From: a virus
Taxonomy: Duplodnaviria > Heunggongvirae > Uroviricota > Caudoviricetes
DNA length: 64,000 nt
Direction: 5' to 3' (one strand)
IMG/VR virus record: IMGVR_UViG_2908567220_000002
Span: 33,901 to 97,900 of that record
In this document: positions 1-64,000 of the stretch, piece by piece
Position numbering within the stretch: the first letter of the stretch is position 1
Layout: every line of letters starts with the position of its first letter
Position numbers and translations under genes: made by a program
The notes under the pieces: generated by a model
What the model was told of the DNA's origin: nothing
The model's database searches: none
What the model saw: only the letters and a program-made list of their open reading frames with translations

Positions 1-498
1 CATGGTTTCAGCCATCGCCAACCAAACATCAATGCGATTTCTACAAGTTTTCAGGCTCCAGTCAGGGTGATTCTTTTTTAACTGTTCTGCCATTTTCAGC
101 TTGCTCATTCCCAGCCCTTCATATCTTTGTCGGAGGATACAAATCAATCCCGGATGCTCTGCCAACACTTCACTAATTACCCGATCGATACATAACGCCT
201 CGGCATCAGTACAATAAGCCAGCCCGCTCTTTTGCTTGCTGTTGATCATCTCACGCAAAAACGCTTCCAGCTCAGTTTTATCAATCCCTGATTTTTTTAT
301 TCTGCGCAGAGCTTCATTGATCGCAGTTTTTGTAAGTGTTTTGGATGCCAGCAACTGATTGAACATATTTCCTGGTTTGCCACCACCTATGTACGACCAA
401 CGCCCCCACATCCGTAATTTCCCCTGGATCCAGACGGCTTCCAGCGTTTTTAGACGTAAATGCTCGCCGCTTTTGCCTGTAATTTCCGGGTATATCAT
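1..498 (-). CDS. Putative late-gene antiterminator Q-family protein (N-terminal 166 aa visible; C-terminus beyond window start)
   Basis: ATG at 498 reading MIYPEITGKSGEHLRL... with no stop before position 1; sits immediately downstream of rusA in the Q position; not similar to B's lambda-type Q. Confidence 0.5.
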   Translation of the reverse strand, partial: MIYPEITGKSGEHLRLKTLEAVWIQGKLRMWGRWSYIGGGKPGNMFNQLLASKTLTKTAINEALRRIKKSGIDKTELEAFLREMINSKQKSGLAYCTDAEALCIDRVISEVLAEHPGLICILRQRYEGLGMSKLKMAEQLKKNHPDWSLKTCRNRIDVWLAMAETM

Positions 499-516
499 AT
501 TTACGATCACTCACTC

Positions 517-867
517 TCAATTTTGTAAATCTTCACGCCCAGCCGCCCCCCCAGGAACGCGCTGACCGCGCACAATATTGATTTCATCAAACTGCTCGTC
601 GTCTATGAGAAGTCCGGCATGCGTCAGCGCATCCAGTGGTGCTTTCAGAATATTGTCCAGGTCACAACGGCGCTTATCCGGTGGCTCTGCAATAATCTTT
701 ATCGCCAGCCTTCCGGACAGGTTTAATTTCAGTCGCTGCTGGCGAACAATTAGCGCCACATCACGGCGATAACGCTCACCGGCTTTTGAAACAAAATATG
801 TGCTGCCACGACGTCGCCAGTAGGTATTCACCGTCGGCGGGTAAGGCAAAACAAACTCTATACGCAT
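517..867 (-). CDS. rusA: Holliday junction resolvase RusA
   Basis: 116 aa; MRIEFVLPYPPTVNTYWRRRG... with RRxDLDN-type motif typical of RusA; nin-region position. Confidence 0.9.
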   Translation of the reverse strand: MRIEFVLPYPPTVNTYWRRRGSTYFVSKAGERYRRDVALIVRQQRLKLNLSGRLAIKIIAEPPDKRRCDLDNILKAPLDALTHAGLLIDDEQFDEINIVRGQRVPGGAAGREDLQN

Positions 868-879
868 CAGTAACCTCTT

Positions 880-1929
880 TTACCCGAGCACGCCGGTTGC
901 AAAGGCGTGATCAAGAAAACGAAAAATTAAATCAACCTGAGAACCATGCTTTTCTTCGAACGCCAGCGGATCCGCATGAAGTTCGTTGTGATGCTCCCGG
1001 CACAGCGGTAGCGTGAAAATATCGTGAGCTTTTGTCCCCATTCCGCCCTGAGCATGACCAATCAGGTGATGGGGATCATCAGCTGGCTTACCACAGCACG
1101 AACACGGCTGTGTCTTTACCCAGCGTGTGTATTTCTCATTGACCCAACGGCGACGTTTAGGTCGTTTCATGAAAGATTCTGGAGACTCCGGATCAACAGT
1201 GATGCTGACCACCGTCTTTTTGTGAGGCGGGTTTTGTTGCTGGTAGGCGTGGCGCAGCGGCACAATATTTTTTGTGCGCTGCTTCAGTATGCTGGTGGCG
1301 CTCTGCTCTCCCGGTACGATGTCACTTTCGCGATACACCGAGTGGATTTTTTCCGCACGTAACCCCAGAGAACGACGTAATACTGCTTCCGGTAGCGCGT
1401 CCGCCACCTGATTGCAGACCGCCCACCAGGATAATTCAGCCAAAGATAATTCACGCTCCTGCGTACCGCTTATTGCGTGACCGATGACGTCAATCATCCA
1501 TGCTGACAGGTTTTGATGAGCAAGTTGCTCGAGTGATTCGGATGTCTGGTCACGCAGCTGGTTGTCGCAGTGCCAGCACAACACCATTGCGCCGGTACCA
1601 TAACGGTGAATGACGGTTTCGCTGTGATGATAATCGCCGTGTGGCCACTGGCAGGATTTAATATGGCGCAACAGCCAGTCAGACAATGCACCAGCACCAC
1701 CAGCAGCACGAATCACCCGTGCGTTACTGAAAAACGGCAGCAATGTTTTGTCTTCCACCAGCGGCTGGCGAGCGGCGGGAACAACCCCGGACGGCAGATT
1801 ACGCATGCTTTTCGGTTCCGGCTCCACCAGTACCCGGGTATTGTGGAATACCGGCATGGATTCACGGCCCGGCTTAACGATCACCAGCCCGAGTTCCGGT
1901 ACCAGAACAGGTCGAAGTAATACCCGCAC
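880..1929 (-). CDS. DUF968-family protein (YdfU-like) with C-terminal HNH-like Cys/His motif
   Basis: 349 aa; CSCCGKPADDPHHLIGH...CREHHNELH near C-terminus; conserved nin-region gene of Qin-like prophages. Confidence 0.8.
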   Translation of the reverse strand: MRVLLRPVLVPELGLVIVKPGRESMPVFHNTRVLVEPEPKSMRNLPSGVVPAARQPLVEDKTLLPFFSNARVIRAAGGAGALSDWLLRHIKSCQWPHGDYHHSETVIHRYGTGAMVLCWHCDNQLRDQTSESLEQLAHQNLSAWMIDVIGHAISGTQERELSLAELSWWAVCNQVADALPEAVLRRSLGLRAEKIHSVYRESDIVPGEQSATSILKQRTKNIVPLRHAYQQQNPPHKKTVVSITVDPESPESFMKRPKRRRWVNEKYTRWVKTQPCSCCGKPADDPHHLIGHAQGGMGTKAHDIFTLPLCREHHNELHADPLAFEEKHGSQVDLIFRFLDHAFATGVLG

Positions 1930-1930
1930 G

Positions 1931-2203
1931 TTACCTCCAGATGCGTTGCTGGAATGTGCGGGACGGACGCGGTGGGCGTTCGGAGTAAGGAAGCCTGACG
2001 GAGATTATCCAGTGACGATAATCGAGGCTGAGGGCTTTCTTAATCTCGTATCCGTGTCTGCGGTAGCACTGAATTAGCCACTCGACCTGTTCTTCAGTAC
2101 ATGGTGGGTGTTGGTACCAGTCGGTTTTAAATGCGTGTGAACGCCGCCCATGCCGGATGGCAAGGTCGGTATCAGAATTGTGAAATTTGGTTTTGTGCGC
2201 CAT
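1931..2203 (-). CDS. Hypothetical protein (position of rem in Qin-type prophages)
   Basis: 90-aa ORF between DUF968 gene and hok; near-identical paralog at 49521..49799. Confidence 0.55.
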   Translation of the reverse strand: MAHKTKFHNSDTDLAIRHGRRSHAFKTDWYQHPPCTEEQVEWLIQCYRRHGYEIKKALSLDYRHWIISVRLPYSERPPRPSRTFQQRIWR

Positions 2204-2274
2204 CTGTTTTCTCTGCTGGCGCAGCAGGTGTCAGGTGTTCAGGCTGACGTGCGAATTGTAAACCAGAATGCCAG

Positions 2275-2302
2275 GAAAAAACAAAACCCGCCGAAGCGGG
2301 TT
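2275..2302 (-). terminator. Intrinsic terminator downstream of hok
   Basis: Stem AACCCGC / GCGGGTT with CGAA loop, followed on the minus strand by a T-run. Confidence 0.55.
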
Positions 2303-2370
2303 AAGTGCGGGTGCGTTGAGGATGCCTGACTCATCAGAGGTGGCGAGGGATTTCTCCCTCGCCTGGTCTC

Positions 2371-2526
2371 TTACTCCTCAGGTTCGTAAGCTGTGAAGAC
2401 AGCGACCTCCGTCTGGCCGGTTCGGATTCGTACCTCGCAGAGGTCTTTCCTCGTTACCAGTGCCGTCATTATGACGGTTAAACAGATGACGATCAGGGCG
2501 ATTAACATCGCCTTTTGCTGCTTCAT
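2371..2526 (-). CDS. hok: Hok/Gef family type I toxin
   Basis: 51 aa MKQQKAMLIALIVICLTVIMTALVTRKDLCEVRIRTGQTEVAVFTAYEPEE; tracked ORF is extended in-frame upstream. Confidence 0.9.
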   Translation of the reverse strand: MKQQKAMLIALIVICLTVIMTALVTRKDLCEVRIRTGQTEVAVFTAYEPEE

Positions 2527-2936
2527 AGCCTGCTTCTCCTTGCCTTTCGGCACGTAAGAGGCTAACCTAGATTTGCCGTTCATAGATTGAGCCTCAGATT
2601 AATGTATAAGCGTCTTGCAGGACGCATAATGTTAACTGGGGCTTTTCTCTATCTGCCTTTGGTGTTCATGCTTGAGGCAGATAGCCTCAAGCACCCGCAG
2701 CAATTTTACTTAACTCCCCTTTTCCCACAAATCGTTTTTATCCCTACTGGTAATGTTCTCCCGATGTGGGATTCCCACATTGGAACGAATTCAATCAGTT
2801 AAAGACTCATCAGAATCTCACCTTTCTAAGTGCCCACAGGTGAGGCATTGCAATAAAAATAGCAAACGTGTATAAAAGGAGGTAATGCATGTTTTTCCAG
2901 TCTTATCAATCCATTACTGAGAGTTAAGGGGGCGCC

Positions 2937-3731
2937 GTGGATCGGTGCGGTAATTATTTACTTAAAGATGGTCGCAGTTTAGGACAAGGGAGTTTTGGCG
3001 AAGTATTTAAGGTTGATGTCTATAACTTAACCCAGACCCACATGACCACATATGCTCGCAAATACTTTTCACCTTGCCCGGACTTTGACAAGACCGCTAT
3101 AAAAGAGTTGACTGATTTAAGACAGCGTTTTTTAGTTGAGATCAAAACACAATGCACTCTCAATAGAATAAACTATGATTCAATAGCGCCAATAGTTTTA
3201 TTTAATACAAATGGTGATAAACCTTATTTTGTTATGGAATTGGCAGAGTGTAACTTATATGAAGCCATCCGCAATGGTATGAATTACGCGGAGAGGAAGT
3301 CTGCTGTTACTCAGATTTTAAAAGGAATTATCACCATACATGAAAACAACTATATACATCGTGATTTAAAACCAGGAAACATACTTTATTATGCCGATGG
3401 AAAGTATAAAATATCTGATTTTGGTCTAGTAAAAGACAGAGATACCTTACGGGCCGAAATCAAAACAAAATTTAAGCCTAATCACATGGGCACAGATGGA
3501 TATCGAGCGCCCGAAATACATGATAGCGGTCTTTTTTCTTTTCAAAGCGACATATTTGCAGCAGGTAAAATTATCACTGATATATATCCCACAGAAAGAA
3601 GTGAAAAATTAAAAAGATTGATTGCAAAATGTTGCGCACATTGGCCTGAAGAACGATATCAAAGCACACGGGAGTTACTGGAAGATTTTTTAAAAGTGAC
3701 GGGGGAGGTAAATCATGAAGAACATAATTGA
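2937..3731 (+). CDS. Hanks-type Ser/Thr protein kinase
   Basis: 264 aa; G-loop GQGSFGEV, catalytic loop HRDLKPGN, DFG, GTDGYRAPE; AT-rich; candidate promoter TTGCAA-17-TATAAA upstream. Confidence 0.9.
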   Translation: MDRCGNYLLKDGRSLGQGSFGEVFKVDVYNLTQTHMTTYARKYFSPCPDFDKTAIKELTDLRQRFLVEIKTQCTLNRINYDSIAPIVLFNTNGDKPYFVMELAECNLYEAIRNGMNYAERKSAVTQILKGIITIHENNYIHRDLKPGNILYYADGKYKISDFGLVKDRDTLRAEIKTKFKPNHMGTDGYRAPEIHDSGLFSFQSDIFAAGKIITDIYPTERSEKLKRLIAKCCAHWPEERYQSTRELLEDFLKVTGEVNHEEHN

Positions 3732-4431
3732 AATGGCATGTTTTAGCCTAAAACAACCCCAAAAAAAAGAAAATGAAGACTTTTATTTACCGCCATCTTT
3801 TGATAGCGATTTTAACATTGTCTTTGCAGTAGCTGATGGGGTTGGTTCCTCTGAACATTCAATGCTTGCATCTCATGCAGCCATTCGTGGCATTAGACAC
3901 ACGCTAGGCACTTCCTTTTTCTCAATTGAAAGTGCATTTCATTCAGCTAAAAAAGAAATTGACAATTTAGATATTAGCACTGCCACAACCTTAACAATTG
4001 TTCAGATCAAAAAAAATGAAGTGTTAATTGGTCATTCCGGTGATTGCCGAGTATACTTCAATAAAAACAACAAACTAAATCAGTTAACCACTGATCAAAC
4101 GAGATATCAAGAACTCCTTGATTCTGGTGAACATAAATTACGTAATTTAAGAAATCATAAAGAACGGCTATCTTCAGTCCTAACGAATGCTTTATCAAAT
4201 ACAACGGATTTGAATTTTGAGTTAATGTCTTTTCCGATTAGCCAGCTAATTTATAATGGCTATCTTCAACTCTATGCAATGACTGATGGTGCCTATAAGC
4301 ATTGGGATGTCAGACCAAGGTTTTCTGAGAAGACAATGCTCTCACCAACAGCTTTTGCGAGTAGTTTAAGAAAAAGGATTGAGAAAAACATAATGGATGA
4401 TTACACTTTTATAGGCGTAAAAGTAACCTAA
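3715..4431 (+). CDS. PP2C (PPM) family Ser/Thr phosphatase
   Basis: 238 aa; NEDFY, VADGVGS, GHSGDCRVY, MTDGAY motifs; overlaps kinase gene by 17 nt. Confidence 0.85.
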   Translation: MKNIIEMACFSLKQPQKKENEDFYLPPSFDSDFNIVFAVADGVGSSEHSMLASHAAIRGIRHTLGTSFFSIESAFHSAKKEIDNLDISTATTLTIVQIKKNEVLIGHSGDCRVYFNKNNKLNQLTTDQTRYQELLDSGEHKLRNLRNHKERLSSVLTNALSNTTDLNFELMSFPISQLIYNGYLQLYAMTDGAYKHWDVRPRFSEKTMLSPTAFASSLRKRIEKNIMDDYTFIGVKVT

Positions 4432-4584
4432 TTTTAGATATCCAAGATATTTACTCTAATTTAACCATAGTATTCCCAACCTCTTTTTATTGGGGGTTGG
4501 GTTCATTAAAGTCACCATTTTCTATTTCTTTCCCGTTAGAGGATATATTATTTCCAGATAAAGAAAGCAACTTCTTATGCAACT

Positions 4585-4689
4585 TCATATCACGCCATGC
4601 TTCCACCGCGGTAACTCTACATAGTCCATTAACAGTTCATGCCATTCTTCAAAACTGGCGTTATATTTAGTTGAAGCAAAATCAGCCAT
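4585..4689 (-). CDS. Small protein (34 aa), hypothetical, translationally coupled to the upstream acidic ORF
   Basis: MADFASTKYNASFEEWHELLMDYVELPRWKHGVI; SD-like GAGGAAGA in the end of the preceding ORF. Confidence 0.25.
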   Translation of the reverse strand: MADFASTKYNASFEEWHELLMDYVELPRWKHGVI

Positions 4690-4690
4690 T

Positions 4691-4864
4691 TTATTCTTCC
4701 TCTTCGTCTTTTATTTCGTGATATGAGTAATTGCAGTAGTTAAAGAAAATATCTTTTGCTTCGTCATGTATTTCATCAGGCGTCGCATCATCATCCACTT
4801 CGAATTCATCCTCGAAATCTCCACCGGCTATTCCCGTTTCAATAATTATTTTGAACTTTCGCAT
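4691..4864 (-). CDS. Small acidic protein (57 aa), hypothetical
   Basis: Hand-translated: MRKFKIIIETGIAGGDFEDEFEVDDDATPDEIHDEAKDIFFNYCNYSYHEIKDEEEE; AT-rich; below ORF-track size cutoff. Confidence 0.3.
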   Translation of the reverse strand: MRKFKIIIETGIAGGDFEDEFEVDDDATPDEIHDEAKDIFFNYCNYSYHEIKDEEEE

Positions 4865-4953
4865 TTAACTACCGCCCTGCCGGACAGCCTCCTGATGTTC
4901 TGAGGGCGCCCCCCTCCGGTTAAGGATTAAATTTTTAACAGTGCTAAATTTAA

Positions 4954-5310
4954 TTATTCAGTTCTTGATTTTGTCGCCCTGCGTATCCGCGCTTTCGCGT
5001 TACGCTCAATCTGAATTAGCTTTTCTATATTTTTCCGCCTTTCCTGTTCCTCCTGGAGCAATAACCTTACATCATCTGCCAGTCTGGTTTCTCTTTTCGC
5101 CACAGAGAGCATCCAGTCAAATGGCTCCACAACTGCACCGCAGATTTTACAGCGGACCTGACGCTCTTTTTCGTCAACCCGGACAGAGGCGTGATGGCAA
5201 TATGGTCTTTCCGATGGCTCATAAAGAAAATTAACCTGATTACGAGGGTCATCCTCTTTTGCCGGAAATAAAACGATATTGCTTAACTCATCTTCTGGTT
5301 TTATTTCCAT
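4954..5310 (-). CDS. Hypothetical protein with Cys/His cluster
   Basis: Likely start MEIKPEDE (tracked ORF 4954..5391); CHH...CKIC motif then basic coiled-coil-like tail. Confidence 0.45.
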   Translation of the reverse strand: MEIKPEDELSNIVLFPAKEDDPRNQVNFLYEPSERPYCHHASVRVDEKERQVRCKICGAVVEPFDWMLSVAKRETRLADDVRLLLQEEQERRKNIEKLIQIERNAKARIRRATKSRTE

Positions 5311-6007
5311 GCTCCTCTCCTTTGATGCGAATGCCAGCGGCGCGTGGCACATTAACTTCCACGATGCGCACAGTTGGTTTGTACATCTCAATCGCTGTCA
5401 GCCAGTCAGCTCCTGTCATGCGTTTTTCCGCATCGCCATTAGTCCACTGAACCGGCACACCAATAGCCTTCATCGCGATTTCTATTTCCCCGGCAATGGC
5501 GCTTTTTCCGCAACCAGTAAAACCAGATACAACGACAAGAACTTCGCCTTTGGCTGGTTTTATTTCCCGTGCTTCCAGTTCTGCTATGCGCTTACTTCCA
5601 TCCGCGATTACTCCCTCGTAATACTCACGCTGCTCGTTGAGTTTTGATTTTGCTGCTTCAAGCTCAACGCGCAGCTTCCCTACCGTTAGCGCAATCTCCT
5701 CGTTCTCCTGGTCGCGGCGTTTTATGTATTGCTGGTTTCTTTCCCGTTCATCCAGCAGTGCCAGTACGGTAGCCGGGTTAGCCTCTGCTATAAATGCTGC
5801 GTTTGCATAAGCCTGAGCATCTGTTTCAACCAGGCAGTTAGCATGACATTCTGCAATCACGCCACCGGGTTCTCCTTTCCATTTTTGACAAACAAAAACT
5901 CCTGTTAAATTGCCGTACTGGTTAACAGATGTATGCCCTACGATGTAGCTTCCTTTAGTTGCTTTTTCTGCCTTGGCACGCAGTACCTGATAGTCAATCT
6001 TGCTCAC
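5288..6007 (-). CDS. Ead/Ea22-like family protein (coiled-coil), tentative
   Basis: 239 aa starting MSKIDYQVLRAKAEKAT...; central coiled-coil region; typical nin-region gene. Confidence 0.45.
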   Translation of the reverse strand: MSKIDYQVLRAKAEKATKGSYIVGHTSVNQYGNLTGVFVCQKWKGEPGGVIAECHANCLVETDAQAYANAAFIAEANPATVLALLDERERNQQYIKRRDQENEEIALTVGKLRVELEAAKSKLNEQREYYEGVIADGSKRIAELEAREIKPAKGEVLVVVSGFTGCGKSAIAGEIEIAMKAIGVPVQWTNGDAEKRMTGADWLTAIEMYKPTVRIVEVNVPRAAGIRIKGEEHGNKTRR

Positions 6008-6488
6008 TGGTTGCCTCCTTCACAAAAATAATCCAATGTGTTTTATCGTTCTTGCCGGTGCGCTGGCTGATGATTGGTTTCGCGTCGGTTAGTGCCAATA
6101 TCTGGCGGACAGGCACTTGCGTTTCATTCCATTTAAAAATCAGAATGCCGTGTGGCCACAACACACGAAAGGCTTCTTTAAATCCCTGCCTCAAATCATC
6201 ACGCCAGGTATCTTTATTCAGCCGCCCATATTTCTTTCCCATCCAGGCGTTATCACCAACACGCTCAAGATGCGGAGGGTCGAATACAACAACCGGAAAC
6301 GATGCGTCTGCAAATGGTAATGCACGAAAATCTGCTATCAGGTCAGGGCTAATTATCAGTCGTCGTCCATCACATAATGTGTGCTCTTCCTTTCTGATAT
6401 CGCTAAATATCGCCCGGTCGTCATTCTTATCGAACCAGAACATGCGGCTGCCACAGCACATATCAAGAATGGTTGCCGGTGCACTCAC
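5994..6488 (-). CDS. Putative small SAM-dependent methyltransferase (DPPH motif)
   Basis: 164 aa; LDMCCGS (motif I-like) and VVFDPPH (motif IV-like). Confidence 0.55.
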   Translation of the reverse strand: MSAPATILDMCCGSRMFWFDKNDDRAIFSDIRKEEHTLCDGRRLIISPDLIADFRALPFADASFPVVVFDPPHLERVGDNAWMGKKYGRLNKDTWRDDLRQGFKEAFRVLWPHGILIFKWNETQVPVRQILALTDAKPIISQRTGKNDKTHWIIFVKEATSEQD

Positions 6489-6907
6489 TGCGCTACCTCC
6501 TGAAAATTACCCTGATAAAACGACAATATGCGCTGCATAACTTCGCTCTTCCGGCACTCACAGCAAATTATATTTTGGTGCCTGTCATAACGACGTATTT
6601 CTCCGTCTGGTAATGACCAGATAAGATCCGGATCAGCCACAGATGCTTTCTTCACTTTCGCCCTCGAGAGTTTTTTGCGGGCGTTTTGCCAGTCCTTACG
6701 CGCCTGCTCAGACGGGAATAACCCGTAACCAGAGTTGTATACATCGCCGCTGGCAACCAGCTCTCTTGCGAGAACGCTCATCAGATATCTTGTCGCACCT
6801 GTCTTGACTTCCAGTTGCCGTAACGTCTCACGCCCACTCTGGCGTACGAGTTCAACAACCTGTCCTTTAATTTTTTCCCGCTCTTCTTGTGTAAAAACTT
6901 TTGCCAC
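6485..6907 (-). CDS. Hypothetical protein conserved downstream of replication genes in both prophages
   Basis: 140 aa MAKVFTQEEREKIKGQVVELVRQSGRETL...; paralog at 53896..54318. Confidence 0.6.
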   Translation of the reverse strand: MAKVFTQEEREKIKGQVVELVRQSGRETLRQLEVKTGATRYLMSVLARELVASGDVYNSGYGLFPSEQARKDWQNARKKLSRAKVKKASVADPDLIWSLPDGEIRRYDRHQNIICCECRKSEVMQRILSFYQGNFQEVAQ

Positions 6908-6947
6908 AAGCCCTCCTGAAAATTACCTCATGACCAGAAATTAACAC

Positions 6948-8024
6948 TTACCCCCTGAAGCCCGGCGGAATTTCGTTATCCGGTTCAGAAATATGATTCA
7001 CACAACGCTGGTTGTTCGTGCCGCTTACCGGGAGCAACCAGGGGTTCTCAAAATTCCGGTCCGGTCCAAAAAACGTCGTCGCTCGCTGAACAAATTCCGT
7101 TCCCGTTTTCCCGGTAGCCGCCAAGTATCTTGCGTAACGCCTCACGCCATCCAGCATGGCCTCTGGTGGCACCCCCTCGCGTAATCTGGCCTTCCAGGCA
7201 CTGAAAGCGGATTTCTTCGGGTTTGCCCCAGCACGCAACGGGTACTCCCGCCAGACCTGTTCGAACACATCCGGATAATCCACTCGTCCCACAGACTGCC
7301 CGGTGTTTTCCGGGACTACCCGATCGGCTTCCCGCTGAATGGCGGAATCGGCTTCGGGCTGCTGCAGTTGGTGTGATTGCTCCGGCCTTGCGGTCATCAC
7401 CTGCTGCACAGCGCCCGAATCGGCTTTCAGCGCATACGCTGAATCGGCTTCCGGTGTCGTGCCTGCTAGCTGACCAAGATTGACGGTCTGAACATCCCCT
7501 GCCTGGTTCGTGGCGTTTTTTACGCCATGGACCATAGTGTTTTGATCTTCTTGATCTGTATCTTTATCTGTATCTTTATCTGTCGTGACTCGTCGTGACA
7601 TGTGCGTGACATTTCGTGACGCGCCGTGACAATCGCCATTTTGTTCCCGCTTTCTTTCCCTCTCTCGCTGCGCCCTCTTGCGCTCTGCCGGAGATTTTGC
7701 GGTTTGCGAAATATTGCCGTTGTCCTCTTTAAGCACCTGGCGTTTTTCCCATCCAGTGATTAAATCACCATCAAGTACCCGCCCCTGCATCGTCTGCAAA
7801 ATTGAATCAATTACCTCTTCTGTCACGTCGAGCGCACTTGCCAAATCTTCTGTCGTGACATCAATGTGACCTCGCGTGACATTTCGTGACGCGCTCACCA
7901 GGAGGTGGATATACACTGCCATCACTGTTGCAATTGGCTGCCCTGACACCCTGGCAATTGTTCGCCACTTAGGGTCATTTGGCATGTCATGCCATAATCT
8001 GAGCCAGGCGTTAGCCATACTCAC
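6948..8024 (-). CDS. Replication initiator (O-like), with internal origin iterons
   Basis: 358 aa; position after cro/YdaT; internal DNA iterons encode TDKDTDKDTD; C-terminal 20 aa shared with B's replication protein. Confidence 0.7.
   Translation of the reverse strand: MSMANAWLRLWHDMPNDPKWRTIARVSGQPIATVMAVYIHLLVSASRNVTRGHIDVTTEDLASALDVTEEVIDSILQTMQGRVLDGDLITGWEKRQVLKEDNGNISQTAKSPAERKRAQRERERKREQNGDCHGASRNVTHMSRRVTTDKDTDKDTDQEDQNTMVHGVKNATNQAGDVQTVNLGQLAGTTPEADSAYALKADSGAVQQVMTARPEQSHQLQQPEADSAIQREADRVVPENTGQSVGRVDYPDVFEQVWREYPLRAGANPKKSAFSAWKARLREGVPPEAMLDGVRRYARYLAATGKTGTEFVQRATTFFGPDRNFENPWLLPVSGTNNQRCVNHISEPDNEIPPGFRG
7545..7630. repeat. Putative replication origin iterons inside the O-like gene
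   Basis: Tandem TATCTTTATCTG repeats, then CGTGAC repeated about every 10 nt; second cluster at 7843-7886. Confidence 0.6.
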
Positions 8025-8089
8025 CTCTTCTGATACCGAATCTTTTTACTCACGAGTTGCCGGAAGCGATTCGATATGGCTATTGTCAG

Positions 8090-8515
8090 TCAATGTACTG
8101 CCACAGCATTTCCTGCCGGGCCACCACGGTTCATCTGATTGAAACCGGCGATTGCCACTGCGACAAAATCATCAGCGTCTCTCACCAGTCGCTCCCGCGT
8201 CTCCACCAGCTCCCGAAAATAAGCTGAACTGTGGCTGCGCATTCGGGCCACCAGCAGAGGTGGCATTGCTTTTTCGATAGCTGGTAACAACGCCTGAATT
8301 TTTTTAACCGCATCAGGGGTGTCTTTCTCCACCCAGCGGAAAATTTTCTGAGTATTGCGAGCCAGGGCTTCCGGATGGCTGTCGTCATACAGTTCCGGGA
8401 ACGTCATTCCCAGCTCGAAATACGCTTTGGTAATTTTCGCAGCCGGTACTTTTTCGCCGTCCGGATGCGCCCAGGCATTCATCGCCATGCGGATGTGTTC
8501 ATGCTTGATTTTCAT
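8090..8515 (-). CDS. YdaT-like protein (CII position)
   Basis: 141 aa MKIKHEHIRMAMNAWAHPDGEK...; paralog at 56864..57289. Confidence 0.65.
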   Translation of the reverse strand: MKIKHEHIRMAMNAWAHPDGEKVPAAKITKAYFELGMTFPELYDDSHPEALARNTQKIFRWVEKDTPDAVKKIQALLPAIEKAMPPLLVARMRSHSSAYFRELVETRERLVRDADDFVAVAIAGFNQMNRGGPAGNAVAVH

Positions 8516-8766
8516 GAATCAACTCCCATCAGCTTTTTCGTAGTAGTTTTATTCCTGCCAATAGTTAAAATTGCATCGGCAGAAAATAATCCGTTTGATG
8601 CAAGAGCGATTTTTTCAGCGTAATTTGTTTCGCCGGTATATTCTGTGCGAGGCAATTTTCCGTTATCCATCCATTTATAGATTGCTCTTTGGCTGACACC
8701 ACAAACGTCGGCCACAACAGCAACGCGAACAGTTTTGATTACATCTTCAAGTGTTTTCTGGTTCAT
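8512..8766 (-). CDS. Cro-like HTH regulator
   Basis: Likely start MNQKTLEDVIKT (tracked ORF 8512..8838); divergent from repressor gene. Confidence 0.6.
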   Translation of the reverse strand: MNQKTLEDVIKTVRVAVVADVCGVSQRAIYKWMDNGKLPRTEYTGETNYAEKIALASNGLFSADAILTIGRNKTTTKKLMGVDS

Positions 8767-8845
8767 ATCACCCTCACAATGTGAACTTTGAGTACATGCT
8801 ATAACAGAACTGACAGTACATTCAAGAGCGAATATCATTGAACTT
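8767..8845. promoter_or_regulatory. Divergent promoter/operator region between cro-like and repressor genes
   Basis: Repeated AGTACAT-type half-sites (GAGTACATG, CAGTACATT); similar GTAC motifs downstream of repressor gene at ~9320-9370. Confidence 0.45.
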
Positions 8846-9265
8846 ATGGTTCATGAAGATAAAGCGCGTAAAGAGTTCGCCAGTAGGCTTGCGCTAGCCT
8901 GTGAAAACGCTGGTTATGAACAACATGGAAGGCAGGCAGAAATTGCCCGTCGAATGAAATTAACACCAAAAGCGGTTAGCAAATGGTTTAATGGCGAAAC
9001 AATTCCTCGCCGGGAGAAATTAAGGGAATTAGCAACACTAATAGGAACAACACCAACCTATCTTTTGGGAGAGGATACAGAAGAAAGTGGACAGGTACGT
9101 TTCTATCAGGAGTTAAATCCAAGACAAAAAATCATCATTGACCTTCTGGACGAGCTCCCTGACAGTGAGACAGATGAACTTTTAAAAACTCTTGAAGAGA
9201 AAAAACAGAAGTACAATGCAATTTACGAAGAGTTAGCACGAAAGAAAAAACAAAAAGCCTCTTAA
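8846..9265 (+). CDS. Prophage repressor (RacR/DicA-like HTH, no S24 peptidase domain)
   Basis: 139 aa; N-terminal HTH region; C-terminal 50 aa nearly identical to B's repressor at 57655..58074. Confidence 0.7.
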   Translation: MVHEDKARKEFASRLALACENAGYEQHGRQAEIARRMKLTPKAVSKWFNGETIPRREKLRELATLIGTTPTYLLGEDTEESGQVRFYQELNPRQKIIIDLLDELPDSETDELLKTLEEKKQKYNAIYEELARKKKQKAS

Positions 9266-9559
9266 ACCAGCATAAATCCGGTAGCGCCTTCCTCCGGGTT
9301 TGTGCTTCACTTTATCCCATCTCATTTTTTTACACACAAAATGTACTAAAAGTACTTTACAACAATGAACGCAAAGTACATTATATGCCTGCCACCCACC
9401 CCGCCCCACAGAATGCAGGGCAATACTTCGAGTTACCAGGCAGTGGTCAGGGGGTAAGTAGCCAGCCCGAGGCGTAAGAACATGACGGCAGGGTTCAACT
9501 TTAACTATGCAGCAGGTTTTTGTTCCGCTACCCCGGCGTTAAGGGGAAATGAGGTCAAC

Positions 9560-9715
9560 ATGGATACTATCGATCTTGGCAACAACGAATCTCTGGTATA
9601 CGGCGTGTTTCCCAACCAGGACGGAACGTTCACCGCGATGACGTATGCCAAAAGCAAAACGTTTAAAACCGAATCTGGCGCGCGTCGTTGGTTGGTAAGA
9701 CATTCAGGTGAATAA
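9560..9715 (+). CDS. ydfA: YdfA-like protein
   Basis: 51 aa MDTIDLGNNESLVYGVFPNQDGTFTAMTYAKSKTFKTESGARRWLVRHSGE. Confidence 0.75.
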   Translation: MDTIDLGNNESLVYGVFPNQDGTFTAMTYAKSKTFKTESGARRWLVRHSGE

Positions 9716-9716
9716 A

Positions 9717-9863
9717 ATGAACGAAACAGAATTAAAACACGTTATCGCTCTGCTTCTGGAGGATGCAAAACGCCTCCAGCAACTGGAACCAAATGCAGGC
9801 ACTGAAGCCCGCATCTGGCTGGCATTGTACGCTATTGAGTCAGGTCGTGATGATGAAGGTTAA
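9717..9863 (+). CDS. YdfB-like small protein (tentative)
   Basis: 48 aa MNETELKHVIALLLEDAKRLQQLEPNAGTEARIWLALYAIESGRDDEG; hand-translated, below track cutoff. Confidence 0.55.
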   Translation: MNETELKHVIALLLEDAKRLQQLEPNAGTEARIWLALYAIESGRDDEG

Positions 9864-10144
9864 GCATCATCTAAGTTTTTTACATAGCGCCCATTAGATT
9901 CGGTAACAAGAACACCGGGATTTTTCTTAACTTTTGAGGCCACTGATTCAGCAAGGTCAGCAACAGATTCTTTGTCTTCATTCTTGCTTGAATATATATA
10001 TTCGGCATTAGGAAGACGGTAGGTGTTCCCTAAAGAGGTTGTAATCGTTCTGGAGAATCCCTTTGCTTCCATTCGTTCATGAAGCTTATCGTAATCAGCG
10101 GAACTGGAATCGCGAAGTTCGATCCTGACTGTAAATTTTGCCAT
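9860..10144 (-). CDS. Hypothetical protein encoded antisense to the early-left operon
   Basis: Start MAKFTVRIELRD with GGAGGA SD 4 nt upstream. Confidence 0.5.
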   Translation of the reverse strand: MAKFTVRIELRDSSSADYDKLHERMEAKGFSRTITTSLGNTYRLPNAEYIYSSKNEDKESVADLAESVASKVKKNPGVLVTESNGRYVKNLDDA

Positions 10145-10159
10145 TTTATCCTCCATTTA

Positions 10160-10455
10160 GGTTCTGGGTTAGAAATGGAGACCAATACGGGGCTACGTGT
10201 GGTCGTGCGCCGGACACGGATAAGAATCCGGCACTGACAGTTTACTGAAAGGATATTTCCCTGAAAAGTCAGGGCATAACACGAAAGCGTACGGCGAAGG
10301 CCTTCACCTATGAGGCTTGTCGTTAATTTCTTCGACCGTGCGCTTCCGGTTGTGGCACTCCGCGAAATGGCGCGGCGGTAAGTATGGCGGGGTTATTCCT
10401 TCCCCCGTTGAGGACACCGGGTTGTCAGGTTGACCATACGCTTAAGTGACAACCC
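10160..10455 (+). other. Conserved non-coding element (also upstream of DicF in prophage B at 59100-59410)
   Basis: ~290 bp highly similar between prophages with small indels, no conserved ORF; inverted repeats GGGTTGTCA / TGACAACCC. Confidence 0.5.
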
Positions 10456-10504
10456 CGCCATAACTCATACTGCTATAGATATATGGGGACTAACCGGAGG
10501 AAAA

Positions 10505-10726
10505 ATGATAGTTCAATGCACAGACGGGAATAATAAGCTGCTCTGGTCATACGATACCGTCAGCCAGAAACACATAATGAATATGACTTTTATAAAGGAC
10601 GGTACTCAACAAAAAATCATTACCGCCCTTGCAAGTGCATTAACTCAGGCGACAAGCCAAATTCTGCTATCTGATAACGTTAATGGAGTATCTGATATTG
10701 GCTCGATGACCGGGAGGGAGTGCTAA
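10505..10726 (+). CDS. Small hypothetical protein (73 aa)
   Basis: GGAGG SD 5 nt before ATG; MIVQCTDGNNKLLWSYDTVSQKH...; lies in the segment that replaces DicF. Confidence 0.4.
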   Translation: MIVQCTDGNNKLLWSYDTVSQKHIMNMTFIKDGTQQKIITALASALTQATSQILLSDNVNGVSDIGSMTGREC

Positions 10727-10930
10727 TACAACATTCCAGTAACCCGAGTGGGGCACGGTAATATTGGCAGGGAATCGTTCATAGAAACCGCCGTAATAGG
10801 TAAAACGCCCGCCCCGCTTGAAAGCCTGGTAATTTGAATCATCCATTAATAAAACATTAATCTGGTGTGAACATTGAACCCTGACAAGGTCACCATCATT
10901 CATGTGTTCACGACTATGTATATGGGACAT
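10667..10930 (-). CDS. Small hypothetical protein (88 aa), convergent with and overlapping the preceding ORF by 60 nt
   Basis: AGGAG SD then ATG; MSHIHSREHMNDGDLVRVQCSHQINVLLMDDSNYQAFKRGGRFTYYGG... Confidence 0.5.
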   Translation of the reverse strand: MSHIHSREHMNDGDLVRVQCSHQINVLLMDDSNYQAFKRGGRFTYYGGFYERFPANITVPHSGYWNVVLALPPGHRANIRYSINVIR

Positions 10931-11456
10931 AAACACTCCTTTTTACTGTGGAAAGCTAAATCATATCACGGTCTATGAAGTAAAAAGTGAATTTCGTGAT
11001 GCGGTGAATGCGGCTCAGCGCACGCAGAACAGTTAAAAACACAAGTGTTATGGGTGAATCATCCGGCGTTAATTGCTAACTGGTTAACGTCACCTGGAGG
11101 CACCAGGCACCGCATCACAAAGTTCACTTAGGTGATGAAAGGTAGAGAAAATGTTGAATGTAGCTATTGAAAACCAGAACGGGTGGAATTATAGTGCACC
11201 TGCACCTCATAAAACGGGTGCCGGGCGTGGAAACCCGATGTTCACTAACGCGCATAACCGCGCTCAGGCGGTTTTTTTATGCGTAATGCACAGCCACATT
11301 CAGATTATGGTGGGACGTGCAGGGCAGCCGCAAGGCTGGCCGGGTTCGTTAGTGACCGGTATTTCCACCCCTGTACGTCTCACCACCCTTATGGTCGTGG
11401 AAAACCTTGGTGGTGAGTTAATCAAATTCACTAACGAGGCTGCTATCATGGCTACT

Positions 11457-12002
11457 ATCCCTACCCTTTCTCAACCTGACGTAACCATCGAAAATGGTCG
11501 CGCTGTCACTACGTCTGTTGCGATCGCCGAGTTCTTTGGCAAACGCCACGACAATGTTATTCAAAAAATAAAATTACTGGATTGCTCCCCTGAATTCACT
11601 GCCCTTAATTTTAAGGTGAGCGAATACACCGACTCAACCGGGCGCAAACTCCCTATGTACCAAATCACCAAAAACGGCTTCGTTTTCCTGGTGATGGGCT
11701 TCACGGGCAAAAAAGCCGCAGCTTTCAAGGAAGCCTACATCGCTGAATTCGATCGCATGGAGGCAGAGTTGTACCAGCTTAATACCACTACCACAGACAA
11801 AATAATTCCTGGTGATGGTCGCACTCTCGTTGTTCACTTCGACGAACGCGGCAATATCAAATTCACCGAAACCGTTCCTGACGGCGCTCTCGTCTGTACT
11901 CTGGATACTTTCCGCTTTTATCTGGAGAAGCAGGGGTGGACTCTTGTAAACAGGAGCGCAATTAAAAATATGACCGTCGAGCAGTTGCTGAGTATTAAAT
12001 AG
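11457..12002 (+). CDS. Rha-family phage regulatory protein (antirepressor-like)
   Basis: Start MATIPTLSQPDVTIENGRAVTTSVAIAEFFGKRHDNVIQKI matches Rha N-terminal domain; tracked ORF 11151..12002 extends upstream. Confidence 0.65.
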   Translation: MPTLSQPDVTIENGRAVTTSVAIAEFFGKRHDNVIQKIKLLDCSPEFTALNFKVSEYTDSTGRKLPMYQITKNGFVFLVMGFTGKKAAAFKEAYIAEFDRMEAELYQLNTTTTDKIIPGDGRTLVVHFDERGNIKFTETVPDGALVCTLDTFRFYLEKQGWTLVNRSAIKNMTVEQLLSIK

Positions 12003-12048
12003 TTTTCTGGAATTTTCTTAATGCGACAAATTTATTAAGGAGATAATT

Positions 12049-12270
12049 ATGATTGCTCATCACTTCGGAACTGATGATATTCCTCGTCAGTGCGTGACTC
12101 CCGGTGATTATGTTATTCATAAAGGAAGAACATATATTGCTTCGGTAAACAATATAAAAAAACACCGGCTCTATATTCGTGATTTTTCCACACAACACTG
12201 TATTAATGAAACCATGATTAAAGTCTTCCTTGATCGTGATGGTTTACCTGTAAAGGCGGAGTCGTGGTGA
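12049..12270 (+). CDS. Hypothetical protein (73 aa)
   Basis: AAGGAG SD; AT-rich; between Rha and exonuclease genes. Confidence 0.4.
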
Positions 12271-12387
12271 GCTGTAATAAAATAACTACCCCAATACGAC
12301 ATTCAGTTTAATAAATACATCAGATTCGATTCTTATATGCCAGCAATGGCAGTGACTTGTTCACCCCTAAATCTGTAATGAGGTTTA

Positions 12388-14826
12388 TTGATGAGCACGA
12401 ATAAAGAAGTGTTTGCGCTATATTGCGAAGCTAAAAATGACAAGGTCAGAAAGCGTCTCGGTATTAAAGGTGGCTTTTTCTGGATCGAAGCCAAAAAACT
12501 TTCCGTTGCAGTTTCCCGCTGTATTGCCGCTATGGACGATGCTGGCTACGACGAAGATGATTTCAAAAAAACAGTTCGCGTCCATTTGCCTGTTCTAAAT
12601 GACCTGCCACCTGAAGGCGTATTTGATACTGATTTCTGTAACCGTTACGAAAAAGGTGGAGAAGATGGCATCACAATGATGCCGGTACCGTCCAGCAACA
12701 GCGATGAAAACAGTAACGCCGCTAATACTAACGTCAACGGCGAAGACATGATTGAGATTGAGGAGAATATTCTTCTGCCGGTTTCAGGTCAGCTTCTGCC
12801 TGTTAGATGGCTGGCACAGCACGGCAGCGAAAAACCTGTCACGCATGTTTCACGGGATGAACTGCGGGCATTACATAACGCACAGGAAGAAAAACTTCCC
12901 GCCGTTACCGCTCTGGCCATCTCAAATAAAGCAGTGCAACTCGAACCGCTGGAGATTCGGGATTTGTACAAACTGGTGCGGGACACTGACAAAGTTTTTC
13001 CCGCCCCCGTAAATTCAGACCTGGGACTGATGACTTCCTTCATCGAAGCATACCTGGACGCTGACTACACCAATCGCGATCTGCTTACAAAAGAGTGGAT
13101 GAAAGGAAATCATGTTTCGCGAATCAGCCGCACACCATCCGGCGCTAACGCTGGCGGCGGTATTCTTACCGATCGCGGCGAAGGTTTTGTACACGATGAT
13201 GCATCACTGGCGCGCGACGTAGCCACTGGCGTGCTGGCCCGTTCAATGGACGTGGACATTTATAACCTTCATCCGGCACACGCTAAACGCGTCGAGGAAA
13301 TTATCGCTGAAAATAAACCGCCCTTTTCTGTTTTCTTCAGCAAATTCATCACCATGCCGGGCCACAAGGATTTCTCCCGTGCCATCGTGGTTGCCTCCGT
13401 GAAAGAATCACCAGTTGGTATAGAGGCTATGCCCCACCGTGTCACCGAATACCTGAATAAAGTGCTGACTGAAACCGATCATGCCAACCCTGATCCGGAA
13501 ATCGTGGATATTGCCTGCGGTCGCTCCTCTGCCCCGATGCCGCAGCGTGTAACTGAAAAAGAAAAACATGATGAAGAAAAACCGCAACCATCTGGCGCAA
13601 TGGCAGATGAACAGGCAACGGCTGAAACAGTGGAACCGGATGCAACTGAACATCATCCGGACACGCAGCCGGTGGATGCTCAGCCACAGGTGAATTCTGT
13701 TGATGCGAAATATCAGAAACTGCGGGCAGAACTCCATGAAGCTAGGAAAAACATTTCGCCTAAAAATCCTGTCGACGCAAACAAATTACTGGCAGCCTCT
13801 CGCGGAGAATTTGTTGAAGGGATTAGTGACCCGAATGATCCGAAATGGGTTAAGGGGCTCCAGACTCGCGAGTCTTCGAACCAGAATCAACCAGAAGTGG
13901 AACAAACCAAGCCAGAATCGGGACAAAATAGCCAGGATGCACACCAAAATGAACCAAAAACGATACATCCGGAGCCAGCAGCGCAACATGCACAGAAAAA
14001 TCCCTGTAATGTTTGTGGGGAAACTGGCGGGGGCACATGCCCTGACTGTGCCTCAGTAATGGGTGACGCAACTTACCATGAGACATTCTGCGAGGAAGAT
14101 TCAGATGAATCTCAGGAAAAAGCTCCGGAGGAGATGGAAAACCCTGAACATCCGCATCCGGAAAATACTGACAGCAATCAGCATAACAATAGCGGTGATA
14201 AAACTGACAGGACGACAAATTCCTTAATTAATATGCACGGTCATCAGAAAAGAACATCCACCAGCAGAATGTGTCACCATCTGATGATCGACCTTGAAAC
14301 AATGGGAAAAAATCCTGATTCCCCGATTATCTCAATAGGTGCAATATTTTTCGATCCGCAAACCGGAGAGATGGGACCAGAATTTAATAAAACCATCGAT
14401 CTGGAAACTGCTGGCGGAGTCATTGATCGGGACGCGATCAAGTGGTGGCTGAAGCAATCACGCGAAGCGCAATCTGCCATTCTGACCGATGAAATCCCGT
14501 TAGATGATGCACTGCTGCAATTGCGGGAATTTATCGCCGAAAACTCCGGTGAATTGTTTGTTCAGGTCTGGGGAAATGGAGCCAACTTCGACAACGTGAT
14601 TTTGCGCCGTTCATATGAACGGCAGGGTATCCCCTGCCCGTGGCGCTACTACAACGATCGCGATGTACGCACAATCATTGAACTGGGAAAATCCATAGAC
14701 TTCGATGCCAGGACGCCTATTCAATTCGAAGGCATACGCCACAATGCGCTGGATGATGCCCGTCACCAGGCGAAATACGTTTCAGCAATCTGGCAAAAAC
14801 TGATCCCGAATCAGTCTGATTTTTAA
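12388..14826 (+). CDS. Large early-left protein with C-terminal DEDDh (DnaQ-like) 3-prime-5-prime exonuclease domain; exodeoxyribonuclease VIII-like position
   Basis: 812 aa; C-terminal [25 protein letters not shown] motifs; [15 protein letters not shown] zinc-ribbon-like motif; C-terminal ~190 aa identical to B's 60109..62580. Confidence 0.7.
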
Positions 14827-14889
14827 TGTTCAACCCCAGTCGTCGCCCCCAGCTATAGTGGCGGCGACCATGATTAGCGAACGATACTC

Positions 14890-15138
14890 ATGGCAAGACT
14901 TATTCTGCTCACTGAGTGGGCAAAAGAGGAATTCAGCGATCCGGTCCCTACTCCGGGCACGTTAAGTAAATACGCTAAAGCCGGAATGATATTTCCTCTC
15001 CCCAAAAAAGTTGGAAGACACTGGCGAGTGGATCCGCGAGCTCGCTTTGTCGGAATGGTAAACAAGCCGGAGGTGATCGCCACAGATCACCCTGCTTTAA
15101 AGAGGATACTGGAAGATGGCACGCCCGCGAAAATATAA
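14890..15138 (+). CDS. xis: Excisionase-like protein
   Basis: 82 aa immediately upstream of and overlapping int; identical copy at 62644..62892. Confidence 0.65.
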   Translation: MARLILLTEWAKEEFSDPVPTPGTLSKYAKAGMIFPLPKKVGRHWRVDPRARFVGMVNKPEVIATDHPALKRILEDGTPAKI

Positions 15139-16246
15139 AACCGCTGTTCCGGGATTATCTCCGTATTTTGACAAAAGAAATAACAAAGTTTACTGGCGTT
15201 ACAGGCATCCCATCACAGGTAAAAATCATGGACTCGGCAGTATTGACCAGAAACTGGCGGAAACCATTGCAGCAGAAGCGAACAGCCGTCTTGCCAGACA
15301 ACAAATGGAGCAAATGCTCAGTCTGCAGGAGAAAATTATTAGTGATACCGGCGGCGCATCAACCGTTTCCATTTTTCTGAATAATTACAGAAAAATTCAA
15401 CAGGAAAGATATGAGAACGGAGAGATCAAACTCAGCACGCTGAAGCAAAAAGCGGCTCCTCTCAGGGTGTTTGATGAACGTTTTGGAGCCAGGCCGCTAG
15501 ATGCCATAACAGTAAAAGATGTGGTATCGGTGCTGGAAGAATACAAGGCAAAGGGACATAACAGAATGGGACAAATTTTCAGGAAGGTATTGATCGATGT
15601 TTTCCGGGAGGCTCAACAAACGGGTGATGTCCCGCCAGGCTTTAACCCGGCTGAATCGGCAAAAAAACCGCAAGTGCGGATATCAAGACAGCGACTGACT
15701 TTTGATGAGTGGATGATGATTTATAACGCAGCGGAAAAGGATGGTTACTTTTTACAGCGCGGCATGCTGCTGGCACTGATGACGGGCCAGCGTCTTTCGG
15801 ATATTTGCAAAATGCAGTTTTCGGATATCCGGGATGGTTACCTTCATGTCGAACAGCAAAAAACAGGAGCCCGGATAGCCATTCCTCTGGCTCTGCGTTG
15901 CGACAAATTAAATCTTACCCTGGGTGACGTGGTGTCATCCTGTCGTGATTACATCCTTAGTCCGTGGTTATTGCACCATCATCACGCTAAGGGGATGGGT
16001 AAGCGCGGCGGGATGGTTAAACCAGCAACGTTAACAGTCGCATTTAAAAAAGCCCGGGATTCTGTGGATTACAACTGGCGTGCTAATGGCACGCCACCCT
16101 CTTTCCATGAGCAAAGATCTTTATCAGAACGATTGTTCAGAGAACAGGGAATTGATACCAAAATTTTGCTGGGCCATTCGAATCAAAAAATGACCGATGT
16201 TTACAACGATGCACGCGGTAAGGAGTGGAAAAAACTGGTCATTTGA
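15116..16246 (+). CDS. int: Tyrosine-type phage integrase
   Basis: 376 aa; terminal gene next to att region; intact version of B's disrupted copy. Confidence 0.9.
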   Translation: MARPRKYKTAVPGLSPYFDKRNNKVYWRYRHPITGKNHGLGSIDQKLAETIAAEANSRLARQQMEQMLSLQEKIISDTGGASTVSIFLNNYRKIQQERYENGEIKLSTLKQKAAPLRVFDERFGARPLDAITVKDVVSVLEEYKAKGHNRMGQIFRKVLIDVFREAQQTGDVPPGFNPAESAKKPQVRISRQRLTFDEWMMIYNAAEKDGYFLQRGMLLALMTGQRLSDICKMQFSDIRDGYLHVEQQKTGARIAIPLALRCDKLNLTLGDVVSSCRDYILSPWLLHHHHAKGMGKRGGMVKPATLTVAFKKARDSVDYNWRANGTPPSFHEQRSLSERLFREQGIDTKILLGHSNQKMTDVYNDARGKEWKKLVI

Positions 16247-16260
16247 TGACCAGTTTTGCA
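16234..16260 (+). terminator. Hairpin overlapping int stop, followed by T-rich tract
   Basis: Perfect palindrome CTGGTCAT-TTG-ATGACCAG then TTTTGCAG; three direct TTTTGCAGA repeats at 16253-16286 may be integrase arm sites. Confidence 0.4.
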
Positions 16261-16302
16261 GAAGAGTTTTGCAGAGATTTTGCAGAGAAAATTAGAAGCG
16301 GT

Positions 16303-16419
16303 ATCCGGCAGAGAACATAAACACCCACGGATCCAGTCGTACCGCGTCTTTCACGGGGGTTCCATTAAATTTATAGCTGGCGGTTGTGTCGATATCCATG
16401 TACCACACTGGTAGGTTTC
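16303..16419 (-). other. ompW: Phage-borne ompW 3-prime end fragment marking the att region / prophage A-B junction
   Basis: Encodes ...WYMDIDTTASYKFNGTPVKDAVRLDPWVFMFSAGYRF*, matching the OmpW C-terminus as recalled; upstream sequence is not ompW. Confidence 0.6.
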
Positions 16420-17005
16420 AAAAAACACAATAACCAATTGTATTTGAAGCAAAAAAACAAGACTTTGAGATGTTTTTTTGTACCTTTTTTTATGCTTTTA
16501 ACTGTCTGATTTTATTGAAATCTTTTTTAGTTTTGCAGAAGGAATTTTTTACTTGATTGTAACTTTTTCGTTTTTTTGGGGCTAATTGACGCGCAATGCT
16601 GGGCGGGGAGCGCACAGCCAAAAAAACCGAAATTGACCGCTAATTACTGCCAATCATCATCGCTCTGATTGAGCGTAAATCATTCAGGTTATTCAGTTCT
16701 TCCTTCTGCTCTCGCTGACGTCAATAAATCCCATCATTGCGATCAACCTCATCCTTAACCATTGATGCGAGCAGTTCTTCCAGTTTCTGCGCTGACAGCT
16801 TTACCTGGTGATCTTCAGCATCTTCCCGGGCTATTGTGGTTCGCGCAGTGGCTGATTTTGCTGACATCACCACAGGGGGCAGACGGACCATTGAACCATG
16901 GCCTCCGGAACAAATAAGGGCAAAAATAACAACCACTATCGAAAGCTCACAAACTAACCGCAGCACGTTCCTGCATACGACGTGTCTGCGGCATAATCCC
17001 AATGA

Positions 17006-17275
17006 TTACTCCCTGACAGGATTTGCAGGCCACTCAATATCAGGTACAGTTGATGTATCAACACGATTCAACAATACCCGATATTTATTCCATGCCTCCA
17101 GCAACGATCTTTCTTCCTCCGTTGCGATTTCCAGATCTACAGCATCCTGCAGTGGCGCAATATACTCACTGAATTCCTGGATGTAGAACTGTGTGGTGAC
17201 GGTCTTCCAGCCATTCGGCTCCTGCTGTATCGAAGCATACCAGGCTATTTCAATATCGCTATGCTGCGGCAGCAT
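17006..17275 (-). CDS. Tail fiber assembly (Tfa)-like protein, truncated variant
   Basis: 89 aa; C-terminal ...[50 protein letters not shown] is a Tfa C-terminus; 3-prime part repeated at 18055-18195. Confidence 0.6.
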
Positions 17276-17331
17276 TTAACCCCTTGTAATTCATCGCCAT
17301 AATTGATTTAATTCACAAATAAAACTATAAC

Positions 17332-18000
17332 ATGGTGAAATCAATGAAAAAAAACACAGATGATGGGGCTAAAATTTACACACCACTTACCCTAAAGCTT
17401 TATGACTGGTGGGTTTTGGGAGTATCAAATCGGCTTGCATGGGGATGTCCTACAAAGGAACACCTTCTTCCACACTTTCTGGAACATGTAGGTAACAACC
17501 ATCTGGATATTGGTGTTGGAACTGGGTTTTACCTTACTCACGTACCTGAGAGTAGTCTGATATCTTTAATGGATTTGAACGAAGCTAGCCTGAACGCGGC
17601 ATCTACAAGGGCTGGGGAATCAAAAATTAAACATAAAATTAGCCATGATGTTTTTGAACCTTATCCCGCGGCGTTACATGGTCAATTTGATTCCATTTCC
17701 ATGTTTTACCTTCTTCACTGCCTGCCTGGAAATATATCTACAAAAAGCTGTGTAATACGCAATGCGGCGCAGGCCTTAACTGACGATGGAACTCTATACG
17801 GAGCCACAATTCTTGGCGATGGAGTTGTGCACAATAGCTTCGGTCAAAAACTGATGCGCATTTACAATCAGAAAGGCATCTTTTCAAACACAAAAGATTC
17901 CGAAGAAGGCTTAACACATATACTCTCAGAGCATTTCGAGAATGTTAAAACCAAGGTTCAAGGTACTGTAGTAATGTTTTCCGCTTCAGGGAAAAAATAG
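17332..18000 (+). CDS. Class I SAM-dependent methyltransferase, substrate unknown
   Basis: 222 aa; Rossmann SAM motif LDIGVGTGFY; AT-rich; flanked by direct repeats of Tfa 3-prime sequence. Confidence 0.8.
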   Translation: MVKSMKKNTDDGAKIYTPLTLKLYDWWVLGVSNRLAWGCPTKEHLLPHFLEHVGNNHLDIGVGTGFYLTHVPESSLISLMDLNEASLNAASTRAGESKIKHKISHDVFEPYPAALHGQFDSISMFYLLHCLPGNISTKSCVIRNAAQALTDDGTLYGATILGDGVVHNSFGQKLMRIYNQKGIFSNTKDSEEGLTHILSEHFENVKTKVQGTVVMFSASGKK

Positions 18001-18054
18001 CATCCAACCGCAGCACGTTCTTGCTTAAGACGTGCTGCGGCATAATCCCAATGA

Positions 18055-18237
18055 TTACTCCCTGACAGGATTTGCAGGCCACTCAATATCAGGTGCAGTT
18101 GATGTATCAACACGGTTCAGCAACACCCGATACTTTTTCCAGGCTTCCAGCAATGAGGTTTCTTCCTCCGTTGCGATTTCCAGCTCAACAACAGTCTGAA
18201 CGTACCGGGAACAGCCTCCTTCAGAGCTTGAAGGATA
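18055..18237 (-). pseudogene. Tfa C-terminal remnant with no start codon, directly after the stf stop
   Basis: Encodes ...[43 protein letters not shown] in frame after stf TGA; no ATG. Confidence 0.55.
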
Positions 18238-21200
18238 TCAATGTTCGCTTCCTGTTAACTGCCGGACAAGTGCAACCAGTTCGCTTACCTGATTTTCCAG
18301 AGTGCTGATCCGGGTGTCTGCTGTTGCCAGATTTTCACGTAGCGTTGTGTTTTCCTCTTCCAGCGCGGTAACGCGATCATCTGTTTCACGGGCGACCTGA
18401 ACAAGTAAACCCGTCACGGCGGCGTAGTCAACATTAAGATAGCGCGTTTCTTCGCGTAGCTCGTTGCCGTCAACGGTCGGGCCTTGCAACTCTTCACCAT
18501 AATGAGTAAACGATCCCACAGCTTCTGGTATCGCCTCCATTACTTCCTGTGCAATAACGCCAGCATAAGGCATCCCGTTTTCCCTGAGCGTGTAGGTGTA
18601 TCCGTTCATTTTACGGATTGCTTTCGTCGCGTCGCTGATAACGAGAATATCGTCTTTAAGGTCGCGGTCTGATGACTGATTCAGCGTTGTGCAATTAATA
18701 GCGCCATTTACATCAAACAACTGGCCTGCTGACGTTTTTTGCGCATAAAACAGATACGCAGCAGACGTTCCAACCTCAAAAACGTTTTGTCGAGTACTGG
18801 AACCCCACACCCTGACAGAAAACGGCAGTTCTGCATTGCCTGAGTTCTGTAAAACAAAACGATTACCAGTCCCTGATTGCTTTGTAAGGGTTAAATCAAC
18901 GGTTGAGTTAACCTCATTCTTGTTGATAGTGAGCGCCTGCGCTGTAGCCCCGTTAACAGCACCTGTTTTGAGTTGAACCGCGCCGTCATTACCATTTAAC
19001 AGTATCTCAGCTCCGCTAAAGAAATTTTTTAGCGACAGCATCTTACTTACGCCGACTGATGAACCCAACGCCCACGCGAGAGAATTACCGGTGCTATCAA
19101 ACCCACGTACAAAGCAATCCATTTTGCTATAGTCTGACGTGCTTCCAAGGACATCAATTCGCCCTCCGCCAGATTTTACCGGACTAGATGTGGTTAACGA
19201 CCTGACAGTTATATCCTGATTCCATCCGGAAACAACAACCTGACTCCACGCTGTCCAGTTTCCATTAACAACAAAGCGAACGTATATACGTTTTGTGTCG
19301 CTGTTAATCAGCGTTTGCATGTTCGCATAATCTGAATCCCTAACCTTACGAGTCGACTCTACACGGAGCAAAAAGTTACCGGTTACACCGTCAGGCTTGT
19401 TGGTGATATTTGCACCACCTCCAGAGGATGGACAACTATAGTATTTAACCGCCCCGGCATCTGACCTGATGGTCAGGTTGTTAAGATCAACCTTCTGGCC
19501 GCCAATGTTTTCAGGCTCGATGGCTCCTGCTATCCCGGCACTGAACGTAGCAGCGGCTGAAAACGCTGTCGTACCTTTGAAAGCCAGTTGACCACCAATC
19601 GTTAATCCCTTGTCGAGTTTCGCTTGCGTGATCAATTTGCTGTTTTGTTTCTGATCAGGACTCTCGCCAAAAGCCAGATCCCCATTAGTATCAATTCCAA
19701 GATACTTTTGGTTCACGTTGTCTAACTTAAACCCAATGGACACATTTTCAGAAGAACCGGAACGCGTTAAAACCAACGGCGTGTGCTGTACTCCATAGAT
19801 GCTGAGCGTAGTTGCCGATGAGTCAGTGTCGGTATTTGCAATCTCAATCGTTCTGCTTTTAATTTTATACGCTACTGTGAGATCACGGACTTCAACCCTC
19901 CCGTCGTGACGAACAACAAGATCCCCTCCTGATGTCCCCCCTGCTGTCTTTGCCCTGATGCGAACTTCGCCAAGCGAATCAGTGTTAGGACCAGCATAGA
20001 TTATGCCGCGCTCTGTGTTATCGCCAGTATAAAACCGCAAAGCGGTGACTCCACTGTCTGCCCGCAGGAAGACTGACGGTGTACCTTTTTTGATTGTCAA
20101 GTCACCGGTCATTGTATCGCCGGTTTTTTTTACCTGCGCATCGTTCGTTACGTTGCCAAGTCCAACATCCGATTTCGACGGCTTGTTTGCCGAGCCGTAT
20201 AGCTCATTGACGCTAAAAGTCCCGTTGTTAAGCCGGGCATCGGTGCCGGCATAGATCTTAATCTTCGCGGTTGAGTAGTCGATATTGATCGCTGACCACG
20301 TATCGCCGCACCGCGAGAATATACCAGAACCGTGGCTATAAATGGTCGCCGTGCTTCCGGTCGGCTTATCACCGCGCCAGAAATGACCACCTTTGTCACG
20401 CAGAGCTTTTAAGATCTCTACATCGCTCATCTTGCCGTTTGTTGATATCCCGCTACCGCCAAGACCGAAAGCGCCTGTAAGCATAGCATTAGAAAGACCC
20501 AAATCTGCTTTAGTCGGCTTGTTTAACTGGTCGTAAATCCTTACAACGGGGCTTTCAACATATCCAGAAGGCGCGGCGGTTTGCTTAACAAATCCGTCTG
20601 GAATGTATAATTCCGTGCGTGCCGTCTGCGCCAGTACCGCAACCTTTGCGCCGTTGATAAATGCGCGCTGGAAGGCCCAAACCTCAATAAAGCCATCACC
20701 TTTAACCAGGCCGTAACGCATCTGGTTGTTATCGGTCAGCCCGGTTGACCCTAAGCGGCGTATACTCAGATGACGAGAAACATTATCCGCACTAAGCAAA
20801 GAAGGCATACCGCGCGCCGAGATCTCGATAAAGTCAATGTTTCCGTAAGGGGAGCCGTAGTTACCAGCGTTAGTAACCATTAGCGTTACATGGCAATTGC
20901 CGCTTCCGGGATCGGAAAGTTTCGCGATCTTTATGTAAAAAGACTCATTACCAGTAACAACGGGCCAATCGTATTGCGTCATCGGGCTGACGAGTCCCCC
21001 GACCTTGTCGAGATATTCTTTCGCCTTGTTCTCTGACGCTTTAGCGTTGGTTTCGCTGACCTTTGCTGCTGCCTCACTATTTTTCGCGTTGGTTTCTGAT
21101 TTTTTGGCTGCTGTCGCGGAGTTTGCCGATGCAGTTTGTGAGTCTGCTGCCGCCTGTGCGCTGTTATCCGCATTCGTCTCAGACGTTTTTGCGGCCTTCG

Positions 21201-22017
21201 CGGAATTTCCTGCCGCCGTTGCCGAGGAAGCTGCACTACTGGCACTTGATGATGCGTTCGTTTCTGATGATTTCGCTGCCTCTTTTGAGGCCGCCGCATC
21301 CCGGGATGAGGTGGCAGCTTCTGACGCTTTCGTGGTCGCGGTGGATGCAGAAGTGGCTGCAGATTTTTGTGACGCTGCAGCATTCGTTTCTGACGTTTTC
21401 GCCGCACCGGCACTGGTGGCTGCCGCGCTTTTTGAAGACTCTGCGGCGGCAGCACTTTTTAATGCTTCAGTGGCCTTTGTTGATGCCGTTCCTGCGCTGG
21501 AAAAAGCCTCCTGAGCCGACGTCGCGGCCTGTCCGGCTGACGTTCTGGCTGCGCGTGCTGAGTCTGCAGCATCAGTCGCATGGGTTGCCGCCTCACGGGC
21601 TGATGTGCCGGCATCGCTGGCTGACTTCTTCGCGGCTGCCGTGTTCTGTGCCACTGCGGACGCGTTACGCGCCACCTCTGCCACCATCAGTTCAAAGCGG
21701 CGCAGTGCCTCCGGACGGGCATCATCCTCCGTCATGGCACCGAGAAAATCATTCAGCGTACCCGGTTGTGAGTCTTCATACACGGTGATGGTCCCGGCAT
21801 GCGATGGCGGGAAGCCTTCCACCAACAGAATAACGCTGTACTGACCGTACTCAACGTCCATGCTGTAACGCCCTGCTTCATCCGGATTTTCAGATGCCAC
21901 CGTGTTCACCACCACCGTGGTGCTGTTACGTTTTGCTTTCAGCTGGATTGTGCAGTTCTGTACCGGTTTACCTGCACCGTCTTTCAGTACACCTGAAATC
22001 TTTACTGCCATATTCAC
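18238..22017 (-). CDS. stf: Side tail fiber protein (Stf-like) with Ala/Ser/Thr-rich repeats and C-terminal chaperone-type domain
   Basis: 1259 aa; low-complexity KSAATSA.../SETNA... repeats; C-terminal segment resembling autoproteolytic tail-fiber chaperone domain. Confidence 0.8.
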   Translation of the reverse strand: MNMAVKISGVLKDGAGKPVQNCTIQLKAKRNSTTVVVNTVASENPDEAGRYSMDVEYGQYSVILLVEGFPPSHAGTITVYEDSQPGTLNDFLGAMTEDDARPEALRRFELMVAEVARNASAVAQNTAAAKKSASDAGTSAREAATHATDAADSARAARTSAGQAATSAQEAFSSAGTASTKATEALKSAAAAESSKSAAATSAGAAKTSETNAAASQKSAATSASTATTKASEAATSSRDAAASKEAAKSSETNASSSASSAASSATAAGNSAKAAKTSETNADNSAQAAADSQTASANSATAAKKSETNAKNSEAAAKVSETNAKASENKAKEYLDKVGGLVSPMTQYDWPVVTGNESFYIKIAKLSDPGSGNCHVTLMVTNAGNYGSPYGNIDFIEISARGMPSLLSADNVSRHLSIRRLGSTGLTDNNQMRYGLVKGDGFIEVWAFQRAFINGAKVAVLAQTARTELYIPDGFVKQTAAPSGYVESPVVRIYDQLNKPTKADLGLSNAMLTGAFGLGGSGISTNGKMSDVEILKALRDKGGHFWRGDKPTGSTATIYSHGSGIFSRCGDTWSAINIDYSTAKIKIYAGTDARLNNGTFSVNELYGSANKPSKSDVGLGNVTNDAQVKKTGDTMTGDLTIKKGTPSVFLRADSGVTALRFYTGDNTERGIIYAGPNTDSLGEVRIRAKTAGGTSGGDLVVRHDGRVEVRDLTVAYKIKSRTIEIANTDTDSSATTLSIYGVQHTPLVLTRSGSSENVSIGFKLDNVNQKYLGIDTNGDLAFGESPDQKQNSKLITQAKLDKGLTIGGQLAFKGTTAFSAAATFSAGIAGAIEPENIGGQKVDLNNLTIRSDAGAVKYYSCPSSGGGANITNKPDGVTGNFLLRVESTRKVRDSDYANMQTLINSDTKRIYVRFVVNGNWTAWSQVVVSGWNQDITVRSLTTSSPVKSGGGRIDVLGSTSDYSKMDCFVRGFDSTGNSLAWALGSSVGVSKMLSLKNFFSGAEILLNGNDGAVQLKTGAVNGATAQALTINKNEVNSTVDLTLTKQSGTGNRFVLQNSGNAELPFSVRVWGSSTRQNVFEVGTSAAYLFYAQKTSAGQLFDVNGAINCTTLNQSSDRDLKDDILVISDATKAIRKMNGYTYTLRENGMPYAGVIAQEVMEAIPEAVGSFTHYGEELQGPTVDGNELREETRYLNVDYAAVTGLLVQVARETDDRVTALEEENTTLRENLATADTRISTLENQVSELVALVRQLTGSEH

Positions 22018-22075
22018 CCCACAAAAAAGCCCGCCTGAACCGGCGGGCTGTCATAACACTGTGTTACCTGGCTAA

Positions 22076-22675
22076 TCAGAACTTATAACCAACACCCACG
22101 ATGAACCCGTCAGTGCGCCAGTCGCCACTGCCGGAGCCTTCATAAGCGACATCAACGGCCACGGATTCGGTCGGGTTAAACTGCACGCCAGCCCCCCACG
22201 CCAGAGACATGTTGCTGTGGCGACCGTCATCACTTCCGGTCAGCACATCGTGCGTTTTCCCCTTGTTGTCAGTTACGCGGAGATAATCCCCGGAGAAAGT
22301 CGACACACGGCTGTAAGCCATACCCGCCATCGCATACGCGCTGAACCATTCATTCACGCGCACAGACGGCCCCGCCATCACGCTGAACCAGCGGTTACGC
22401 ACGGAATCTTCATGCCAGCGGGTATCGCTGTAACGGGTCAGCTGGCGATTCTTGTCTCCTGCATAGCTGAATGACGTCACCAGCCCCAGCGTATCCGTAA
22501 ACTCATAACGGTATTTCACGTTAATCCCGTTCAGATTATCGCTGCCGGGAGCGTTCGTACGGGCATGAAGATACCCTGCGCTCAGTGTGGCCTGCTGCTC
22601 AGACGCCCATGCAGGCGCACCGGATACGGCCAGACAGATGGCTGCGGACAAAATGGCTGCACAAACTTTACGCAT
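22076..22675 (-). CDS. lom: Lom-like outer membrane protein (Ail/Lom family)
   Basis: 199 aa with signal peptide and beta-barrel-like pattern ending ...GFIVGVGYKF; between J and stf as in lambda. Confidence 0.85.
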   Translation of the reverse strand: MRKVCAAILSAAICLAVSGAPAWASEQQATLSAGYLHARTNAPGSDNLNGINVKYRYEFTDTLGLVTSFSYAGDKNRQLTRYSDTRWHEDSVRNRWFSVMAGPSVRVNEWFSAYAMAGMAYSRVSTFSGDYLRVTDNKGKTHDVLTGSDDGRHSNMSLAWGAGVQFNPTESVAVDVAYEGSGSGDWRTDGFIVGVGYKF

Positions 22676-22743
22676 AATTACCTCTCGCTTTTCTGCAATA
22701 AAAAAGGCGCCAGAAATGGCGCCCGCATATGGGTTATGAAAAT

Positions 22744-25700
22744 TCAGCTAATCGTGATACCTGCTGTGGATTTCTTCATCACCACAACCAGCAAATCACT
22801 GATACTGGCTGTGGGATACCAGTCATTTACCAGCCACGCTGATACCGAAAACTCCAGCGTCATGTGACCGCGACCAGCAGGCATATCAATAACACCTGTA
22901 TAAACCAGCGTATTATCCAGCGCGGTACGGTTATAAATTTCAGCACCGTTTTTCTTCACTATCAGGCGGCATGACGAATAAATATCGTTATTCTCCCGCT
23001 CATGTTTAGCGCCACGAAACGCCACCGCGGGAATAACAATCTGCCGGTCAAACGGCTGATCGTCATAAACCCTGACGGTAATGGTCCCTGATGGCCACCG
23101 CTCCGGTGCACGGGAGTCCCGGGGGAAAGCTTTGCCCACTGTTTTAACGAGATCGCCTTCAATCTGGTTCGCAGACAGTTTTCCCAGAACCCGACAGTTT
23201 TCATTTATCGTGACATTGTTGAGCGTCCCGGCGTTCGCATTCACACTGCCACTGATATCCGCATTTTTCGCCGTCAGTCGCCCGTCCGGTGTCAGGGAAA
23301 ATGCCGGTGGATTTCCACCGCTGGTAATGGTGGGGGCCGTCAGGCGTTTCAGGAACACGTCGTTCATGAATATCTGATCGCCCTGACCAACAAACATCGG
23401 TTTTGTGTTGCCATTCGCAGGATTAACCATCGCAATCCTGTCCGCCGCCAGCAGCACCTGACTCTGCATGCCGTCAGGGGTGTTCTCAATACCGGCACCA
23501 ATACCCGCGATATAAAGGCGTCCGTCCTGCATCTGCTGCAGCTTCACAGCCCACATGCTGTTCAGGTTATTATTTGTATCAACCTGAACCTTCTGTATCT
23601 GCTGAATTGCCGCACTCTGGTCTTCCAGTTTCTTATTGACGGTCTGCGTGATTTCATTGCTGACATCCGTAATGGACGTCCTGATTTCAGCCAGGTCAGG
23701 CGCAAGCTGACCGTTATCAATCTGCGTCCACAGCTCCTGAGCCAGATGGGTTTTCCCTATCTCGCCTTTGAAAAAATCCAGATAGCCGGATGCGTCATCA
23801 CTCGGCTGACCAACAGCCTCCACGAATGCCGATTTGCCAACGGTGTTCACACTGCGAACGTAAAAATAATAATTATGGCCCGGTTTGATATTGATACTGG
23901 CGGCTATCCAGTACAACGCCGTACCAAGATAGCGTGCTGTGGTTTCAACCTGCCTGATATCCGCAATCCGCTTTTCCGAGAACCAGAACTCAAACTGTAC
24001 CGTCGGATCATAAACCGCAAGATGCGGCGTGGCGGTTATCTGAAAATAGCCCGGCGTCAGCTCAATCCGCGACGGCGCTGCCGGTGCGGCAATCCGGAAC
24101 GATACCGACGCCGGATCGCCCTGCTGCCCCCACGCATTTACTGCCCGGACTGTCAGCCTGTAGTTCCCCAGAGCCAGTTGTGTGAAGCGGTAAGTGGTTT
24201 CCGTCGTCCGGGCCGTGCTGACCAGCCGCTCACTGCCGTCATCCGCTGCCACGGTCAGGCGAAGCAGGAAGCTCACGCCCTTCACCACCTTCGGCGTGTC
24301 CCAGCGGGCCAGCACCTGGTATTCCCCGCTGTCTGCGGTGACTTCTGCGGTCAGATGCTGCACTGCTGGCGGCGTGACACCATTCACCGTGCCGCTCTGG
24401 TCGCCGTCAAAGTGCGCCCCGTTATCCACGATGGCCTCTTTTTCCGGTACATGCTGCACGGCGGTGATGGCATACGTGCCGTCATCGTTCTCACGGATAC
24501 TCACGCAGCGGAACAGGCGCTGGCGCAGCGTCGGCAGCTTCAGCCCCCATACGCTGTATCCGGCAACGCCGTCAGGAACACGGCTCACTTTTACCTTCAC
24601 GCCGTCGGTGACGGACTGGACCTCCACGCCGACCGGATTGCCACTTCCGTCAACCAGGCTTATCAGCGTGGTACCGGAGGATGGCAGCGTGATTTCACGG
24701 TCGAGCGTCAGCGTCCGGGTCTGGCTGTTCACCGCCAGCACGCGCCCGCCGGTGCTGATACCGGCATAGTCATCATCGCAGATTTCAATGACATCGCCCG
24801 GTACATGGCGAAGCCCTTCAGCACCCACGCTGAAGTCCACGGTCTGCGTTTCCAGCAGCTCCGTTTTAATCAGCCACAGCCCGGCGCGGTGTGCCTGCCC
24901 CCGGCTGGTACAGCCAAAGGCATCCATCTTCGTGACGTTACGACCGTAACGGGCAATGGCCTGCGAGTCCTCCACAAGCTCTGTTGCCGTCTCCCAGCCG
25001 TTATCCGGGTCAATCCAGTTCACTTCAACGGCATTATGGCGGTCTTTCAGGGCGCTGAAGCTGTAGCGGAATGGTGCGCCATCATCCGGCATCACCACAT
25101 TACTGCGGTTATAGGTCCACACCTTATCCGATGGTCGGTCCTGCACGAACGTCAGCGTCTGCCCGTTCCATACCGGCATACAGCGCATCGCCGAGCAGAA
25201 ATCACTGAGCACATCCCACGCCTTACGTTGTGTGGTCAGGTACGCATTACAGGTGATGCGCGGCTCCGTACCGCCAAAGCCGTCCGGCACCGACTGGTCA
25301 CAATGCTGGCCGATGACATACAGCGCCCATTTGTCCACATCCGCCGCACCAAGACGTTTCCCCATGCCGTAGCGCGGATGGGTCAGCATATCCCACAGAC
25401 ACCAGGCCATGTTGTTGCTGTATGCTGGCTTAAACGTTCCGTCCCAGATACCGCTGTATTGCCGCGTCTGCGGGTTATAGTTCGACGGCACCTGCAGAAT
25501 GCGCCCGTGCAGATGATAATTACGGCTCACCTGCTGGCTGCCGAACTGCTCCGAATCCACCTGCACGCCGACCAGTGCCGTGTTCGGGTAGCACTGTTTC
25601 ACATCGATGATTTCGGTGTATGACGACCAGAGCGTTTTGTTCTGCAGCTGGTCTGTGGTGCTGTCCGGCGTCATCCTGCGCATCCGGATATTAAACGGGC

Positions 25701-26223
25701 GCGGCGGCAGGTTACCCACCACCACCGAGGCCAGATACTGCGAGGTGGTTTTGCCCTTAATGGTGATGTCTTTTTCCGTCACCCAGCCACCATTACGCTG
25801 GATCTGAACCAGCAGGCGGACTTCCGACGGATTCCTGTCCCCCTTTGAGGTGGTTTCCACCAGTGCCTGCACGCCGAAGGTAAAACGCAGTCGGTCAATG
25901 TTTGCCGACGTGATGGTCCGGGTGATCGGCGTGTCGTATTTCACTTCCGTACCCAGCACCGTCTCGGAGCCGGAGGATTCAAATCCCTCCGGCGGTGTCT
26001 GCTCCTGCTCACCGGCCCGGAACACCACCGTGACGCCGGAGATGTTGGTATTCCCCTCACTGTCCAGCACCGGCGTACTGTTCAGCAGCACGCTTTTTAA
26101 TCCATCCACCGGACCTTCAATCGGCCCTTCGCTGATGGCATCGATCACACTCAGCAACTGCGTGGACTTCAGGTTGTCCTTCGCTTCGCGCGGAGTATGC
26201 CCCTTACTGCTGCCTTTACCCAT
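22744..26223 (-). CDS. J: Host specificity protein J (central tail fiber)
   Basis: 1159 aa; strong recalled similarity to lambda gpJ. Confidence 0.95.
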
Positions 26224-26282
26224 TCGTCACGCTCCATAAACGACAAAACCGCCCGCAGGCGGTTTCACATAAACGTTTTTCA

Positions 26283-26930
26283 TCAGCGACCAATCACCAC
26301 AACCTGACCACCATCCCCTTCGTCTGCCGTGCTGATCTCCTGAGAGACCACCTGCGACCCCACGCGCATTTCACCGTACAGAACGGGCAGAACATTGCCC
26401 TGGGCAACCATGTTATCCAGTGAGGAGAAATAGGTGTTCTGTTTGCCGTTATCTGTACTTGCTGCCGTGGGCGTCCTGGCTTTCGGTGCCAGCATCTGCG
26501 CCACTCCGCCAAGGATCATACTGGCCCCCGCAGCATACATGCCCGATAAAGCCGCAGCTCCCAGCCAGCCTGCAGGGTTCCACCACGCCACTGCAATCAG
26601 CGCCGCACCCAGCACCGCCTGAAACACACCGCCACTTTTTGCTCCCGCCAGACGCGGCACGATGTGGATCACGGCACCATTTGCCAGCGGCTCATTAAGA
26701 CGGGCAGACAATTCGGTTTCACCTGCATCACGCCCGGCAATCCGTATCTGATACCAGCCCTCATTCAGTTTCTGACGAAACACCGGGAGCTGTGTGGCCA
26801 GTGCGCGGATGGCTTCAGCCCCCGTTTTCACACGAAGGTCGATGCGGCGGCCAAATCGTTGCAAATCCCCGTAAAGGCAGATGCGTGCCATTCCCGGTGA
26901 CGCCAGAGGGAGTGTGTGCGTCGCTGCCAT
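26283..26930 (-). CDS. I: Tail assembly protein I
   Basis: 215 aa MAATHTLPLASPGMARICLYGDLQRFGRRIDL...; lambda gpI-like. Confidence 0.9.
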   Translation of the reverse strand: MAATHTLPLASPGMARICLYGDLQRFGRRIDLRVKTGAEAIRALATQLPVFRQKLNEGWYQIRIAGRDAGETELSARLNEPLANGAVIHIVPRLAGAKSGGVFQAVLGAALIAVAWWNPAGWLGAAALSGMYAAGASMILGGVAQMLAPKARTPTAASTDNGKQNTYFSSLDNMVAQGNVLPVLYGEMRVGSQVVSQEISTADEGDGGQVVVIGR

Positions 26931-27571
26931 TTGTCGGTGTACCTCTCTCGTTTGCTCAGTTGTTCAGGAATATGGTGCAGCAGCTCGCCGTCACCACAGT
27001 AAATGGCGGCATGATTCGGCACCGATGAACCAAAGCAGCACAGCAGCACATCGCCCGGTTGTGCTGATGACAACGGCACCTGATACAGCCCTGTGGCCTC
27101 CAGATTATCCAGATAGAGATTCTGACCGTGACGCCACCAGTCATCCCCGCGATGAAAATCCGGCATCTCAATCCCCGCCAGATGATAAGCATCCCGGAAC
27201 AGCGTGTAACAGTCCGTCACTCCGTGCTCAAAGCGCCGCCCGGTGAGATGCGGCACACAGCGGAACTTATGAATCGTCCCCCGGCAAACCAGCCACCACG
27301 GCAAATCACTCTGCACCTGCAGCCGCCGGTCGGCCTCACTCAGCCAGGGCAGACCACCGGGGTGGCTGTGGACCAGCGCCACAATCTCACCCTGCATTTC
27401 TGCCCGCAGCCAGTCCTCCGGCGACATCCGGAAATACGCCTCCGGCTCACCGGAGATATTCACGCAGGGAAAATATCTTTCCCCTTCCGGCGTTCTCACC
27501 ACGAAGCCGCACGACTCCGCTGGCGCACATCGCCGGGCGTGCGCCAGAATCGCTGATTCTGTCTGTGTCAT
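26828..27571 (-). CDS. K: Tail assembly protein K (NlpC/P60 + JAMM-like)
   Basis: Contains HSHPGG motif; lambda gpK-like; overlaps I as in lambda. Confidence 0.9.
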   Translation of the reverse strand: MTQTESAILAHARRCAPAESCGFVVRTPEGERYFPCVNISGEPEAYFRMSPEDWLRAEMQGEIVALVHSHPGGLPWLSEADRRLQVQSDLPWWLVCRGTIHKFRCVPHLTGRRFEHGVTDCYTLFRDAYHLAGIEMPDFHRGDDWWRHGQNLYLDNLEATGLYQVPLSSAQPGDVLLCCFGSSVPNHAAIYCGDGELLHHIPEQLSKRERYTDKWQRRTHSLWRHREWHASAFTGICNDLAAASTFV

Positions 27572-27576
27572 GGGAT

Positions 27577-28275
27577 TTACTGCGAAAGTTTGTTAATGGA
27601 AAGGAAGCCGCCAAAGTTGCCGACGTTATTGCGAAACTTACAGCCGCTCAGGCATTTGCTGCATTTATCCTTCGTGATATCGGACGTCGGCTGGTCATAT
27701 TCATCCGCGACAGCCGGACCGCTATAACCGCACTCGTCACCGCGATAGGTCCAGGTGCAGGTGTTGGCCAGCATGATACGTCCCGGAAAAACAGCGCCAT
27801 CCGTTTCCGTCGGCGTGGACAGTACAAAGGAGGCACTCACCGCGCTCAGTTCGCTGCACTGCTCAATGCGCCAGCGGCTGATCACCTCCTGCTCCGGATC
27901 GGCGTAACTGTTTCCGTTGACGAAGTTCACCGCATCCAGAAAACGGGCGTAAACCTTACGCCGGACCACCGTTCCGCCGACCAGACTCTGCATATCTTCC
28001 GCCATCCCGGTGACCATACCGTACAGGTTAGAAACCGTCAGCGTGGGGCGCGTACTGGTGCCTTTGCCATTCAGTTCAAAACCGCTCCCCTGAATGGGAT
28101 ACGGCTGATACTGTCGCCCCTGCCAGGTGACCGGCTCACCTTTTTCGTTCTGCTCATTACAGAAAAAATAACGTTCTCCACCGACCTCTGTCAGGTCGAT
28201 TTCCCAGAGCACCACGCTGGCCGACTGCTCCGCACGGGTGCATTCATTCAGTGTTTCCTGCCGGATATCCTGCAT
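27577..28275 (-). CDS. L: Minor tail protein L
   Basis: 232 aa; lambda gpL-like. Confidence 0.9.
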   Translation of the reverse strand: MQDIRQETLNECTRAEQSASVVLWEIDLTEVGGERYFFCNEQNEKGEPVTWQGRQYQPYPIQGSGFELNGKGTSTRPTLTVSNLYGMVTGMAEDMQSLVGGTVVRRKVYARFLDAVNFVNGNSYADPEQEVISRWRIEQCSELSAVSASFVLSTPTETDGAVFPGRIMLANTCTWTYRGDECGYSGPAVADEYDQPTSDITKDKCSKCLSGCKFRNNVGNFGGFLSINKLSQ

Positions 28276-28604
28276 CAGTTCACCACCTGTTTAAACTCTG
28301 CGCTGAACCCAACACGCAACATACTGACCTGCGACGACCATTTTGCGCAGGTCACCTTTATCTGCCTGTAACCATAAGGCGGCGTCCACAGAAAGGCCTT
28401 CCAGCCCCCGTGCTCAGCCAGAAACGACTCCAGCGCCGTGGCCTCCTCACGGGAGACAGACAGCGTCACGCTGTACGTTTTCAGGTCAGCGTTCAGCCCG
28501 GCAGGCGCACGCTGGGAATAGCCATCACCAAAGCGCACCTCCCTGACGGAAGGAGCCGATGTCACATCCATCCCGGGTTTCACTTTCCAGCGGAAGGTTT
28601 TCAT
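28275..28604 (-). CDS. M: Minor tail protein M
   Basis: 109 aa; lambda gpM-like. Confidence 0.9.
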   Translation of the reverse strand: MKTFRWKVKPGMDVTSAPSVREVRFGDGYSQRAPAGLNADLKTYSVTLSVSREEATALESFLAEHGGWKAFLWTPPYGYRQIKVTCAKWSSQVSMLRVGFSAEFKQVVN

Positions 28605-31162
28605 CGTCCACCTCCGGAGAACAGACCACCATCGCGCATCTGTGCCTGGATTTCATCACGGGCACCCTTGCGGGCCATGTCATACACCGCCTTCATCATC
28701 TGTGGACCTGGCAGACCATTCGTACCGTCGTTCTGAATCACCACGTTGTTGTTCTGCTCAAACCTGATACCCTCTGAACGCCGCATTTGCGCCGGACTTC
28801 CGGTGCCACCGACATAACCGCCGGTGGCATAGCCGCGCATCAGCCGGTAGAGATTTCCCACGCCAATCCGGCTGGTTGCCTCCTTCGTGAAGACAAATTC
28901 ACCACGGTGAACAATCCCCGCTGGCTCATATTTGCCGCCGGTTCCCGTAAATCCTCCGGTTGCAAAATGGAGTTTCGCCGCAGCGGCCTGAATGGCTGTA
29001 CCGCCTGACGCGGATGCGCCGCCACCAACAGCCCCGCCAATAGCGCTGCCGATACTCCCGACAATCCCCACCATTGCCTGCTTAAGCAGAATTTCTGTCA
29101 TCATGGACAGCACGGAACGGGTGAAGCTGCGCCAGTTCTGTTCACTGCCGGTCAGCATCGCCGCCATATTCTGCGCAATACCATCAAAGGTCTGCGTGGC
29201 AGCACTTTTAACCTGCGACATACTGTCCGTGGCACTCTCTTCCCACTCACTCCAGCCTGACCTGAGGCCTGCCATCCAGCTCCCGCGAAGCTGGTCTTCA
29301 GCCGCCCAGGTCTTTTTCTGCTCTGACATGACGCTATTCAGCGCCAGCGGATTATCGCCATACTGTTCCTTCAGGCGCTGTTCCGTGGCGTCCCGCGCTG
29401 CCTGCCGGTCAGTCAGCCCCCGGTTTTTCGCCTCAATGGCTGCCCGTTTTGCCCGTTGCTGCTGTGCGAATTTATCCGCCTGCTGCGCCAGCGCGTTCAG
29501 GTGCTCCTGATACGTGACCTTATCGCCAAGTGCAGCCAGCTGGCGTTTGTACTCCAGCGTCTCATCTTTATGCGCCAGCAGGGATTTCTCCTGTGCGGAC
29601 AGCTGGCGACGTTGCGCCGCCTCCTCCAGTACCGCGAACTGACTTTCTGCCTTCCACAAATCCCGGCGCTGCTGGCTGATTTTCTCATTCGCTCCGGCAT
29701 GCTTCTCCAGCGTCCGGAGTTCTGCCTGAAGCGTCAGCAGGGCAGCATGAGCACTGTCTTCCTGACGATCGCCCGCAGACACCTTCACGCCGGACTGTTT
29801 CGGCTTTTTCAGCGTCGCTTCATAATCCTTTTTCGCCGCCGCCATCAGCGTGTTGTAATCCGCCTGCAGGATTTTCCCGTCTTTCAGTGCCTTGTTCAGT
29901 TCTTCCTGACGGGCGGTATATTTCTCCAGCGGCGTCTGCAGCCGTTCGTAAGCCTTCTGCGCCTCTTCGGTATATTTCAGCCGTGACGCTTCGGTATCGC
30001 TCTGCTGCTGCGCATTTTTGTCCTGTTGAGTCTGCTGCTCAGCCTTCTTTCGGGCGGCTTCAAGCGCAAGACGGGCCTTTTCACGATCATCCCAGTAACG
30101 CGCCCGCGCTTCATCGTTAACAAAATAATCATCCTTGCGCAGATTCCAGATGTCGTCTGCTTTCTTAAACGCAGCCTCTGCCTTAATCAGCATCTCCTGC
30201 GCGGTATCAGGACGACCAATATCCAGCACCGCATCCCACATGGATTTGAATGCCCGCGCAGTCCTGTCTGCCCAGGTCTCCAGCGTGCCCATGTTCTCTT
30301 TCAGGCGGCGGGTCTGGTCATCAAACCCTTTCGTTGCGGCCTCGTTCGCCGCCTGCAATGCCCCGGCTTCATCGCCGGAACGCTGCAACTGAGCAACATA
30401 CGCAATCTGCTCCGCCGTCACGTTATGGAACTGGCGTGCCATCGCCGTCAGCCCCGACGTCGGGTCTGTGGTCAGCTTCCCGAAGGCTTCAGCGACCTTG
30501 TCCACCTCCACGCCGGATGCAGAGGAGAAACGCGCCACACTCTGGCTGATGGACGCAATCTGAGCCTCACCGCTTACCCCCGCCTTAACCAGTGCGCTGA
30601 GTGACTCGCTGGTCTGGTTAAACGTCAGCCCTGCCGCCTGCCCGGCTCTGGACAGGACCAGCATACGATCTGCCGTCAGTCCCGCCTGATTGCCGGAAAG
30701 GACCAGCGTTTTATTGAAATTGGACAGGGTTGAGTCACCCTGATACCAGGCATACGCCAGCGCACCGGTCGCCACCGCCAGCGAAGTGATACCAACCATC
30801 GGCAGGGTGATCGCACCGGTAAGCCCCCTGAACATGGGGATCATCCCGCCGAAGGAGTCCTTCACCTGACCACCCTGTTGCAGCAGGATGAGCCACGGAT
30901 TCTGCCCCCCTGCAAGCTGCGTGGCCACGTCGGTGAACTGCGCAGGCAGCATACGCATGGCAGCTTTATACTGCCCGACGGAAATCCCCGCTTTCTGTGC
31001 AGCCAGCGCCTGCCGGTTCATTGACTGTTCAACGACTGCCGCTGTTTTTTTCGCATCACTTTCCGTACCGGAAAAATGACGCCTGACTCTGGCCATCTGC
31101 TCGTCAAATCTGGCCGCATCCAGACTTAAATCAACGACCAGATCGCCTACCGGTTCAGCCAT
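28601..31162 (-). CDS. H: Tail tape measure protein H
   Basis: 853 aa; lambda gpH-like. Confidence 0.95.
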   Translation of the reverse strand: MAEPVGDLVVDLSLDAARFDEQMARVRRHFSGTESDAKKTAAVVEQSMNRQALAAQKAGISVGQYKAAMRMLPAQFTDVATQLAGGQNPWLILLQQGGQVKDSFGGMIPMFRGLTGAITLPMVGITSLAVATGALAYAWYQGDSTLSNFNKTLVLSGNQAGLTADRMLVLSRAGQAAGLTFNQTSESLSALVKAGVSGEAQIASISQSVARFSSASGVEVDKVAEAFGKLTTDPTSGLTAMARQFHNVTAEQIAYVAQLQRSGDEAGALQAANEAATKGFDDQTRRLKENMGTLETWADRTARAFKSMWDAVLDIGRPDTAQEMLIKAEAAFKKADDIWNLRKDDYFVNDEARARYWDDREKARLALEAARKKAEQQTQQDKNAQQQSDTEASRLKYTEEAQKAYERLQTPLEKYTARQEELNKALKDGKILQADYNTLMAAAKKDYEATLKKPKQSGVKVSAGDRQEDSAHAALLTLQAELRTLEKHAGANEKISQQRRDLWKAESQFAVLEEAAQRRQLSAQEKSLLAHKDETLEYKRQLAALGDKVTYQEHLNALAQQADKFAQQQRAKRAAIEAKNRGLTDRQAARDATEQRLKEQYGDNPLALNSVMSEQKKTWAAEDQLRGSWMAGLRSGWSEWEESATDSMSQVKSAATQTFDGIAQNMAAMLTGSEQNWRSFTRSVLSMMTEILLKQAMVGIVGSIGSAIGGAVGGGASASGGTAIQAAAAKLHFATGGFTGTGGKYEPAGIVHRGEFVFTKEATSRIGVGNLYRLMRGYATGGYVGGTGSPAQMRRSEGIRFEQNNNVVIQNDGTNGLPGPQMMKAVYDMARKGARDEIQAQMRDGGLFSGGGR

Positions 31163-31595
31163 ACCGGACTCCTCCTGCGATCCCTTCTGATACTGTCATC
31201 AGTATTACGTCATCCTCCGTCATGCCCGCCACATCCGGGGAAGCGGGGATAACTTCATTCCCGTCCGGGTCAAAGCGGACGCCTCCGGCAAGCCCTGCCG
31301 CTTTCTGCATCAGCACATCATCTTCAGGCTCTTCGTCAGCCTCACACCGGTTCAGCAGACTGAAATCCAGCGGATGCATATCCGGATCGCTGAAAAACAG
31401 GCTGAGTACGGTGTACGTCAGCCCGGAAAAGTGCATATCCAGCAGAACATCATGAAAATAATGGGTACTGTAAAAGCGGTGCCAGTCGGCATACTCCGTG
31501 GATGACATCCCGGCAAGCATGGCGCGCCAGTCGGGTCGCCCCATCTCACGCGCCAGTTTCAGGGCAAAACTCAGCTCACCGTCGAACACTTTCCC
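31155..31595 (-). CDS. T: Tail assembly chaperone T segment, expressed as G-T fusion by -1 frameshift
   Basis: -1 frame ORF beginning at the slippery site; product reads GKVFDGELSFALKLAREM... Confidence 0.8.
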   Translation of the reverse strand, partial: GKVFDGELSFALKLAREMGRPDWRAMLAGMSSTEYADWHRFYSTHYFHDVLLDMHFSGLTYTVLSLFFSDPDMHPLDFSLLNRCEADEEPEDDVLMQKAAGLAGGVRFDPDGNEVIPASPDVAGMTEDDVILMTVSEGIAGGVRYG

Positions 31596-31993
31596 GCAGA
31601 AACAGGCTCTGCTGGCCCGGCGTCATCTGCCTGTTCAGGTGCATCATTCACAACAAACTCAGACATACCGGACAGACGCATTACCACGTTTTCAGCCTGA
31701 GCAATTGCCTCCGTGGGCCAGGTGGTAAGCACTTCCTGCTCAATCTGCGTAATGGCTTCATTCATGGACGGCAGCTTTGTCTTCTGCGGATGGCTATGCC
31801 ACAGGGACATCGCCACCAGAAACGCCCCGCCTCTGATAAGATCCTCTACAGACACCTGCAGGTTGCCGCTGGATTCAGCCTTTTTTTCCTGCTCTTTCAA
31901 CCAGGCAAGATGCTCAATACGCTGCAGGGCTGACAGTTCAGAAAGCGTGACGGTCACGCCGTTATGTTCAAATGATTCGGTTTTCAGGAACAT
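31571..31993 (-). CDS. G: Tail assembly chaperone G
   Basis: 140 aa MFLKTESFEHNGVTVTLSELSALQRIEHL...; lambda gpG-like. Confidence 0.9.
   Translation of the reverse strand: MFLKTESFEHNGVTVTLSELSALQRIEHLAWLKEQEKKAESSGNLQVSVEDLIRGGAFLVAMSLWHSHPQKTKLPSMNEAITQIEQEVLTTWPTEAIAQAENVVMRLSGMSEFVVNDAPEQADDAGPAEPVSAGKCSTVS
31589..31595 (-). other. Programmed -1 ribosomal frameshift slippery heptamer GGGAAAG (G/T)
   Basis: Minus-strand GCG GGA AAG in the G frame, six codons before the G stop, as in lambda. Confidence 0.8.
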
Positions 31994-32008
31994 CGCTGAC
32001 TCTCCGGA

Positions 32009-32749
32009 TTAACTGTCGGTGACGGTGATTCCTGCAACCACAGCAAGTTCACCATTACCGGATACAACCGGAATGTTGACCTTGCCTGCAGCAACACCTT
32101 TCACGGTGATGGTCATACCACTGACCGACACGGTGGCTTTTGTTTTATCCGCAGACACCGCACGGAAGCTCTTGTCGGTTGCGCCTTCCGGCTGGAATGC
32201 CACGGTCAGCGTGATGCTCCGCCCTTTCACCACCGAGGAGCTGGCAGGCGTAACGGTCATGCCGGTTGCCGCCGTCACCGTACTGCGATCTTCTGCCATT
32301 GACGGACGGCCCACATTGGTGACCTTCACCGTACGGGTGATCACTTCCTTCGCCGTCACCGCCTTACCGATACTGCTGACCCAGCCACGGAACACATCGA
32401 CCGTGCCGTTCGGGAAGCGGATTTTATAGGCACGGGTATCACCTTCATTAAACCACGCCAGCAGCGCCTGCTGCCCCTGCTCTCCGGGCATCCACGCCAG
32501 CGTGAAGCTGGTATCTCCGGCGGATTTCTGCCCCTGCCCGGTCGCGGTCCAGTCCGCATCTTCATCATCGAGATAACTGTCGTCATAGGACTCAGCGGTC
32601 AGTTCGCCGGGCGTCAGGTCTTTAACTTTTGCCAGACGCGACCAGTCAACGTCTGAAAGCGGGTTCGCATAAGGGTCACCGCTCCCCTTATAAACCCACA
32701 GGGTGGTCCCGGCACCTTTCACCGGCATTACAGGATTTGGTACAGGCAT
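32009..32749 (-). CDS. V: Major tail protein V
   Basis: Start [20 protein letters not shown] (tracked ORF extends to 32779); lambda gpV-like with C-terminal Ig-like region. Confidence 0.9.
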
Positions 32750-32756
32750 AGCGTCC

Positions 32757-33152
32757 TCACATTTCATAGGTAATGACATAAGTCAGATCGGCTGAACTCC
32801 ACAGGCCCGCATCATCGTCGCGCCGGTAGTCATAGCCACTGGCCACCATACTGGTGATCAAATCTGACAGTGCCGGGATATCGCTCATCACCGGATAAAT
32901 CCGGGACTCCATCCACGAATCCAGCTCTGAATCCGGCACCTGAGCAGGCAGGAAAACTTCAATATGCAGCTCCGCCTGCCAGGTATCGCTGTCCAGCTCT
33001 TCGCCCGTGTATTCAGCGCCGGTGAGATAAACGGCAATTGCCGGAAAATCTTCCTCATCAAAAACAGCGGGGCGACCATCAAAAAGCGTCGCCCCGGCGT
33101 CATGCTTCTCCAGTGCATCCAGTACGGCTGCACGGAGTTCAGTATGTTTCAT
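32757..33152 (-). CDS. U: Tail terminator protein U
   Basis: 131 aa; lambda gpU-like. Confidence 0.9.
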
Positions 33153-33727
33153 CGCTTTATTACCATTCTCAGTTGATGCTGCAGCGCATAGCCCAGCTCT
33201 TTCGGAAGACGCTCACGCCGTATCCGCTCAATATTCTGTTTAAACGCCGTGGTAAGCGGCACCGCCATCGGGATTTTCACCACATCAATGGGGTAACGGT
33301 TTTTCCCGGCCACACGCTGCATGACATGCCACCGGCCATTTTTCAGTTGCTGAATAAACGCGCCGGGAATACGACGGTTACCCACCACAAGCACGCTGCC
33401 GCCACCTTTCAGGGATGAACGCTGCCCCTTTTTACGACGCCTGCGGCGGGACAGGACAACCCGCGCATTACCCAGCCTGATTACGGGCAAATCCCCCCGG
33501 TTAACTTTGATTCTGGCCTGCGGATTTTTGACCGTGGCCCTTTTCAGCCTGGCCCTTTCCTTTACCAGTTTCCGGCGTACCTTTGTCTCACGGGCAACCT
33601 GTGACGCAGACTGCGATATCGCGGATGACGCAACGCGGTTAATGGCTATTGCGGCGGCACCAGGCACCGCCGTTTTGCTGATACGGCTGAGGTTTTCAAC
33701 GGCCTGCTCAAGACCTTTTATGGCCAT
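33149..33727 (-). CDS. Z: Tail completion protein Z
   Basis: 192 aa; lambda gpZ-like. Confidence 0.9.
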   Translation of the reverse strand: MAIKGLEQAVENLSRISKTAVPGAAAIAINRVASSAISQSASQVARETKVRRKLVKERARLKRATVKNPQARIKVNRGDLPVIRLGNARVVLSRRRRRKKGQRSSLKGGGSVLVVGNRRIPGAFIQQLKNGRWHVMQRVAGKNRYPIDVVKIPMAVPLTTAFKQNIERIRRERLPKELGYALQHQLRMVIKR

Positions 33728-33738
33728 ACATCCCCCTT

Positions 33739-34092
33739 TCAGCGGCGACGGTTAACGGCAGGCGGTACGCCCCGTCCAAGCCAGAGATGACAACTTCCGC
33801 CATCATCCGGCGAAACCCGATCTACCCAGAAATTTTCCTCACCGATGGTCAGCGTGTCTCCACGCCGCAGCTGCCGCACCTCATCAGTCCGGACAAACAG
33901 GGACGGGCTGGAGCCTTCAACGCGCACGCCCTGTCCGGCATAGCTGATATTTTCAGGGTCATCAAAAACACCACGTATCACAGCACCGGACTGCTCACCG
34001 GATGTCATGGTGGCTGACGTTCCCATGTACCCGCGTATCGTTTCATCAGCGCGAGCAATGGCAGCATCGAACAGGTTATCGAAATCAGCCAC
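33739..34092 (-). CDS. FII: Head-tail joining protein FII
   Basis: 117 aa; lambda gpFII-like. Confidence 0.9.
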   Translation of the reverse strand: MADFDNLFDAAIARADETIRGYMGTSATMTSGEQSGAVIRGVFDDPENISYAGQGVRVEGSSPSLFVRTDEVRQLRRGDTLTIGEENFWVDRVSPDDGGSCHLWLGRGVPPAVNRRR

Positions 34093-34103
34093 AGCGCCTC
34101 CCG

Positions 34104-34502
34104 TTATTGCATTCTGGCCAGGCCACGTTCTGTCATTTCGGCTGCCACACCGGCAGAGACACGAAACGCCGTTCCCGGCAGCACAAATGCCACAGGTTTA
34201 TCCCGCGTGGCGTGAAGTGCATCAGTATGCAGCGTCACCAGTGCCACGACCGTGACCAGTTCAGCCGTATCCTGAATCACGGTATCCGGCTGCGCTGATA
34301 CCACCTCATTTTCATGCCCGGTCAGCACATTTTCCCGGCTGAGAGGGGTGTCCTGACCGGCAGTTTCATCCGTGTCATCAAGCTCTTCTTCCAGCTCTGC
34401 CACACGAAGCGCCAGTTCTTCTTTCGTTCCCGTCAAACTGACATCGCGGTTCAGTTGCTCACCCAGCTCCTGAAGACGGGCAATCAGTTCATCTTTCGTC
34501 AT
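34104..34502 (-). CDS. FI: DNA packaging protein FI
   Basis: Start MTKDELIARLQELGEQLNRDVSLTGTKEELALRVAEL (tracked ORF extends to 34541); lambda gpFI-like. Confidence 0.9.
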   Translation of the reverse strand: MTKDELIARLQELGEQLNRDVSLTGTKEELALRVAELEEELDDTDETAGQDTPLSRENVLTGHENEVVSAQPDTVIQDTAELVTVVALVTLHTDALHATRDKPVAFVLPGTAFRVSAGVAAEMTERGLARMQ

Positions 34503-34543
34503 GAACTCCTCCACAGAGAGAAAATGGCCCCGAAGGGCCATGA

Positions 34544-35569
34544 TTACGCCAGTTGTACAGACACGAACTCATCAGGATCAGCCAGCAGCATCAGCGGTGC
34601 TGACTGAATCATGGTGAACTCACGCGCCGGATCGCCGGTGGTCACCCAGTTTTTCGGGTAACGGGCAGAGGCGTTAATGCCTTCGCGCTGTGCGTCCGCA
34701 TCCTGAATGCAGCCATAGGTGCGCAGACCGCGTGCCTGAGTGTTCCCCAGCACCATCGTGTTGTCCGGCAGGAAGTTCTTTTTGACGCCGTTTTCCACGT
34801 ACTGTCCGGAATACACGACGATGGCCACATCGCCATACATCCCCTTGTAGGACACCGCTTTGCCCAGGTCTTTCACCGCTGTCTCCAGCTCGGAATGAGA
34901 GCCGCGACGAGTATCCAGCTTCTCCTTGACGGCTTTGAAGGAACGGAACAGCGCCCAGCCTTTCGGATCAAACACGATGATATTCACCACTCCGCTGGCG
35001 TTCAGCGCGTAGGCTTCGATATCGTCGGTCGGGTCATACGTGGACTTGTCACGCTTGCTCCACTCCGTGCTGCCGGACTGCGTGATGTTGTTGGCCGCAC
35101 TGCGGCCCATATCCACCTCAACCGGATCGAAGGCTTCACCGGTCATGGTGTATTTGCCCTTAAGCACGGCAGAAACTGCCTGCATCTCTTCCACCTGGGC
35201 AATGGCCAGCTCTTCGTCACGCATGTTCTGCATGATGATGCGACGGCGACGGTAAGCCGGGTCCGCCAGATTCTGCGGATCTTCATCCGGCAGGCGACGC
35301 AGGGTCATCTGCGGATTCACTTCATGCTTGGGTTTGACATATCCCGGCGTAAATTCAGAGGTGGAGCCGCCACGGGAGCGGATAACCTCACCGGAAACAA
35401 TCGGCGAAACGTACAGCGCCATGTTTACCAGTCCCGGAATTTGTGAGAGATAGACTTTTTCCGTGGTGAAGGGATAGCTCTCACGGAAAAAGAGACGCAG
35501 AAACAGCGGATCAAACTTAAATTTCTGCTCATTTGCCGCCAGCAGCTGGGCGGTTGTGTACATCGACAT
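34544..35569 (-). CDS. E: Major capsid protein E
   Basis: Start MSMYTTAQLLAANEQKFKFD; 341 aa; lambda gpE-like. Confidence 0.95.
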   Translation of the reverse strand: MSMYTTAQLLAANEQKFKFDPLFLRLFFRESYPFTTEKVYLSQIPGLVNMALYVSPIVSGEVIRSRGGSTSEFTPGYVKPKHEVNPQMTLRRLPDEDPQNLADPAYRRRRIIMQNMRDEELAIAQVEEMQAVSAVLKGKYTMTGEAFDPVEVDMGRSAANNITQSGSTEWSKRDKSTYDPTDDIEAYALNASGVVNIIVFDPKGWALFRSFKAVKEKLDTRRGSHSELETAVKDLGKAVSYKGMYGDVAIVVYSGQYVENGVKKNFLPDNTMVLGNTQARGLRTYGCIQDADAQREGINASARYPKNWVTTGDPAREFTMIQSAPLMLLADPDEFVSVQLA

Positions 35570-35624
35570 AAAAAAATCCCGTAAAAAAAGCCGCACAGGC
35601 GGCCTTTAGTGATGAAGGGTCAGG

Positions 35625-35957
35625 TTAAACGATGCTGATTGCCGTTCCGGCAAACGCGGTCCGTTTTTTCGTCTCATCGCTGGCAGCCTTCGGCCAGAGC
35701 ACATCCTCATAACGGAACGTGCCGGACTTGTAGAACGTCAGCGTGGTGCTGGTCTGGTCAGCAGCAACAGCAAGAATGCCGACAGCAGCACCGTCGGTGG
35801 TGCCATCCCACGCAACCAGCTTACGGGTGGAGGTGTCCAGCATCAGCGGGGTCATTGCAGGCGCTTTCGCACTCAATCCGCCTGGCGCGGTTGCGGTATG
35901 AGCCGGGTCACTGTTGCCCAGCGGCTGGTAATGGGTAAAGGTTTCTTTGCTCGTCAT
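35625..35957 (-). CDS. D: Capsid decoration protein D
   Basis: Start [27 protein letters not shown]; 110 aa; lambda gpD-like. Confidence 0.95.
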
Positions 35958-35966
35958 AAACATCCC

Positions 35967-37266
35967 TTACACTGGTGTGTTCAGCAAATCGTTAACGGCA
36001 TCAGATGCCGGGTTACCTGCAGCCAGCGGTGCCGGTGCCCCCTGCATCAGACGATCCAGCGCAGTGTCACTGCGCGCCTGTGCACTCTGTGGTGCTGCGG
36101 CCAGAATGCGGCGGGCCGTTTCCACGGTCATACCGGGGGTTTCTGCCAGCACGCGGGCCTGTTCTTCGCGTCCGTGAGCCTCCTCACAGTTGAGGATCCC
36201 CATAATGCGGCTGTTTTCTGCCGCAACCGCTGCGGTGATCTGCGCGTTCACGTCCGGCTGCGCCGCGCTGGCGTTCTCGCCCTCCGTCGCTGGCACCACG
36301 TCAGTAACGTCAGCCTGCGAAGCAGTGGCTGAAACAGTTGTTGATTGAGTCTCTTTGGTCATTCGCCCTCCTGAGAGACGGGATTTACGTGCATCCAGTG
36401 CATCACGCATGACGGTGATCGCATCGGTACTGTTAACAAGTTCATCAGCCAGTCCGGCATCAATGGCCTCCTGACCGCTGTACACTGCAGCCTCGGTATC
36501 CAGCACAGCCTGCACGGACAGGCCGGTATATGCCGACACCTTCTGTGCAAACATCCGGCGGGTTGCATCCATCCGGGACTGCAGTGTTTCCCGGACATCA
36601 TCCGGTAGATGGCTGTAGGGGTTGCCATCCACCTTATGGCTGCCGCTGTAAATCAGCGTGATTTCCACGCCCTGTTTCTCCAGCGCAGCACCGTAATTAC
36701 TGTGAGCCATCATGACGCCGATGGAGCCTGTCCGGGCGGTCTGCGTGACCAGACGCCGGGAGGCGGCGCTGGCAAGCAGCTGACCTGCACTGCAGTTCAT
36801 GTCGTTGGCCAGCGCCCATACCGGTTTTATGTCTCGCACACGGGCGATGATGTCAGCACAGTCAAATGCTCCCGCCACCATCCCGCCCGGTGTGTCCATA
36901 TCCAGCAGAATGCCGTCCACCATCGGGTCGCTGGCAGCCTGTTGCAGACGGGCGATAATGCCGTTGTAACCGGTCATCCCCGAATACGGCTGCAGCGCCC
37001 GCGTCCGGCTGACCAGCGTGCCGGAAACCGGCAGCACGGCGATGCCGTTCATGACCTGATAACTGCGGGCCTGTCGTGGTCCGTCATCATCACCGGATAA
37101 CGCCAGCGTCGCGGGTGCCTCTCCGGCAGTCAGGCTGTCGCCGGACACCGCATCCGTCAGGCGACTGATCCCAAGCTGGCCTGCAAGCGCACAAAAGAAA
37201 ACCCGCGCATAGGCGGGTTCAAGCATCAGCGGCTCATTAAAAGCCATGCTGGCAATATGCGGGAGA

Positions 37267-37286
<20 letters not shown>
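35967..37286 (-). CDS. C: Head maturation protease C (Nu3 scaffold expected as in-frame internal start)
   Basis: Likely GTG start giving (M)TAELRNLPHIASMAFNEPLML; 439 aa; tracked ORF extends to 37421. Confidence 0.85.
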
Positions 37287-40967
<3,681 letters not shown>

Positions 40968-40993
<26 letters not shown>

Positions 40994-41513
40994 TCAGCAA
41001 CCCCGGTATCAGTTCATCCAGCGCGGCTGCTTTGTTCATGGCTTTGATGATATCCCGTTTCAGGAAATCAACATGTCGGTTTTCCAGTTCCGGAAAACGC
41101 CGCTGTACCGAGAGAGGGATCCCGTCAAGAATACTGGCAATTTCACCTGCGATCCGTGACAGCACGAAAGTACAGAATGCGGTTTCCACCACCTCTGCGG
41201 AGTCTCTGGCATTCTTCAGCTCCTGTGCGTCGGCCTGCGCACGCGTAAGTCGATGGCGTTCGTACTCAATAGTCCCAGGCTGGAGATCTGCCTCACTGGC
41301 AGCCCTGTAATCCACAACCTCTTTACGGAGTTTTTCATTTTCGATATCAGCTTCCCTCTGCGCATACCACTGAATTGCCATGGCGGTATCAAATACAGAT
41401 TCAACGCCCTTACCACCTCCGGAGACGCAAGGGAGTCCCTGAGACTGCCAGCGTTCAATCGTTCGCGGATCCACGTTGAAAATTTCGGCAAGTTTCTTTT
41501 TATTAACCTTCAT
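40968..41513 (-). CDS. Nu1: Terminase small subunit Nu1
   Basis: 181 aa; lambda Nu1-like (…[40 protein letters not shown]…). Confidence 0.9.
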
Positions 41514-41689
41514 GAAACAGTCTCACAATAAATACAGGGGCCGACATGAAAGTGCCCGAAAATGACTTTTTTAGGCGTTTTCATGTCGGACCTTTTACGG
41601 ATTCGATATTAGAAAAAACAAATAGTTATGTTCGAGAAGTACCGACATGATTTTCCCCGGAAAATTTTCATAAATAGCGAAAACCCGCG

Positions 41690-41701
41690 AGGTCGCCGCC
41701 C
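41690..41701 (-). other. cos: cos site: 12-nt cohesive end sequence GGGCGGCGACCT (cosN)
   Basis: Minus-strand GGGGCGGCGACCTCGCGGGTTTTCGCTATTTATGAAAATTTTCC matches the lambda left end. Confidence 0.85.
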
Positions 41702-41924
41702 CGTAACCTGTCGGATCGCCGGAAAGGACCCGCCAACGACTTTCGCGTGCAGGCATTAAAAATTTTGCAGTTCCATGCCTAGTTGAAACCTCGATTTCTA
41801 TAACATCCAATTTTGTAAATTTAGATATAGCTCAACTTTTCCCAATGTTTTCAAGTGTATAAAAACAATTGGCGTTACGCCATAACACTATACTTAGGAT
41901 AAGTAAAGATTTTAAGGAGTTTTA

Positions 41925-42992
41925 ATGAGTCAACATCAATATTACCCACAGCTGAAATGGAAGCCTGCTGAATATGAATCTCTGATGCTTTTAGATCAAA
42001 CTACGCTCTCTGGTTTTACTCCGATCATTACCATTCCAGACATAGACTGGGATTATGAAAACGAATGCTACAAGAAGAGTTTGAGTTCTTACTTATCTGA
42101 CTTCGGTATTAACCTTGCGGCATCCTGGAAAGCCAATCGTCCTGTTTTGCTGGATGTTAAATATTTAGATAAACATGGTTCGAGCCGCCATCATCCTCTA
42201 GATATGTGTATCCAAGATGCTAGAGTAAATGGTAAGGAAATTATCCCTGTTGTCTCTCCCGCATATTCAACAAACTATATACATGCTGTTCAACGCAACT
42301 TAATCAATGGGCTCGCTATATCTATCACCCCCCAGACATGGCACCAATTCACAAGTCTGGTTAACCACTTAAATATTCATCCTAGTTTAATTGATGTAAT
42401 CATTGATTTTGGAGATATTCAAAACGCAACTGATAGTTTAAAACAACAAGCATTAAGCATGGTCAACACATTATCAGGCCAAGCTCCGTGGAGAAACTTG
42501 ATTTTATCTTCAACCGCATACCCTGCATCACAGGCAGGGATACCGCAACATCAAGTTCATCATATTCCGCGCCATGAATACGATCTTTGGATGTATGTAG
42601 TACAGAATTTTAGCAATGGAAGAACGCCAAGTTTTAGTGATTATCCCACCGCTAGCTCTACCATTACGAGCGTAGACCCACGCTTCATGTCTCAGTATGT
42701 CTCAGTGAGATATTCGAACGATACCTCATGGATCTTTGTAAAAGGTACCGCAGTTAAAGGAAATGGATGGGGCCAAACTAAAAACTTATGTACTACCCTT
42801 GTTAGTTCGCCAGAGTATCAAGTCTTTGGCTCCAAATTTAGTTGGGGGGATGATTACATTTACCAAAGATCATTAGGCGCTAACAAATCTGGCGGCTCTA
42901 AAGAATGGCGTAAAGTTGCACATACGCACCATATTACGTTAGTCGTGAGACAGCTTTATTGGTTGGCGCAGACTCAGCCTGCCAAGCCTTAA
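41925..42992 (+). CDS. Hypothetical 355-aa protein, AT-rich cargo gene between lysis cassette and cos
   Basis: AAGGAG SD; no motif I can assign; possibly beta-protein/sce7725-like by size (unverified recollection). Confidence 0.6.
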   Translation: MSQHQYYPQLKWKPAEYESLMLLDQTTLSGFTPIITIPDIDWDYENECYKKSLSSYLSDFGINLAASWKANRPVLLDVKYLDKHGSSRHHPLDMCIQDARVNGKEIIPVVSPAYSTNYIHAVQRNLINGLAISITPQTWHQFTSLVNHLNIHPSLIDVIIDFGDIQNATDSLKQQALSMVNTLSGQAPWRNLILSSTAYPASQAGIPQHQVHHIPRHEYDLWMYVVQNFSNGRTPSFSDYPTASSTITSVDPRFMSQYVSVRYSNDTSWIFVKGTAVKGNGWGQTKNLCTTLVSSPEYQVFGSKFSWGDDYIYQRSLGANKSGGSKEWRKVAHTHHITLVVRQLYWLAQTQPAKP

Positions 42993-43554
42993 CTTTCCAG
43001 CCTACGCGTTTCTTTAAGGCTGTTCTGACTTCAAGCCTGAGATTCGCTATTGGAATATTTTCCGCAATAATATTCCATAACTCAAATCGGGGCTTGCTTT
43101 TGATTCCTTTGGAATAGCCCCATCGTTCAAGTACGTCGATACATTCATCTTTCCAAAGCAATTGAGCGAGCATCAATGAGTTATGGTTTCGATTAAGCTT
43201 TTCTCCACGCATGTGCTTTATAAGAATGGCGCCTTTTGGCCCAACAGAAACCGTTTTAACGCCCCACCAACCTGGGATTAACTTTAATGCTCCCTCAAGA
43301 TGTTTCTCAGCTACGACAAGAGTAACCTTGTCCATTACAGAAGAATAATGCTTGATTTGAAGAGGCAAACGCTCCAAAGAGTCATATTCACTTTTGAGCT
43401 CGTACCCGTGTATAACACCATTTATTACAGCAATGTCTGCTCTACTGGCGCCAAGGGATATGGAAAATTCATCGACCACAAGGCAGTCAGGATCTAAATG
43501 CGATTCTTTCAAAAGCTTATGATGCACCGCGAACCTAACATCTTGATCTTTCAT
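42934..43554 (-). CDS. Hypothetical 206-aa protein with possible PD-(D/E)xK nuclease-like motif; convergent with and overlapping the 355-aa gene by 59 nt
   Basis: AAGGAG SD; ...VVDEF...DIAVINGVIHGYELKS... pattern (D...ExK); AT-rich. Confidence 0.6.
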   Translation of the reverse strand: MKDQDVRFAVHHKLLKESHLDPDCLVVDEFSISLGASRADIAVINGVIHGYELKSEYDSLERLPLQIKHYSSVMDKVTLVVAEKHLEGALKLIPGWWGVKTVSVGPKGAILIKHMRGEKLNRNHNSLMLAQLLWKDECIDVLERWGYSKGIKSKPRFELWNIIAENIPIANLRLEVRTALKKRVGWKVKAWQAESAPTNKAVSRLT

Positions 43555-43902
43555 GACTTCTCCTTACTCCCTCCGTTACTGAATTATAGCGCACTGCATT
43601 TTACTGCATTTGAGAGATTTGACCACTTCAATCACAAAATGCTTATCTGCAGCAACAAGATTCATAGCCATACGACTATGGTGATTACCTTTTGTCTGGA
43701 AAACTGACCATTCCACGAAGATCAGATAGGTCTATAGAATCTTGGTTTGTCATAGCGTTCGCCTTACTTTGAGATGAACCTTTGCTGCATAGGAGATCAG
43801 CCCGTCAAGGCTCACCAGCACTAACTGACTACTCAAAGGCTCATTCCAAAGGGTTTGGTTCGACGTGGTTGAGTGCGCTGCGGTGCGCGGTGAAATACCT
43901 GT

Positions 43903-43934
43903 ACAAAAATGCCCCGCATCTGCGAGGCATTTTC
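43903..43934 (-). terminator. Putative terminator downstream of Rz (end of lysis operon)
   Basis: Imperfect hairpin AAAATGCCTCGC / GCGGGGCATTTT followed by T-rich tract on minus strand. Confidence 0.45.
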
Positions 43935-43970
43935 CTGAAAGTCACTTGTTAAATTTCAGTGAAATTAAAA

Positions 43971-44423
43971 TTATTTTAAGCACTGCGTCCTGATGTACTC
44001 CTGCAAGTAGTTAACCTGCGCGGTTATCTTGTCGATTCCACTTCGGAGACGGTAATAATTGAGTTCAGCATCTGCTGTAAGTCCTGGGCTTTCTCCATTG
44101 CCCATGCCGCTGGCTCCGGTCGTTGACTTTGCACAGGTGGCGGCGACTTGCAGGCGCTTACGCCCAACAGAAACATCAGCACGTAGACTTTCGATAGTCG
44201 CGTTAGCATCAGCAAGCTCCTTTGTGTATCTGGCGTCGAGTTCTGCTACATCACGTTGACGCTTCTGCATGTCAGCGATGATGTACGTGGCTTTATCGCG
44301 CTGTTCTTTATAGGTAATGGCATTATCACGGTAATGATTAACAGCCCATGACAGGCAGACGATGATGCAGATAACCAGAGCATAAATAATCGCGGCGACT
44401 CTGCTCACTGATCTATCCCCCAA
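43971..44423 (-). CDS. Rz: Spanin inner-membrane subunit Rz
   Basis: 150 aa; ...[25 protein letters not shown]... matches lambda Rz. Confidence 0.85.
44024..44215 (-). CDS. Rz1: Spanin outer-membrane lipoprotein Rz1, embedded in Rz in the +1 frame
   Basis: 63 aa with lipobox-like VSAC and proline-rich KSPPPVQ. Confidence 0.7.
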
Positions 44424-44938
44424 CAGGCTAATGCGCTTTCCTGGTCACGACGAATAACCTGTCCATAGCAGTTATTTGAACGTATGCGGCAATCGCGCCC
44501 ACCATCTTTTATCCACCAGCGAATCGCCTCGCATGCACCTTTACGATCACCGGCATTCAGCCGCTTATAAAACGTCGACGGGAAACACTTACCGGGGCCA
44601 ATGTTATAGGGACAGAATGACGCTATACCCGCTTTTTGTGGTTCGGTCAGTGGTACTTTAATATTGCGCTCCACCCATGCCAGCGCCTTATCACGCTCAA
44701 TGGCGTTGACCTGGTCGCATTTTTCCTTCGACAGTTTCATACCGGGAAAAACGGGTTTTCCATCCACCATCGTGGCACCCCGACAGATGGTCCAGATGCC
44801 GGACCCATCGCGGTATGCCGTTGTGTGGTTACCTTCTTTTTCATCCAGAAACTGGTCGAGAATATCAGGCGCGGGCGCACCGACGGCAATCAGTGCCAGA
44901 ACGGCAGCCGACAGGCCGTATCTGATTTTTGCGTTCAT
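44405..44938 (-). CDS. R: SAR endolysin (lysozyme, T4-type glycosidase fold)
   Basis: 177 aa; N-terminal hydrophobic SAR-like [19 protein letters not shown]...RD...WT catalytic pattern. Confidence 0.8.
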
Positions 44939-45001
44939 GGATATTTATCAGGATTTATCGGTTTCTGCCCACGGACAGGTTTATCTGTTCCGGTCAGTGA
45001 C

Positions 45002-45352
45002 TTAAGGTTGTGATTCCGGAGGAGTCTTCAGAGAACCAGTAATTCTTCCCGGTAGCTTTCCTTTGTAGGTTATCCATACATTCTGCGCCTCTAAAATTAC
45101 GGGGCGCTTTTCCGGCGACTGCTCATCCCCTTCACATAACCCGGCAGCAACATCCAGGAAGACCTGTCTGATGCTCATTCTGGCTGCTGCCTCATAAAAC
45201 TCCAGCGCGGCACCTTCAACACGGTCCAGCGAGATGTCCAGGTCAAAAATTTCACCGTCAAAGCGTTTTTTGTCCCGTAACGCTAAAGTTACCGTAACTT
45301 TATTCTCAAAATTGCGGATCCCTTTCACAATCAGTTCATAGTTTTGAGTCAT
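45002..45352 (-). CDS. Hypothetical protein inserted between holin and endolysin genes
   Basis: 116-aa ORF MTQNYELIVKGIRNFENK...; no recognisable motif. Confidence 0.5.
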   Translation of the reverse strand: MTQNYELIVKGIRNFENKVTVTLALRDKKRFDGEIFDLDISLDRVEGAALEFYEAAARMSIRQVFLDVAAGLCEGDEQSPEKRPVILEAQNVWITYKGKLPGRITGSLKTPPESQP

Positions 45353-45356
45353 TGAA

Positions 45357-45572
45357 TTACTCTCCCCGTGCCGCCTTACGCTTGTCTTCTTTAATCTTGA
45401 AATAAAGGTTTGTCAGATACGTCAGCAAGCCAAATACCAGACTACCCAGCACACCTATTGCCGCCCACTGTGAGGGCGTGACTTTATCGAGCAACTGTAA
45501 AAACCAGTACCCGGCACTACCTGCTGAGGTGCCATAGGCGACACCCGTTGTTAACTTATCCATGGATTTCAT
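45357..45572 (-). CDS. S: Pinholin (phage 21 S-type) with dual start motif
   Basis: [31 protein letters not shown]...; tracked ORF extends to 45635. Confidence 0.85.
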
Positions 45573-45639
45573 AACCCCACCTCGCAGATGCGGGTGCTGT
45601 GTAATGGAAATAAAAAGGCCACCTGACGTGGCCACCAGA

Positions 45640-46692
45640 TTATTTCCCCACCAGCTCGTTTATCTCTTTCACTGTCTGGTTAAACCGCTCTGACTCAAGC
45701 TCAACACCTAAGGCCCGACGCCCCAACGCCATTGCTGCTTTTATTGTGGAACCGGATCCCATAAAAAAATCAGCAACCAGATCACCTGGTCGACTACTGG
45801 CATTGATTATTTGCCTGAGCATATCCGCCGGTTTCTCACACGGATGTTTCCCCGGGTAGAACTGAACGGGTTTATGCATCCAGACATCGGTATAAGGCAC
45901 GGAGACTGATACGGAGAAATAGCGCCGGAGAGATTTAAACTCATCCAGCAATTCAGAATATTTACGATTCAGTGAATCATAAGATGCCACCAGCTGGTGG
46001 TGTGGTTGTTCCAGTTGTTGTTCCTGAAACTTCTCTGCCGCTATACGGGAAAACAGTGCCTGTAACTTCCGATAGTCAGCCTCATTCGGCAACTGCCACT
46101 GACTGGCACCAAACCAGTGGGAAACCATATTTTTCTTACCTGTGGCTTCGGCAATTTGTTTTGCCGTTATACCCAGTTCGGCACGAGCATCCCTGAAATA
46201 CGATATCAGCGGTGCCATTATGTGCTGTTTGAGTTCCCTTTCTTTTGCTGCATAGCCGTCACTTTTGCCGCGATATGGCCCCTGGTAATGTTCAGCAAAC
46301 AGAACGCGCTCTGTGGCAGGAAAATATGCGCGCAGACTTTCTTTATTACACCCATTCCAACGTCCGGACGGCTTCGCCCAGATGATATGGTTAAGCACGT
46401 TGAAACGTTCACGCATCATGATCTCAATATCAGATGCCAGGCGATGCCCACAGAACAGGTAAAGGCTTCCGGCAGGTTTTAACACCCGCCAGAACTGGGC
46501 CAGACAGTGGTCCAGCCACTTAAGGTAATCATCGTCGCCCTTCCACTGGTTATCCCAGCCCTCAGGCTTCACTTTAAAGTACGGCGGGTCCGTGACTATC
46601 AGGTCAACAGAATTTTCGGGTAACGACCGGATAAATTCCAGGCAGTCGGCGTTGATTAACTCACAACTGGATATTTTTACAGTATTAAGCAT
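45640..46692 (-). CDS. DNA methyltransferase (N6-adenine/N4-cytosine type, beta-class motif order)
   Basis: 350 aa; DPPY ([11 protein letters not shown]) near N-terminus and FxGxG-like FFMGSGST near C-terminus; between Q and holin. Confidence 0.85.
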
Positions 46693-46831
46693 GGATCATT
46701 AAGCCTGTCTCTGATAGGCTCATTCTGCTTTTGCGCAAAGCAGTGGGCCTGAGGTTTGCTTGTGAACCCAACGCATGAGCAGATGGCTGGTGAGTGCCCC
46801 TAACACCCACCAGCCGCCCATTTACCACAAA

Positions 46832-46857
46832 TAAAAAAAGCCTTCACTGCGGAAGGC
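46832..46857 (-). terminator. Intrinsic terminator overlapping stop of the small ORF
   Basis: Stem GCCTTC / GAAGGC then T7 run on minus strand. Confidence 0.6.
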
Positions 46858-47041
46858 GTCTGTAACAACCGAACTGATAGTCTGCCAGACCCGCCATAAC
46901 CAGCTGGGTCAGTATTAACTGGCAGCGTTCGCGTGAAAGGTAAGTATTCTGCGCAATCTCCCCGACTGTCGCCGGGTCGGTAACGCTTAATTCATTAAAC
47001 ACCACTCTGGCGGTTTCTGTCATATCCTGCTGTTTTAGCAT
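46844..47041 (-). CDS. Small hypothetical protein (65 aa), possibly winged-helix
   Basis: Start MLKQQDMTETARVVFNELSV with AAGGGA SD; tracked ORF 46844..47128. Confidence 0.4.
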   Translation of the reverse strand: MLKQQDMTETARVVFNELSVTDPATVGEIAQNTYLSRERCQLILTQLVMAGLADYQFGCYRRLPQ

Positions 47042-47161
47042 GTCTTTTTCCCTTTTCCGGTTAACGTGACACACCAATAACTCTTGTCGAAAAAGCCAGC
47101 AAGCTGAAAGACAGGTATTCACCGCCACCAGCGCGTTTACTGTACTGACGCGATTTCAGTC

Positions 47162-47186
47162 ATAAAAAACCCGCCAGGCGGCGGGG
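47162..47186 (-). terminator. tR-prime-like intrinsic terminator downstream of the late promoter
   Basis: Perfect stem CCCGCC / GGCGGG, loop GCCT, then TTTTTTATG on minus strand. Confidence 0.65.
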
Positions 47187-47227
47187 TGTAAAAAATCCTC
47201 TAACGTCAGGCATAAAACGCCCATCGT

Positions 47228-47264
47228 TAGAGCAAATTTACCACAGATTCGGGAAAAATCAACA
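47228..47264 (-). promoter_or_regulatory. pR-prime-like late promoter with candidate pause/qut region
   Basis: Minus strand TTGATT-(16/17)-TAAATT followed by ...AACGATGGGC..., resembling lambda pR-prime. Confidence 0.55.
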
Positions 47265-47267
47265 ACA

Positions 47268-48089
47268 CTATCGCGTTACCCTCTTTAACTGCCGCTCCGC
47301 CCATGCCTCTTCAATGTCAAACCGAACCACCAACGTATCGTAAAAGCGTTTCACTGATTTTTTCCACGTATCAAGCGTGATAGCACTCGTCACTTTGCGT
47401 ATGGCATTAAATGCCTCCGTTGATGGTAGTCTTTCACAGCCACGACCATCACAACGCTGGCAGTCTCTGATAACAGGCATACCACGTTTTACCGACTCTT
47501 CACGATGAATGGCGACACCACGCCCACGGCAATCCTTACAGGCGGTGGAAACCTCACCCTTTCCGCCACACTCCGGACAGGCAACTTTTACCACCTCCCT
47601 GACTTTTTTCCATTCTTCCCAGTAAGACGGATACACACCTTTCGTACACTTTGCCCATACCGGCGGCTTACCATCCGGATACTGGACCTTGTTTGTAAAA
47701 ACTATGCTTTCAATAAATTTTTCCCCATAGCAACAAGGGCACTGCTTTTTACTCGCTGCGCTGCGGGCATAATCCTCAAAAGCGTACGAAGCCATAATGC
47801 GCATCACTACCGGTTTTATTTCTGCCGGAAGTTTTCTCAACGCCGCCACACGATCGCACCGACTGAGTGCATAATCTGCCAGTAATTCTGTTGCCCGCGC
47901 CCTGTCATTCATACTGATGCCCATTTTCCCAAGGAACGCAGAAAACCCCATCTCAGCCCGATTCTGTGTCATGCCCTGCGCGGCCATCACATCAGTGATA
48001 CTCAGCGCATCTTTCGACGTTGAGGCCGATGCATCAGTCAGGCCGGGGGATTTTGGGGAGTAGTATTTCGGTAAATCTTCCAGTTTCAT
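47268..48089 (-). CDS. Q: Antiterminator Q (lambda Q family)
   Basis: 273 aa; ...SPKSPGLTD...TDVMAAQGM...; Cys-rich zinc-binding region; overlaps rusA by 4 nt. Confidence 0.85.
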   Translation of the reverse strand: MKLEDLPKYYSPKSPGLTDASASTSKDALSITDVMAAQGMTQNRAEMGFSAFLGKMGISMNDRARATELLADYALSRCDRVAALRKLPAEIKPVVMRIMASYAFEDYARSAASKKQCPCCYGEKFIESIVFTNKVQYPDGKPPVWAKCTKGVYPSYWEEWKKVREVVKVACPECGGKGEVSTACKDCRGRGVAIHREESVKRGMPVIRDCQRCDGRGCERLPSTEAFNAIRKVTSAITLDTWKKSVKRFYDTLVVRFDIEEAWAERQLKRVTR

Positions 48090-48460
48090 TTTTTGACCTG
48101 CTCTTCATGCATTATGGGGTAAATCTTCACCCCCAGACGTCCACCAGATACTGGCTGACCACGAACGATATTGATTTCATCAAACTGCTCATCGTCCATT
48201 AACACTCCCGCATGCGTCAGCGCATCCAGCGGTGCTTTCAGGATATTGTCCAGGTCGCGACGACGCTTATCCGGTGGCTCTGCAATCACCTTTATCGCCA
48301 GCCTTCCGGACAGGCTTAATTTCAGCCGCTGCTGGCGAACAATAAGCGCCACTGCCCGGCGATAACGCTCCCCGGCTTTTGATACAAAATATGTGCTGCC
48401 ACGGCGTCGCCAGTAAGTGTTCACCGTCGGCGGGTAAGGTAAAACCAAATCTATGAGCAT
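48086..48460 (-). CDS. rusA: Holliday junction resolvase RusA
   Basis: 124 aa; paralog of 517..867. Confidence 0.9.
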   Translation of the reverse strand: MLIDLVLPYPPTVNTYWRRRGSTYFVSKAGERYRRAVALIVRQQRLKLSLSGRLAIKVIAEPPDKRRRDLDNILKAPLDALTHAGVLMDDEQFDEINIVRGQPVSGGRLGVKIYPIMHEEQVKK

Positions 48461-48472
48461 CAGTCACCTCTT

Positions 48473-49519
48473 TTACCCAAGCACGCCAGTTGCAAAGGCG
48501 TGATCAAGAAAACGAAAAATTAAATCAACCTGAGAACCATGCTTTTCTTCGAACGCCAGAGGATCCGCATGAAGCTCGTTGTGATGCTCCCGACACAGCG
48601 GTAGCGTGAAAATATCGTGAGATTTTGTCCCCATTCCGCCCTGACCATGACCAATCAGGTGATGGGGATCGTCGGCTGGCTTACCACAACACGCACACGG
48701 CTGTGTCTTCACCCAGCGTGTGTATTTCTCGTTAACCCAGCGGCGACGTTTAGGTCGTTTCATGAAAGATTCCGGAGACTCAGGATCAACGGCAATGCTG
48801 ACCACCGTCTCTTCCTGTGGCGGGTTTTGCTGGTGGGCGTGAGGCAGCGGCGCAAGATTTTTTGTGCGCTGCTTCAGTATGCTGGTGGCGGTCTGCTCTC
48901 CCGGTACGATGTCGCTTTCACGGTACATTGAGCGGATTTTTTCCGCACGCAACCCCAGCGAACGACGTAATACCGCTTCCGGTAGCGCGTCCGCCACCTG
49001 ATTGCGGACCGCCCACCAGGATAATTCAGCCAGAGATAATTCACGCTCCTGCGTACCGCTTATTGCGTGACCGATGACGTCAATCATCCATGCTGACAGG
49101 TTTTGATGAGCAAGTTGCTCGAGTGATTCGGATGTCTGGTCACGCAGCTGGTTGTCGCAGTGCCAGCACAACACCATTGCGCCGGTACCATAACGGTGAA
49201 TAACGGTTTCGCTGTGATGATAATCGCCGTGTGGCCACTGGCAGGATTTAATATTGCGCAACAGCCAGTCAGACAATGCACCAGCACCACCAGCAGCACG
49301 AATTACCCGTGCGTTACTGAAAAACGGCAGCAATGTTTTGTCTTCCACCAGCGGCTGGCGAACGGCAGGAACGACCCCGGACGGCAGATTACGCATGCTT
49401 TTCGGTTCCGGCTCCACCAGTACCCGGGTATTGTGGAATACCGGCATGGATTCACGGCCCGGCTTAACGATCACCAGCCCGAGTTCCGGTACCAGAACAG
49501 GTCGAAGTAATACCCGCAC
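48473..49519 (-). CDS. DUF968-family protein (YdfU-like) with HNH-like motif
   Basis: 348 aa; paralog of 880..1929. Confidence 0.8.
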   Translation of the reverse strand: MRVLLRPVLVPELGLVIVKPGRESMPVFHNTRVLVEPEPKSMRNLPSGVVPAVRQPLVEDKTLLPFFSNARVIRAAGGAGALSDWLLRNIKSCQWPHGDYHHSETVIHRYGTGAMVLCWHCDNQLRDQTSESLEQLAHQNLSAWMIDVIGHAISGTQERELSLAELSWWAVRNQVADALPEAVLRRSLGLRAEKIRSMYRESDIVPGEQTATSILKQRTKNLAPLPHAHQQNPPQEETVVSIAVDPESPESFMKRPKRRRWVNEKYTRWVKTQPCACCGKPADDPHHLIGHGQGGMGTKSHDIFTLPLCREHHNELHADPLAFEEKHGSQVDLIFRFLDHAFATGVLG

Positions 49520-49520
49520 G

Positions 49521-49799
49521 TTACCTCCAGATGCGTTGCTGGAATGTGCGGGACGGACGCGGTGGGCGTTCGGAGTAAGGAAGCCTGACGGAGATTATCC
49601 AGTGACGATAATCGAGGCTGAGGGCTTTCTTAATCTCGTATCCGTGTCTGCGGTAGCACTGAATTAGCCACTCGGCCTGTTCTTCAGTGCATGGGGGATG
49701 CTGGAACCAGTCAGATTTGAAAGTGCGGGAACGCCGCCCGTGCCTGCTGGCAAAGACGGCAGAATCATCAGAATTGTGTAATTTGGTATCGTGCGCCAT
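49521..49799 (-). CDS. Hypothetical protein (rem position)
   Basis: 92 aa; paralog of 1931..2203. Confidence 0.55.
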   Translation of the reverse strand: MAHDTKLHNSDDSAVFASRHGRRSRTFKSDWFQHPPCTEEQAEWLIQCYRRHGYEIKKALSLDYRHWIISVRLPYSERPPRPSRTFQQRIWR

Positions 49800-49858
49800 C
49801 GGTTGTCTCTGCTGGCGCAGCAGGTGCCAGTTGTTCAGGCTGGCTCACGTATTATAAC

Positions 49859-50032
49859 TTATTCCCGAACTACCTTGAAACCGAGTCTTTCCAAGTATTC
49901 AATGAATGCCTCAACAGATAACACTACATGATCATCAGGAATTAACGCTGTGTAGGTAATACCCCCATTCTCAACGCGCACAGCATAGAGGCCATCTTCA
50001 CTAAAAATTTCACGTAATTCTTCGATTTTCAT
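49859..50032 (-). CDS. Small hypothetical protein (57 aa), part of inserted cassette
   Basis: Start MKIEELREIF with GGAAGGA SD; tracked ORF 49859..50080. Confidence 0.4.
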   Translation of the reverse strand: MKIEELREIFSEDGLYAVRVENGGITYTALIPDDHVVLSVEAFIEYLERLGFKVVRE

Positions 50033-50156
50033 CAACAGAATCCTTCCAGATAAATAGCACTCCCCCTGTTCGGGGTCCATCCCTCTTCTCCCTGCGCGCT
50101 ACTTAAGTATTTTTGATTCTATTCTGGCACCGTCCAAAACTTCAAACACGTTGAAA

Positions 50157-50184
50157 ATAAAAACAAAAAACCCGCCGAAGCGGG
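50157..50184 (-). terminator. Intrinsic terminator after the XRE-M78 gene (duplicate of the hok terminator sequence)
   Basis: CCCGC-CGAA-GCGGG hairpin then T-run on minus strand; same hairpin as at 52001-52021. Confidence 0.6.
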
Positions 50185-50189
50185 TATAC

Positions 50190-51296
50190 TCAAACAATCT
50201 GGAAAATATTTCTTGGATTTGTAATAGGTCTGTTGATGGAGAACAACTCACGAATTAAATCTTGGCTCAAGCCAGTTTTCATAAGAATTCTTAGCCAGGT
50301 TGCATCATCCAGCATTTCAATCGCCTCGGCCAGCATGCCGGGTTCTTCAGGGCGCAAAAGTTCATCACCAGGTTCAACTCTCGTATACCCTCTGGAATTA
50401 AGATGCATATAGCCAGTTCTTGCCTGTTCCTGGGTCAATAAGCCTAATGCGCTGGCTCGATAAATACACATTTTAAGGCTGATTTTCCATCTAAGTTTAA
50501 ATTCAACCAGAGCATTCCAGTCGAATTGCTTACCTCGTATTCGTGGAAATTCTTTAATGAAAGATAACCTGGGAACTAATAAGGCGCTCGAAAAGTGATC
50601 GGCTTGTGATTCCGTAAGTTTATCACCTGTCGTTATGCCCTCATGCATTACTAAATGCCCTAATTCATGACCTAAATCAGAGCGAAATCTACATATGCTT
50701 TTTTTAACATTGTTCCTGATGATAACAGGCCTGTTATTGTGAACAGTAAAAGCATCAACACGATCATCGACTCCCGTAACATGCGCAACGATTACCCCTA
50801 AACTCTCCGCCAATTTAACCATTGATGATATAGGGCCAAGACCTAAATTCCAGGCACGGCGACAATCTTCTGCCACTCGCTCAATATCATTCGGAGTAAG
50901 TAATTCAGCCCCTGGGTGCTCCGGTATGTTAACGTCAGGAAATTCGATTTCACCTTCAACAGCAGAAATTATAATATTAAGAATCTCAGCCCTGGCCAAT
51001 ACACTATTAGTCAGCGTTTGAGTCCTGGACTTCTTACTCCGAAAATGGCAGACATCACTTTCCAGAGCGTATTTTCGTTCAGTAAAAAGAAAACTGGACT
51101 TAATCATAAGCGCTGAAGATATTAACTCAAGACATTGCTCCGATGGCCTGCACCCCTTCTCCAGTTTGCTAACGAATTGCTTTGTCTTGCCAATTTTTTC
51201 GGCTAACTCTTCACAAGAAAGCCCAACAGCCATTCTCGCTAGTTTGAGCTTATCACCCCGATACTCAGTGAAGTTATTCACCTGATGTTCCATCAC
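50190..51296 (-). CDS. XRE-family HTH fused to ImmA/IrrE-type (M78) zinc metallopeptidase domain
   Basis: 368 aa; N-terminal HTH (KLKLARMAVGLSCEELAEKIGKTKQFVSKLE); HEXXH motif HELGHLVMHE. Confidence 0.8.
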   Translation of the reverse strand: MMEHQVNNFTEYRGDKLKLARMAVGLSCEELAEKIGKTKQFVSKLEKGCRPSEQCLELISSALMIKSSFLFTERKYALESDVCHFRSKKSRTQTLTNSVLARAEILNIIISAVEGEIEFPDVNIPEHPGAELLTPNDIERVAEDCRRAWNLGLGPISSMVKLAESLGVIVAHVTGVDDRVDAFTVHNNRPVIIRNNVKKSICRFRSDLGHELGHLVMHEGITTGDKLTESQADHFSSALLVPRLSFIKEFPRIRGKQFDWNALVEFKLRWKISLKMCIYRASALGLLTQEQARTGYMHLNSRGYTRVEPGDELLRPEEPGMLAEAIEMLDDATWLRILMKTGLSQDLIRELFSINRPITNPRNIFQIV

Positions 51297-51924
51297 TGCT
51301 CACATCCAAATCTTTATCCTTCGTACGCCGACGAAGAGGCACCTTATTAATCTCCGCTTCGTCAGGGAGTGTGTTATAATCAAGAGGCATAAGCGGCATC
51401 GATGCTGTAGATTGATGAGAAACTATACTAATCTGAGCACCATAAGTATTAAATCCAACAAGAGCTACCTCCCAACGAGGCAGTGTGGACTCTAATTCAC
51501 CATCGCCCTCTTCGGATAAAAAAGGCTCAGCTATGACTCGCCATGTAATATCTTGCTCAGCCTCAACATCACCAAACAATGAGAGCTGCTCATACTCTAC
51601 TTTATTTCGACGCAGACGATGTTTCTTTTTGGGGTTATTAATGCAATCTTTGGTAAATTGTAGCGGAACTTTATTTAAAGCAACTACATAGTCCAACCCC
51701 TTGGAAATCATCTCAAGGCCAGGAATTGCATCTTCATTTTGAATAAGATGATTTCTGACCCAATCATAAGCCCTTACACCTTCAGACCAGTTGCTGTCTA
51801 ATGCGTGCTTATGATAGTACAGCTGCTCAAGTACGTTAGCGATCTCCGCCAACAAGTGGCGAACATAGTTTTCAGCAAGATAAGGTTGAAATTCCCAACA
51901 AGGAGCTAACTGATTTTCATTCAT
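51274..51924 (-). CDS. Hypothetical 216-aa protein, upstream partner of the XRE-M78 gene (23-nt overlap)
   Basis: MNENQLAPCWEFQPYLAENYVRHLL...; no recognisable motif; candidate TTGACA promoter upstream at ~51983-51988. Confidence 0.55.
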   Translation of the reverse strand: MNENQLAPCWEFQPYLAENYVRHLLAEIANVLEQLYYHKHALDSNWSEGVRAYDWVRNHLIQNEDAIPGLEMISKGLDYVVALNKVPLQFTKDCINNPKKKHRLRRNKVEYEQLSLFGDVEAEQDITWRVIAEPFLSEEGDGELESTLPRWEVALVGFNTYGAQISIVSHQSTASMPLMPLDYNTLPDEAEINKVPLRRRTKDKDLDVSSDGTSGE

Positions 51925-52000
51925 TTCAAGTTTCGCTTTTTTTAGAATTCGTAAACCACATATTTTCGCATTTTTCTATTTTTGTCAACCAGACTAATGC

Positions 52001-52021
52001 AAAAACCCGCCGAAGCGGGTT
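52001..52021 (-). terminator. Intrinsic terminator downstream of hok (prophage B copy)
   Basis: CCCGC-CGAA-GCGGG hairpin with T-run on minus strand. Confidence 0.55.
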
Positions 52022-52089
52022 AAGTGCGGGTGCGTTGAGGATGCCTGGCACATCAGAGGTGGCGGGAGATTACTCCCCCGCCGGGTCTC

Positions 52090-52245
52090 TTACTCCTCAG
52101 GTTCGTAAGCTGTGAAGACAGCGACCTCCGTCTGCCCGGTTCGGATTCGTACCTCGCAGAGGTCTTTCCTCGTTACCAGTGCCGTCACTATGACGGTTAA
52201 ACAGATGACGATCAGGGCGATTAGCATCGCCTTTTGCTGCTTCAT
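52090..52245 (-). CDS. hok: Hok/Gef family type I toxin
   Basis: 51 aa MKQQKAMLIALIVICLTVIVTALVTRKDLCEVRIRTGQTEVAVFTAYEPEE. Confidence 0.9.
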   Translation of the reverse strand: MKQQKAMLIALIVICLTVIVTALVTRKDLCEVRIRTGQTEVAVFTAYEPEE

Positions 52246-52456
52246 AGCCTGCTTCTCCTTGCCTTTCGGCACGTAAGAGGCTAACCTACGTGTGTAGAGC
52301 ATAGATATGGCCTCAGATTAATGTTAAGCGTCTTGCCGGACGCGTAATGTTAACTGGGGCTTTTCTCTATCTGCCTTTTGGTGTTCATGCCTGAGACAGA
52401 TAGCCTCAAGCACCCGCTGCAATTCTACTTAACTCTCCTTTTCCCGCAAACCGTTT

Positions 52457-52540
52457 TTATCCCCAGCGGCAAATCGAATACACCACCAGCGCCACCGCCA
52501 TCGCAATTCCTACCGTTGTTAATGCTTCAGGCCAGGTCAT
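52457..52540 (-). CDS. 27-aa hydrophobic peptide, translationally coupled (ATGA overlap) to the upstream gene; speculative
   Basis: Hand-translated [27 protein letters not shown]; absent from prophage A, whose cargo island begins exactly here. Confidence 0.25.
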
Positions 52541-52881
52541 CGTAAAATATCCTCCACGCTTATCAGTCCGTTCCGCTCCAGATAACTCATCGCCTTATCC
52601 GGTAATTTGCAGTCTGGCTTCGCTTTCCTCAGTTGCCAGGTTAACTGCTTTACCAGCATGGTTAACTCATCGACCAGACGCTGATATCCCACTGGTTTGT
52701 ATTCATGCAATTTACCGGCTGGCTCTGCTGCCAGCGATACCAGTGCGATTTCCAGAACAGCAATATCCATCTTATATGTGCGGATGATGTCATGGTCGAT
52801 TGTGCCCGGTATGCACAGTCTCTGTGCTTCAATAGTCTCCTCTGCGTGAGCTATTAACTGCTCTCTGGTAAAAGTCGTCAT
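52537..52881 (-). CDS. Hypothetical nin-region protein (114 aa)
   Basis: [22 protein letters not shown]...; paralogous N-terminus to the 55-aa ORF just upstream. Confidence 0.5.
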
Positions 52882-53045
52882 GCCGTAGCCCCTTCTTGAT
52901 ATTTTTCAAACCAGAACACAACCGGCTCTGCTTCCAGTGATGCCAGCGCAATCCGTGCCAGTTCCATTTGTTCACCACGGGTAAGCCCGTTTTCAAGCGG
53001 GTTTTTAATGAACAATTCAATACGTTCTTTGGTAATAGTGGTCAT
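52878..53045 (-). CDS. Small hypothetical protein (55 aa), paralog of the N-terminal part of the downstream gene
   Basis: Hand-translated [59 protein letters not shown] overlap with next gene. Confidence 0.4.
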
Positions 53046-53055
53046 GTGTTACTCC

Positions 53056-53319
53056 TTAACCCGCAGTGCTTTCAACTGATGAGGGGAACAAAATCTTTTC
53101 ATCAAACCCTGCATTCATATCATGAACAGCAACACACCAATCCATCGACGAACGATTATCAAGAGCCTCCATGATTTCATCCATGCGGCGTAGGTCATAC
53201 AGGTAAATGCTTTTATCGCCAATGGTGTAAAAGCCAATTTTTTTCGGTGATGGACAGCGATCAAGAACTTCCTGTAATTCGTTCAACCATGCCCGTTCTT
53301 TTTTTGTCAAAGTTGCCAT
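53056..53319 (-). CDS. Hypothetical nin-region protein
   Basis: Likely start MATLTKKERAWLNELQEVLDRC; tracked ORF 53056..53409. Confidence 0.45.
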   Translation of the reverse strand: MATLTKKERAWLNELQEVLDRCPSPKKIGFYTIGDKSIYLYDLRRMDEIMEALDNRSSMDWCVAVHDMNAGFDEKILFPSSVESTAG

Positions 53320-53320
53320 A

Positions 53321-53539
53321 TCAGTTTTCCTTATACGGATTAATTTTATTGTGCAGTGTGTTGAACGACGCCCATACAACGTCGGTATACAATTCAGTAA
53401 CTGGCTCAATTATTTTCCCGATTGCCCAGACAAAAATTAGAGGGGATATCGGTATCATCAATACGATAAACAGAATGAGAAACAAAAATTCTGTCGCTCT
53501 ACTTTTTTGCGGATATTCTTTTCTGAATAATGTAGTCAT
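53321..53539 (-). CDS. Small membrane protein (one predicted TM segment)
   Basis: 72 aa with hydrophobic FLFLILFIVLMIPISPLIFVWAIG. Confidence 0.45.
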   Translation of the reverse strand: MTTLFRKEYPQKSRATEFLFLILFIVLMIPISPLIFVWAIGKIIEPVTELYTDVVWASFNTLHNKINPYKEN

Positions 53540-53571
53540 TTCTTACCGCCCTTTCGGGCGGCCTCCCGACA

Positions 53572-53784
53572 TTAATCGTTGTGGTAACTCATGGCTTCAT
53601 TTGCAGCATCAACCGGATCAACTTCCCACCAGCAATAATTTGGTGCGTTTCCTTCAGGTGTCCACGGTTCTAATTCATTTTTTGCCACATTCTCGTCGCC
53701 AGTAATTTTAAAAATCTGTTCAGAGAATTTTTTCACCCACTCGTTATATTTTTCAGTGTTAATAATTTTCTGTGTATTTGACAT
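53572..53784 (-). CDS. Hypothetical protein (70 aa)
   Basis: ORF track only; MSNTQKIINTEKYNEWVKKF... Confidence 0.4.
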   Translation of the reverse strand: MSNTQKIINTEKYNEWVKKFSEQIFKITGDENVAKNELEPWTPEGNAPNYCWWEVDPVDAANEAMSYHND

Positions 53785-53895
53785 AGATATACCTCCAGTT
53801 AAGGATTAAATTTTATTTACAGTGCTGAACTTAATTATTCAGATTTGGATTATGCTTTCTCTTTCTCTTCACGAAGTTCCGATTGTTAATTTGGC

Positions 53896-54318
53896 TCACA
53901 ACAGCACCTTCTGAAAATTCCCCTGATAGAAAGCCAGTACACGCTGCATAGCTTCACTCTTCCGGCACTCGAGACAGATTATGTTCAGACGCCTGTCGTA
54001 GCGGCGTATTTCGCCATCTGGTAATGACCAGATAAGGTCCGGATCAACCGCAGATGGTTTCTTCAGCTTTGCCCTTGAGAGTATTTTGCGTGCATTTTGC
54101 CAGTCTTTACGAGCCTGTTCAGACGGGAATAACCCGTAACCAGAGTTGTATACATCACCACTGGCAACCAGCTCTCTGGCCAGAAGGCTCATCAGATATC
54201 TTGTTGCCCCAGTTTTAGTTTCCAGTTGTCGTAACGTCTCGCGCCCACTCTGGCGTACGAGTTCAACAACCTGCCCTTTAATTTTTTCCCGCTCTTCTTG
54301 TGTAAATACTTTTGCCAT
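53896..54318 (-). CDS. Hypothetical protein conserved downstream of replication genes
   Basis: Start MAKVFTQEEREKIKGQ; paralog of 6485..6907. Confidence 0.6.
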   Translation of the reverse strand: MAKVFTQEEREKIKGQVVELVRQSGRETLRQLETKTGATRYLMSLLARELVASGDVYNSGYGLFPSEQARKDWQNARKILSRAKLKKPSAVDPDLIWSLPDGEIRRYDRRLNIICLECRKSEAMQRVLAFYQGNFQKVLL

Positions 54319-54333
54319 AAGCGCCTCCGGCAA

Positions 54334-55104
54334 TCACTTTTCCGATACAACACGGCGGGAAGAATCAGTAATCTGTCGAACAATATCCCGGTGCTTGTTC
54401 AGCTCCCGCAGCGCGGCGCAGACTCGCTCCCACTTCTGAACATCACTTTTCGCCCTGCGCAGCGCCAGGTTTGCCCTGCGAAGGGACGGAAAAATCAGCT
54501 CATCTGCTTGCGTTTCGGTAAACGATGGCAACGGCTGCACAATGTCCGCCACAGTTTCTGTTTTAATTTCTTCCTGTGTTGCGGCTTCCCGGACTGGTAA
54601 CGCAGCACCTGCTGGCTGAGGAAAGGCCTTACCATCACTTTCCGTTACCAGCGCGGCTTTCGGCTCTGCTGGTAAATTATCGCCCGGCATGCAGTAACGA
54701 AATTTACCGTTCTGATTAACGCGTGCCAGCCGCCCCGTTGCGGTTACCACCGCCAGCGTGGAAGCAACCTTGCGAGTACTGACACCGAACTTACCCGCCA
54801 GTTCCTCACACGTTTTAGCCCCATCCTGACCGATAAACTCAATCATCATGTCTGCGGTAACTTTTTGTTCGACCTCCCCGGTCAGCATATCCTGTGCTTC
54901 AGATTTTACTGGCCGCTCTTCGGTTACCCGGGATTCACCTTCGCCAGCCAGAAACCAGGTGTGACCAGTTTTATCAACGACGCCTTTTCTTTTGAGTTCC
55001 CACAGCTCGTTGACAGCCTCTTCACGACTGATTCCAAGGCGAGCTGCCACCACATGTGAAGAGGCTTTTTTCAGTGCTTTCAGTGCGTCAGATACGGTTT
55101 CCAT
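54334..55104 (-). CDS. Hypothetical protein with N-terminal HTH-like region (replication-associated position)
   Basis: 256 aa METVSDALKALKKASSHVVAARLGISREEA...; no counterpart in prophage A. Confidence 0.5.
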   Translation of the reverse strand: METVSDALKALKKASSHVVAARLGISREEAVNELWELKRKGVVDKTGHTWFLAGEGESRVTEERPVKSEAQDMLTGEVEQKVTADMMIEFIGQDGAKTCEELAGKFGVSTRKVASTLAVVTATGRLARVNQNGKFRYCMPGDNLPAEPKAALVTESDGKAFPQPAGAALPVREAATQEEIKTETVADIVQPLPSFTETQADELIFPSLRRANLALRRAKSDVQKWERVCAALRELNKHRDIVRQITDSSRRVVSEK

Positions 55105-55125
55105 TAAAATTTCCTCCGGACAAAA

Positions 55126-55872
55126 TTACTTCACAACCCTCATATTGCTGACATTTGGACGCCAGCTATCCCAGTTAAACGTCACCCATCGACCACCGTT
55201 CATGGTCATGCGGTCCATAATCCTCTCACCAAGAAGCGTACTCATTGCGGCATGATTCAGGTTTGTTAACATCCCGACACTGCACAGTGATGCTGTCCGG
55301 CGATCAATTATCTGGTGCAATACCACCTGCTCGTTTTTCGTCTCCCGCTGAACGCCTATTTCATCCAGGACCAGCAAATCAACCCCGCAAAGCTCCTGTA
55401 AAAATTTTTCCCCGGATTTGCCGTTGTCGTAGCTGTCATGCAACACGCTCATGACGTCAGACACGGTGACGATAATCACGCTGCGCCCCTTCACCATCAG
55501 CCGGTTGCCCATCGCCGCTGCAAGGTGATTTTTCCCGGTGCCGGTTTTACCGCTGAACACAAAATTCGTGCACCCGGTCATCAGTTCGTCAGCTATGGAT
55601 TTGGCCTGGCTCAGCGCGTATTTTTGCCCGTCGTTCTGCACCTGATAATTTGCAAACGAGCATTTGCTGTGCAGAGGCTGGATGCCCGAACGATTCAGGA
55701 TTTTTTCCACCCGCAACTGGCGATTCTGGCGGTTAATCTCCTCGCTGCGTTTTCGTCCTTCAGCAAGTTGCCATTCCCGCCACTCCTCCACCGTCCGGTA
55801 CGGTGGAACCGACCCCTGTGGTGCAAGTCTGCGAATACGTTCAAGAACCCCAACTGCCGCAATGTTTTTCAT
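55126..55872 (-). CDS. DnaC-like helicase loader (IstB-like AAA+ ATPase)
   Basis: 248 aa; Walker A GKTGTGKNHLAAA, Walker B DLLVLDEIG; directly after replication initiator. Confidence 0.85.
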   Translation of the reverse strand: MKNIAAVGVLERIRRLAPQGSVPPYRTVEEWREWQLAEGRKRSEEINRQNRQLRVEKILNRSGIQPLHSKCSFANYQVQNDGQKYALSQAKSIADELMTGCTNFVFSGKTGTGKNHLAAAMGNRLMVKGRSVIIVTVSDVMSVLHDSYDNGKSGEKFLQELCGVDLLVLDEIGVQRETKNEQVVLHQIIDRRTASLCSVGMLTNLNHAAMSTLLGERIMDRMTMNGGRWVTFNWDSWRPNVSNMRVVK

Positions 55873-55878
55873 GACACG

Positions 55879-56856
55879 TCACCCCCTGAATCCCGGCGGT
55901 ATTTCAGTGTCCGGTTCAGAAATGTGATTCACGCAACGCTGCGCAGGCGAACGCCCCAGGCGGATAACCAGTTCATCCCATTTTTCCCGGAGTTTTGCCG
56001 GACTCATGATGTTTTTTACCCAGAACGAATCCCGCTGGAGACGCCCAAACATTTCACAAATTTGTCTGTGAGTTCTGCCATCCAGCATCCGCATTGTGCG
56101 AACGTCATTGGCCCATGCTGTCCAGTTGGGTTCTTTCGGTCTAGTGATCTCGCCATCATAGCTGGCCGCCTGCTCGTAAAGACTCACGATTCGTCCCCAG
56201 ATCCACTGTGCGCACACCAAATCTTCCTGACTTCCCCACTGGCGTTTTTTCGCACTGAACACAACCGCGTCAGGGTGTCGGGTTAAAAAATCCTGTTCAG
56301 CCGTCTGCGGGTCCGGTTGCGAAGCGTCCGGACAAGAAGATCTTTTATCTGACGGATCAGGTTTTAATACTGACGGATCGGGGTCAATCATCGCCCCCCT
56401 AATCGGCAGTTTTTTATCAACAGTTGATCCATCAAAATTTGACGGGTCAACCGTTGAGGGGTCAATATTTGACGGGTCAACTGTTAACGGGTCATTTTTT
56501 GCCGGGCTAATTTTTCTTTTCGGTTTATATGACTCACGCGCCGCCGCCGCAGCTGCTTCGAGTTTTTCCACATTAAGCCGATAGATATTGCTTACATTAC
56601 GCCCACCGACCTTACGCTCTTCCTTCGTCAGCCAGCCCTCTTTCGCCAGTTCTGCAATAGCCGATTTCACTGTGGATTCACTTCTTGCACCGATCTGACG
56701 CCGGATAGTTTCAATGGCAGGCCATGACACGCCCTCGTCATTGCTGTAGTCTGCAAGACGGGCCATAACCGCCACCCTGGATAAGATCATGCCGGTGAAG
56801 GCGCACCCTTCCCAGACAAGACCATGAAGCTTGCTGCTCATAAAACCCCCGAACAC
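55879..56856 (-). CDS. Replication initiator (O-like, HTH) with internal origin iterons
   Basis: 325 aa; iterons encode DPSNIDPSTVDPSNFDGSTVD; C-terminal 20 aa shared with A's replication protein. Confidence 0.7.
   Translation of the reverse strand: MFGGFMSSKLHGLVWEGCAFTGMILSRVAVMARLADYSNDEGVSWPAIETIRRQIGARSESTVKSAIAELAKEGWLTKEERKVGGRNVSNIYRLNVEKLEAAAAAARESYKPKRKISPAKNDPLTVDPSNIDPSTVDPSNFDGSTVDKKLPIRGAMIDPDPSVLKPDPSDKRSSCPDASQPDPQTAEQDFLTRHPDAVVFSAKKRQWGSQEDLVCAQWIWGRIVSLYEQAASYDGEITRPKEPNWTAWANDVRTMRMLDGRTHRQICEMFGRLQRDSFWVKNIMSPAKLREKWDELVIRLGRSPAQRCVNHISEPDTEIPPGFRG
56350..56500. repeat. Putative replication origin iterons inside the O-like gene
   Basis: Repeated GACGGGTCAA / GGGGTCAA / GACGGATC units. 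Confidence 0.6.
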
Positions 56857-56863
56857 CGTGCTT

Positions 56864-57289
56864 TTAGTGCATCACCACAGCATTCCCTGCCGGGCCGCCG
56901 CGATTCATCTGGTCATACAAAACAACCGCTGACGCAACAAAATCATCGACATCCTTCACCAGCCGATCCCTCCGTTCGACGATCTCACGGTAATATTCAG
57001 AACTGTGGCTGCGCATACGGGCCACCAGCAAAGGCGGCATCGCCTTTTCGATCGCCGGTAACAGAGCCTGCATTTTTTCAACAGCATCAGGGGTGTCTTT
57101 CTCTACCCAGCGGAAAATTTTCTGGGTATTGCGAGCCAGGGCTTCCGGATGGCTGTCGTCATACAGTTCTGGGAACGTCATACCCAACTCAAAATAAGCC
57201 TGGGTTATTCCAGCTGCTGGAACTTTTTCGCCATCAGGACGCGCCCAGGCATTCATCGCCATGCGGATGTGTTCATGCTTGATTTTCAT
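56864..57289 (-). CDS. YdaT-like protein (CII position)
   Basis: 141 aa MKIKHEHIRMAMNAWARPDGEK...; paralog of 8090..8515. Confidence 0.65.
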   Translation of the reverse strand: MKIKHEHIRMAMNAWARPDGEKVPAAGITQAYFELGMTFPELYDDSHPEALARNTQKIFRWVEKDTPDAVEKMQALLPAIEKAMPPLLVARMRSHSSEYYREIVERRDRLVKDVDDFVASAVVLYDQMNRGGPAGNAVVMH

Positions 57290-57554
57290 GAATCAAGCTC
57301 CTAGAAAGTGGTTGTGTTAACGTTTTGGTATCTTCCAGCTCGGGCCAAATATTCATCCAATCAAAAGGCCTTAGTTGCTGACGTGTAACTTCACCATTAC
57401 TGGCTCGCTCAATAAGGACACATAACGATGCCCCTAACACTTGACCTTTACTCAATGCCTTTCTTAGATAACCGATGCTGGTACCACACTCGCATGCAAA
57501 CATACGCTGTTCATCTGACGAAAGAGAATTGAGAAATATTCTTAATTCTTCCAT
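57273..57554 (-). CDS. YdaS/Cro-like HTH regulator
   Basis: 93 aa; ...GEVTRQQLRPFDW... resembles YdaS-type Cro; divergent from repressor gene. Confidence 0.6.
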   Translation of the reverse strand: MEELRIFLNSLSSDEQRMFACECGTSIGYLRKALSKGQVLGASLCVLIERASNGEVTRQQLRPFDWMNIWPELEDTKTLTQPLSRSLIHENQA

Positions 57555-57654
57555 AGCTACTCCTTAGTAAACACAGCAAAGAATACCCACAGGTAAACAA
57601 AAGTCAATACCCACAGGTTGTTTACCTTGCGGTAATCGCATCTATTATTTACCT
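57555..57654. promoter_or_regulatory. Divergent promoter/operator region (OR-like)
   Basis: Two direct AATACCCACAGGT repeats; related palindrome TACCCATGGGTA occurs twice at ~58110-58160. Confidence 0.5.
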
Positions 57655-58074
57655 ATGGACAAATATGAATTTAGACGACAGCAACTCATCAAAATTCGTG
57701 ATGAGAAATGCGATGGTAAAGCGGTTAACGTGGCCAGAAAGATCGGGCGCGAGCCTTCTTATGTATCAAGAATGTTGTACCCAGAGGGGAAAAAGGGAAA
57801 AAAACGGATCGCTGATGATATGGTGGAGATTATCGAAGAGTCCTTTGGGTTACCCCGGGGATGGATGGATGGTATCGTTTCATCATCAACGAACACAGCC
57901 TCCAGTTATGAAACAAGGGTTCTAACGCCACGACAACGTATTTTTTTAGATCTCTTAGACGAACTGCCAGAAAGTGAAGCGGATAAATTATTAAAAACTC
58001 TTGAAGAGAAAAAACAGTATTACAATATGATCTACGAAGAAATCCGTAAAAAGAAAGCACAAAACGCATCATAG
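57655..58074 (+). CDS. Prophage repressor (RacR/DicA-like HTH, no S24 peptidase domain)
   Basis: 139 aa; N-terminal region differs from A's repressor, C-terminal ~50 aa nearly identical. Confidence 0.7.
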   Translation: MDKYEFRRQQLIKIRDEKCDGKAVNVARKIGREPSYVSRMLYPEGKKGKKRIADDMVEIIEESFGLPRGWMDGIVSSSTNTASSYETRVLTPRQRIFLDLLDELPESEADKLLKTLEEKKQYYNMIYEEIRKKKAQNAS

Positions 58075-58339
58075 CTCACCAAACAACTAGTCACCAGTTA
58101 AGACACCGCAAAAATTTACCCATGGGTATTTACTTTTTAAATACCTATGGGTATCCTTCTTTTCATACCAACCCACCCCGCCCCACAGAATGCAGGGCAA
58201 TACTTCGAGTTACCAGGCAGTGGTCAGGGGTTAAGTAGCCAGCCCGAGGCGTAAGAACATGACGGCAGGGTTCAACTTTAATAACTATGCAGCAGGTTTT
58301 TGTTCCGCTACCCCGGCGTTAAGGGGAAATGAGGTCAGC

Positions 58340-58492
58340 ATGGATACTATCGATCTTGGCAACAGCGAATCTCTGGTATGTGGCGTGTTCCCCAACCAGG
58401 ACGGTACGTTCACCGCGATGACGTATACCAGAAGCAAAACGTTTAAAACTGAAGCTGGCGCGCGTCGCTGGTTAACCAGAAACACTGACTGA
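58340..58492 (+). CDS. ydfA: YdfA-like protein
   Basis: 50 aa MDTIDLGNSESLVCGVFPNQDGTFTAMTYTRSKTFKTEAGARRWLTRNTD. Confidence 0.75.
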   Translation: MDTIDLGNSESLVCGVFPNQDGTFTAMTYTRSKTFKTEAGARRWLTRNTD

Positions 58493-58503
58493 TGAGGTTG
58501 ACG

Positions 58504-58824
58504 ATGGAATTTAAAGATTTACCAGTACCATTCCAGGAAATGGCATCGAATGTGGTTCGCTCTCAACTGGCGACTCTTGACCTGAGTACCGTAGAAAAAG
58601 AAACCATCGACAATATATCCGGTAACGTACGCCGAGCCTTTATCGGGCTGTACGAAGAGAAGCAGCTCTCTGATAACCAGGATTTACATGAAAAATACTT
58701 CCTGGATCTAATGGACATCATTGATAAGGGGTTTGGCTTGTTAATGAAAAAGAAAGGGATTCGAATAGAACCCCTTGAAAATTACTTTGCAACAAAAAGC
58801 ATTAATTCTTTTGATTCAAAATAA
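58504..58824 (+). CDS. Hypothetical protein (106 aa)
   Basis: Start MEFKDLPVPFQEMASNVV with GAGG SD; replaces the YdfB-like gene of prophage A. Confidence 0.45.
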   Translation: MEFKDLPVPFQEMASNVVRSQLATLDLSTVEKETIDNISGNVRRAFIGLYEEKQLSDNQDLHEKYFLDLMDIIDKGFGLLMKKKGIRIEPLENYFATKSINSFDSK

Positions 58825-59077
58825 GAGAATTAATTACAGACTTAACATGCTCTTTCTCATGATTGAAGCTCTCATGATTGAAAGTGCCGGGTTGAAGCGA
58901 GTCGATATAATCAACAAGACTCTGTCGTACGACTTCATTTTTATCCATAACAGATGCAAGAAATGAAATTGCTAAAAGAGTTATATCACTACGCGCCGCA
59001 GCATGTTGCAATGCTTTATCAAAATTATTAATCTGGCGTATCAGGGAGTTAATGATTTCATCATTTTCAGTCGACAT
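58802..59077 (-). CDS. Hypothetical protein (91 aa) antisense to the early-left operon, convergent with the preceding gene
   Basis: Start MSTENDEIINSLIRQINNFD with AGGAGGG SD; tracked ORF 58802..59290. Confidence 0.45.
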   Translation of the reverse strand: MSTENDEIINSLIRQINNFDKALQHAAARSDITLLAISFLASVMDKNEVVRQSLVDYIDSLQPGTFNHESFNHEKEHVKSVINSLILNQKN

Positions 59078-59411
59078 TTCACCCTCCTGAGGGTTGGTGA
59101 TTAAGGAGTTCTCCACGGGTGAGGTGGAGTGCGTGCGCCGGACACGGGTGAGCATCCGGCACTGACAGTTTACTGAAAGGATATTTCCCTGAAAAGTCAG
59201 ACCATAACGCGAAAGCGCACGGCGAGGTAGCTGGTTCATAGATAGCCTGTCGTTAAATTTTCGTCGACCGTGCGCTTCCGGTTGTGGCAATCCGCGAAAT
59301 GGCGCGGCGGTAAGTATGGCGGGGTTATTCCTTCCCCCGTTGAGGACACCGGGTTGTCAGGTTGACCATACGCTTAAGTGACAACCCCGCTGCAACGCCC
59401 TCTGTTATCAA

Positions 59412-59468
59412 TTTTCTGGTGACGTTTGGCGGTATCAGTTTTACTCCGTGACTGCTCTGCCGCCCTTT
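59412..59468 (+). ncRNA. dicF: DicF small RNA
   Basis: TTTCTGGTGACGTTTGGCGGTATCAGTTTTACTCCGTGACTGCTCTGCCGCCCTTTTT matches DicF as recalled, including terminator hairpin and U-tail. Confidence 0.8.
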
Positions 59469-59639
59469 TTAAAGTGAATTTTGTAATGTGGTGAATGCGG
59501 CTGAGCGCACGCGGAACAGTTAAAACCAAAAACAGTGTTATGGGTGGATTCTCTGTATCCGGCGTTAATTGTTAACTGGTTAACGTCACCTGGAGGCACC
59601 AGGCACCGCATCACAAAATTCATTGTTGAGGACGCGATA

Positions 59640-59828
59640 ATGGAAACGTTATTACCAAACGTTAATACGTCTGAAGGTTGTTTTGAAATTGGTGTCAATA
59701 TCAGTAACCCTGTATTTACTGAAGATGCCATTAACAAGAGAAAACACGAACGGGAGCTATTAAATAAAATATGCATTCTTTCAATGCTGGCCCGTTTACG
59801 TCCGATACAAAAAGGATGCTGGCAATGA
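59640..59828 (+). CDS. dicB: Cell division inhibitor DicB
   Basis: 62 aa METLLPNVNTSEGCFEIGVNISNPVFTEDAINKRKHERELLNKICILSMLARLRPIQKGCWQ. Confidence 0.85.
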   Translation: METLLPNVNTSEGCFEIGVNISNPVFTEDAINKRKHERELLNKICILSMLARLRPIQKGCWQ

Positions 59829-60016
59829 ATACAGCATTTGCACTTGTTCTGACAGTTTTTCTTGTTTCCGGAGAGCCAGTTGATATTGCAGTCAGTGTTC
59901 ACAGGACAATGCAGGAGTGTGTGACTGCAGCAACCGAACAGAAAATTCCCGGTAACTGTTACCCGGTCGATAAAGTTATTCACCAGGATAATAACGAAAT
60001 CCCGGCAGGTCTTTAA
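59825..60016 (+). CDS. ydfD: YdfD-like protein
   Basis: 63 aa MNTAFALVLTVFLVSGEPVDIAVSVHRTMQECVTAATEQKIPGNCYPVDKVIHQDNNEIPAGL; overlaps dicB stop. Confidence 0.8.
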   Translation: MNTAFALVLTVFLVSGEPVDIAVSVHRTMQECVTAATEQKIPGNCYPVDKVIHQDNNEIPAGL

Positions 60017-60108
60017 AACAGTTCCGTAATAAATATCCGGTTTCATTCTTATATGCCAGCAATGGCAGGGATTTGTTCACCCTTAAATCTGTAATGAGGT
60101 AAAACAAA

Positions 60109-64000: not shown

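Follow-up and report, generated by a model that had tools for sequence, protein, structure and literature searches.

Ends of two prophage hok/mok/sok units as probable variable slots for defence and toxin-antitoxin cassettes

The window that we analyzed, a 64-kb stretch of DNA, contains two prophages (A and B), and each carries one complete hok/mok/sok type I toxin-antitoxin (TA) unit of the hokD/hokW class, a family that is already known. The best explanation of our results, and one that we think is probably correct, is that each prophage has a complete unit whose ends are variable slots for cassettes, mostly defence or TA systems. Comparison of related loci shows the unit to be near-constant between small nin/ea-type ORFs and the p92-DUF968-RusA-Q backbone, with the slots at the points just outside the transcript, before the -10/+1 region and after the terminator. 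They are occupied by a RosmerTA cassette in B and a kinase/phosphatase island in A.

The first-pass annotation of this DNA had proposed that hok is an anchor point for the insertion of differing cargo. The descriptive part of that proposal stands: variation is concentrated at both ends of hok and consists of accessory modules. That hok causes this pattern by acting as an anchor is an inference; sharp boundaries could also arise just from purifying selection against damage to an addictive unit.

The hok/mok/sok units of prophages A and B

Both units are on the minus strand. In B, the transcription unit extends from promoter to terminator at 52005-52460, and in A it occupies 2275-2745 (hok at 2371-2526, mok at 2371-2583, Sok at ~2575-2646 on the plus strand and the terminator at 2283-2302). 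The block common to A and B is exactly one transcription unit: it begins ~45 nt 5' of the mRNA start and finishes where the rho-independent terminator does. The two hok copies had been described as about 95% identical with shared leaders, and this is a fair description. Identity is 98.1% (153/156) over hok, 95.3% (203/213) over the mok frame, 157/172 positions over the leader and, for the entire unit, 93.2% by BLAST or 90.5% in a global alignment with gaps. The hok gene of B (52090-52245) encodes a 51-aa protein that matches Pfam PF01848 (HOK_GEF; 2.9e-23, 81.6 bits against a cutoff of 22) and is identical to a protein named HokD in RefSeq (WP_000813254); its matches to the NCBIfam Hok models are under the curated cutoffs. 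Among 5426 complete E. coli genomes, which have roughly 12,200 hok places in total, 3927 contain the unit at a coverage of at least 80%, and the 455-bp hok block is 90-99% identical across copies, of which a genome has up to 9.

Each unit has a putative promoter, a tac/fbi pairing, a mok frame, an antisense Sok gene with its own putative promoter, and a terminator. The leaders of both hok mRNAs are full-length matches to Rfam RF01794 (gathering score 59), with 117.1 bits on the hok-sense strand in B, where the leader (52240-52415, minus strand) is bounded by the mRNA 5' end at 52415 and by the hok start, and 110.4 bits in A. The in-frame N-terminal extension that gives hok a 70-aa ORF, thought earlier to reflect a mok-like leader frame, is indeed the mok frame (52090-52302 in B, minus strand, from the ORF list) and is found in both copies and in nearly all relatives. 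Its product in B matches PHROG 251 ('MokW-like host killing', 7.8e-33). The frame begins MLYTR in B and MNGKS in A. It is retained in 22 of 24 allele classes; one of the two exceptions has a TGA that closes the frame and shares nucleotides with the hok ATG.

The putative hok promoter of B (52422-52449, minus strand) has the -35 sequence TTGCGG (52449-52444) and the -10 sequence TAGAAT (52427-52422). Relatives conserve the -10 box and vary in the -35 region. The terminator hairpin of B, ACCCGCTTCGGCGGGTTTTT (52001-52020, minus strand), was found both in a terminator scan and in a repeat search, as the left copy of a direct repeat. The 408-nt hok mRNA (52415-52008) is predicted to fold back on itself: nucleotides 1-11 pair with the 3' CCUCAACGCACCC in the MFE and centroid folds (z = -6.6). 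This pairing joins the tac element at the mRNA 5' end (52404-52415) to fbi, the 3' fold-back inhibitor (52028-52040), both on the minus strand. The tac and fbi columns are nearly invariant among relatives, and covariation is uninformative for them because the pairs hardly vary.

A sok-like antisense promoter, suggested earlier as something to look for in the hok leader, appears by homology to be present. The putative sok promoter of B (52259-52287, plus strand) consists of -35 TTGCCT, a 17-nt spacer and -10 TAACCT. The hexamers and their spacing are unchanged in A, B and phage 933W, and the promoter is located 6 nt 5' of the annotated sokW start. A simple sigma-70 scan reported neither the hok nor the sok promoter, and both were assigned by homology to 933W and plasmid R1. 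The predicted Sok RNA of B (52294-52364, plus strand; ~71 nt), placed by alignment to the annotated sokW of 933W, would fold into a 5' tail, a long hairpin and a U-run (z = -4.3).

By analogy to plasmid R1 hok/sok and to hokW-sokW, for which this regulation is established, the full-length hok mRNA would be kept inert by pairing of the 5' tac with the 3' fbi. Translation of Hok would require translation of the overlapping mok frame, and Sok, made from the promoter within the leader, would block mok by pairing of the Sok 5' tail to the region where mok starts. If the supply of Sok stopped, whether because the prophage was lost, an infecting phage shut off host transcription or SOS was induced, the stable hok mRNA would be processed and translated, and Hok would permeabilize the inner membrane. 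The units may serve to maintain the prophage, to abort infection or to assist lysis (PMC8621323).

Cargo and variation at the ends of the units

The XRE-M78 cassette reported downstream of hok in B is there, and its matches identify it as a RosmerTA (RmrT/RmrA) defence system. The first gene encodes RmrT, a Rosmer toxin-like protein of 216 aa (51274-51924, minus strand; PADLOC RmrT, 4.6e-25; PHROG 5786, 8e-85). It lies directly upstream of the gene for RmrA in the same operon, and the two genes overlap by 23 nt. RmrA (50190-51296, minus strand; 368 aa) has an XRE HTH and an M78 peptidase domain (Pfam HTH_3 and Peptidase_M78) and matches PADLOC RmrA over residues 12-351 (6.2e-105). The GC content of the cassette is deviant (~42% versus ~50-55%). 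The junction between hok and RmrT is found in 232 of the 237 E. coli genomes that carry this RmrTA cassette, and the wider 3.3-kb context is kept in only 149 genomes. Beyond the cassette are a 73-aa rem-like gene (49859-50080, minus strand) and then p92 (49521-49799, minus strand), which by locus comparison is the first invariant backbone gene downstream of the slot and is followed by DUF968, RusA and Q. The rem-like gene matches 'rem' genes that adjoin hok in Rac and PPompW phages; it is an optional backbone element, present in two of the downstream flank classes described below (D2 and D3 only).

In A, it is the upstream side of hok that carries cargo. The divergence of the sequence upstream of the hok leader into a kinase island at ~2746 was confirmed: homology between A and B stops at 2744/2745, where an AT-rich island begins (35% GC versus ~50%). 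The island (2746-4600, plus strand) encodes a Ser/Thr kinase (2937-3731; Pfam Pkinase, 1.4e-31) and a PP2C phosphatase (3715-4431; PP2C_2, 1.4e-10). The kinase matches the PADLOC profiles mad6 (1e-37), PD-T4-6 (1e-32) and Stk2 (3e-25) through the kinase domain only of these longer profiles, its match to NCBIfam MAD6 is far under the cutoff, and the phosphatase has no PADLOC match. In all 33 genomes that hold the island, it abuts hok. A search for direct repeats flanking the island in A found none, and the island appears to have replaced the sequence on the p27 side.

p27 is the 27-aa hydrophobic ORF noted upstream of hok in B, with ATGA coupling to the preceding gene. It exists as described (52457-52540, minus strand): its ATG overlaps the TGA of a 114-aa gene (52537-52881). 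p27 is a real, conserved small gene that lies outside the hok unit. Its 27 codons are kept across 16 nucleotide alleles, with 14, 10 and 21 variable sites at the first, second and third codon positions, and 88 phage records contain it. We considered whether p27 belongs to the hok unit or is a type I toxin, and rejected both. The ATGA overlap is retained behind unrelated upstream genes, p27 is found without hok upstream of xis in VT1-Sakai, and it has no family match in PHROGs or NCBIfam.

The earlier annotation held that invariant flanks among related prophages would speak against its proposal; the flanks vary. Among close relatives of the hok unit, the 500-bp flanks fall into 24 classes upstream (~96 flanks) and 14 classes downstream (~84 flanks), in 41 combinations, numbers that are descriptive, as are the slot counts, since IMG/VR loci lack phylogenetic independence. 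Of 66 p92-anchored loci, 64 have hok upstream of p92, and 30 of these 64 have an insert between hok and p92. At least 9 different distances separate the hok terminator from p92, the shortest being 83 nt and the longest ~2300 nt. Breakpoints of homology are concentrated at module positions 1-47 (around -35 to +1) and at the end of the terminator.

The inserts include many defence or TA systems, as judged from profile matches in a sample of related loci. In other prophages, the upstream slot holds Septu PtuA/PtuB, Kiwa KwaB, a PD-Lambda-2-like gene (PD-Lambda-2_C), a KAP NTPase or RelBE, and the downstream slot holds a second Rosmer subtype, XRE+M78, HicAB, PDC-S42, a lipoprotein or a YgiW-like gene. 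QueH is also among the cargo. Cargo is found in either orientation, with its own promoter-like sequence and its own terminator hairpin. The slots are empty at most hok copies (classes D1 and D2 together make up 57 of 84 downstream loci). One locus (L201) that resembled a tandem array of two cassettes proved to be an insertion of an IS-type transposase.

The tight linkage of hok to RmrTA and to the kinase island could mean that the two are a functional composite in which, for example, Hok is the effector or back-up killer of the neighboring defence system, so that their adjacency is functional and not historical. In favor of this, hok/sok alone can exclude T4 (Pecota and Wood 1996, as cited in PMC11364771). 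We nevertheless think a composite highly improbable. The neighbors are many unrelated, self-sufficient systems (Rosmer, Septu, Kiwa, HicAB and RelBE) in either orientation with their own expression signals, the majority of hok units have no neighboring cargo, and RmrTA is found without hok.

Origin of the arrangement

The nin and ea regions of lambdoid phages are classic mosaic regions, and small ORFs upstream of hok (p117, p55, p114 and A_145) vary in presence and order. It could be that nin is variable throughout and that hok is there by chance, with no role as an anchor or homology arm. A survey of all Hok homologues, in which these were not enriched at distances up to 20 kb from DefenseFinder systems (12% versus 9.4% expected; bioRxiv 10.1101/2025.08.07.668861), is consistent with such ordinary mosaicism. 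Neighboring junctions of the same region are near-constant, however: p92 adjoins DUF968 in 134 of 134 loci and DUF968 adjoins RusA in 117 of 118, versus at least 9 states between hok and p92. In addition, the breakpoints match the transcript ends to within a few nucleotides, and two cargo types adjoin hok in 98-100% of their occurrences. Chance placement is thus, in our judgment, distinctly unlikely.

Several types of cargo are bracketed by short duplications of the hok unit. In B, a second, identical terminator hairpin (the right copy; 50166-50185, minus strand) lies 4 nt after the RmrA stop codon and forms a perfect 20-nt direct repeat with the hok terminator (52001-52020), at a spacing of 1835 nt. 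The motif occurs three times in the 64 kb, versus zero expected. Four downstream cargo types are bracketed by a terminator repeat of 19, 20, 31 or 43 nt, directly after the T-run. Kiwa is bracketed by a repeat of the hok 5' end and relBE by a repeat of the hok SD. Overall, the bracketing duplications are 16-74 nt long and come from three different places in the hok unit.

These repeats raise the question of whether the hok terminator is an attachment site for site-specific, hairpin-targeting insertion, in the manner of integron attC sites, IS200/IS605 elements or group IIC introns. Each of the four downstream cargo types has a second copy of the hairpin after the T-run, and the motif is absent elsewhere in the window, as such insertion would predict. 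But the length of the repeat varies, and other insertions duplicate unrelated segments of hok (16 and 42-74 nt). Neither within the cargo nor beside it did we find a recombinase, transposase or reverse transcriptase, and a class with a 374-nt insert lacks a second hairpin. Furthermore, an 80%-diverged RmrTA in a nin region without hok is followed by its own terminator with the same stem. Because this hok-less homologue has a similar terminator, the second copy in B may be native to the RmrTA cassette. Hairpin targeting therefore seems to us very unlikely, and we reject the terminator repeat as a transposon-type target-site duplication or an integron-like site on the same grounds of variable length, no recombinase and the hok-less RmrTA terminator.

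We favor an explanation in which the ends of an intact unit are variable slots, and we infer the mechanism of insertion as follows. Because the unit is addictive and its structure is under constraint between +1 and the terminator, surviving recombinants would be only those that keep it intact, and this would give sharp boundaries. The 455-bp block could serve as a homology arm for phage recombinases of the Red/RecT type, and neighboring cargo would thereby move between prophages. Relaxed homologous recombination among phages and prophages by Rad52-like recombinases is documented (PMC3945230). Cargo would enter by short-homology or illegitimate joins, often leaving a 16-74-nt duplication of hok at the insertion point.

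A bolder reading concerns both the slots and the variation within the unit. The highest entropy in the transcript is in a 22-nt hypervariable patch (52288-52309 in B) that comprises mok codons 2-5 and the 5' tail of Sok. There are 18 alleles among 146 module contexts, and A differs from B. Sok-tail alleles of co-resident hok copies differ in all 7 pairs from only three multi-copy genomes (the window, CP178302 and CP182556), an outcome that chance alone would give with a probability of ~0.3. We speculate, with considerable doubt, that the patch is under diversifying selection such that co-resident prophages, A and B among them, carry units that do not neutralize one another, and that, in parallel, the ends of the hok unit are portable, homology-based attachment sites from which bracketed cassettes loop out and re-insert at thousands of hok copies by means of single-strand-annealing recombinases. 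If this were true, hok/sok would be a pan-genomic docking platform for the defence genes of lambdoid prophages.

Significance and comparison to known systems

The hok/sok units themselves are textbook examples, and the useful part of our results is their position. In E. coli, lambdoid prophages of the Qin/Rac type would predictably have small defence and TA systems located within the few nucleotides that precede the promoter of hok or follow its terminator. Many of the inserts are still unnamed, including proteins of 365, 310 and 235 aa and the lipoprotein, and the slots offer a cheap guilt-by-location handle for finding new systems, as in the P2/P4 hotspots. They also qualify a recent claim that hok is unassociated with defence systems. 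The hok-derived duplications suggest a testable hypothesis about how morons are acquired, and the discrete Sok-tail alleles suggest one about how several hok/sok copies coexist in a cell. We found no description of a hok-flanking hotspot in lambdoid prophages in the literature within our reach, which left out many subscription papers and so is not proof of absence, and the arrangement is apparently an undescribed example of a prophage defence hotspot around a known module.

The units have the same architecture as hok/sok of plasmid R1, the paradigm of type I TA systems: a tac/fbi fold-back, mok-coupled translation, a Sok of ~65-70 nt with a single-stranded 5' tail, and a sok promoter within the leader. 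They differ from R1 in that they are prophage-borne, are diverged in sequence and encode a Hok of 51 aa. The hokW-mokW-sokW system of phage 933W and Sakai prophage Sp5 is much closer, with ~93% nucleotide identity over the unit and with hok, mok, the sok promoter and the Sok hairpin in common. hokW-sokW is a type I TA system by experiment, dependent on RNase III and Hfq, in which toxicity of Hok, its neutralization by Sok and post-segregational killing were demonstrated (PMC8621323). In 933W, the unit is near attR in the early-left region and has another terminator (the match stops at module position 443), whereas here it is in the nin region. The hokD (relF) of the K-12 Qin prophage retains only the 3' 255 nt of the unit, and relatives have relBE inserted within the leader, accompanied by a duplication of 16 nt. 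All of these systems differ from one another in mok codons 2-5 and in the 5' tail of Sok.

RosmerTA of B is unremarkable as a system. It has the two-gene operon of known RosmerTA, with the toxin-like gene first and an overlapping gene for an XRE-HTH and M78 (ImmA/IrrE) peptidase protein, and only its position, directly after the hok terminator, is notable.

The slots resemble the hotspots of P2-like prophages and P4-like satellites (Rousset et al. 2022, PMC9122126; Vassallo et al. 2022, PMC9519451) in that conserved genes flank a short variable locus, each element has one or two different anti-phage systems and many of these are TA-like. There are also differences. hok is carried by a lambdoid (Qin/Rac-type) prophage, both ends of the unit have a slot of their own, and short duplications of the landmark bracket the cargo. 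The landmark is itself a TA transcription unit, whereas it is a structural or cos-proximal gene in the P2/P4 hotspots.

Lastly, hok/sok and each of the cargo cassettes are comparable to the morons of lambdoid phages (PMC3594210), autonomous units of promoter, gene or genes and terminator between backbone genes, although the promoters here are assigned from sequence. The base composition of morons is often deviant, as it is in the kinase island and RmrTA. Unlike typical morons, several are stacked here at a single site, with hok/sok nearly fixed in the lineage.

The hok/sok units of prophages A and B

The window contains two lambdoid prophages, A and B, in the same orientation, each with a hok unit on the minus strand. 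All of the elements listed in the first-pass annotation were found where it had placed them. hok_A (2371-2526) and hok_B (52090-52245) are 98.1% identical, and in both an in-frame extension gives a 70-aa mok ORF (95.3% identical between copies). The suggestion that this N-terminal extension is a mok-like frame holds: the 70-aa frame matches PHROG 251, "MokW-like host killing", and Hok matches Pfam HOK_GEF (2.9e-23). The block shared by A and B (A 2275-2745, B 52005-52460, minus strand; 93% identical by BLAST and 90.5% by global alignment with gaps) extends from about 45 nt upstream of the mRNA 5' end to the T-run of a rho-independent terminator, and is, by its predicted signals, exactly one transcription unit. 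To judge from sequence, both units are complete and belong, as ordinary members, to a known family. Among 5426 complete E. coli genomes, 3927 have the unit at ≥80% query coverage, in up to 9 places per genome.

The prophages also have in common a 1.7-kb p90/DUF968/RusA stretch (92.8%). The common blocks (compared over 525-2744 versus 48123-52462) lie ~48-50 kb apart as direct repeats that could support deletion or exchange between the prophages. Rfam hits above threshold include DicF in B (59414-59465) and isrK and C4 antisense RNA in A (11202-11390).

Rfam RF01794 matches both leaders over its full length (52240-52415 and 2521-2696, minus strand; 117 and 110 bits, threshold 59). The family is named "sok antitoxin", and its matches lie on the hok-sense strand and end at the hok start codon; what it models is thus the leader of the hok mRNA and not the antisense transcript. 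We placed Sok by aligning the plus strand to phage 933W, in which sokW is annotated. Predicted Sok_B occupies ~52294-52364 (plus strand), and the sok-like antisense promoter sought in the hok leader was located by the same homology: a putative promoter at 52259-52287 (plus strand) with -35 TTGCCT, a 17-nt spacer and -10 TAACCT, all invariant across A, B and 933W. For both Sok RNAs, the predicted fold has an unpaired 5' tail followed by a long hairpin and a U-run (z about -4.3). In the predicted fold of the 408-nt hok mRNA, the first 11 nt (tac) pair with CCUCAACGCACCC near the 3' end (fbi; z = -6.6). hokW-sokW, which is 93% identical, is experimentally a toxin-antitoxin system of type I, dependent on RNase III and Hfq, and aids Sp5 release after mitomycin C (PMC8621323).

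Variable sequences at both ends of the hok unit

The first-pass annotation had proposed that the hok neighbourhood is a recombination hotspot for accessory modules, and the flanks are indeed not invariant. Among 80 IMG/VR loci and 53 species-representative genome loci encoding close Hok relatives, the 500-bp flanks of close units sorted into 24 classes upstream and 14 downstream, which occurred in 41 combinations. The downstream backbone order is hok terminator, variable slot, optional rem, p92 (the first invariant backbone gene; B 49521-49799, minus strand), DUF968, RusA and Q. A second sample was anchored on p92 instead of hok, removing selection on hok, and hok was upstream of p92 in 64 of its 66 loci. 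The distance from hok terminator to p92 was 83 nt in 34 loci, 374 nt in 10, 463 nt in one, 751 nt in 10, 1157 nt in two, 1431 nt in five, 1945 nt in one, and 2097 nt in one (an IS insertion). As internal controls, the p92|DUF968 gap was identical in 60/60 and 74/74 loci, and the DUF968|RusA gap was constant in 46/46 and 71/72. Because these junctions are constant and the hok-p92 distance is not, the variability concentrates where the hok unit begins and ends. On the upstream side, breakpoints in homology are grouped at positions 1-4, 26-27, 33-34, 38, 42 and 47 along the unit, which lie between the -35 box and the transcript's first base. In essence, the conserved block is the transcript.

Rare p92-anchored loci lack hok or its terminator (L196 3168-4250; L209 and L156 ~4270-4790). 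L196 has a 360-aa protein without a family match at the expected place of hok, and a different insert of ~0.5 kb upstream of p92 is common to L156, L209 and L196.

The downstream slot of B holds what had been called an XRE-M78 cassette, which by its PADLOC matches is a RosmerTA defence system (RmrA 6.2e-105, RmrT 4.6e-25). RosmerTA occupies this slot in 5 fetched loci as well, and others carry a second Rosmer subtype (RmrA 5.5e-102), a split XRE + M78 pair, HicAB, PDC-S42, a 130-aa lipoprotein, small ORFs, or a YgiW/YdeI-like gene. The last is recurrent cargo, found in E. coli O145:H28 RM12581 (L339 3163-3507), a kinase-island prophage, and beside hokW in 933W (L002 2609-2953). Upstream slots carry Septu PtuA/PtuB (3e-103 and 1e-83), Kiwa KwaB (1.5e-159), PD-Lambda-2_C/"Beta protein", a KAP NTPase, QueH, a solute-binding protein, RelBE, several unnamed proteins, or a kinase/PP2C pair. 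In A, the genes of this kinase island (2746 to ~4600, 35% GC), for a Hanks-type Ser/Thr kinase and a PP2C phosphatase, run on the strand opposite to hok; the kinase is similar to the mad6, PD-T4-6 and Stk2 kinase domains and is a clear member of none. A highly acidic 57-aa ORF (4691-4864, minus strand), DUF7167-like by RefSeq annotation of relatives, borders the far side of the island.

Of the 237 genomes with the RmrTA cassette, 232 have the hok|RmrT junction; the kinase island and its junction with the hok leader were each present in 33. The wider 3.3-kb context was kept in only 149 genomes. Cargo and hok thus move as a pair, and the flanks farther out recombine.

By comparative criteria, the 27-aa hydrophobic ORF p27 (52457-52540, minus strand) is a real gene. 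Its 27 codons are kept in all 16 nucleotide alleles, variable sites are richest at third positions (14/10/21 by codon position), and the proposed ATGA coupling to the preceding gene is borne out by an overlap that persists after five or more unrelated upstream sequences. p27 is found in 88 phage records, matches no PHROG or NCBIfam family, and lacks PGAP annotation at the window locus. It adjoins hokW in 933W; in VT1-Sakai it lies upstream of xis with no hok nearby, so we take it to be the last gene of a small-ORF operon and not part of the toxin unit. The comparative data gave no pointer to toxicity.

Repeats at cargo boundaries and possible routes of acquisition

A perfect 20-nt direct repeat stands on both sides of RmrTA in B (52001-52020 and 50166-50185, spacing 1835 nt); it is the hok terminator hairpin, ACCCGCTTCGGCGGGTTTTT. 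Three copies of this motif occur in the 64-kb window, versus none expected by chance, the third being the hok_A terminator. Terminator repeats also surround the other Rosmer subtype (43 nt), XRE + M78 (31 nt) and the lipoprotein (19 nt). PDC-S42 ends in a copy of the hairpin, and the hok unit's own terminator is absent from that locus. At the upstream end, cargo of ~2 kb containing Kiwa (KwaB) has on either side a direct copy of the hok -10 box with the first 29 transcribed nt (unit positions 33-74), at 1767-1840 and 3819-4238 in L074 and at 1793-1841 and 3819-4241 in L013. relBE interrupts the leader in the K-12 relBEF arrangement, and the hok SD is duplicated over 16 nt at the split. For the kinase island in A, a search for repeats of this kind found none.

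The "truncated" K-12 hokD (relF) corresponds to the 3' portion of a hok unit. In the split leaders of L038 (473-686 and 3987-4241) and L079 (2689-2891 and 3987-4241), the insertion measures 1.1-3.3 kb, and upstream of it the 5' half is preserved.

E. coli KL53 has an 80%-identical RmrTA in a lambda-like nin region that lacks hok (L216 2300-4480); the terminator there shares its stem with the hok terminator and differs from it in the loop. The promoter-like sequence (ggttgacaaaa...) is likewise the same, and a DNA-methyltransferase remnant adjoins the cassette.

Insertion by a transposase or integrase was considered and rejected: the repeats vary in length and position, no recombinase accompanied the slot cargo of the examined loci, and RmrTA of KL53, with no hok beside it, already has a terminator of this stem. 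The same three observations favour short-homology or illegitimate joins. We suspect that only products with intact hok/sok would survive such joining; insertions that duplicate hok sequence would be retained and those that delete it lost. Relaxed homologous recombination of the Red/RecT type could plausibly account for later spread (PMC3945230).

Sok alleles and relation to known systems

The leader is very conserved except for a 22-nt hypervariable patch (B 52288-52309; A 2569-2590) that comprises mok codons 2-5 and, on the other strand, the Sok 5' tail. We found 18 discrete alleles in 146 distinct module contexts, with the mok frame nearly always retained; A has MNGKS and B has MLYTR. Over its first 12-16 nt, Sok is predicted to pair with the cognate target at about -20 to -27 kcal/mol, versus -9 to -10 with the other copy. 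Co-resident copies carried different alleles in 3 of 3 multi-copy genomes examined, which is not significant. In the allele ATG--CGACACATAGAG (L023, L045, L026 and relatives), mok is out of frame with hok and stops at a TGA overlapping the hok ATG (ATGA); coupling in this family would be by termination-reinitiation, not in-frame fusion.

hok/sok units and RosmerTA are already known, as are prophage defence hotspots in P2 and P4 (PMC9122126, PMC9519451), and morons are a classic concept (PMC3594210). Our literature search found no description of a hotspot at both hok ends in lambdoid prophages. Greater interest could come to attach to how cargo is acquired and to the Sok-allele idea. According to a recent survey, hok overall is over-represented in prophages and shows no enrichment within 20 kb of defence systems (10.1101/2025.08.07.668861); this is compatible with our data because most slots are empty and the survey pooled all hok classes.

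Follow-up and report, generated by a model that had tools for sequence, protein, structure and literature searches.

The prophage of phage P22 expresses SieB, which leads to abortive exclusion (PMC10883804); an antisense RNA, sas, has been linked to the gene (PMC7067206, PMC12197685). In lambda, sieB lies antiparallel between N and ral. In the Rac prophage it is found in the order racR-ydaG-ydaF(DUF1391)-sieB-kilS-kilR, again antiparallel and with an overlap of 4 nt. The early-left operon of e14 holds another antiparallel gene, ymfI, which adjoins the repressor and overlaps the convergent ymfJ by 63 nt. Genes antisense to lytic genes have been described as typical accessory loci (PMC7067206). 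Morons and hot spots such as lambda rexAB, bstA located by the repressor of BTP1 and the variable defence hot spots of P2-like prophages show presence/absence polymorphism (PMC7067206; PMC9122126). In dicBF-type prophages, transcription of the plus-strand polycistron depends on a promoter that lies upstream of ydfA and is under repressor control (PMC10448788).

The window analyzed here, a stretch of 64,000 nucleotides, holds two prophages, A and B, each of which carries a minus-strand gene in its early-left region. These minus genes are real, differ between otherwise homologous prophages and always run antiparallel to the early-left operon. On balance, both probably belong to a single accessory ('moron') slot of dicBF-type lambdoid prophages, which corresponds in position to sieB and takes up exchangeable genes on a fixed strand; expression in the lysogen is probable, and exclusion or defence is the likely function.

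In prophage B, a DicA/cI-like repressor of 139 aa (57655-58074, plus strand; phrog_5736 transcriptional regulator, E=6e-70; PGAP CDS) is encoded upstream of the early-left operon; its NCBIfam DicA match is confined to the C-terminal part. The first gene of this dicBF-type operon is a ydfA homologue (DUF1391; 58340-58492, plus strand; PF07151, E=6.6e-27), which forms the left flank of the slot. Downstream of the slot follow the DicF sRNA gene (59414-59465, plus strand; Rfam RF00039, 76.7 bits) and the cell-division inhibitor gene dicB (59640-59828, plus strand; PGAP annotation of identical DNA). A block comparison with the Qin prophage of strain K-12 confined the variable DNA to 58472-59091 in prophage B and to 9720-10203 in prophage A, with the left flank conserved up to 58471 and 9719, respectively. 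Both variable stretches stop at one conserved ydfC-dicF spacer, which anchors the slot on its right side. In B the spacer covers 59092-59413 and is 97% identical to K-12 Qin; its part 59132-59390 is equivalent to 10204-10458 of prophage A, as seen in the block comparison and the leader alignment, with 91% identity. Read on the minus strand, the spacer is the leader of the minus gene of B, and it was found in all 120 harvested loci. The minus genes of A and B replace ydfB/ydfC of K-12 Qin, and both adjoin the spacer 5' of dicF, which bears out the original prediction that different proteins occupy the same slot in the two prophages. The left flank of the slot in A is likewise a ydfA homologue (DUF1391; 9560-9715, plus strand; PGAP). 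Both dicF and dicB are missing from prophage A, yet the slot gene was kept. The place of dicF is occupied there by a DUF1883 gene (10667-10936, minus strand; PF08980, E=1.1e-24; block comparison; PGAP), located upstream of the minus gene of A and on the same strand, which may represent another accessory gene or belong to a single minus-strand transcript.

The arrangement described for prophage B was confirmed: a plus-strand gene of 106 aa (B-plus, 58504-58824, ATG at 58504) and a minus-strand gene of 91 aa (B-minus, type B91, 58802-59077) converge and overlap by 23 nt (58802-58824), and B-minus is preceded by the Shine-Dalgarno sequence AGGAGGG (59082-59088, minus strand), 4 nt before its ATG. 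PGAP (RefSeq) calls exactly these two genes, as well as the minus gene of prophage A, in other E. coli with identical DNA, B-minus under the accession WP_000102678. B-plus is an early-left gene that matches phrog_6937 (E=6e-67), and a search of PHROGs showed that its N-terminal part is common to phrog_1363, phrog_2151 and phrog_9419. Its dN/dS amounts to 0.22-0.24 in frame vs more than 1.8 off-frame. Among the IMG/VR loci, residues 1 to about 55 of B-plus form a module that adjoins seven different minus genes, and the homologues measure 106, 109, 110, 124 or 133 aa, a length set by the adjoining minus gene. The last 16 codons (58777-58824) fall within the variable cassette; the overlap with B-minus thus reflects the position of the cassette boundary and is not conserved.

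These observations bear on the proposal that the slot holds toxin-antitoxin-like cassettes, either as a pair of B-plus and B-minus or with the minus gene of prophage A as a type V antitoxin of the GhoS type. The two B genes are small, adjoining and overlapping, as might be expected of such a pair. However, they are convergent and not co-transcribed. They also do not co-vary: the partner of B-plus is B91, the 73-aa type t73a or an emptied slot, so that no specific pairing is apparent. For prophage A, the proposal draws on the PGAP name of the minus gene, 'type V toxin-antitoxin system endoribonuclease antitoxin GhoS', and on a match to Pfam GhoS (PF11080, formerly DUF2622) with E=0.0012. With 19.2 bits, the match did not reach the gathering score of 21; K-12 GhoS itself has 138.8 bits. 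Default BLASTP produced no alignment with K-12 GhoS, and relaxed BLASTP (E=1.2) and phmmer (E=0.11) gave insignificant values. A GhoT-like hydrophobic ORF of at least 20 aa was not present next to 9860-10144 on the minus strand. The label 'GhoS antitoxin' was therefore rejected, on account of the subthreshold Pfam match and the missing GhoT partner, and we regard a toxin-antitoxin function of the slot as very unlikely.

The minus gene of prophage A (A-minus, type A94) encodes 94 aa at 9860-10144 and has the Shine-Dalgarno sequence GGAGGA (10154-10149), as had been predicted, and its leader is of class II. It overlaps by 4 nt the 3' end of a plus-strand ORF of 51 aa (9708-9863). The predicted overlap with a plus ORF therefore holds, but the identity given to that ORF does not: YdfB was rejected, as the ORF has no similarity to K-12 YdfB. 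It is what truncation has left of a longer phage gene and matches only N-terminal parts of phrog_30817, phrog_12693 and phrog_2982, and its equivalent is flagged by PGAP as an incomplete, C-terminally truncated pseudogene. A-minus matched the NCBIfam model YmfI_phage (NF051477) over model positions 1-82 of 89 with 51.2 bits (E=1.3e-13), in comparison to an equivalog cut-off of 140 bits and a score of 161.5 bits for K-12 YmfI. It also matched phrog_8894 (E=2.6e-23) and aligned end-to-end with K-12 YmfI at 23% identity. Judged by these sequence comparisons, A-minus is a distant relative of YmfI and no equivalog. The protein is hydrophilic and its gene has a GC content of 40%. A single-sequence model of low confidence (pLDDT 53) predicts a beta-alpha-beta-beta-alpha order, compatible with a ferredoxin/Cas2-like fold; the Foldseek matches, including Cas2 (E ~0.4), were not significant and were left unused. 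Two of the five genomic copies of A-minus bear a 17-nt deletion, and with only 5 differences the dN/dS was uninformative.

B-minus is, as indicated by its substitution pattern, under purifying selection. The dN/dS was 0.28-0.32 in frame vs 0.63-0.94 in the other two frames, and the frame of 91 codons stayed intact and free of indels at 16-17% DNA divergence. Its GC content of 35% is lower than that of the window (50%) and of the spacer (55%). The relatives are limited to Escherichia and Salmonella and include a single remote sister type. When 5.8 billion proteins were searched by word index and 1.84 billion representatives by a full HMMER scan, only relatives of at least 76% identity and fragments were returned, and a profile to which the remote type t92 had been added reached only further members in E. 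coli and Salmonella. Sequence searches against Pfam, NCBIfam, PHROGs, PADLOC and PDB yielded nothing meaningful. B-minus is small and acidic (net charge -4) and, as read from the sequence, has no stretch of sufficient length to span a membrane. An AlphaFold2 model based on a 6-sequence alignment predicts three amphipathic helices (pLDDT 73.7). Fold matches were generic three-helix or helical bundles, e.g. ribosomal protein bS20 (best E 0.44 in PDB and 0.85 in BFVD), and were rejected as uninformative. Gene callers place the start differently and report 91, 117, 127 or 145 aa. The 145-aa form, given in many annotations, was rejected since indels of 3, 4, 5 and 11 nt disrupt the frame of the extension when leader variants are compared.

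The disagreement on the start, the lack of B-minus relatives beyond one narrow clade and the general abundance of antisense ORFs in AT-rich DNA could be taken to mean that the minus ORFs are annotation artefacts, i.e. chance frames antisense to real plus-strand genes. We consider this extremely improbable. The selection signal is specific for the frame and the frame survives at 17% divergence, the Shine-Dalgarno sequences are strong, and A-minus matches family models; the body of neither minus ORF is covered by a plus-strand gene. What is artefactual is the N-terminal lengthening in the longer gene calls; the core ORF is not. The homology check proposed with the original prediction thus turned out in favor of coding genes, by frame-specific selection among the relatives of B-minus and by family-model matches for A-minus.

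The same slot was then followed through related prophages. A gene at the exact position was borne by 50 of 120 related IMG/VR prophage loci, and these genes fell into 13 sequence types, all on the minus strand and none on the plus strand, in agreement with the predicted variable slot antiparallel to the early-left operon. The cargo consists of single genes of 61-177 aa, with a GC content of 35-41% for all 13 types. Selection was evident in further types, with an in-frame dN/dS of 0.15 for t73a, 0.06 for t143 and 0.08 for t66Zn, and off-frame values near or above 1. Prophages with 92-97% identical flanks hold different minus ORFs in exactly the slot. The leader alignment distinguished three leader classes, each common to unrelated ORFs; the AGGAGGG motif of B-minus belongs to class I, which is also found in the unrelated types t77, t73a and t92. 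In the t73a loci, the variable part corresponds only to 58777-59061 of B; the Shine-Dalgarno sequence, the ATG, the first codons and a terminator hairpin are held in common with B, and homology picks up again exactly at 58776. Since unrelated alleles have a common leader, Shine-Dalgarno sequence, start codon and, for some, terminator, whole coding bodies are swapped by recombination in the conserved flanks. Of 5426 complete E. coli genomes, 198 had the B cassette, 5 the A cassette and about 4700 the flanks. Many carriers are cryptic prophages with decaying lytic functions in which the slot ORFs are still intact.

One allele connects the slot to a known function. The 177-aa type (locus L137) is a SieB (PF14163, 55.5 bits, E=6.3e-15, above the gathering score of 26), and the leader of this allele shows homology to the DNA preceding sieB in Rac. 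Types t106 and t148 are membrane proteins and t143 is weakly SLATT-like. The slot cargo gave no match to a known defence system, and neither B-minus nor A-minus matched a PADLOC defence model. A search of the literature retrieved nothing specific for the accessions of the slot proteins and no description of this slot. From the position, the orientation and the one SieB allele, we conclude that the slot products probably act in exclusion or defence, and other roles in lysogenic conversion are equally compatible with the data.

An alternative assignment is that of anti-defence or other lytic-cycle genes, which would be made during infection or induction and help the phage. The proteins are small, acidic, fast-evolving and orphan-like and stem from a hypervariable phage locus, features typical of anti-defence genes, and ral, a neighbour of sieB in the pL operon of lambda, is annotated as restriction alleviation. 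However, none of the 13 types can be co-transcribed with the early genes, given their orientation against the early operon, and the SieB allele and the membrane and SLATT-like alleles are typical of host-side exclusion. The integrity of the ORFs in cryptic prophages also speaks against a lytic role. We thus judge lytic-cycle functions to be unlikely. An anti-defence role is less likely than defence or exclusion, since expression of the early lytic operon precludes that of a gene antisense to it, since one slot allele is a genuine SieB and since sieB or ymfI is found in the same layout in Rac, lambda and e14.

The signals for expression of the minus genes were analyzed in the leader and behind the coding sequence. 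A position weight matrix scan revealed a weak candidate sigma-70 promoter, TTTTCA-17-TAAACT, at 59167-59195 on the minus strand, 89 nt upstream of the ATG of B-minus. It is the best match upstream of all eight types with class I or II leaders and is kept in 101 of the 120 loci, among them loci that have no minus gene. With 8.3, it scores no higher than the median of the best hits in shuffled sequence. The spacer of prophage A holds the same candidate at 10239-10267 on the minus strand. A stricter consensus scan detected no promoter upstream of either B-minus or A-minus. A second candidate at 59575-59548, between dicF and dicB, was dropped as a deletion in A destroys the site. Downstream of B-minus, the terminator scan and RNA folding identified an intrinsic-terminator-like hairpin of 9 bp with a U-run (58745-58776, minus strand; read from 58776 to 58745), which lies 26 nt past the stop codon and inside the coding sequence of B-plus; the plus strand has no U-run after it. 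For A-minus, the terminator scan detected none. Neither promoter scan gave a convincing site. Expression of the minus genes in the lysogen is probable.

The promoter candidate also invites an explanation in which the slot serves as antisense regulator or insulator: convergent transcription from the slot would damp lysogenic leakage of DicF, DicB and YdfD, and the proteins would be passengers. In every case the slot directly precedes the dicF spacer and is oriented against the operon, and at least 41 loci without a minus gene still keep the leader with the candidate promoter, which would give an antisense RNA to ydfC. DicF, DicB and YdfD are toxic and processing of the operon is RNase III-dependent (PMC10448788, PMC5069750); sieB of P22 is itself linked to the sas RNA (PMC7067206, PMC12197685). 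On the other hand, the slot proteins are under purifying selection and have strong Shine-Dalgarno sequences, and the upkeep of unrelated intact proteins is not needed for a purely transcriptional role. Furthermore, prophage A retains its slot gene without dicF and dicB, and the promoter is a weak candidate only. We consider a purely regulatory slot quite unlikely.

Under the preferred reading as an accessory slot, the minus genes would work as follows. In the lysogen, the DicA/cI-like repressor would silence the plus-strand operon, and a promoter within or close to the conserved spacer would drive the minus gene, with termination at the gene's own hairpin. The products would serve the lysogen; superinfection exclusion and abortive defence against other phages are their most likely functions. 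B-minus would act as a small soluble protein with the three helices of the predicted model, and A-minus as an alpha/beta protein resembling GhoS or Cas2 that possibly binds or cuts RNA. Upon induction or derepression, early-left transcription would pass antisense through the minus gene, which would be shut down by transcriptional interference and the formation of RNA duplexes. A derepressed plus-strand operon must read antisense through the minus genes, so that their collision with early-left transcription, as put forward in the original prediction, is plausible for the putative minus transcript.

A further-reaching possibility, which we advance only tentatively, is that the spacer upstream of dicF is a fixed 'expression dock' for exchangeable, unrelated small coding bodies in E. 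coli and Salmonella prophages, a reservoir in which a dozen families would provide new, minimal single-protein factors for phage exclusion or host modulation that are switched off by convergent early-left transcription. The parts of such a dock would be the common leader, Shine-Dalgarno sequence and start codon and, for some types, the terminator. The reservoir would include the B91/t92 three-helix family and orphan YmfI/GhoS-like proteins.

If the slot genes are exclusion or defence factors expressed by the lysogen, they represent about a dozen very small candidates (61-177 aa), easily cloned with their native leader. The well-studied dicBF operon of Qin-type prophages is seen to hold a hot spot equivalent to sieB, relevant to work on DicF/DicB regulation in pathogenic strains with several copies. 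For annotation, the misleading name 'GhoS antitoxin' and the over-extended 145-aa gene calls can be amended. The concept itself, morons as well as sieB antiparallel in the pL operon, is already established, and the gain is incremental unless a function is shown.

In comparison with the described systems, GhoS, a sequence-specific endoribonuclease directed at its toxin mRNA, is of similar size to A-minus and has a weak profile similarity to it, but ghoT of K-12 follows 27 nt after ghoS in a chromosomal two-gene operon, whereas A-minus resides in a prophage slot. The likeness of A-minus to YmfI gives position and fold class only. The layout matches that of sieB, a gene antiparallel in the early-left operon that adjoins a DUF1391 gene and lies upstream of genes for an sRNA and a division inhibitor. 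The neighbours in Rac and in the slot correspond one by one, with ydaF to ydfA, the antiparallel gene to the minus gene, the sRNA kilS to dicF and the division inhibitor kilR to dicB. As in the slot, the sieB locus of P22, lambda and Rac is a single gene that abuts or overlaps the 3' end of a neighbouring early gene. B-minus and A-minus differ from SieB in that they have no similarity to it (no PF14163 hit in the Pfam search) and lack the N-terminal hydrophobic segments of this inner-membrane protein, and neither an Esc-like internal start nor a sas-like antisense promoter was found for the slot genes. With morons, the slot shares the presence/absence polymorphism, as its genes are present, absent or replaced in homologous prophages and their base composition is unlike that of the neighbours. 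It further resembles them in the placement against lytic transcription, the exclusion cargo and, for B-minus, a putative terminator of its own. Unlike other morons, its cargo is very small, and unrelated alleles have the Shine-Dalgarno sequence, start codon and first codons in common. The slot is hence a known kind of accessory-gene slot with an uncharacterized cargo, and by its position it corresponds to sieB in Rac, lambda and P22 as well as to ymfI in e14.

The window holds two immunity regions of lambdoid prophages of the Qin (dicBF) type, A at low and B at high coordinates. In B, a DicA/cI-like repressor gene (57655-58074), ydfA (DUF1391; 58340-58492) and the 106-aa gene B-plus (58504-58824) lie on the plus strand, followed by the convergent 91-aa gene B-minus (58802-59077, minus strand) and, again on the plus strand, DicF (59414-59465), dicB (59640-59828), a DUF1482 gene and a large exonuclease gene. 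Prophage A contains a repressor gene (8846-9265), ydfA (9560-9715), a plus-strand 51-aa ORF (9708-9863) and the minus-strand 94-aa gene A-minus (9860-10144). The sequence confirmed the overlaps named in the original prediction, which measure 23 nt in B and 4 nt in A, as well as the Shine-Dalgarno (SD) motifs AGGAGGG of B-minus and GGAGGA of A-minus, both with a distance of 4 nt to the ATG. Where other strains have identical DNA, RefSeq calls the same CDSs, both B genes as 'hypothetical protein' and A-minus as 'type V toxin-antitoxin system endoribonuclease antitoxin GhoS'.

The repressors of B (57655-58074) and A (8846-9265), 139 aa each, have only the C-terminal ~39 codons in common (75% DNA identity over 116 nt). 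Among the Pfam HTH models, HTH_3 matched the repressor of A, and none matched the N-terminal part of that of B. The two prophages thus share a scaffold but differ in immunity specificity. A palindrome (TACCCATGGGTA...TACCTATGGGTA) between the B repressor gene and ydfA (58117-58153), 'terminator-like' in the scan, and TACCCACAGGT repeats between the cro-like and repressor genes of B (57585-57620) are probably operators. Each prophage also carries a sok antitoxin RNA (2521-2696 and 52240-52415, both minus strand; Rfam RF01794, 110 and 117 bits). These loci, type I toxin-antitoxin modules of the hok/sok kind, are located ~7 kb from the immunity regions, on the side of lower coordinates.

The edges of the variable slot were defined by block comparison with Qin of E. 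coli K-12. Homology of B extends to 58471 and resumes at 59092, from where the ydfC-dicF spacer, dicF, dicB and ydfD are 97% identical to Qin; B 58472-59091 stands in for ydfB and ydfC. Homology of A extends to 9719 and is found again at 10204-10458, in the same spacer as in B. Both minus-strand genes therefore abut one conserved spacer, and the original claim that they occupy the same slot was right. Other minus-strand ORFs take the place of B-minus in prophages with B-plus homologues. In one of these sequence types, t73a, the sole non-homologous stretch corresponds to B 58777-59061: SD, ATG, first codons and downstream hairpin are common to both, and the coding body alone differs. In eight types, the final 0-41 nt of a plus ORF overlap the 3' end of the minus gene; in B-plus the terminal 16 codons come from the cassette, and the lengths of its homologues accordingly range from 106 to 133 aa. 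The overlap of plus and minus genes is thus a consequence of packing. Among 5426 complete E. coli genomes, the B cassette was present in 198 and the A cassette in 5, with the flanks in ~4700.

For a census of the slot, 120 IMG/VR contigs were collected by an exact 33-nt match in the spacer and the adjoining gene was classified. A minus-strand gene of one of 13 sequence types occupied the slot in 50 contigs, and the window contributes one extra copy each of B91 (B-minus) and A94 (A-minus). The K-12 arrangement, with ydfC directly at the spacer, occurred in ~50 contigs, and nine (the L046 and L073 groups) kept B-plus with an almost empty slot (~64 nt). In the 120 contigs no slot type lay on the plus strand and no plus-strand gene on the minus strand. 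Three leader classes were found, each common to unrelated ORFs. Class I (3' end tcaggagggtgaaATG) precedes B91 (91 aa), t77 (77 aa), t73a (73 aa) and t92 (92 aa). Class II (3' end aatggaggataaaATG) precedes A94 (94 aa), t68 (64 aa), the zinc-ribbon-like t65 (61 aa) and t73b (69 aa), the last three with the start set at the second Met of 68-, 65- and 73-aa ORFs (MEDKM…). Class III comprises t143 (143 aa), t66b (66 aa), the membrane proteins t106 (106 aa) and t148 (148 aa), and t177 (177 aa), the type of locus L137. The t177 product is a SieB protein (PF14163, 55.5 bits, E=6.3e-15), and its leader is homologous to the DNA upstream of sieB in the Rac prophage. The slot is thus strand-fixed, and unrelated small genes are swapped through recombination in the conserved flanks, which bears out the variable slot of the original prediction. 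Its proposal of anti-defence genes is disfavoured, since all slot genes are oriented against the early operon and one allele is SieB.

In ~9 IMG/VR loci (L023, L021, L101 and others) a minus-strand 66-aa zinc-ribbon gene (MNTIKFSCPECGG...) lies left of ydfC, which points to another antiparallel slot, upstream of ydfC. A portion of the class I leader (gtgccggatgctcacccgtgtccggcgcacgc...) recurs after the stop of the class III genes t143 and t148 (L039, L120), so that cassettes can insert within the spacer, possibly stacked. In L014, L015 and L143 the same B91 cassette is accompanied by kilR in place of the downstream dicB; the mobility of slot and cargo is therefore independent of the division-inhibitor module.

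Diverged copies of B-minus (metagenome contigs L003-L005, IMG/VR L036 and genome L143) show 44-47 differences over 276 positions, no indel and an intact frame. Their dN/dS was 0.28-0.32 in frame versus 0.63-0.94 in the other frames; for the conserved 273 nt of B-plus it was 0.22-0.24 versus >1.8. This frame-specific selection signal excludes the reading of the minus ORFs as annotation artefacts. Variants of A-minus were too few for the test; the gene matched NCBIfam YmfI_phage (E=1.3e-13) and phrog_8894 (E=2.6e-23), and two of five genomic copies carry a 17-nt deletion. The GC content of all slot genes is 35-41%, compared with 50% in the window and 55% in the spacer. The cargo is compositionally foreign and evolves under purifying selection. 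Many annotations give B-minus as a 145-aa form, whose 54-codon extension crosses the conserved spacer; this call is unsupported because indels of 3, 4, 5 and 11 nt between leader variants break the frame of the extension.

Searches of 5.8 billion proteins and 1.84 billion representatives returned no relatives of B-minus outside its own narrow clade, and Pfam, NCBIfam, PHROG and PADLOC gave no family assignment. In pairwise comparison, B-minus and t92 are remote homologues (28% identity over 86 residues, E=9e-6); matches to their joint profile were confined to E. coli and Salmonella members. An AlphaFold2 model from six sequences predicts three helices (2-45, 48-60, 68-90; pLDDT 73.7, pTM 0.47), and Foldseek against PDB and BFVD retrieved generic helical bundles only.

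A-minus scored 51 bits against the YmfI family model (cut-off 140) and is 23% identical to K-12 YmfI end to end; it is a distant relative of that family. Its GhoS match was below threshold (19.2 bits versus 21). BLASTP at defaults gave no alignment with K-12 GhoS, relaxed BLASTP and phmmer gave insignificant matches only, and no GhoT-like ORF lies beside A-minus. A single-sequence model had low confidence (pLDDT 53), and searching with its fold was uninformative. A toxin-antitoxin function, the other role originally proposed for the slot, finds no support: B-plus and B-minus converge and do not vary together, GhoT is missing and the GhoS match is sub-threshold. The neighbouring 51-aa ORF, which had been taken as YdfB-like, is unrelated to K-12 YdfB. 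Its motif LKHxIALLLEDAKRLQQLEPNAGTEARIW is fused to the N-terminal module of B-plus in t92-type prophages (L012 4001-4402), which shows that the small early-left genes are mosaic at the level of domains.

Prophage A lacks dicF; 10459-10983, flanked by conserved spacer blocks, replaces the dicF stretch of Qin and B. It contains a DUF1883 gene (10667-10936, minus strand; PF08980, E=1e-24), a second antiparallel accessory gene in this operon. A plus ORF (10430/10505-10726; residues 33-90 match phrog_21096) converges on it with a 60-nt overlap at its 3' end, a further convergent overlapping pair like B-plus/B-minus. In place of dicB and ydfD, A carries the sRNA isrK (11202-11278), the C4 antisense RNA (11303-11390) and a Rha-family gene, in a 283-aa ORF region (11151-12002, plus strand). 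Since this ORF, like the PGAP CDS in identical DNA, spans isrK and C4 in its 5' part, the annotated start codon probably lies too far upstream. It is possible that the slot acts mainly as regulatory antisense against toxic dicBF cargo, but A has neither dicF nor dicB, and selection on the slot proteins would be left unexplained.

We propose instead that transcription of the slot genes takes place in the lysogen, where the repressor holds the plus-strand operon off, that early-left transcription through them would silence them, and that they may serve the lysogen, most probably through exclusion of other phages. A strong SD precedes B-minus, and a predicted hairpin-U terminator follows it on the minus strand (58776-58745); the plus strand has no U-run after the hairpin. 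The promoter is the weak link of expression in the lysogen. In all eight class I/II types the best candidate, TTTTCA-17-TAAACT (B 59195-59167, A 10267-10239), precedes the ATG by 88-94 nt, and 101 of the 120 loci retain it. Its score is just the median of the best hits in shuffled sequence, and loci without a minus gene conserve it too. The DUF1883 gene upstream of A-minus on the same strand makes a longer minus transcript possible in A.

In the literature searched we found no description of this cargo (the B91/t92 family, the orphan YmfI/GhoS-like gene and ~ten further small families), nor of a leader, SD and start codon common to unrelated alleles. As a small set of candidates, the slot genes are useful for assays of exclusion or defence, and the analysis corrects annotations; a new principle would follow only if function were demonstrated. 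The order repressor, ydfA, minus gene, dicF, dicB is that of K-12 Rac, where racR, ydaG and ydaF (DUF1391) are followed by opposite-strand sieB (4-nt overlap with ydaF), the sRNA kilS and kilR. In lambda, sieB (34482-35036) lies antiparallel between N and ral, and in e14 the antiparallel ymfI adjoins the repressor side and has a 63-nt overlap with ymfJ. SieB of P22 is one of four prophage-expressed systems and aborts development of the superinfecting phage (PMC10883804); its translation is controlled by the antisense RNA sas (PMC7067206, PMC12197685). Accessory (moron) loci have been described as typically lying antisense to lytic genes (PMC7067206). The architecture described here is already known in kind, as a moron at the sieB position.

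Follow-up and report, generated by a model that had tools for sequence, protein, structure and literature searches.

What is the function of the conserved non-coding element, roughly 290 nt long, that stands upstream of the DicF position in both prophages of a 64,000-nt stretch of viral DNA (the whole stretch analyzed, hereafter the window)? A sequence-only reading had noticed two similar segments, here copies A and B, and had taken them for a structured RNA leader, a processing platform for DicF, or an independent RNA element. It had named an Rfam scan and a covariation analysis as checks, and a short conserved peptide open reading frame (ORF) as the finding that would explain the conservation otherwise.

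The Two Copies in the Window

The likeness of the two segments is borne out: B 59129-59390 and A 10201-10458 are homologous, with 233 of 262 alignment columns identical (89%), including 87 of 96 in the 5' block, 129 of 131 in the 3' block, and 17 of 35, with four gaps, in a variable patch (B 59225-59259). This similarity lies far above chance. A 312-nt query has matches in 4326 of the 5426 complete E. coli genomes (~80%), at up to eight places per genome and almost always in unannotated sequence. Conservation begins near 59125 in B and 10197 in A, instead of at the boundaries proposed earlier (59100 and 10160). Unrelated small minus-strand genes adjoin the 5' edge (58802-59077 at B and 9860-10156 at A), still other genes stand there in other loci, and each of these 5'-edge genes has a hairpin over its Shine-Dalgarno sequence.

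No second, diverged copy was found in a right-hand early (PR-type) operon: each prophage in the window has a single copy, and so does the complete genome of phage cdtI. Two sok (hok/sok) loci on the minus strand (2521-2696 and 52240-52415) lie ~49.7 kb apart, which parallels the spacing of the element copies (~49 kb); the window therefore holds two colinear prophage left arms.

Distribution of the Element

In K-12 MG1655, the element makes up the untranslated region that separates ydfC from dicF in the dicBF operon of Qin, a region that appears in the literature merely as "a long untranslated region" or the "3' UTR of ydfC" (PMC5069750; PMC9438474). In a phage-genome search, the 3' ~115 nt were found by themselves in phage cdtI, Stx2c phages, 2H10, Salmonella phage F1055, and phage pPE4, and P1 and P7 have this 3' domain at 77-82% identity. 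Judging from these partial matches, the element is composite, consisting of a 5' module with a long hairpin (P0) and a separate 3' domain of ~120 nt. Further copies came to light through pattern scans, in Citrobacter, Serratia symbiotica, Erwinia tracheiphila, Trabulsiella, Izhakiella, E. albertii, E. ruysiae, and Shigella and also in viral and metagenome contigs. Three metagenome-assembled contigs labeled Bacillota, Veillonella, and Collinsella (L137, L138, and L141) contain copies identical to those of E. coli or P1, which suggests binning contamination. DicF itself is present in a record named "Aeromonas phage AP1" (H150).

The 3' domain was found in 61 phage records and DicF in 22, and a DicF-specific domain was rejected on these counts. 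The Rfam scan (Rfam 15) returned no family on either copy (59100-59411; 10160-10470), at the gathering threshold or at E ≤ 10, and none on the homologous regions of P1, cdtI, Erwinia, and F1055. The literature found on the element nowhere describes its structure or function, although an older account may stand in the original DicF, P1-genome, or HK639 papers. Literature searches connecting dicF or the P1 ban operon with antitermination gave no relevant result.

Structure of the 3' Domain

The 3' domain occupies 59281-59396 in copy B and 10349-10464 in copy A, on the plus strand in both, where a covariance model of the domain (R1) scores 143.8 and 143.0 bits, respectively. This ~120-nt core comprises the helices P1, P2, P2a, P3, and P4 and a pseudoknot. 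P1 (GUUGUGGY/RCCACAAC) pairs 59281-59288 with 59389-59396 in B and 10349-10356 with 10457-10464 in A (GCCAUAAC, with one G-U pair). P2 pairs CCGCG (59292-59296) with CGCGG (59303-59307) and lies within 10360-10375 in A, and P2a pairs GGU (59309-59311) with ACC (59348-59350). Directly 3' of P2a, a GYAUGG consensus forms the pseudoknot with CCAURC inside the P4 loop (GUAUGG 59314-59319 with CCAUAC 59366-59371 in B; 10382-10387 with 10434-10439 in A). P3 (59320-59324 with 59335-59339 in B; within 10388-10407 in A) is a hairpin of free sequence (CGGGG/CCCCG, CUGGGG/CUCCAG, CAGGUG/CACCUG, CCCGGG/CCCGGG, and others). P4 (59351-59359 with 59379-59387 in B, GGGUUGUCA/UGACAACCC; within 10419-10455 in A) carries the near-invariant loop GGUUGACCAUACGCUUAAG, with the consensus GGUUGACCAURCGCYURAG.

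In the metagenome sample, the loop GGUUGACCAU is intact in all but 3 of 37 unique true copies, and one divergent metagenome copy (L281) has entirely new P1, P3, and P4 sequences with the loop and junctions unchanged. On the aligned sequences, the core is a compact pseudoknotted fold of four to five helices with near-invariant unpaired nucleotides. One of the inverted repeats pointed out in the sequence-only reading, GGGTTGTCA/TGACAACCC, is real and corresponds to P4. The other, GGCGGGG/CCCCGCC, does not hold as described, since GGCGGGG pairs with a nearby CCCCG in P3 and the distal CCCCGCC is present only in copy A.

Covariation, Strand, and Coding Potential

Every helix is supported by covariation, in agreement with the earlier suggestion of a structured RNA. 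Among 76 distinct sequences, in an alignment that was fitted to the model and hence leans towards structure, 95.9% of the helix cells pair, compared with 33-55% when partners are slid, and compensatory changes on both sides are seen in 18 of 36 pairs, compared with 5.7 in shuffles and a level reached by 0 of 500 shuffles. An alignment of 31 sequences made with MAFFT agrees, with 94.8% of cells paired (≤55% slid) and double changes at 10 pairs (2.4 shuffled). The pair states in the 76 sequences are U-A 71, C-G 3, U-G 2, and C-A never for the pseudoknot and U-A 73, C-G 2, and U-G 1 for P2a; there is a sampling bias here, since the pseudoknot strand and a portion of the loop were preset in the first two pattern scans. 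In the metagenome scan, the pattern preset only P2 and the CGG after it, and this sample added an independent C-G change in the pseudoknot and a second C-G change in P2a; the pattern is GC-rich, and about two thirds of its unique matches are chance matches in high-GC contigs.

Helix cells contain 79 G-U and 36 A-C combinations, and the domain has the orientation of the operon in every annotated case; therefore, the RNA is on the plus strand. Both the RNA structure and the transcribed strand are thereby established, and the comparisons indicate that this structured RNA family is real, unannotated, and absent from Rfam.

The conservation could otherwise be due to a short protein gene or to a functional site in the DNA itself, for instance an operator, a site of recombination, or an origin. 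Taken literally, the earlier statement that no ORF of more than 25 codons is conserved fails, because A and B have ORFs of 31-38 codons in common on both strands: a minus-strand ORF of 37 codons with a GTG start (59236-59349; 10304-10417) and a plus-strand ORF of 31/38 codons. In one genome, moreover, a 54-aa hypothetical protein is annotated over the 5' part. The statement does stand for the homologues, in which no reading frame is conserved: indels place the P3-spanning distance in all three classes modulo 3 (37, 28, and 11 of the 76 sequences), and the minus-strand ORF is shortened to 2-7 codons in 33 of 67 sequences. Protein coding was rejected on these frame shifts and truncations. Furthermore, the helix substitutions are compensatory, G-U exceeds A-C as given above, and no gene is annotated here in K-12 and most RefSeq entries, so that a gene or DNA site in place of an RNA appears very improbable.

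Operon Context and the Terminator

The domain is oriented with the repressor-controlled early operon in Qin, E. coli SK1144, mEp460, F1055, pPE4, an Stx2c phage, and cdtI, and it lies downstream of the repressor gene in Qin, mEp460, F1055, pPE4, and the Stx2c phages. Genes around copy B encode a repressor-like protein, YdfA-like and other small proteins, DicB, YdfD, and an exonuclease. In P1 (L003), ~30 nt separate the annotated -10 of the C1-controlled Pban (2953-2958) from the domain (2988-3103), and the P7 copy likewise stands directly behind Pban. In cdtI (L004), a promoter with 11 of 12 matches (2184-2211) follows the cI terminator, and the domain (2499-2616) lies ~290 nt downstream. In Qin-type prophages, the domain stands ~1 kb into the operon without a promoter of its own, and a simple promoter scan detected no consensus promoter inside the element on either strand.

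In copy B, the domain is followed after 17 nt by the DicF sRNA (59414-59465, plus strand; Rfam RF00039, 76.7 bits), which together with its intrinsic terminator spans 59414-59470 (GGCGG...CCGCC and UUUUU, a hairpin of -22.2 kcal/mol and a T run). RF00039 matches only at these positions of B, with nothing within 59100-59411 or 10160-10470. Across 16 downstream sequence types, 15 have a hairpin of -13 to -32 kcal/mol with a T run 30-115 nt after the domain, and the stem GGCGG...CCGCC is homologous across most of them. The sole exception is copy A of the window, where an ORF stands instead of a terminator because DicF is replaced by two small ORFs; the sequence-only reading had correctly described the element as retained in A although DicF is replaced. 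These two ORFs, of 73 aa and, on the minus strand, 89 aa, begin a region (10505-12002) that continues with isrK (11202-11278), a C4 antisense RNA (11303-11390), and an Ant/Rha-like ORF (11151-12002), of which the annotated 5' part overlaps isrK and the C4 antisense RNA.

In cdtI-type loci, a second long hairpin lies beyond the first terminator (L004 ~2676-2775; also L006, L134, L139, L144, and L145); its strands resemble X and Y, the strands of P0 (ACAAAACAGAGAAGAGCA ... TGTTCTTCTCTGTTTTGTGG), and it could be either an additional terminator or a site for RNase III. Another non-coding block is conserved behind DicF in B (59477-59617) and ahead of isrK in A (~10970-11130). It contains GTTAACTGGTTAAC and CACCTGGAGGCACCAGGCAC and matches Rfam STnc100 below the gathering score, with 38.6 bits in the window and 33.4 bits in the P1 ban operon (L003 4342-4461). 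The 5' end of the cdtI-type PL leader (L004 ~2255-2400; TTTGGTTGTAACACGGCGTATGGCACATGCGTCGTTAGCGGTCTGG...) recurs in P1 between tRNA-Ile and ban (L003 ~5270-5400). This leader module is unannotated, has no Rfam match, and is not matched by our model of the put RNAs, although its CGGCG...CAUGCGUCG resembles put stem I.

The gene dicB lies downstream of the DicF terminator. With a strong terminator in front, read-through is needed for the prophages to express dicB, recE, and xis/int and for P1 to express its tRNAs and ban. Read-through at the DicF terminator is in fact a known event: DicF species have been reported both from termination and from read-through transcripts, and RNase E is reported to generate the 5' end and RNase III a longer form (PMC5069750; PMC9438474).

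The domain might be a processing or stability platform for DicF-family sRNAs that directs RNase E or RNase III cleavage or protects ends. In its favor, DicF or a DicF-like RNA with the homologous terminator follows in most loci, and the ~22-bp helix of P0 would be a plausible RNase III substrate. However, a DicF-like RNA and its terminator are kept in the domain-less phage phiSTEC1589 (L150) and in Rac-SA53 (L189), copy A keeps the domain without any sRNA, and the domain outnumbers DicF in phage records. The sRNA seeds vary while the domain sequence is constant, the RNA downstream in P1 has a different terminator, and in P1 and cdtI the domain is near the transcript start, with no upstream mRNA. 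A platform specifically for DicF, as the sequence-only reading had it, is not supported in view of the domain-less variants, P1, cdtI, and copy A, and we consider the wider version of this function unlikely as well.

Another possibility is an independent trans-acting RNA: a stable species of ~120-250 nt, comprising the domain by itself or together with the hairpin downstream, would be bound to a protein of host or phage origin, such as the polymerase, an RNA chaperone, or a defence factor. The promoter-to-terminator unit of P1 would yield a discrete RNA of ~180 nt, the compact closed fold with its invariant loops would suit such a role, and lambdoid PL operons and the P1 ban operon exchange the unit as a module. 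Against this stand the Qin-type copies, ~1 kb into the operon and with no promoter of their own, and the literature on the locus, in which no discrete transcript is reported. We assign a low probability to this function.

The 5' Part and an Alternative Pairing

The 5' module of copy B (59125-59202, plus strand) is predicted to form two hairpins, H1 (59137-59160; GCCGGA...UCCGGC) and H2 (59162-59200; CUGAC...GUCAG), with counterparts in copy A at 10209-10232 and 10234-10272; both vary too little for a covariation test. The module is kept in N-encoding phages without the 3' domain (L150), and a different module takes its place at other loci, which makes it separable from the core.

P0 follows in the minimum-free-energy fold as a long hairpin (59203-59288, plus strand) with a helix of ~22 bp. 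It is formed by strand X (59203-59225; CAUAACGCGAAAGCGCACGGCGA) and strand Y (59264-59288; UCGACCGUGCGCUUCCGGUUGUGGC), with a variable tip (59226-59263) that corresponds to the divergent patch between A and B. In copy A, P0 spans 10275-10356 (X 10275-10297; Y 10332-10356) and has a different tip. A change between the copies within P0 (GCGCACGG to GCGUACGG) gives a U-G pair on the plus strand and would be A-C on the minus strand. X and Y remain complementary at 15-19 of 21 positions, with other sequences, in cdtI, Citrobacter, Erwinia, Izhakiella, and Trabulsiella, and also in L281, where both sequences differ. In Shigella flexneri, two deletion variants (L060 5225-5342 and L136 1461-1575) have X fused to P2 (CACAAC joined to GCGAAATGG) and are without P0 and strand Y; these deletions likely arose by recombination between two CGCGAAA repeats.

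Since the GUUGUGG of Y is also the 5' strand of P1, the P0-extended fold and P1 are mutually exclusive. The two folds are predicted to be isoenergetic (-102.9 and -102.5 kcal/mol), with less than 1 kcal/mol between them in both copies.

The element could be viewed as a conditional attenuator that senses a ligand, a protein of the host or the phage, or the translational or transcriptional state, and in which the choice between the P0-extended and the P1-closed fold decides terminator use, that is, a DicF-type sRNA only or the full early-left operon. Y can pair with upstream X or downstream Z at nearly equal cost, as just described; in L281, X and Z are direct repeats, each complementary to Y over ~17 nt; the invariant unpaired nucleotides would suit a binding pocket; and a terminator follows in all but one of the downstream types. 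On the other hand, no overlap between an antiterminator and a terminator is visible, because the terminator hairpins are self-contained and lie 10-100 nt from Z across variable sequence. Both P0 and P1 are absent from the P1 and P7 phage copies, copy A has no terminator, and no Rfam riboswitch matches even at E ≤ 10. We regard attenuation as rather unlikely.

Mutual Exclusion With N and a Proposed Function

Relatives without the domain provide a natural comparison. In phiSTEC1589-Stx1c (L150), the 5' module, P0, and Y are present, and Y (GGUUGUG) is joined directly to AAUAACAAC, followed by the DicF-like terminator; exactly P2-P4 are missing, and P1 is closed by a short loop. Upstream of this junction, the phage encodes N. 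Using one exact 20-mer across the junction, we retrieved 38 viral contigs, and 25 domain-less loci with enough flank were scored for N on the same strand within 6 kb upstream (the three tblastn queries being the N proteins of phiSTEC and lambda and a 933W-like one from L183). N is encoded upstream of 22 of these 25 loci, in at least three families, and upstream of none of the 108 domain-bearing loci, as detected with these three families and an arginine-rich-motif heuristic that other N families could escape. The motif scan of the domain-bearing loci flagged only DicA-type repressors. When loci are clustered by upstream architecture, N is present in 5 of 7 domain-less and 0 of 30 domain-bearing clusters (Fisher p = 4.8e-5); as the junction was found by one exact 20-mer, it probably represents a single deletion, and the association with N is partly linkage by descent. 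No N homologue was found in the complete cdtI genome, with its one domain copy, and no N homologue or N-like protein in the 64-kb window.

Three of the 25 domain-less loci have no N (L167, L168, and L188, of DicA/Rac type), and in the N-less Rac-SA53 (L189) the frame and the terminator are present without the domain; therefore, the domain is not indispensable in such Rac-type phages. The Rac-SA53 frame lies upstream of kilR (~2890-3090) and contains X, P0, Y, Z, a DicF-like hairpin terminator, and an STnc100-like block, which implies an unannotated DicF-like RNA in Rac-type prophages.

The exclusivity with N bears on each of the functions considered above. It is left unexplained by a platform for DicF-family sRNAs, it would be a coincidence or the result of linkage if the RNA acted in trans, and the absence of the domain from N-encoding phages is not explained by attenuation alone. 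The genomic position of the domain, the terminator that follows it, and its exclusivity with N are established, and because the domain precedes terminators and no N is found upstream, we propose that it functions in the control of termination, by read-through. Specifically, the domain might represent a new class of cis-acting antitermination RNA, a reading to which we give an even chance on the sequence evidence. We infer that the domain causes the read-through, that it is bound by RNA polymerase or a host factor, and that pairing among X, Y, and Z modulates it.

The element would thus be an untranslated RNA of the phage early (PL-type) operon, and its domain would act in cis on the polymerase that has just made it. 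This polymerase would then pass the following intrinsic terminator (that of DicF or a DicF-like RNA, or the one at ~+180 of the P1 ban operon), as with put of HK022 or the EAR of Bacillus, and it might also be assisted past additional terminators and across the long stretch of untranslated, Rho-exposed RNA that follows. As a result, kil/dicB, the recombination genes, and xis-int, or the tRNAs and ban in P1, could be expressed without N protein, while polymerases that do terminate would give rise to a DicF-family small RNA.

It is possible to go further, although here we put our confidence somewhat below an even chance, and to regard the domain as an antiterminator, unrelated to put, that modifies the E. 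coli RNA polymerase and substitutes for N in most lambdoid prophages of E. coli, including K-12 Qin, and in the P1 ban operon, made conditional by an X/Y/Z switch that sets "DicF-type sRNA only" or "full early-left operon." The near-isoenergetic alternative pairing would be as compatible with a regulated switch as with a constitutive antiterminator. Further points against antitermination, besides the N-less Rac-type phages, are that window copy A precedes an ORF, not a terminator, and that the domain has no similarity to put RNAs, either by covariance models in both directions or by blastn.

Processive antitermination by RNA only is known from very few systems (put and EAR). If the proposed function is correct, the domain would constitute a second, structurally unrelated class and open a new approach to the reprogramming of RNA polymerase by nascent RNA, with such an RNA present in phage P1 and in ~80% of E. 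coli genomes, K-12 among them. An explanation would also be at hand for how lambdoid prophages without N express toxic or recombination genes (dicB, kil, recE, and xis/int) behind a strong terminator, how transcription is apportioned between DicF-family sRNAs and downstream mRNAs, and how transcription in P1 gets to ban across 2.6 kb that is for the most part untranslated. Whatever the mechanism, a pseudoknotted RNA family that is supported by covariation, missing from Rfam, and located in textbook loci merits description.

Comparison With Known Systems

In phages HK022 and HK639, put is a cis-acting RNA that lets polymerase pass terminators (PMC9378689); it needs no protein factors and depends on the beta' zinc-binding domain. 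Like put, the domain is located in an early operon, downstream of a repressor-controlled promoter and in operon orientation, with terminators following, and domain-bearing phages resemble put-bearing phages in having no N. The sizes are also comparable, as HK639 is annotated with a single putL-like RNA of 126 nt at the same position in the left operon. By contrast, the domain is formed by P1-P4 and a pseudoknot, and put by two stem-loops (compared here as the consensus GAACGGC...GUCGG...GGCGGGUUCAGGAUGA...CAAU). A put covariance model (R2; built from three put RNAs, which it recovers at 74-97 bits) gave no match at E ≤ 10 in the window and in 14 element-bearing or related loci, R1 gave none on the HK022 and HK639 put loci, and blastn gave nothing; homology with put was thus rejected. 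Only short motifs are common to HK022 putL (L005 28239-28312, minus strand) and the domain (window 59292-59375), namely GCGCGGCGG, UCAGGNUGA, and, in the P1-phage version of the domain, ACCAUGCG, and their order differs. These common motifs could be due to chance or could be convergent polymerase-binding motifs.

The domain takes the same operon position as lambda N/nutL, upstream of the early-left genes (kil, exo/recE, xis, and int), and N-encoding relatives have the same frame of 5' module, P0, DicF-like terminator, and STnc100-like block without the domain. Unlike the lambda N/nut system, domain-bearing loci encode no N (0/108, as above) and have no boxB-like 15-nt hairpin. As for boxA (CGCUCUUA/UGCUCUUUA) and a possible recruitment of Nus factors through it, UGCUCU(C/U)U precedes P1 in the non-Qin relatives and UGCGCUU in Qin; the boxA-like UGCUCU in strand Y is short, is paired with X in P0, and is without the 3' half of boxA.

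Relative to DicF, the domain is upstream, distinct, and more widespread in phage records (61 and 22, respectively), and copy A, P1, and cdtI have it with no DicF; the P1 annotation marks only the adjacent stretch as a "dicF-like region." The element as a whole is the "long untranslated region" of the K-12 dicBF operon, between ydfC and dicF (PMC5069750).

A further parallel comes from outside the enterobacterial phages. The eps-associated RNA (EAR) of Bacillus was reportedly described by Irnov and Winkler in 2010 as an intra-operon RNA of processive antitermination. Like EAR, the domain is a structured RNA of ~120 nt that includes a pseudoknot, stands within an operon, and precedes intrinsic terminators; it differs in clade and sequence, with no Rfam match in the region.
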